Of a stretch of 14,504 nt of DNA, positions 1 through 14,504 are shown piece after piece. The notes beneath the pieces are model-generated. The model saw only the letters and a program-made list of their open reading frames with translations. It was not told where the DNA came from and did not search any database. Each line of letters begins with the position of its first letter. Within the stretch, counting starts at the first letter, position 1. The translations under genes were made by a program, and so were the position numbers. The stretch lies in assembly GCA_039802265.1 (NCBI GenBank), contig JBDRWI010000059.1, forward strand, positions 1 through 14,504. The letters are read 5' to 3'. The DNA comes from a candidate division WOR-3 bacterium (lineage in GTDB: Bacteria > Hydrothermota > Tepidihabitantia > SM23-42 > JAOAFX01).

Positions 1-59
1 AAATCTAATAGTATTTTTATTTGGTCATCTGTGAACCGTTTATGGAGTTGCTTACCCAT
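1..59 (-). CDS. 5' end of a probable transposase/integrase (IS481/ISNCY-like), running off the left edge
   Basis: Minus strand reads AAAGGAGAATT-ATG (ATG = complement of 57-59), then open to the edge: MGKQLHKRFTDDQIKILLD. This resembles, from memory, the 'QLHK(K/R)FTDxQVK' N-terminus of DDE transposases in uncultured lineages. Only 19 codons are visible. Confidence 0.55.
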   Translation of the reverse strand, partial: MGKQLHKRFTDDQIKILLD

Positions 60-142
60 AATTCTCCTTTCAGCACTTTTCATCGTGCTAAAAGGTATAT
101 CCATCAGGTATTTACCAGTCCACTTTTGATTTTTACCTAACA
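1..142 (-). mobile_element. Probable left end of an insertion sequence
   Basis: Minus strand from 142 begins TGTTAGGTAAAAATCAAAAGTGGAC (5'-TGT terminus as in IS481-type elements), 83 nt upstream of the transposase-like ATG. The partner end is outside the window. Confidence 0.45.
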
Positions 143-158
143 CGTTTGCAATCGAGGC

Positions 159-186
159 TTGACAAAGTAGAAAAAGTGAATATAAT
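159..186 (+). promoter_or_regulatory. sigma70-type promoter for the clostripain gene
   Basis: Exact TTGACA (159-164), 16 bp spacer, exact TATAAT (181-186). G-rich RBS (AAAGGGGG) precedes ATG 208. Confidence 0.8.
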
Positions 187-207
187 TAAGTATAGAAAGG
201 GGGTTTT

Positions 208-3030
208 ATGCGCTGGATATACTTAAGTCTTTTATTAGCGTTGTTATTTCCCTTGACTGCTACCACCATCTTCTCCGATGATATGACCAACTTCCCCACA
301 AACTGGACACTATCCGGTACATCCGGACAATACTGGACAAAGAGTTCTGCCCGGTATTACTCTCCTTCATATTCTGCAAAATGCACACCAAATGCAACTT
401 ATTCAAATAATGTTGATGTCTATATGGAAAGGTCATTCAGCCTTTCGGGTTACTCATCCGCAACATTAACCTTCTATATCTGGCAATACACCGAGGCCAA
501 TTATGACTTTGTCTATGTTCAATACTATACTACATCGTGGACAACTGCCTGGAGCAGAAGCGGCTCTTACCAGTCCTGGCAACAGATTTCAGTGAATATT
601 CCCACCAATGCAACAAAGATAAGATTCTGGTTCCATTCTGACTATAGTGTAACATACGAGGGCGCCTATATTGATAATGTTGTCCTTGATGCTACTGGTA
701 GTGGCACAACACAGAATGACGCAGGGAGTGGTGGGGATGCGGGGAATACCTTTGAGACCGCCTTATTAATTAATCCGGGTAATTATACCGGATATATGGA
801 TGGTTCAGACCGTGATGACTTTTATAAGTTCAATGTAACATCAGGGCAGGTAATTAAGGTAAAACTAACCCCTCCATCTTCTGCCGACTTTGACCTCTAT
901 CTATACAACCCATCAAATGTACAAAAGGCATCTTCGCTCAATGGCACGGGTCAGGTTGACTCGGTTACTTTCACCGCGGATGCCACCGGGCAGTGGCGGG
1001 CAAGGATGTATGAGTATTCAGGTTCAGGCACATATTCATTCAGCGTAACACTATCAAGCGGCGGTGGTGGCACAACCAAAGAGTGGACAATAATGGTCTT
1101 TATGAATGCTGATAATAATCTTGAAACATACGGAATCCAGGATTTTAATGAAATGGAGGCCGGCGGTGGTTCAAATTCCAATCGTAATGTTGTGGTTCAG
1201 ATTGACCGAATTCCTGGTTATGACAATTCAAACGGCGACTGGACTGGCTGTAGAAGATATTATGTTACATCGGACAACAATTCCACCACCATAAATTCTA
1301 CTTTGATTCAGGACCTTGGTGAGGTTGATATGGGTTCACCCACAACGCTTGTCCAATTCGTCCAGTGGGCAAAACAGAACTATCCGGCAAATAAGTATTT
1401 CCTTGTATTGTGGGACCACGGCGATGGGTGGTATCTTGCCAATCAACCAACCGATGCGATCCTCTTCAGGGGCTTTTCAAATGATGAAACCTCCGGAAAT
1501 GCGATTGATGTAGCAAATGGCGAGTTAAATAGTGCCCTTTCCCAGATAAAAACCACACTGGGAAAGAATATTGACTTAATTGGCTGGGACGCCTGTTTGA
1601 TGGGTATGTGGGAGGTAATGGATATTACAAAAAACTATGCAAATATCTTGATCAGTTCTGAAGAAACCGAAGGTGCTGCGGGCTGGTACTATACAAGTTT
1701 TTTAAATGACCTTAATAATAATCCGACGATGTCCGCACTTGATTTAGGCAAGGCAGTTGTCAACGGAACCTCAGGACAGTCAACCCTTGATGTTACAGAC
1801 CTTAGCCAGATTGCCAATTTAACCACAAAGATTGACGCCTTTGCTAATCAATTGATCCAGGCAAGGGCACAGGGGTATTCAAGCACAATCCAGACCGCAA
1901 GGAATAACACAAAACAGTTTTACTTGACTGCCCACATTGACCTCTATGATTTTGCCGATAAGATCTACAATTCAACGAGTCTGCCTGCTGCACTAAGAAA
2001 TGCCGCAACCGATGTCAAGAATGCAATCTTGAATGCGGTGAAGCTCTATAAAAATTCTTCAAGTTATTCTATGTGCCGGGGTGTCGCTATCTACCATCCA
2101 TCATCATCCTCAGGATATAACAGTTCCTATAACAGCCTGCCCATCACCTCAACAAAATGGGATGAGTATCTAAAGGGCGAATCCGGCGGTGGGGTTGATT
2201 ATACTGTCTCTCAGGTTACCTACTCTTGGGTCAGCACCTCCACCGCAACCGGAATCACTGGTGATGACCAGTCAAAGAACTTTACCCTTCCCTTCTCATT
2301 CAGCTTCTATGGCACAAGTTATAGTTCAGTAAATATCTGCTCTAACGGCTTTCTGTCATTTACCTCAACATCAACCGCATATAATCCTGCAACCATTCCC
2401 AATACTGCAGAACCCAATGCCCTTATTGCCCCTTTCTGGCGCGATCTAAACCCTGCCGGAGGTGGCACGATTACCTACTATTCAGGTTCTGATAAGTTTG
2501 TTGTTACCTGGAATTCGGTGAAGAACTATTCCAATTCCAATACCCAGACCTTTGAGGTAATTCTATATCCCAATGGTGAGATTGTATTCCAGTATAACTC
2601 AGTGACTAATGATGTAACGACGAGCCGGGGTATTGAAAATCAATCTGGGTCTTCAGGTAAGACAATCAATGCACCATCAAATGGAACTGCCTGGAAATTC
2701 ACACCAACAACTGGCTTCTATGACCAGGCAAACAGTGGTGATATGAGGATTCCAAAAGATTTATTAGGTGATAGATTAATCGTTTCTTATCCTAATCCTG
2801 CTTCTAACACACCTGTCCACTTTACTTACCGGTTAAACACAATTTCCGATGTAAAGATAAAAATCTTCAATGCACTGGGTCAGAATATATACACAATTGA
2901 TGAAGGAAGAAAAAAACCCGGTATTTATACAGCGACCTGGAATTATGAGAATCTTCCTGTTGGTATTTACTTCTATACATTCACAAGCGAAGGAGAAACA
3001 ATTAACGAGAAGATAATTATCTTGAAGTAG
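208..3030 (+). CDS. Secreted multidomain clostripain-family (C11) cysteine peptidase with T9SS-type CTD
   Basis: Signal peptide; jelly-roll/MAM-like domain (IRFWFHSDYSVTYEGAYIDNV); PPC-like domain (DDFYKF...ADFDLYLY); clostripain core (WTIMVFMNADNNLE, MGSPTTLVQFVQWAKQNYPA, WDHGDGW His404, DACLM Cys463); NIDO-like domain (LPFSFSFYG...SNGFLSF...IAPFWRDL); CTD (YPNP...IFNALG...LPVGIYFY...EKIIILK). Confidence 0.9.
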   Translation: MRWIYLSLLLALLFPLTATTIFSDDMTNFPTNWTLSGTSGQYWTKSSARYYSPSYSAKCTPNATYSNNVDVYMERSFSLSGYSSATLTFYIWQYTEANYDFVYVQYYTTSWTTAWSRSGSYQSWQQISVNIPTNATKIRFWFHSDYSVTYEGAYIDNVVLDATGSGTTQNDAGSGGDAGNTFETALLINPGNYTGYMDGSDRDDFYKFNVTSGQVIKVKLTPPSSADFDLYLYNPSNVQKASSLNGTGQVDSVTFTADATGQWRARMYEYSGSGTYSFSVTLSSGGGGTTKEWTIMVFMNADNNLETYGIQDFNEMEAGGGSNSNRNVVVQIDRIPGYDNSNGDWTGCRRYYVTSDNNSTTINSTLIQDLGEVDMGSPTTLVQFVQWAKQNYPANKYFLVLWDHGDGWYLANQPTDAILFRGFSNDETSGNAIDVANGELNSALSQIKTTLGKNIDLIGWDACLMGMWEVMDITKNYANILISSEETEGAAGWYYTSFLNDLNNNPTMSALDLGKAVVNGTSGQSTLDVTDLSQIANLTTKIDAFANQLIQARAQGYSSTIQTARNNTKQFYLTAHIDLYDFADKIYNSTSLPAALRNAATDVKNAILNAVKLYKNSSSYSMCRGVAIYHPSSSSGYNSSYNSLPITSTKWDEYLKGESGGGVDYTVSQVTYSWVSTSTATGITGDDQSKNFTLPFSFSFYGTSYSSVNICSNGFLSFTSTSTAYNPATIPNTAEPNALIAPFWRDLNPAGGGTITYYSGSDKFVVTWNSVKNYSNSNTQTFEVILYPNGEIVFQYNSVTNDVTTSRGIENQSGSSGKTINAPSNGTAWKFTPTTGFYDQANSGDMRIPKDLLGDRLIVSYPNPASNTPVHFTYRLNTISDVKIKIFNALGQNIYTIDEGRKKPGIYTATWNYENLPVGIYFYTFTSEGETINEKIIILK

Positions 3031-3188
3031 AAAGAACTTCAGAATATAGTTAAAACCAGAAAGGCTTATGGTAATGCGAAAAAGGAATAAAAATGTTGAT
3101 TAGAAAAAGGGCTATAAGATTGATTGGTGATTTCAAAAATGCAGTTGTACCATTTATTGTAATTAAAATATTATTAAATTTCGTAAGT

Positions 3189-3279
3189 TTTATCCTCCCC
3201 CTTGATGGGGGAGGATAAAGGTGGGGGGTGAAAGAATAATTACCCCTCTACCTTACCCTCTCCCAGCAAGGGAGAGGGA
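3189..3279. repeat. Composite palindromic intergenic (REP-like) element
   Basis: Perfect 13-bp stem TTTATCCTCCCCC/GGGGGAGGATAAA (3189-3219) and 9-bp stem CCCTCTCCC/GGGAGAGGG (3256-3278), joined by imperfectly complementary arms. Confidence 0.75.
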
Positions 3280-3299
3280 TTTGATATATCCGAGGAGGA

Positions 3300-4118
3300 A
3301 TGATGAAGGGGAGTATCTATGTGGCGGGGATTTTATTGGTGTTATTCTACTTTGCACCAGCCCAGGAGTATGAAATCATAAGGACAAAACTTACGGGTAC
3401 CGGTGTTCAGGCAGACTCAGCGTGGTGGATTACTGGATTCCAAAACGAAACCGATGGCGAGTATGTCTATTTAAGACCAATCCGTCAGGGTGGAGTCTTG
3501 CTCCAGCCAATATTTAAGAGCAGATTGGCAGGGATCGGAGTAGATGCCTTTATTACCTCCGGTGACACGCTCGTCGGATTTTCAACCTCAGGACCTGATG
3601 CCAATGGTTATGTATATCTAAATGCCATAATGAAAAGTGGTGCGACTCAGGCAATCTTTAGAAGCAAATTAGAAGGGTGTGATGTGCAGGATGTTAGTCC
3701 GGTTGCCGGGCAGTGGATAAACGAATTCAGAACATCCGGTCCTGACCCCGATGGCTATGTCTATCTCAAGGTAGTACGTAAAACAATTGGCATAGAAGAA
3801 GAGAAGAGAAAAGACAGTGAGATGGCTTTGAATGGTTTTACATTCGCCCTGAATAGCCCCGCACCAAATCCATTTATAAACAAGACCAGAATATCATATT
3901 CAATTGCCAAACCCTGTAAAGTGGAGATAAAGGTTTTTGATATAACGGGTAGAGTGGTCAAGACCTTAATAAACAAAAATTCGCAAAATCCAAATGTTTA
4001 TACTATTTTGTGGAATGGAGAAGATAACGAGGGGCGCAGATTGAATTCAGGTATATTTTTTATCAGGATGAAGGCGGGTGATTTCTCTGCGACAAAAAAG
4101 GTGATGTTGTTGAAGTAA
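3300..4118 (+). CDS. Secreted triple-repeat protein with T9SS/FlgD-type CTD ('adapter' 1); paralogue of 9732..10523
   Basis: RBS GAGGAGG (ATG 3303 is better spaced than 3300); signal peptide; three ~45-50 aa repeats each ending YVYL; GIEE linker; CTD (APNPF...VFDITGRVVKTL...WNGEDNEG...SGIFF...TKKVMLLK). Confidence 0.85.
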   Translation: MMKGSIYVAGILLVLFYFAPAQEYEIIRTKLTGTGVQADSAWWITGFQNETDGEYVYLRPIRQGGVLLQPIFKSRLAGIGVDAFITSGDTLVGFSTSGPDANGYVYLNAIMKSGATQAIFRSKLEGCDVQDVSPVAGQWINEFRTSGPDPDGYVYLKVVRKTIGIEEEKRKDSEMALNGFTFALNSPAPNPFINKTRISYSIAKPCKVEIKVFDITGRVVKTLINKNSQNPNVYTILWNGEDNEGRRLNSGIFFIRMKAGDFSATKKVMLLK

Positions 4119-4131
4119 AAATGGGGGAACA

Positions 4132-6441
4132 ATGAGCAAATACATTAAAACTTTAATCATTGGTTGCCTTTTGGTAAATTTGTTATATGCCCCTTCTGAT
4201 ATCACTAAGAAAGGGAATGAAGCGGCGGTCTCCAAGGAGATAGGCGAACAGGGCCGTGCCTGGCTTGAGGCACAAAGGGGCTGGATTGAATCCGGTACCA
4301 ATTTCTATCCCTACAGCACCGGTATAAATGTTGGTATTGGCACAACCTCACCGGCGTACAAACTTGATGTCGCAGGCAATTCAAGAATACAGGGTAATTT
4401 ATATATAAACTCATGGCCGATAAGTGTCACATCTGCACCCCCGGTTGGTTATGTCTTAAAATGGAATGGGGCTGCGTTTATTCCCTCAATAGATGAAAAT
4501 AGTGGTGGAAATGTAAGTGGCTCAGGCTCACCAACCCAGATTGCATTCTGGACAGGAACATATACGATTAGCGGTGATAATAATTTATGGTGGGATAATA
4601 CAAATAAGAGACTCGGGATAGGAATAAGTGCACCAAATTGCAATTTACATGTTGTTGGCAAAGGGAGGGTTATATACACTCCTGCTACAAATGATACTGC
4701 ATTTGTTGGAAAAACAAGTGGCACTGAGGCAAGAAGGGGAGTCTATGGTGAATGCAATGCCTATGATGGTGCCGGGGTTGGTGTTACCGGCGTTGGTGGC
4801 TTCTTTGGAACCGCCGCATGGTATGCACAAAGTAATGGAAGTGTTGGTGGTGTCCTGGGAACCTACTGGGGTGAAGGTGTCTGGGGACTTTCTGATGCGA
4901 CCTATTATGGATATACCGGAGTCCTTGGCGAAGGCTGGAATGGTGCAGCAGGGGTGACCGGATGTGCCAATGGACTCTGGATGTACTATGCTGGTGCCGG
5001 GGTTGGTGGCTTCAGCACCGATGTCGGAACATTCGGCTATGGAGATGCAACATCATTGAGTTTCGGCGTCTGGGGGAGGAGCGATGCTACAGATGGTATC
5101 GGCACTTATGGTAGTAGTGCTGGTGCTACAATCTATACTCCGCCTGCTGGTCAGGATGCTGGACTTTTTTCAGCAGGTCAATACTATGGACTTTATGGTA
5201 TGGCACAGAGGAATACCGATTATGGAATTGGGGTTGTTGGCCTTGGCTTCAACACAACAACCTTGACCTATGTGAATGGTGCGGGTGTGGTTGGATGTGG
5301 CAATGTTGGTGTTGCGGGTTGTAAGGATCAGTATACCTACGGAATCCTTGGCTATACTACAACCCAGGCAAACTATTTTTATCATAATGAACAGTCAACA
5401 ACCGACCAGCAGTCTGCAATCTATGCCTATAGAACAAGGTCTGCCCAGAACGACGGAACTGGTTATGGTGTCTATTATACGAATCAGGCAATTCAGGGCG
5501 CTAATTTTTGGGGCGATGTGTATACATTCGGAATATCCGGTCATAACTATAATGATTATACCCGGTGTGGTGGTGTGCTTGGTGCACAGTGGGGTGGTAC
5601 ATACTGGGGTTCTCTCGGTTATAAAAGTTCAGCAAGTTTGACCTATGGTGGTTATTTTACGAGCCATACCGATGGCTCGGGCAAGCAGGGAATTGGAATC
5701 GGTTCCTATGGTGATTTAATGGGTGGCTGGATTAAGGGTGATGAATATGGTTTATATACCGCAGGCAGACGCTGTGGTATTTATGTTGATGGAAATGGAT
5801 ATGCAAGGGGTTATCTCGCAACAATCCACGAGGAGAATAATCAGGTTGATGTCCTCTATGCCCTGACCGGCACCTCGGTTAATGTTCTTACCTATGGTAG
5901 GAGCAGACTGACGAATGGCAATGCGGTAATAAATTTTGATGAGAGTTTCAGAAGCGCGGTCTCCGAAAGAGAGCCGGTCACGGTGATTATAACGCCAATC
6001 GGAGATGGTAATGAGATCCGTCTATCAAATATTTCCAAAAATGGCTTTGTGGCATTTGAATCTAATGGTGGCAGGTCAAATAATGAATTCTGCTGGATTG
6101 CGATTGGCAAGAGAAAGGGTTATGAAGATATTCAGGTTCCTGAAGAAATAATCAAATCTGATTTTGATGATAATATGGCTCAGGTTGCATTTGATGAAAA
6201 TAATCTCAGTGGTAGTGCAAAGGGGATGTGGTATGATGGAACTTCTTTAAGATTTGGCAAACCACCAGCCGCACCGGTTAAAAAACCCCCAGAATCTGCA
6301 AATTTTGCCAAAATAACGGAACTCCAGAAGTTAACAAAGAAACTTGAGAATTTAAAGAAAGATATAAAGAGACTGGAAAGGGATATTAAAAGAAGTATAA
6401 GCGATGCCGAAAAGTCGGATGTAGCAAAAAGGAGTAAATAA
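4132..6441 (+). CDS. Secreted Gly-rich tail-fibre/adhesin-like protein ('fibre' 1) with C-terminal coiled coil and no CTD
   Basis: Signal-like N-terminus; NVGIGTTSPAYKLDVAG and RLGIGISAPNCNLHVVG fibre-type motifs; long GVxG-type Gly/aromatic repeats; C-terminal domain shared with 8633..9688; heptad segment LQKLTKKLENLKKDIKRLERDIKRSI. Confidence 0.8.
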   Translation: MSKYIKTLIIGCLLVNLLYAPSDITKKGNEAAVSKEIGEQGRAWLEAQRGWIESGTNFYPYSTGINVGIGTTSPAYKLDVAGNSRIQGNLYINSWPISVTSAPPVGYVLKWNGAAFIPSIDENSGGNVSGSGSPTQIAFWTGTYTISGDNNLWWDNTNKRLGIGISAPNCNLHVVGKGRVIYTPATNDTAFVGKTSGTEARRGVYGECNAYDGAGVGVTGVGGFFGTAAWYAQSNGSVGGVLGTYWGEGVWGLSDATYYGYTGVLGEGWNGAAGVTGCANGLWMYYAGAGVGGFSTDVGTFGYGDATSLSFGVWGRSDATDGIGTYGSSAGATIYTPPAGQDAGLFSAGQYYGLYGMAQRNTDYGIGVVGLGFNTTTLTYVNGAGVVGCGNVGVAGCKDQYTYGILGYTTTQANYFYHNEQSTTDQQSAIYAYRTRSAQNDGTGYGVYYTNQAIQGANFWGDVYTFGISGHNYNDYTRCGGVLGAQWGGTYWGSLGYKSSASLTYGGYFTSHTDGSGKQGIGIGSYGDLMGGWIKGDEYGLYTAGRRCGIYVDGNGYARGYLATIHEENNQVDVLYALTGTSVNVLTYGRSRLTNGNAVINFDESFRSAVSEREPVTVIITPIGDGNEIRLSNISKNGFVAFESNGGRSNNEFCWIAIGKRKGYEDIQVPEEIIKSDFDDNMAQVAFDENNLSGSAKGMWYDGTSLRFGKPPAAPVKKPPESANFAKITELQKLTKKLENLKKDIKRLERDIKRSISDAEKSDVAKRSK

Positions 6442-6459
6442 AAAAGATTAATCAGAGAA

Positions 6460-6518
6460 ATGCAGGTTTTAACTGCGGACAAATTTCTATTCAGGTATCC
6501 GCAGGCTTTAACCTGCAT
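6460..6518. repeat. Imperfect inverted repeat (degenerate REP pair or RNA hairpin)
   Basis: ATGCAGGTTTTAACTGCGGA (6460-6479) is complementary to TCCGCAGGCTTTAACCTGCAT (6498-6518) apart from the central mismatches. No U-tract follows. Confidence 0.6.
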
Positions 6519-6560
6519 ACAATAAGAATAGTGTCTTGCTCGTAAAAGGAGGTGGTGGTT

Positions 6561-8543
6561 ATGTTTGTTCCAATCTTATGTTTTGTTATATCAATTTCGG
6601 GTCAGATACCAGAAGAGAGCCATTCGGGCTCAATCACCTTCTTCGTACGGGGTATAGATAATGGTTATGGAATTCAGACTGATGTAGAGGTCTATAAAGA
6701 TCATCAACTGTTCTCATCACTGAAGACCGATGAGGGAGGGTATCTGGTCTTCAGAAACATTCCCTACAAATACGAATTCATATTCTCGGCATCGGGCTAC
6801 GATAGATTAAAGACATCTTTTGTAATTGAAAAGGGAAAAGACCTTGAAGTCTGGATTCATCTCACACCAGCGGAATATAAGATTCCAGCAATACCCGAGC
6901 CATTAAAGGGGTATGCTAAAGAAGATGTGGTCTTGTTATATGGATATGTTGTTGACAGAACTTCCGGCAAACCAATAACTGGGGTAAGGATAAAGACTGA
7001 AAAGTCAAAACTCCAGACCGGTAGTGATTCTGAAGGCTTCTATTACCTTTTACTCCCAACCTCCGATTTTTCGCCAGAATTGCCTCCATTAAGCGAAATA
7101 ATCATTTTTGAAATTGAAGGTTATAAAACTTACCAATGTAATAAGCCGCTAATCGCTGGCATCTGTCTTTTAAATGTGAGTATGGAAAAAGGAACTGGAA
7201 TTATTGAAATGGACGACAAACAGGGTATCTATTCAGACAAACCCGAAGGGATAAATAGAATTGACAAACAAGATGACTGTCCAAATTGTAAAAGAAACAA
7301 TTATCAGAGCATTATCGCGGAAACCCGGGCGGTTTATCTTGACCCGCCACCAATAATCCGTGTTGGAACAAACTGCACTGGCTATAACTGTTCAAGTGTT
7401 GAGGTGATGACCCTTGAGGCCTATGTGCGCAGTGGCATAGACGATGAATGGATTGCCAGCTGGCACTATAATTCACTTCGTGCCGGCGCAGTCCCCTATC
7501 GCAGTTATGGTGCCTGGTATGTCTATCATCCAATTGCCCAGAATTATGACATTACCAACAATACCTACTGTCAGGTGTGGAACCCTGACCAGTATCAGAG
7601 TTGTATAAATGCGGCGATATATACCTCAGGGATAATGATTGAGTATAACAGTGCAGTTGCCCGTTCCGAATATTCGGCTGAGAATAATGATTGTGGTTGT
7701 GGTAATGGCTATTCAGGAACCGGCTCTACCTGGCCCTGTATCAGTGATAATGTCTGTTCTGGGCAGAGTTGTTATGGACATGGCAGGGGTATGTGCCAGT
7801 GGGGTTCGCAGCGATGGGCAAATAATCAAGGCTATAGCTGGTACTGGATAAACAACCACTACTATAATCCAGGTTCATATTATCTATCCACACCAATGTA
7901 TATTACCAATGCCTGGCCCAGCCCGAATAATATCGCCCCTACCGAGACATTTACTATCTATCTTAATACCTATAATGGTGCTGAGGATAACCATCCTAAT
8001 ATAATGATTGGCGCCTCATTATATAATGGTAATTACTACAGCGACCCAGCAAATGACAAAAAGGTTACCATAAATATCGGCAACGATTCAGAATCCCGAA
8101 TTTTTGTCGTTCCAGCAGGTACTCCTTTTGGCACCTATGACCTCCTTGTCGCCTTATGGTTTGATGTGGATGAAAATAATCAGATAAACAGTGGAGACTT
8201 TCCCCTTTATCTTACCACGCTCTATGATGCGATAACCATCTCACCCGAAGCAATTACTGAAGTATCTCAACATCCCATTCCTGGACGATATTCCCTTAAA
8301 ATCTTGCCCAATCCTATGTTACACTCGGGAAAAATAGAATACGCGGTTGTGAATGGTGGAAATGTCTCAATAGACCTGTTTGATTTGAACGGCAGAAGAT
8401 TAAAGAGATTGATAAATAAGACCCAAAATCCGGGTAATTATGAGATTATCCTTGATGCTTCAGAACTACCAAAATCGGTCTATTTCATTGAATTCACCAC
8501 CGAGGATTATCGGGAGATAAAGAAGTTGGTGAAGATAAGGTAG
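6561..8543 (+). CDS. SpoIID/LytB-domain protein with carboxypeptidase-regulatory-like beta-sandwiches and T9SS-type CTD
   Basis: AGGAGG at 6547-6552 favours ATG 6561 over GTG 6552. Prealbumin-like domains (TDEGGY...SASGY; GYVVDRTSGKPITGVRI...SDSEGFY); SpoIID motifs LEAYVRSGIDDEW, SLRAGAVPYRSY, YCQVW, GHGRGMCQWGS, INNHYY; CTD LPNP...LFDLNGR...IKKLVKIR. Confidence 0.85.
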   Translation: MFVPILCFVISISGQIPEESHSGSITFFVRGIDNGYGIQTDVEVYKDHQLFSSLKTDEGGYLVFRNIPYKYEFIFSASGYDRLKTSFVIEKGKDLEVWIHLTPAEYKIPAIPEPLKGYAKEDVVLLYGYVVDRTSGKPITGVRIKTEKSKLQTGSDSEGFYYLLLPTSDFSPELPPLSEIIIFEIEGYKTYQCNKPLIAGICLLNVSMEKGTGIIEMDDKQGIYSDKPEGINRIDKQDDCPNCKRNNYQSIIAETRAVYLDPPPIIRVGTNCTGYNCSSVEVMTLEAYVRSGIDDEWIASWHYNSLRAGAVPYRSYGAWYVYHPIAQNYDITNNTYCQVWNPDQYQSCINAAIYTSGIMIEYNSAVARSEYSAENNDCGCGNGYSGTGSTWPCISDNVCSGQSCYGHGRGMCQWGSQRWANNQGYSWYWINNHYYNPGSYYLSTPMYITNAWPSPNNIAPTETFTIYLNTYNGAEDNHPNIMIGASLYNGNYYSDPANDKKVTINIGNDSESRIFVVPAGTPFGTYDLLVALWFDVDENNQINSGDFPLYLTTLYDAITISPEAITEVSQHPIPGRYSLKILPNPMLHSGKIEYAVVNGGNVSIDLFDLNGRRLKRLINKTQNPGNYEIILDASELPKSVYFIEFTTEDYREIKKLVKIR

Positions 8544-8632
8544 CACAAGACAGAACAGGAGGTGATAATTAGAGTATTTATATCGTAGCGAGAGATTGAA
8601 TTTTGAGCAAATTATAGAAAATAGGAGGTTCT

Positions 8633-9688
8633 ATGAACCGCTACATCAAATTCTTAATCATCGGTTGCATATTTGCAACCCTTTTATATGCACCACCTCC
8701 AAGAGAGGAAAAGGGGAAACTTCAAAAAGATATGAAGGATAGTCGTATCTGGGTAGAGGGTCAGCGCGGATGGTCTGAGAATGGCACATACTTATGGACA
8801 TCAGTTTCGCCACTTCCCACATACAATGTTGGTATTGGAACTGCAAGCCCACTCTATACACTCCATGTCTCAGGTGTTTCTTACGGTGACTATAACGGCA
8901 CAACACCTATCGCAGCCGGGGTCTATGGTATGGGAAGTCACAACAATACAACTACATCTGCCAAAGGTATAATTGGTGCGGTCAATCAACCACCATCAAC
9001 ATATCTTGGAATTGCTGTAAGTGGATTTGGCAATTCTAACGGCGCACTTGGTGGCTGGTTCTGGGGAAATAATATCCAGTCCGCAACCGGATTCTTTTGG
9101 GGTGGCACAGGTGTTATCGCGGTAGGAGGTTGGGCAGCAATCATAGGAAATACGAACGACCCCGATGGCTGGGCAGTTACTGGCTATTCCAATGGAAGTG
9201 GTGATGCCTGTGGACTTTACGGGCAAAATGATTATTCGGGAGTTTATGCATATATTGCTGATTCCTGGGGCTATGGAATTTATTCCAATGGGGTAAAATC
9301 AACTGTGATGCCCACCTCAAGGGGTGAAAAGGTTTTATTCTGCCCGGAAAGTCCGGAGGTGTTATTTGTTGACTACGGTACCGGGAGGTTAAACAACGGC
9401 AGGGCTTATGTAGCACTTGACCCTACTTTCCTTGAGGTAGTTACCATTGACCGCACTCATCCTTACAGGGTTGTAGTAACACCTACCGAATTATGCAATG
9501 GAGTATATGTGATAAAAAGGGACAAGGGATTTGATGTAATAGAAACCAATAATGGCACAAGTAACGCAACATTTGATTATCAGATTGTAGCATACAGAAA
9601 GGGCTGGGAAGATAAACGCTTTCCTGATGGTAAACCAAGGCGGCCACACAACAGGTCATACACCAATCAAGTTGAATTAAAAAGATAA
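8633..9688 (+). CDS. Shorter Gly-rich fibre-like protein ('fibre' 2), paralogue of 4132..6441, no CTD
   Basis: RBS AGGAGG; same N-terminus (YIKxLIIGC...LLYAP...WxExQRGWxExGT); NVGIGTASPLYTLHVSG; Gly-rich repeats; C-terminal domain GVKSTV...CPESPE...YGTGRLNNG...VTP...RKGWED. Confidence 0.8.
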   Translation: MNRYIKFLIIGCIFATLLYAPPPREEKGKLQKDMKDSRIWVEGQRGWSENGTYLWTSVSPLPTYNVGIGTASPLYTLHVSGVSYGDYNGTTPIAAGVYGMGSHNNTTTSAKGIIGAVNQPPSTYLGIAVSGFGNSNGALGGWFWGNNIQSATGFFWGGTGVIAVGGWAAIIGNTNDPDGWAVTGYSNGSGDACGLYGQNDYSGVYAYIADSWGYGIYSNGVKSTVMPTSRGEKVLFCPESPEVLFVDYGTGRLNNGRAYVALDPTFLEVVTIDRTHPYRVVVTPTELCNGVYVIKRDKGFDVIETNNGTSNATFDYQIVAYRKGWEDKRFPDGKPRRPHNRSYTNQVELKR

Positions 9689-9731
9689 ATAGGAAAACTA
9701 CGAATAATTTATTGGCAATAAAGGAGTGCAA

Positions 9732-10523
9732 ATGAAGATGATAATAATAGGATTGACAATTTTCTCTTTCTTACTCAATGCCCAGAACGAAATATTCAAG
9801 GCAAAATTAAAAGGGATTCAGATTGATGAATATAACCCTGGCTATGAGATAGACTCTCTTACTGTATATCAGAGTGGTGAGTGGGTCTATATGAGGGCAT
9901 ACTCCGCCGCTGGATTTGGGGATATACTGGCAACCAAGTTAAAAGAGACATCACTGCAGACGGCAAAACCAGCCGTAGGGTATTTCACGGGATTTACTGC
10001 CTCAAGCCCCGGTGATGGATATATCTATTTGACTGCAACAAGTGATGGTGGATTCAATCAGGACATTATAAAGGTAAAATGGTCGGGAATTGGAGCTCAA
10101 ACCTTTACTGCCCCTTCAGGTCAGTGTATCAGTGGGTTTGTTAAATCGGGACCGGATGCGGATGGTTATGTTTATCTTCTCGTGAATACGGGTTTTATAG
10201 GAGTTGAAGAAGAACAGAAAGACAGGGAAGCAGGTATTTATAAATTTGGTTTTGAACTAAGGGTAATCGGTCCCAATCCAACCCGAGAATATACAAAGAT
10301 ATTCTATAGCATTCCTAATCATTCATCAGTTCGTCTTGAAGTGTATGATATCTCGGGGCGGCTCGTAAAGAGACTCGTTGACTCCTTTCAAAACAGGGGC
10401 AGATATAACCTTTCCTGGGCTTGTGTTGATGAAAATGGAGAGGCATTACCCGATGGTGTCTATCTTGTAAGACTAACGAATGGAAAACAGGTTGCAACCG
10501 AGAAATTACTGTTGTTAAAGTAA
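9732..10523 (+). CDS. Secreted triple-repeat protein with T9SS/FlgD-type CTD ('adapter' 2)
   Basis: AAGGAG at 9721-9726 favours ATG 9732; signal peptide ending LNA|Q; three repeats ending GEWVYM, GDGYIYL and SGPDADGYVYL; GVEE linker; CTD GPNP...VYDISGRLVKRL...LPDGVYLVRL...EKLLLLK. Confidence 0.85.
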   Translation: MKMIIIGLTIFSFLLNAQNEIFKAKLKGIQIDEYNPGYEIDSLTVYQSGEWVYMRAYSAAGFGDILATKLKETSLQTAKPAVGYFTGFTASSPGDGYIYLTATSDGGFNQDIIKVKWSGIGAQTFTAPSGQCISGFVKSGPDADGYVYLLVNTGFIGVEEEQKDREAGIYKFGFELRVIGPNPTREYTKIFYSIPNHSSVRLEVYDISGRLVKRLVDSFQNRGRYNLSWACVDENGEALPDGVYLVRLTNGKQVATEKLLLLK

Positions 10524-10558
10524 TAAAAAATTCTGGTTCAAGTGCACGAAATAAATTA

Positions 10559-10603
10559 GGGGCTGTTTCGCAATCCGACTCTAAGGGTTTATGCCACAGC
10601 CTC
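10559..10603. mobile_element. Possible 45-bp miniature IS relic (IS5/IS1182-like ends)
   Basis: GGGGCTGT...ACAGCCTC imperfect terminal inverted repeats with TA on both flanks. Confidence 0.35.
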
Positions 10604-10627
10604 TAAATGATTACCCTGGTTATGTTT

Positions 10628-10658
10628 TTGTATAGGAATTTGAAAAATTCCTATACAA
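10628..10658. repeat. Perfect 14-bp inverted repeat (operator or hairpin)
   Basis: TTGTATAGGAATTT-gaa-AAATTCCTATACAA. Confidence 0.7.
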
Positions 10659-10693
10659 TGGTAATGAAATTTTTCATTATAGTTAAAAAAACC

Positions 10694-10795
10694 ACAAGAT
10701 ATTCAGGGGAGGATGATATGAAAATGGTCTCCGCACAAAGAGACGGTTTGCTATATAGCGGGGGTTTTCAGGGGGTATCCCCCTGAATATCTTGT
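10694..10795. mobile_element. 102-bp MITE-like or structured element with perfect 16-bp terminal inverted repeats
   Basis: ACAAGATATTCAGGGG (10694-10709) / CCCCTGAATATCTTGT (10780-10795); internal hairpin TTCAGGGGG-tat-CCCCCTGAA. No obvious target duplication. Confidence 0.5.
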
Positions 10796-10804
10796 AACTT
10801 CAAT

Positions 10805-11371
10805 GTGCTGCCTGTAAATAATATTACCTTCCACCCTGCTCATTGTGATACAGTCTTTACCCTGGTGGGTGCGGGTTCTTATAGTGATGCATTATATCGC
10901 TCTATTGATACCGGCATTACCTGGCAATTTGTTGATTGGTTCGTCTGTCCCTATTCCATGACAATCTGTGCCTTTCCATATATCATCCTTCTTGGCTGTA
11001 TAGATGATTATGGTATATACAAGAGTGAACAGGAGGACTTTGGGGAGACCTGGGAACATATCGGACGGACTGATAATATGCCATACTCTCAAATCACCTG
11101 TGTGGCGATAGTCGAAGAAAATATCATCTATGCAGGATACTACGATGAGAAAGAGAAAAGTTGTGGTATCCAGATGACAACCAATGGTGGTAGGGATTGG
11201 CGAAAATTGCCGATAATTTTAGATGATGATTTGATTGATATTTTAGTAGATTCAGGAGAGCCAAAAAAATTTTATTTAGCCATTAAATCCAGCCCAGGTA
11301 TAAAATTTTTTGAATATAACATCTCCAATTTAAATAAATTAGAAAATAAGAAAGTGGTAATTAAGAGATGA
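10805..11371 (+). pseudogene. N-terminally truncated Asp-box (BNR) beta-propeller gene; partial paralogue of 12831..13844
   Basis: No RBS or signal peptide, and it starts mid-blade just after the 102-bp element. Asp-boxes SIDTGITW, EDFGETW, TTNGGRDW. The C-terminal ~110 aa closely match those of 12831..13844. Confidence 0.6.
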
Positions 11372-11425
11372 GTAATCTTTCCGGTCTTGACATGGATTTA
11401 ATTTTTCTTATAATATCAATAGGAG
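11033..11425 (+). repeat. Diverged direct repeat, copy 1 (copy 2 at 13506-13891)
   Basis: Identical 22-mer GAGGACTTTGGGGAGACCTGGG, then shared AAATATCATCTATGC-GGATACTACGATGAGAAA, and ATGAGTAATCTTT...CTTGA...AATAGGAG past the stop codon. Confidence 0.85.
11387..11414 (+). promoter_or_regulatory. sigma70-type promoter for 11431..12822
   Basis: Exact TTGACA (11387-11392), 16 bp spacer, exact TATAAT (11409-11414); RBS AGGAG 11421-11425. Confidence 0.8.
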
Positions 11426-11430
11426 ATTAG

Positions 11431-12822
11431 ATGTTTATTATCTTCTTTCTTATTCTTCAAGATACCCTAATCCGCTGGGAGCCAGAGGTGAATCTAAGCC
11501 AAGATACCTCATATAACTTTTATCCATGGATTGAATGTTTGGATAGTTTTGTCCATATCGTATGGAACTCGCAAAATGGTTACGTGTATTATCGTCGTAG
11601 TACAGACCTCGGTGTTTCTTGGGATAGCGTGGTGCAATTGAACGATTCAGCAGTCACTATAATTTATCCGCAAATCGCCTTATCGGGCAGTTTTGTGCAT
11701 TGTATTTGGTGGGAGTTTGCTCAAGACGGTAGGTTGCGATATAGAAGAAGTTTAGATAGAGGTCAAACCTGGGATACTTTATGTATTTTGGGGCCTTCTG
11801 CCCACCGCCATTTTATTATAGCAAAAGGATTGGATGTTTATGTAATTACAGGTAAAAGTAGCCCTGATTTGGGTCTCTTTTTATTGAAAAGCACCGACGG
11901 CGGCTCCACCTGGTCGTCATGTCATAAAATTTCATCAAGACTGCCTGATTACGAGGTTGGTTTCTTTATAAATGAAAAATTTCACCTCGCTTTTACAGAT
12001 GACGCCGATTCAGTCTATTATATGTATAGCACTGATTTGGGTGAGACCTGGTCTGAGCCATTACAGATTGCGGTTAATCCCGATGCCCCAAAATGTCATA
12101 ATATCGTTGCCAATGATTATGGTTATTTATTTATTCCCTGGGAGGACAATAAATATTCTGGTGGTGTACTCGATGATGTGCTTCTGCGAAGGTCAACGGA
12201 CAATGGTTTAACCTGGCTACCCGAGCAACAGATAACCAATCATCATCTGGTTGATATGTGGGACGATATCTGCTGTGCGGATTCAGATGTCTATTTGGTC
12301 TGGCCTAAGGATGGCTCTTCTCAAGAGGCTTTGCAATTCCGTGCCTCCACTGATATGGGTGAGACCTGGTGGCCGATTGAGGATATATGTAACAATTTGG
12401 TTTTTGATGGTTCAGTTGCCACCGATTTTCCTAAAATTCATATCGTTTGGAGAGATCGACGCAGCTTTCCCTCAGAAATCTACTACCGTCGTGGCACGAG
12501 GCTACCGGTAGGGATTGAGGAGACAAGGAGACAGAGAGAGAAGGAGACAGGGAGAATTGAGGTTTGGCCAAATCCTTTCAGGAATTACTGCGTGATTCAG
12601 TATGCACTAAGCAGTAAGCACTATGCACCAGGGGAAGTAGTTAGTGTTAAGATGTATGATGTTTTAGGAAAGGAGGTGATGTCTTTGAGACAAAGAGACA
12701 AGGAGACAGAGGGACGGGGAGAGATAAGGATAGAGACAAAAGGTCTGCCCCCGGGTGTTTATTTTGTGCAGGTTGAATCAGGAAGTATTAGTGAGATTAA
12801 AAAAACAGTAAAAATAGAATAG
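11431..12822 (+). CDS. Asp-box/BNR-repeat (sialidase-like fold) beta-propeller protein with T9SS-type CTD
   Basis: Six Asp-boxes (STDLGVSW, SLDRGQTW, STDGGSTW, STDLGETW, STDNGLTW, STDMGETW) alternating with VHIVW-type strands; GIEE linker; CTD WPNPF...MYDVLGKEV...LPPGVYFV...IKKTVKIE. The N-terminal hydrophobic leader is unusually short. Confidence 0.85.
   Translation: MFIIFFLILQDTLIRWEPEVNLSQDTSYNFYPWIECLDSFVHIVWNSQNGYVYYRRSTDLGVSWDSVVQLNDSAVTIIYPQIALSGSFVHCIWWEFAQDGRLRYRRSLDRGQTWDTLCILGPSAHRHFIIAKGLDVYVITGKSSPDLGLFLLKSTDGGSTWSSCHKISSRLPDYEVGFFINEKFHLAFTDDADSVYYMYSTDLGETWSEPLQIAVNPDAPKCHNIVANDYGYLFIPWEDNKYSGGVLDDVLLRRSTDNGLTWLPEQQITNHHLVDMWDDICCADSDVYLVWPKDGSSQEALQFRASTDMGETWWPIEDICNNLVFDGSVATDFPKIHIVWRDRRSFPSEIYYRRGTRLPVGIEETRRQREKETGRIEVWPNPFRNYCVIQYALSSKHYAPGEVVSVKMYDVLGKEVMSLRQRDKETEGRGEIRIETKGLPPGVYFVQVESGSISEIKKTVKIE
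12520..12555 (+). repeat. Degenerate 8-bp tandem repeat (GAGACARR x4.5) in the CTD linker
   Basis: gagacaag gagacaga gagagaag gagacagg gaga. Confidence 0.75.
12601..12628 (+). repeat. 7-bp tandem repeat (TAWGCAS x4) inside the CTD
   Basis: tatgcac taagcag taagcac tatgcac. Confidence 0.7.
12687..12722 (+). repeat. Second degenerate 8-bp GAGACARR tandem array inside the CTD
   Basis: gagacaaa gagacaag gagacaga gggacggg gaga. Confidence 0.7.
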
Positions 12823-12830
12823 GAGGAAAA

Positions 12831-13844
12831 ATGCTTAAAAAATCAATAATAACAATCACTGCACTGGGGATGTCTGTATTCCTCAGTGCCCAGATACCAC
12901 ACTGGGAGTTTTTCAATGGTCCCTGGTGTGCACAAAGGATTGTGGACATGGGGATGAGTTATGTGAGTGTTACAGCCCCTTATCCACCCCCGGTTATATA
13001 TGCGGTAAATGAGAATACCTGTCTTGCGAAGACAACCAATGATGGTTATACCTGGGAAATTCTTCCTAAAGGTCATAATTTTGCCGAGGCGATAAAGTGT
13101 GTAGCAGCGCATCCAACAAATCCCAATATTGTATATAAAGGTATTACTGGAAATACCTCTCAGACAGGCATAATGAAGAGCACCGATGGTGGTTATAATT
13201 GGGTTTGCGTCAATAATGGTTTACCAGATGAAATTCATCCCTCAAAACTCGGGATATTTCCGCATCCAGGGTATTATGACTATTTGCTCTTAGGAATGAG
13301 TAGCGACCAGCAAATATATGCGGGTTATTCATTGTATAGAACTACAGATGGTGGCAATACTTGGGAACATTATTCTTTTCCTTGGGAACCACATTTTCTC
13401 AACATCACCGACTTTTCGTTTGATCCGACGGCACCGGAAGTAGTCTGTTTCTCTGCCGATTATTCCTCAGACCCTAACAATGCCTATCGTGGTGTGTGGT
13501 TGAGTGAGGACTTTGGGGAGACCTGGGTTCAGATTGGTAAACCGGGCACCGGTCCTTATTCAATGCCCAATCCTGATGTCACCTGTTTGGCAATAGGAGA
13601 TAGAAATATCATCTATGCCGGATACTACGATGAGAAAAAGAAAATCAGCGGGATTCAACAAACAACCGATAGCGGTAGGAATTGGAGAAAAATGCCAATA
13701 ATTTTGAAAGATATTTTAATTGATATTTTGAATGAACAAAATAAAATTTATTTAGTTATCAAATCATCCAAAAATATAAAATTTATTGAATATAATATTT
13801 CCAATTTTAGCAAGATAAATGAGAGAGTGGTGATTGAGAAATGA
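12831..13844 (+). CDS. Secreted Asp-box (BNR; YCF48/VPS10-like) beta-propeller protein without CTD
   Basis: RBS AGGAGG overlaps the upstream TAG; signal peptide ending LSA|Q; Asp-boxes TTNDGYTW, STDGGYNW, TTDGGNTW, SEDFGETW, TTDSGRNW. Confidence 0.85.
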   Translation: MLKKSIITITALGMSVFLSAQIPHWEFFNGPWCAQRIVDMGMSYVSVTAPYPPPVIYAVNENTCLAKTTNDGYTWEILPKGHNFAEAIKCVAAHPTNPNIVYKGITGNTSQTGIMKSTDGGYNWVCVNNGLPDEIHPSKLGIFPHPGYYDYLLLGMSSDQQIYAGYSLYRTTDGGNTWEHYSFPWEPHFLNITDFSFDPTAPEVVCFSADYSSDPNNAYRGVWLSEDFGETWVQIGKPGTGPYSMPNPDVTCLAIGDRNIIYAGYYDEKKKISGIQQTTDSGRNWRKMPIILKDILIDILNEQNKIYLVIKSSKNIKFIEYNISNFSKINERVVIEK

Positions 13845-13891
13845 GTAATCTTTTCGGCCTTGAGAAGTTTTTAATTTTTAATAAATAGGAG
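13506..13891 (+). repeat. Diverged direct repeat, copy 2 (copy 1 at 11033-11425)
   Basis: Same anchors as copy 1, extending through the stop codon to the next RBS. Confidence 0.85.
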
Positions 13892-13896
13892 GTTTT

Positions 13897-14504
13897 ATGG
13901 TCTTAATAAGTCTATTGTTTTTGGCATCAATAAATGGTGGCCTTCTGCCGATTGAGAAGATAAGAGAAATCGGCACAAGATTTGTTCAGGAAAGGTATGG
14001 GGTATGCCAATACCACAATATGATTCCCTATTATGACCTCAACGATGAGGTCGTTGCCTACGCACTTGTCTTTGAGACTATAAAAAAAGAACCGGCAACA
14101 ATCATAATGGGGGCACGAATGGACTGCTCACCAATCTTTGAGGTCTCAAAATCACTCCCCAGGTTCTATACTGAAATGGAAAGAATAAGAAATATTGCCT
14201 GCAATTTTCTCCCTGGTTTACCCCAATTTAAGAAAGTCTATTACTTTGGACCACAGGAGGAGTATTTCTCTTTTACGGATGATAATAAGGAAATACTTGT
14301 GAACGCCCATTCATTCCAGATATTTGATAAAGATCATTTCTTAAAACTGAAGCCAATAAGAAATTACGAAATTGAGAAAATATTGAAGGAGAAATGGAAT
14401 AGATACCTCTCCTGCCCAGAGATTTTTACACGAGACACAACAATCGGTTATGTAGATTCAGTTCCATTTGTTGACTGGCATTATGGTTCCGGACAAACCT
14501 CAGC
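13897..14504 (+). CDS. Partial gene (runs off the right edge): papain-like (C39/C10-like) peptidase precursor
   Basis: Not in the ORF track. RBS AGGAGG 13887-13892, ATG 13897, open to the end: MVLISLLFLAS...IPYYDLNDEVVAYALVF...IIMGARMDCSPIFE (Spi/SpeB-propeptide-like)...EKWNRYL...TRDTTIGYVDSVPFVDWHYGSGQTS, resembling VPxxxWxYGCxPT. Confidence 0.65.
   Translation, partial: MVLISLLFLASINGGLLPIEKIREIGTRFVQERYGVCQYHNMIPYYDLNDEVVAYALVFETIKKEPATIIMGARMDCSPIFEVSKSLPRFYTEMERIRNIACNFLPGLPQFKKVYYFGPQEEYFSFTDDNKEILVNAHSFQIFDKDHFLKLKPIRNYEIEKILKEKWNRYLSCPEIFTRDTTIGYVDSVPFVDWHYGSGQTS

Follow-up and report, generated by a model that had tools for sequence, protein, structure and literature searches.

The window, the whole stretch of 14,504 nt that was analysed, comes from a candidate division WOR-3 bacterium (contig JBDRWI010000059.1). 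It contains five neighbouring genes on the + strand: two encoding small proteins with a CTD, which I will call adaptors, two encoding fibre-like proteins, and one encoding a SpoIID/LytB-domain protein that lies between the fibres. Their features are as follows.

3300..4118, + strand: adaptor 1 (ad1), 272 aa, with a putative signal peptide, a predicted β-prism of three repeats (3372-3776) and a type-A CTD (3864-4106)
3372..3776, + strand: ad1 repeats, residues 25-69, 70-117 and 118-159, each starting I-[FL]-[RK]-[TS]-[KR]-[LW]-x-G-x-x-V-Q
4132..6441, + strand: fibre 1 (fib1), 769 aa, with a signal peptide, a WLEA motif, two GIGT units and a Gly-rich shaft
4261..4272, + strand: candidate docking motif W-L-E-A of fib1, residues 44-47
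within 4132..6441, + strand: distal part of fib1, a tailspike-like C-terminal domain followed by a coiled-coil-like tail (judged by eye), without a CTD
6552..8543, + strand: SpoIID/LytB-domain protein, with SpoIID (PF08486) and a CTD of its own
8633..9688, + strand: fibre 2 (fib2), 351 aa, with a signal peptide, a WVEG motif, one GIGT unit and a Gly-rich shaft, without a CTD
8750..8761, + strand: candidate docking motif W-V-E-G of fib2, residues 40-43
9362-9592, + strand: C-terminal domain of fib2, resembling the Pam1 tailspike
9732..10523, + strand: adaptor 2 (ad2), 263 aa, with a putative signal peptide, three repeats (9789-10187) and a type-A CTD (10269-10511)

The five ORFs lie where the first-pass annotation had placed them, in the order adaptor-fibre-[SpoIID]-fibre-adaptor that it had described, and each has a purine-rich, RBS-like stretch on its 5' side. 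The position of ad2, 3' of its fibre, is the reverse of the usual adaptor-fibre order. All four junctions among the genes are spanned by contigs from two sequencing runs of one study, which may be from the source sample, so that they confirm the gene order and nothing more. Promoter matches fall below the shuffle mean (15 vs 21.0), and the one raw RNA run, of which about 12% was sampled, gave 0 reads and amounts to no test of expression. The SpoIID/LytB protein is a bystander cargo; its gene also adjoins the pair in G001, a genome of the same genus, and is not found at the adaptor in other loci.

The two adaptors are paralogues with three repeats and a CTD, as had been claimed. They are 35% identical over 263 columns, and both end in a type-A CTD as assessed by TIGR04183/PF18962 (TIGR04183 scores of 41.3 and 44.3 bits against a cut-off of 23). 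Their N-termini, judged by eye, consist of a basic start, a hydrophobic run and an A-Q cleavage-like site. The genome provides a T9SS-like context, as the first-pass annotation had presumed: its SprA scores 330.8 bits against a cut-off of 200, the PorV family is matched 15 times, and there are at least 150 matches to CTDs. A PorU-like match (E 3.1e-21) falls under its cut-off, the PorZ matches cover only the CTD, and GldM and GldN were not found in this 89%-complete genome by a search run without a positive control.

The repeats of the adaptors, three in each, are about 46 residues long. In ad1 all three pairs of repeats did better than 2000 of 2000 shuffles. In ad2 pair 1-2 was reached by 2 of 2000 shuffles, pair 2-3 by 0 of 2000 and pair 1-3 by 312 of 2000, so that the last is not significant on its own. 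The repeat domain is predicted to fold as a pseudo-three-fold β-prism I (pLDDT 91.9), in keeping with the pseudo-3-fold adaptor originally proposed. The model lies closest to proteins of the β-prism I fold, with Z 8.0 and an rmsd of 3.6-4.6 Å across 113-119 of 142 residues, and the top 10 structural rows, at middling Z, are all jacalin-type lectins or their kin. Jacalin-like Atlas models align to it with TM 0.56-0.61. Foldseek found nothing for the model at E<=0.001, no match from the Atlas feature search was usable, and the repeat domain found no sequence match in either Pfam or the PDB. A viral fold library likewise yielded no structure match at E<=0.001.

With lectins as its nearest folds, the β-prism might be an adhesin that binds sugars on its own account and shares no more than a transcript with the fibre gene, the WxEG motif serving a processing protease, a shared outer-membrane receptor or something similar. 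The details of the domain speak against this, since none of the 31 adaptor members matches the jacalin family PF01419 at E<=1 and identity to the top lectins is only 9-12%. Jacalin-related lectins bind sugar through loops with GG and GxxxD. The last hairpin of each adaptor repeat reads G-[YW]-V-Y-L, with the Asp absent (a reading from the sequence alignment alone). Two positions in each repeat are basic, occupied by R or K in 22-30 of the 31 aligned adaptors.

The fibres are also paralogous and without a CTD, as first described: no CTD match was found in either, and they resemble each other in an N-terminal stretch, with 48% identity across 88 columns, and in the C-terminal domain, with 31% across 144. 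The kinship with trimeric fibres that had been suggested holds as well. A profile of the fibre N-terminus matches the solved MAT fibres of Bdellovibrio (8ond, E 3.9e-9; 8ojn, 9.5e-6; 8ol4, 1.9e-5), and the C-terminal domain of fib2 resembles 7eea, the tailspike of Pam1, with Z 9.1 and an rmsd of 1.8 Å over 70 residues. From this likeness fib1 and fib2 are predicted to be homotrimers; the monomer model of fib2 is of low confidence over its N-terminal two thirds, and the trimer therefore rests on homology. Whole fib2 found no sequence match in the PDB, and neither fibre matched the MAT N-terminal domain (NF053851) in NCBIfam at E<=0.1. The S74 domain (PF13884) is absent from both and is found in the partners at L021 and L022. 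Two side observations belong here: the C80 fibre of the same genome matches NF053851 at 1.1e-6, and the C61 protein has a PamT match (E 0.0067).

Both fibres carry I-I-G-C at residues 9-12, and they might on that account be lipoproteins anchored by their own Cys, with no need of an adaptor. I find this hardly credible, given that a lipobox-like stretch occurs in only 2 of 33 partners of relatives and that the hydrophobic run extends beyond the Cys to L-Y-A-P and is kept by relatives that lack the Cys.

The adaptor repeat domain is present in 34 of the 271 genomes of the phylum. Outside G000 there are 40 adaptor ORFs, four of them without a downstream gene in view, leaving 36 that could be assessed. 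The next gene in 31 of the 36 encodes a CTD-less secreted protein with an N-terminal motif of the type [WFY]-Φ-E-G. In 29 of these cases a same-strand downstream gene matches [WF][LIVTA][EQD][GAP] near its start (not a blind count, since this relaxed pattern was drawn up after the loci had been examined), and two more are divergent (FIAT and YIKG). The relaxed pattern has a background of 48 of 1710 ORFs in the organism's own genome. A strict pattern, W[LIV]E[GA][TQ], was derived from the window together with the first seven loci, and its background is 4 of 1710. The strict pattern was found in 5 of 29 later loci and in both metagenome loci fetched afterwards. Loci from kin are not independent, coming from 21 of 110 genera, and scanning collections of genomes and metagenomes with patterns proved insensitive, giving two loci each, those from genomes being the known G049 contigs. 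The co-occurrence check that the first-pass annotation had called for thus finds adaptors beside a fibre in most cases.

The N-terminal motif is the sole feature common to the 39 partners, among which W/F/Y is conserved in 39, E in 34 and G in 35. Of the GIGT repeat, which the first-pass annotation had stressed, fib1 has two copies and fib2 one, and 22 of the 39 have none. The conserved element of the partners is the four-residue [WFY]-Φ-E-G motif, not NVGIGT, and it is here that the original interpretation needs refining, while its three-fold fold, trimeric kinship, gene pairing and T9SS-like machine are supported. Downstream of the motif the partners have unrelated domains (S74 fibres, Lcl_C, Gly-rich and tailspike-like), many of them short and tip-like. 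A CTD match was found in 0 of 35 partners (best E 0.96; five are cut by a contig edge) and in 30 of 40 adaptors at E<1e-3.

The pairing of adaptor and fibre is not one-to-one, because orphan motif-bearing fibres are common: an adaptor adjoins 0 of 16 further loci with motif-type fibres, which were picked from those with no pairing on record. No motif-bearing gene lies downstream of five of the 36 adaptors (L061, L066, L073, L077 and L082), two different ones follow the adaptor at L019, L022, L079 and L080, and G146 has tandem arrays in which one adaptor per fibre is repeated. Five genomes with motif-type fibres, outside the set used to build the fibre profile, were checked for an adaptor. G142 has one, and in G144 a contig ends in a fragment of one. 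The search found no adaptor in G123 (90% complete, 360 contigs), G126 (77%) or G148 (96%, 30 contigs), the last with a readable fibre that has a degenerate motif, WIQP. Fibres labelled as from Bacteroidota with the same C-terminal domain have neither motif nor CTD, so that such fibres may have other export routes.

The abundance of orphan fibres would suit an adaptor that acts as a transient template for trimerisation, or as an escort, and is then shed, since one adaptor could serve many fibres catalytically; lasting anchoring, or the export of the fibre, would then be the work of something else. Phage fibre-assembly chaperones offer a precedent in T4 gp38, which the available part of one report describes as a folding chaperone of gp37, released after assembly (PMC12892980). 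I consider a transient role unlikely, in that most adaptors keep an export tag, for which a chaperone of the periplasm would have no use, some partners have an S74 chaperone of their own, and the tandem arrays of G146 suit a stoichiometric role.

It may also be that the motif is bound in some other stoichiometry, either by 1:1 export with trimerisation outside or by one adaptor gathering up to three different motif-bearing proteins. The loci with two different motif-bearing genes after the adaptor point in this direction, as does the divergence of repeats 1 and 3 in ad2. The basic pair together with a Gln is, however, retained in all three repeats, and the domains found in the partners belong to kinds that form trimers, as Lcl_C and S74 proteins do, which makes this account decidedly improbable.

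Two comparisons bear on the specificity of the pairing. The first is a four-member clade of adaptors without partners (support 100/100), in which 22 of 24 usual basic positions are not basic, judged by eye; the loss of basic residues along with partners is seen in one clade and so counts as one event. The second is an unrelated CTD-bearing head of about 54 residues (hhalign probability 1.2% against the β-prism), which adjoins a YQG-type (MAT-like) fibre start at 10 of 30 loci and WxEG at 0 of 30, most of the others being cut in the flank. A YQG start is found in 0 of the 39 β-prism partners, and none of the loci read mixes the two pairings. A genome rich in CTDs might bring such genes together by chance, but this can be rejected because the partner class is specific. 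The adhesin considered above draws support from a related clade, which lacks fibre partners and also occurs inside unrelated long proteins, and from the three genomes with motif-type fibres where an adaptor was not found. Co-transcription leaves unexplained, however, why the β-prism goes with WxEG and not YQG, why the other head makes the opposite choice, and why basic residues are lost alongside partners, and I judge an independent adhesin quite unlikely.

Representative matches weaker than about 1e-10 were excluded, as were P0143 and P0146; P0143, P0146 and P0148 are unrelated repeat proteins, and P0147, P0149 and P0150 are probably members of the clade that has no partners. P0010, which joins adaptor repeats to the C-terminal half of a fibre, was rejected as proof by fusion, being a single metagenomic ORF without motif or CTD, and is treated as a deletion or misassembly. 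Recent tandem duplication as the source of ad1 and ad2 is ruled out by the adaptor tree, in which they are not sisters.

The reading that I favour, as moderately likely, is that the β-prism binds all three copies of the motif in a trimeric fibre and, by way of the T9SS, anchors that fibre and possibly co-exports it. The architecture, the pairing of the genes and the motif are observed; the β-prism fold and the fibre trimer are predictions, and the steps given next are inferred. Adaptor and fibre would both pass the inner membrane by Sec, and the fibre would trimerise, presenting three motif copies to three equivalent sites of one adaptor, where the Glu of each motif would meet the conserved Arg/Lys of a repeat. 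The CTD would carry the adaptor through SprA/PorV, after which the adaptor would either stay on a PorV-like barrel or be joined to the surface by a PorU-like enzyme; the fibre might go through the pore behind the adaptor or be caught outside. The motif would then be a portable address by which one adaptor family could show unrelated tips, including those of fibres encoded elsewhere in the genome. A broader conjecture, which I put forward tentatively, is that tagless trimers riding through SprA on three-fold adaptors by a peptide code make up a third class of T9SS cargo. Such a class might have evolved twice in WOR-3 with unrelated parts (β-prism with WxEG, the head of about 54 residues with the MAT-like YQG domain), the two versions occupying lineages that are for the most part complementary, and its motif might serve as a portable tag for any trimer.

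Parts of this scheme have counterparts in known systems. The adaptor has its predicted fold in common with jacalin-related β-prism I lectins and VMO-I, and differs in its own repeat consensus with basic residues and in its proposed ligand, a peptide. PAAR on VgrG is a monomer that caps a trimeric spike. The gp38 of T2/S16-type phages, in the available part of PMC12892980, is a monomer capping the trimeric fibre of gp37, in pairs that are cognate-specific. Such caps are placed at the far end of the fibre or spike, where they bind or pierce, whereas the adaptor would sit at the N-terminal base with an export tag. The MAT fibres of Bdellovibrio bacteriovorus, as far as the available text of PMC10769870 describes them, are like fib1 and fib2 secreted and phage-like, with GIGT units, and they follow the same plan of a constant N-terminus and variable tips, in S74 and non-S74 forms. 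According to that text, the MAT N-terminal domain binds an element of the surface that is still unidentified. In contrast, fib1 and fib2 carry the four-residue motif in place of that domain, and a candidate anchor gene with a T9SS tag adjoins the fibre. T9SS type-B cargo and its cognate PorP/SprF, according to the accessible portion of PMC12398890, are likewise an adjacent pair in which the surface display of one depends on the other; there a membrane barrel partners a cargo that has a type B CTD, whereas in the window a soluble protein with a type-A CTD partners a cargo that lacks any CTD. Among the ten proteins of the window no CTD family was found on the fibres and there is no PorP gene. 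Targeted literature searches (titles and abstract openings, with subscription journals and supplements mostly outside their scope) found no paper on such an adaptor-fibre module.

What defines a T9SS cargo is the tag at its own C-terminus, and there is no place for such a tag on a fibre whose end is taken up by a tip domain or chaperone. The locus offers a small, direct test of the proposed way around this, a domain of 140 residues against a motif of four, for which the partnerless clade and the YQG fibres are natural negative controls. It bears on how MAT-like fibres stay on the surface, a question stated to be open in the available text of PMC10769870. If the proposal is true, it would widen the repertoire of T9SS cargo, provide a rule by which to predict surface fibres in uncultured lineages, and suggest a minimal tag for the surface display of trimers.

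The ten genes in the window are all co-directional; those within 3300-10523 are, in order:

3300..4118, forward strand: adaptor 1 (272 aa)
4132..6441, forward strand: fibre 1 (769 aa)
between the two fibres, forward strand: SpoIID-domain protein with a type IX secretion (T9SS) C-terminal tag (CTD)
8633..9688, forward strand: fibre 2 (351 aa)
9732..10523, forward strand: adaptor 2 (263 aa)

The first-pass annotation had claimed that a fibre lacking a CTD lies, twice, beside a small three-repeat protein that carries one, and this is borne out. The adaptors are 35% identical, each has three repeats of 42-48 residues (the pair of repeats 1 and 3 in adaptor 2 is by itself without significance) and each ends in a type-A CTD scoring above cut-off; a search for a CTD in fibre 1 and fibre 2 found none. 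Fibre 1 and fibre 2 are similar over the first ~85 residues and in a C-terminal domain. All four junctions among the five genes are spanned by contigs from two sequencing runs of one study, possibly runs of the very sample that this DNA came from.

Upstream of adaptor 1, as of the adaptor in a genome of the same genus (G001), lies a clostripain-family (C11) protease (208-3030) whose N-terminal domain is MAM-like and which carries a CTD. The intergenic stretch 3031-3300 gives 34 blastn rows within the genome at E ≤ 1e-5 and contains a GC-rich hairpin (3256-3278). A ~175-bp element (10620-10795), probably a non-autonomous mobile repeat, has more than 12 near-identical copies (95-99%) in the genome and high depth in the run contigs, and directly precedes a truncated BNR-like ORF at 10805. 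Contigs of both runs skip 2496 bases (11106-13603), fusing the paralogous BNR-type ORFs 10805-11371 and 12831-13844, either as a recombinational strain variant or because the assemblies differ.

It is plausible that this host can export type-A CTD proteins: in its genome CTD matches number at least 150, SprA scores above cut-off, 15 matches belong to the PorV family and a PorU-like gene falls below its cut-off. A close homologue of adaptor 1 bears a WOR-3 label, the basis for placing the host in that phylum. GldM and GldN were not found in the genome by a search that had no positive control, and the set is possibly a motor-less T9SS. A literature search found no paper combining WOR-3 with type IX secretion. 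That the fibres are anchored as lipoproteins is very improbable.

The adaptor domain has no convincing Pfam match among 31 members and none in a sequence search of the PDB. AlphaFold2 predicts an all-β domain with four strands per repeat (pLDDT 91.9), closest to β-prism I proteins (Z 8.0, rmsd 3.6-4.6 Å over 113-119 residues, 9-12% identity), and two further structural comparisons follow the same trend. The β-prism I fold has an internal three-fold axis, so the pseudo-three-fold adaptor that had been proposed holds at the level of prediction. With 45 clusters at E ≤ 1e-10, mostly of 240-390 aa, in a set of 1.84 billion representatives, this is a small family; most clusters scanned carry a CTD or FlgD-type tail. 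Two different profiles agree on the 34 genomes, of 271 in the phylum, that have the domain; these come from 21 of 110 genera.

All 40 adaptor places outside the host genome were examined for their neighbours, of which 36 were assessable, the other four having no downstream gene in view. The co-occurrence expected of a paired module was found: the next gene bears the motif near its start in 31 of 36, 29 fitting [WF][LIVTA][EQD][GAP] and two being divergent (FIAT, YIKG). This pattern was set after part of the loci had been examined, so that 29/36 is not a blind count, and it occurs in 48 of 1710 ORFs of the host. The strict pattern W[LIV]E[GA][TQ], fixed earlier, occurs at 5 of 29 later loci versus 4 of 1710 host ORFs, and in both metagenome loci retrieved later. 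Of the remaining five adaptors, one is a 73-aa remnant, one a variant without a CTD and two belong to a divergent clade; the fifth (L061) has, two genes upstream, a fibre that the contig edge truncates. Adaptor genes are frameshifted or shrunk to remnants at L072:6766-7475 (G171), where the partner is intact, and L082:319-540 (G165).

Across 39 partners, W/F/Y (39), I/V/L/T/A (39), E (34) and G (35) hold the four positions, with little conservation of flanking residues. The conserved fibre N-terminus that had been claimed thus stands as a four-residue motif; the NVGIGT-type repeat is not common to the partners, 22 of the 39 lacking the GIGT shaft unit. Beyond the motif, the partners continue into unrelated sequences (S74 fibres, Lcl_C, Gly_rich_2 or no family; ~150 to 900 aa). 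Judged from these sequences, the pairing follows the motif rather than the shaft.

Each adaptor repeat opens with I-[FL]-[RK]-[TS]-[KR]-[LW]-x-G-x-x-V-Q, its basic positions being R/K in 22-30 of 31 sequences. In a four-member clade (support 100/100) without motif-bearing neighbours, 22 of 24 basic positions are, by eye, non-basic, a loss that counts as one evolutionary event. That the adaptors act as lectins, independently of fibres, is unlikely. The partnerless clade (L073, L077, L081, L083; apparently also proteins P0147, P0149, P0150), with members fused to long proteins, one with RHS repeats, is possibly an adhesive ancestral form.

The N-terminal fibre profile matches solved mosaic adhesive trimer (MAT) fibres of Bdellovibrio. 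The C-terminal domain of fibre 2, confidently modelled, resembles that of the Pam1 tailspike (Z 9.1, rmsd 1.8 Å, 70 residues, 29% identity) and also matches phage depolymerases; Bacteroidota-labelled proteins with the same domain start QVGIGT, without motif or CTD. The shaft gives a poor monomer model, as is common for intertwined trimers, so it is from homology that I infer trimeric fibres.

The reading I favor, and consider somewhat probable, is a stable 1:3 complex: one β-prism would dock three copies of the motif at the base of the fibre, and its CTD would link the whole to the T9SS route to the surface, the fibre arriving by co-export through SprA or by capture after export. Other stoichiometries seem quite unlikely. 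In symmetry the proposed complex resembles PAAR on VgrG. It is also like gp38 on gp37 in this respect (PMC12892980), and like type-B cargo with PorP in gene logic (PMC12398890), but the module belongs to neither.

Motif-type fibres are often alone, as on host contigs C14 and C6. All 16 further fibre loci, picked as not yet paired, have no adjoining adaptor; for 12 of them the genome encodes an adaptor at another site, consistent with action in trans, and for one it holds a fragment of an adaptor. In five fibre-bearing genomes outside the profile's training set, an adaptor search found none in three (G123, G126, G148). That the adaptor is a transient chaperone is a minor possibility, if slightly less unlikely than the lectin. 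At host C6:26763-28607 (L087), and also at L104, a fibre without a neighbouring adaptor bears the degenerate motif WLEP and follows a different small CTD protein. The arrangement is conserved in G001 and may reflect a third type of adaptor, or chance.

Although MAT-like, the window fibres have no MAT N-terminal domain. The host has another small CTD protein, whose head of ~54 residues shows three Tyr-led segments by eye, bears no relation to the β-prism and in many cases precedes a CTD. It adjoins fibres at C3:21937-23849, C61:11488-13338 and C80:1-1895 (L088-L090), with further loci at L117-L146. A YQG domain opens the C3 and C80 fibres, that of C80 weakly similar to NF053851 Bdello_MAT_N. 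The head occurs in 97 of 271 genomes, a MAT_N-like domain in 85 and both in 66; only 5 of the 34 β-prism genomes have either, a comparison in which kinship inflates any test, and by family the two modules are nearly complementary. Neighbors in 30 head loci have YQG ten times and WxEG never, most others being cut by the flank, and no β-prism partner among the 39 has YQG; by gene neighbourhood, then, two N-terminal codes pair with two adaptors. The anchor of MAT fibres is not yet identified, according to PMC10769870, and the head protein is a candidate for that type of anchor.

A targeted literature search found no description of the adaptor-fibre module, which is apparently undescribed so far. 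At the level of sequence, adaptor and fibre form a real, conserved module of two genes whose candidate interface is sharply defined; the module would constitute a variant form of T9SS surface display.
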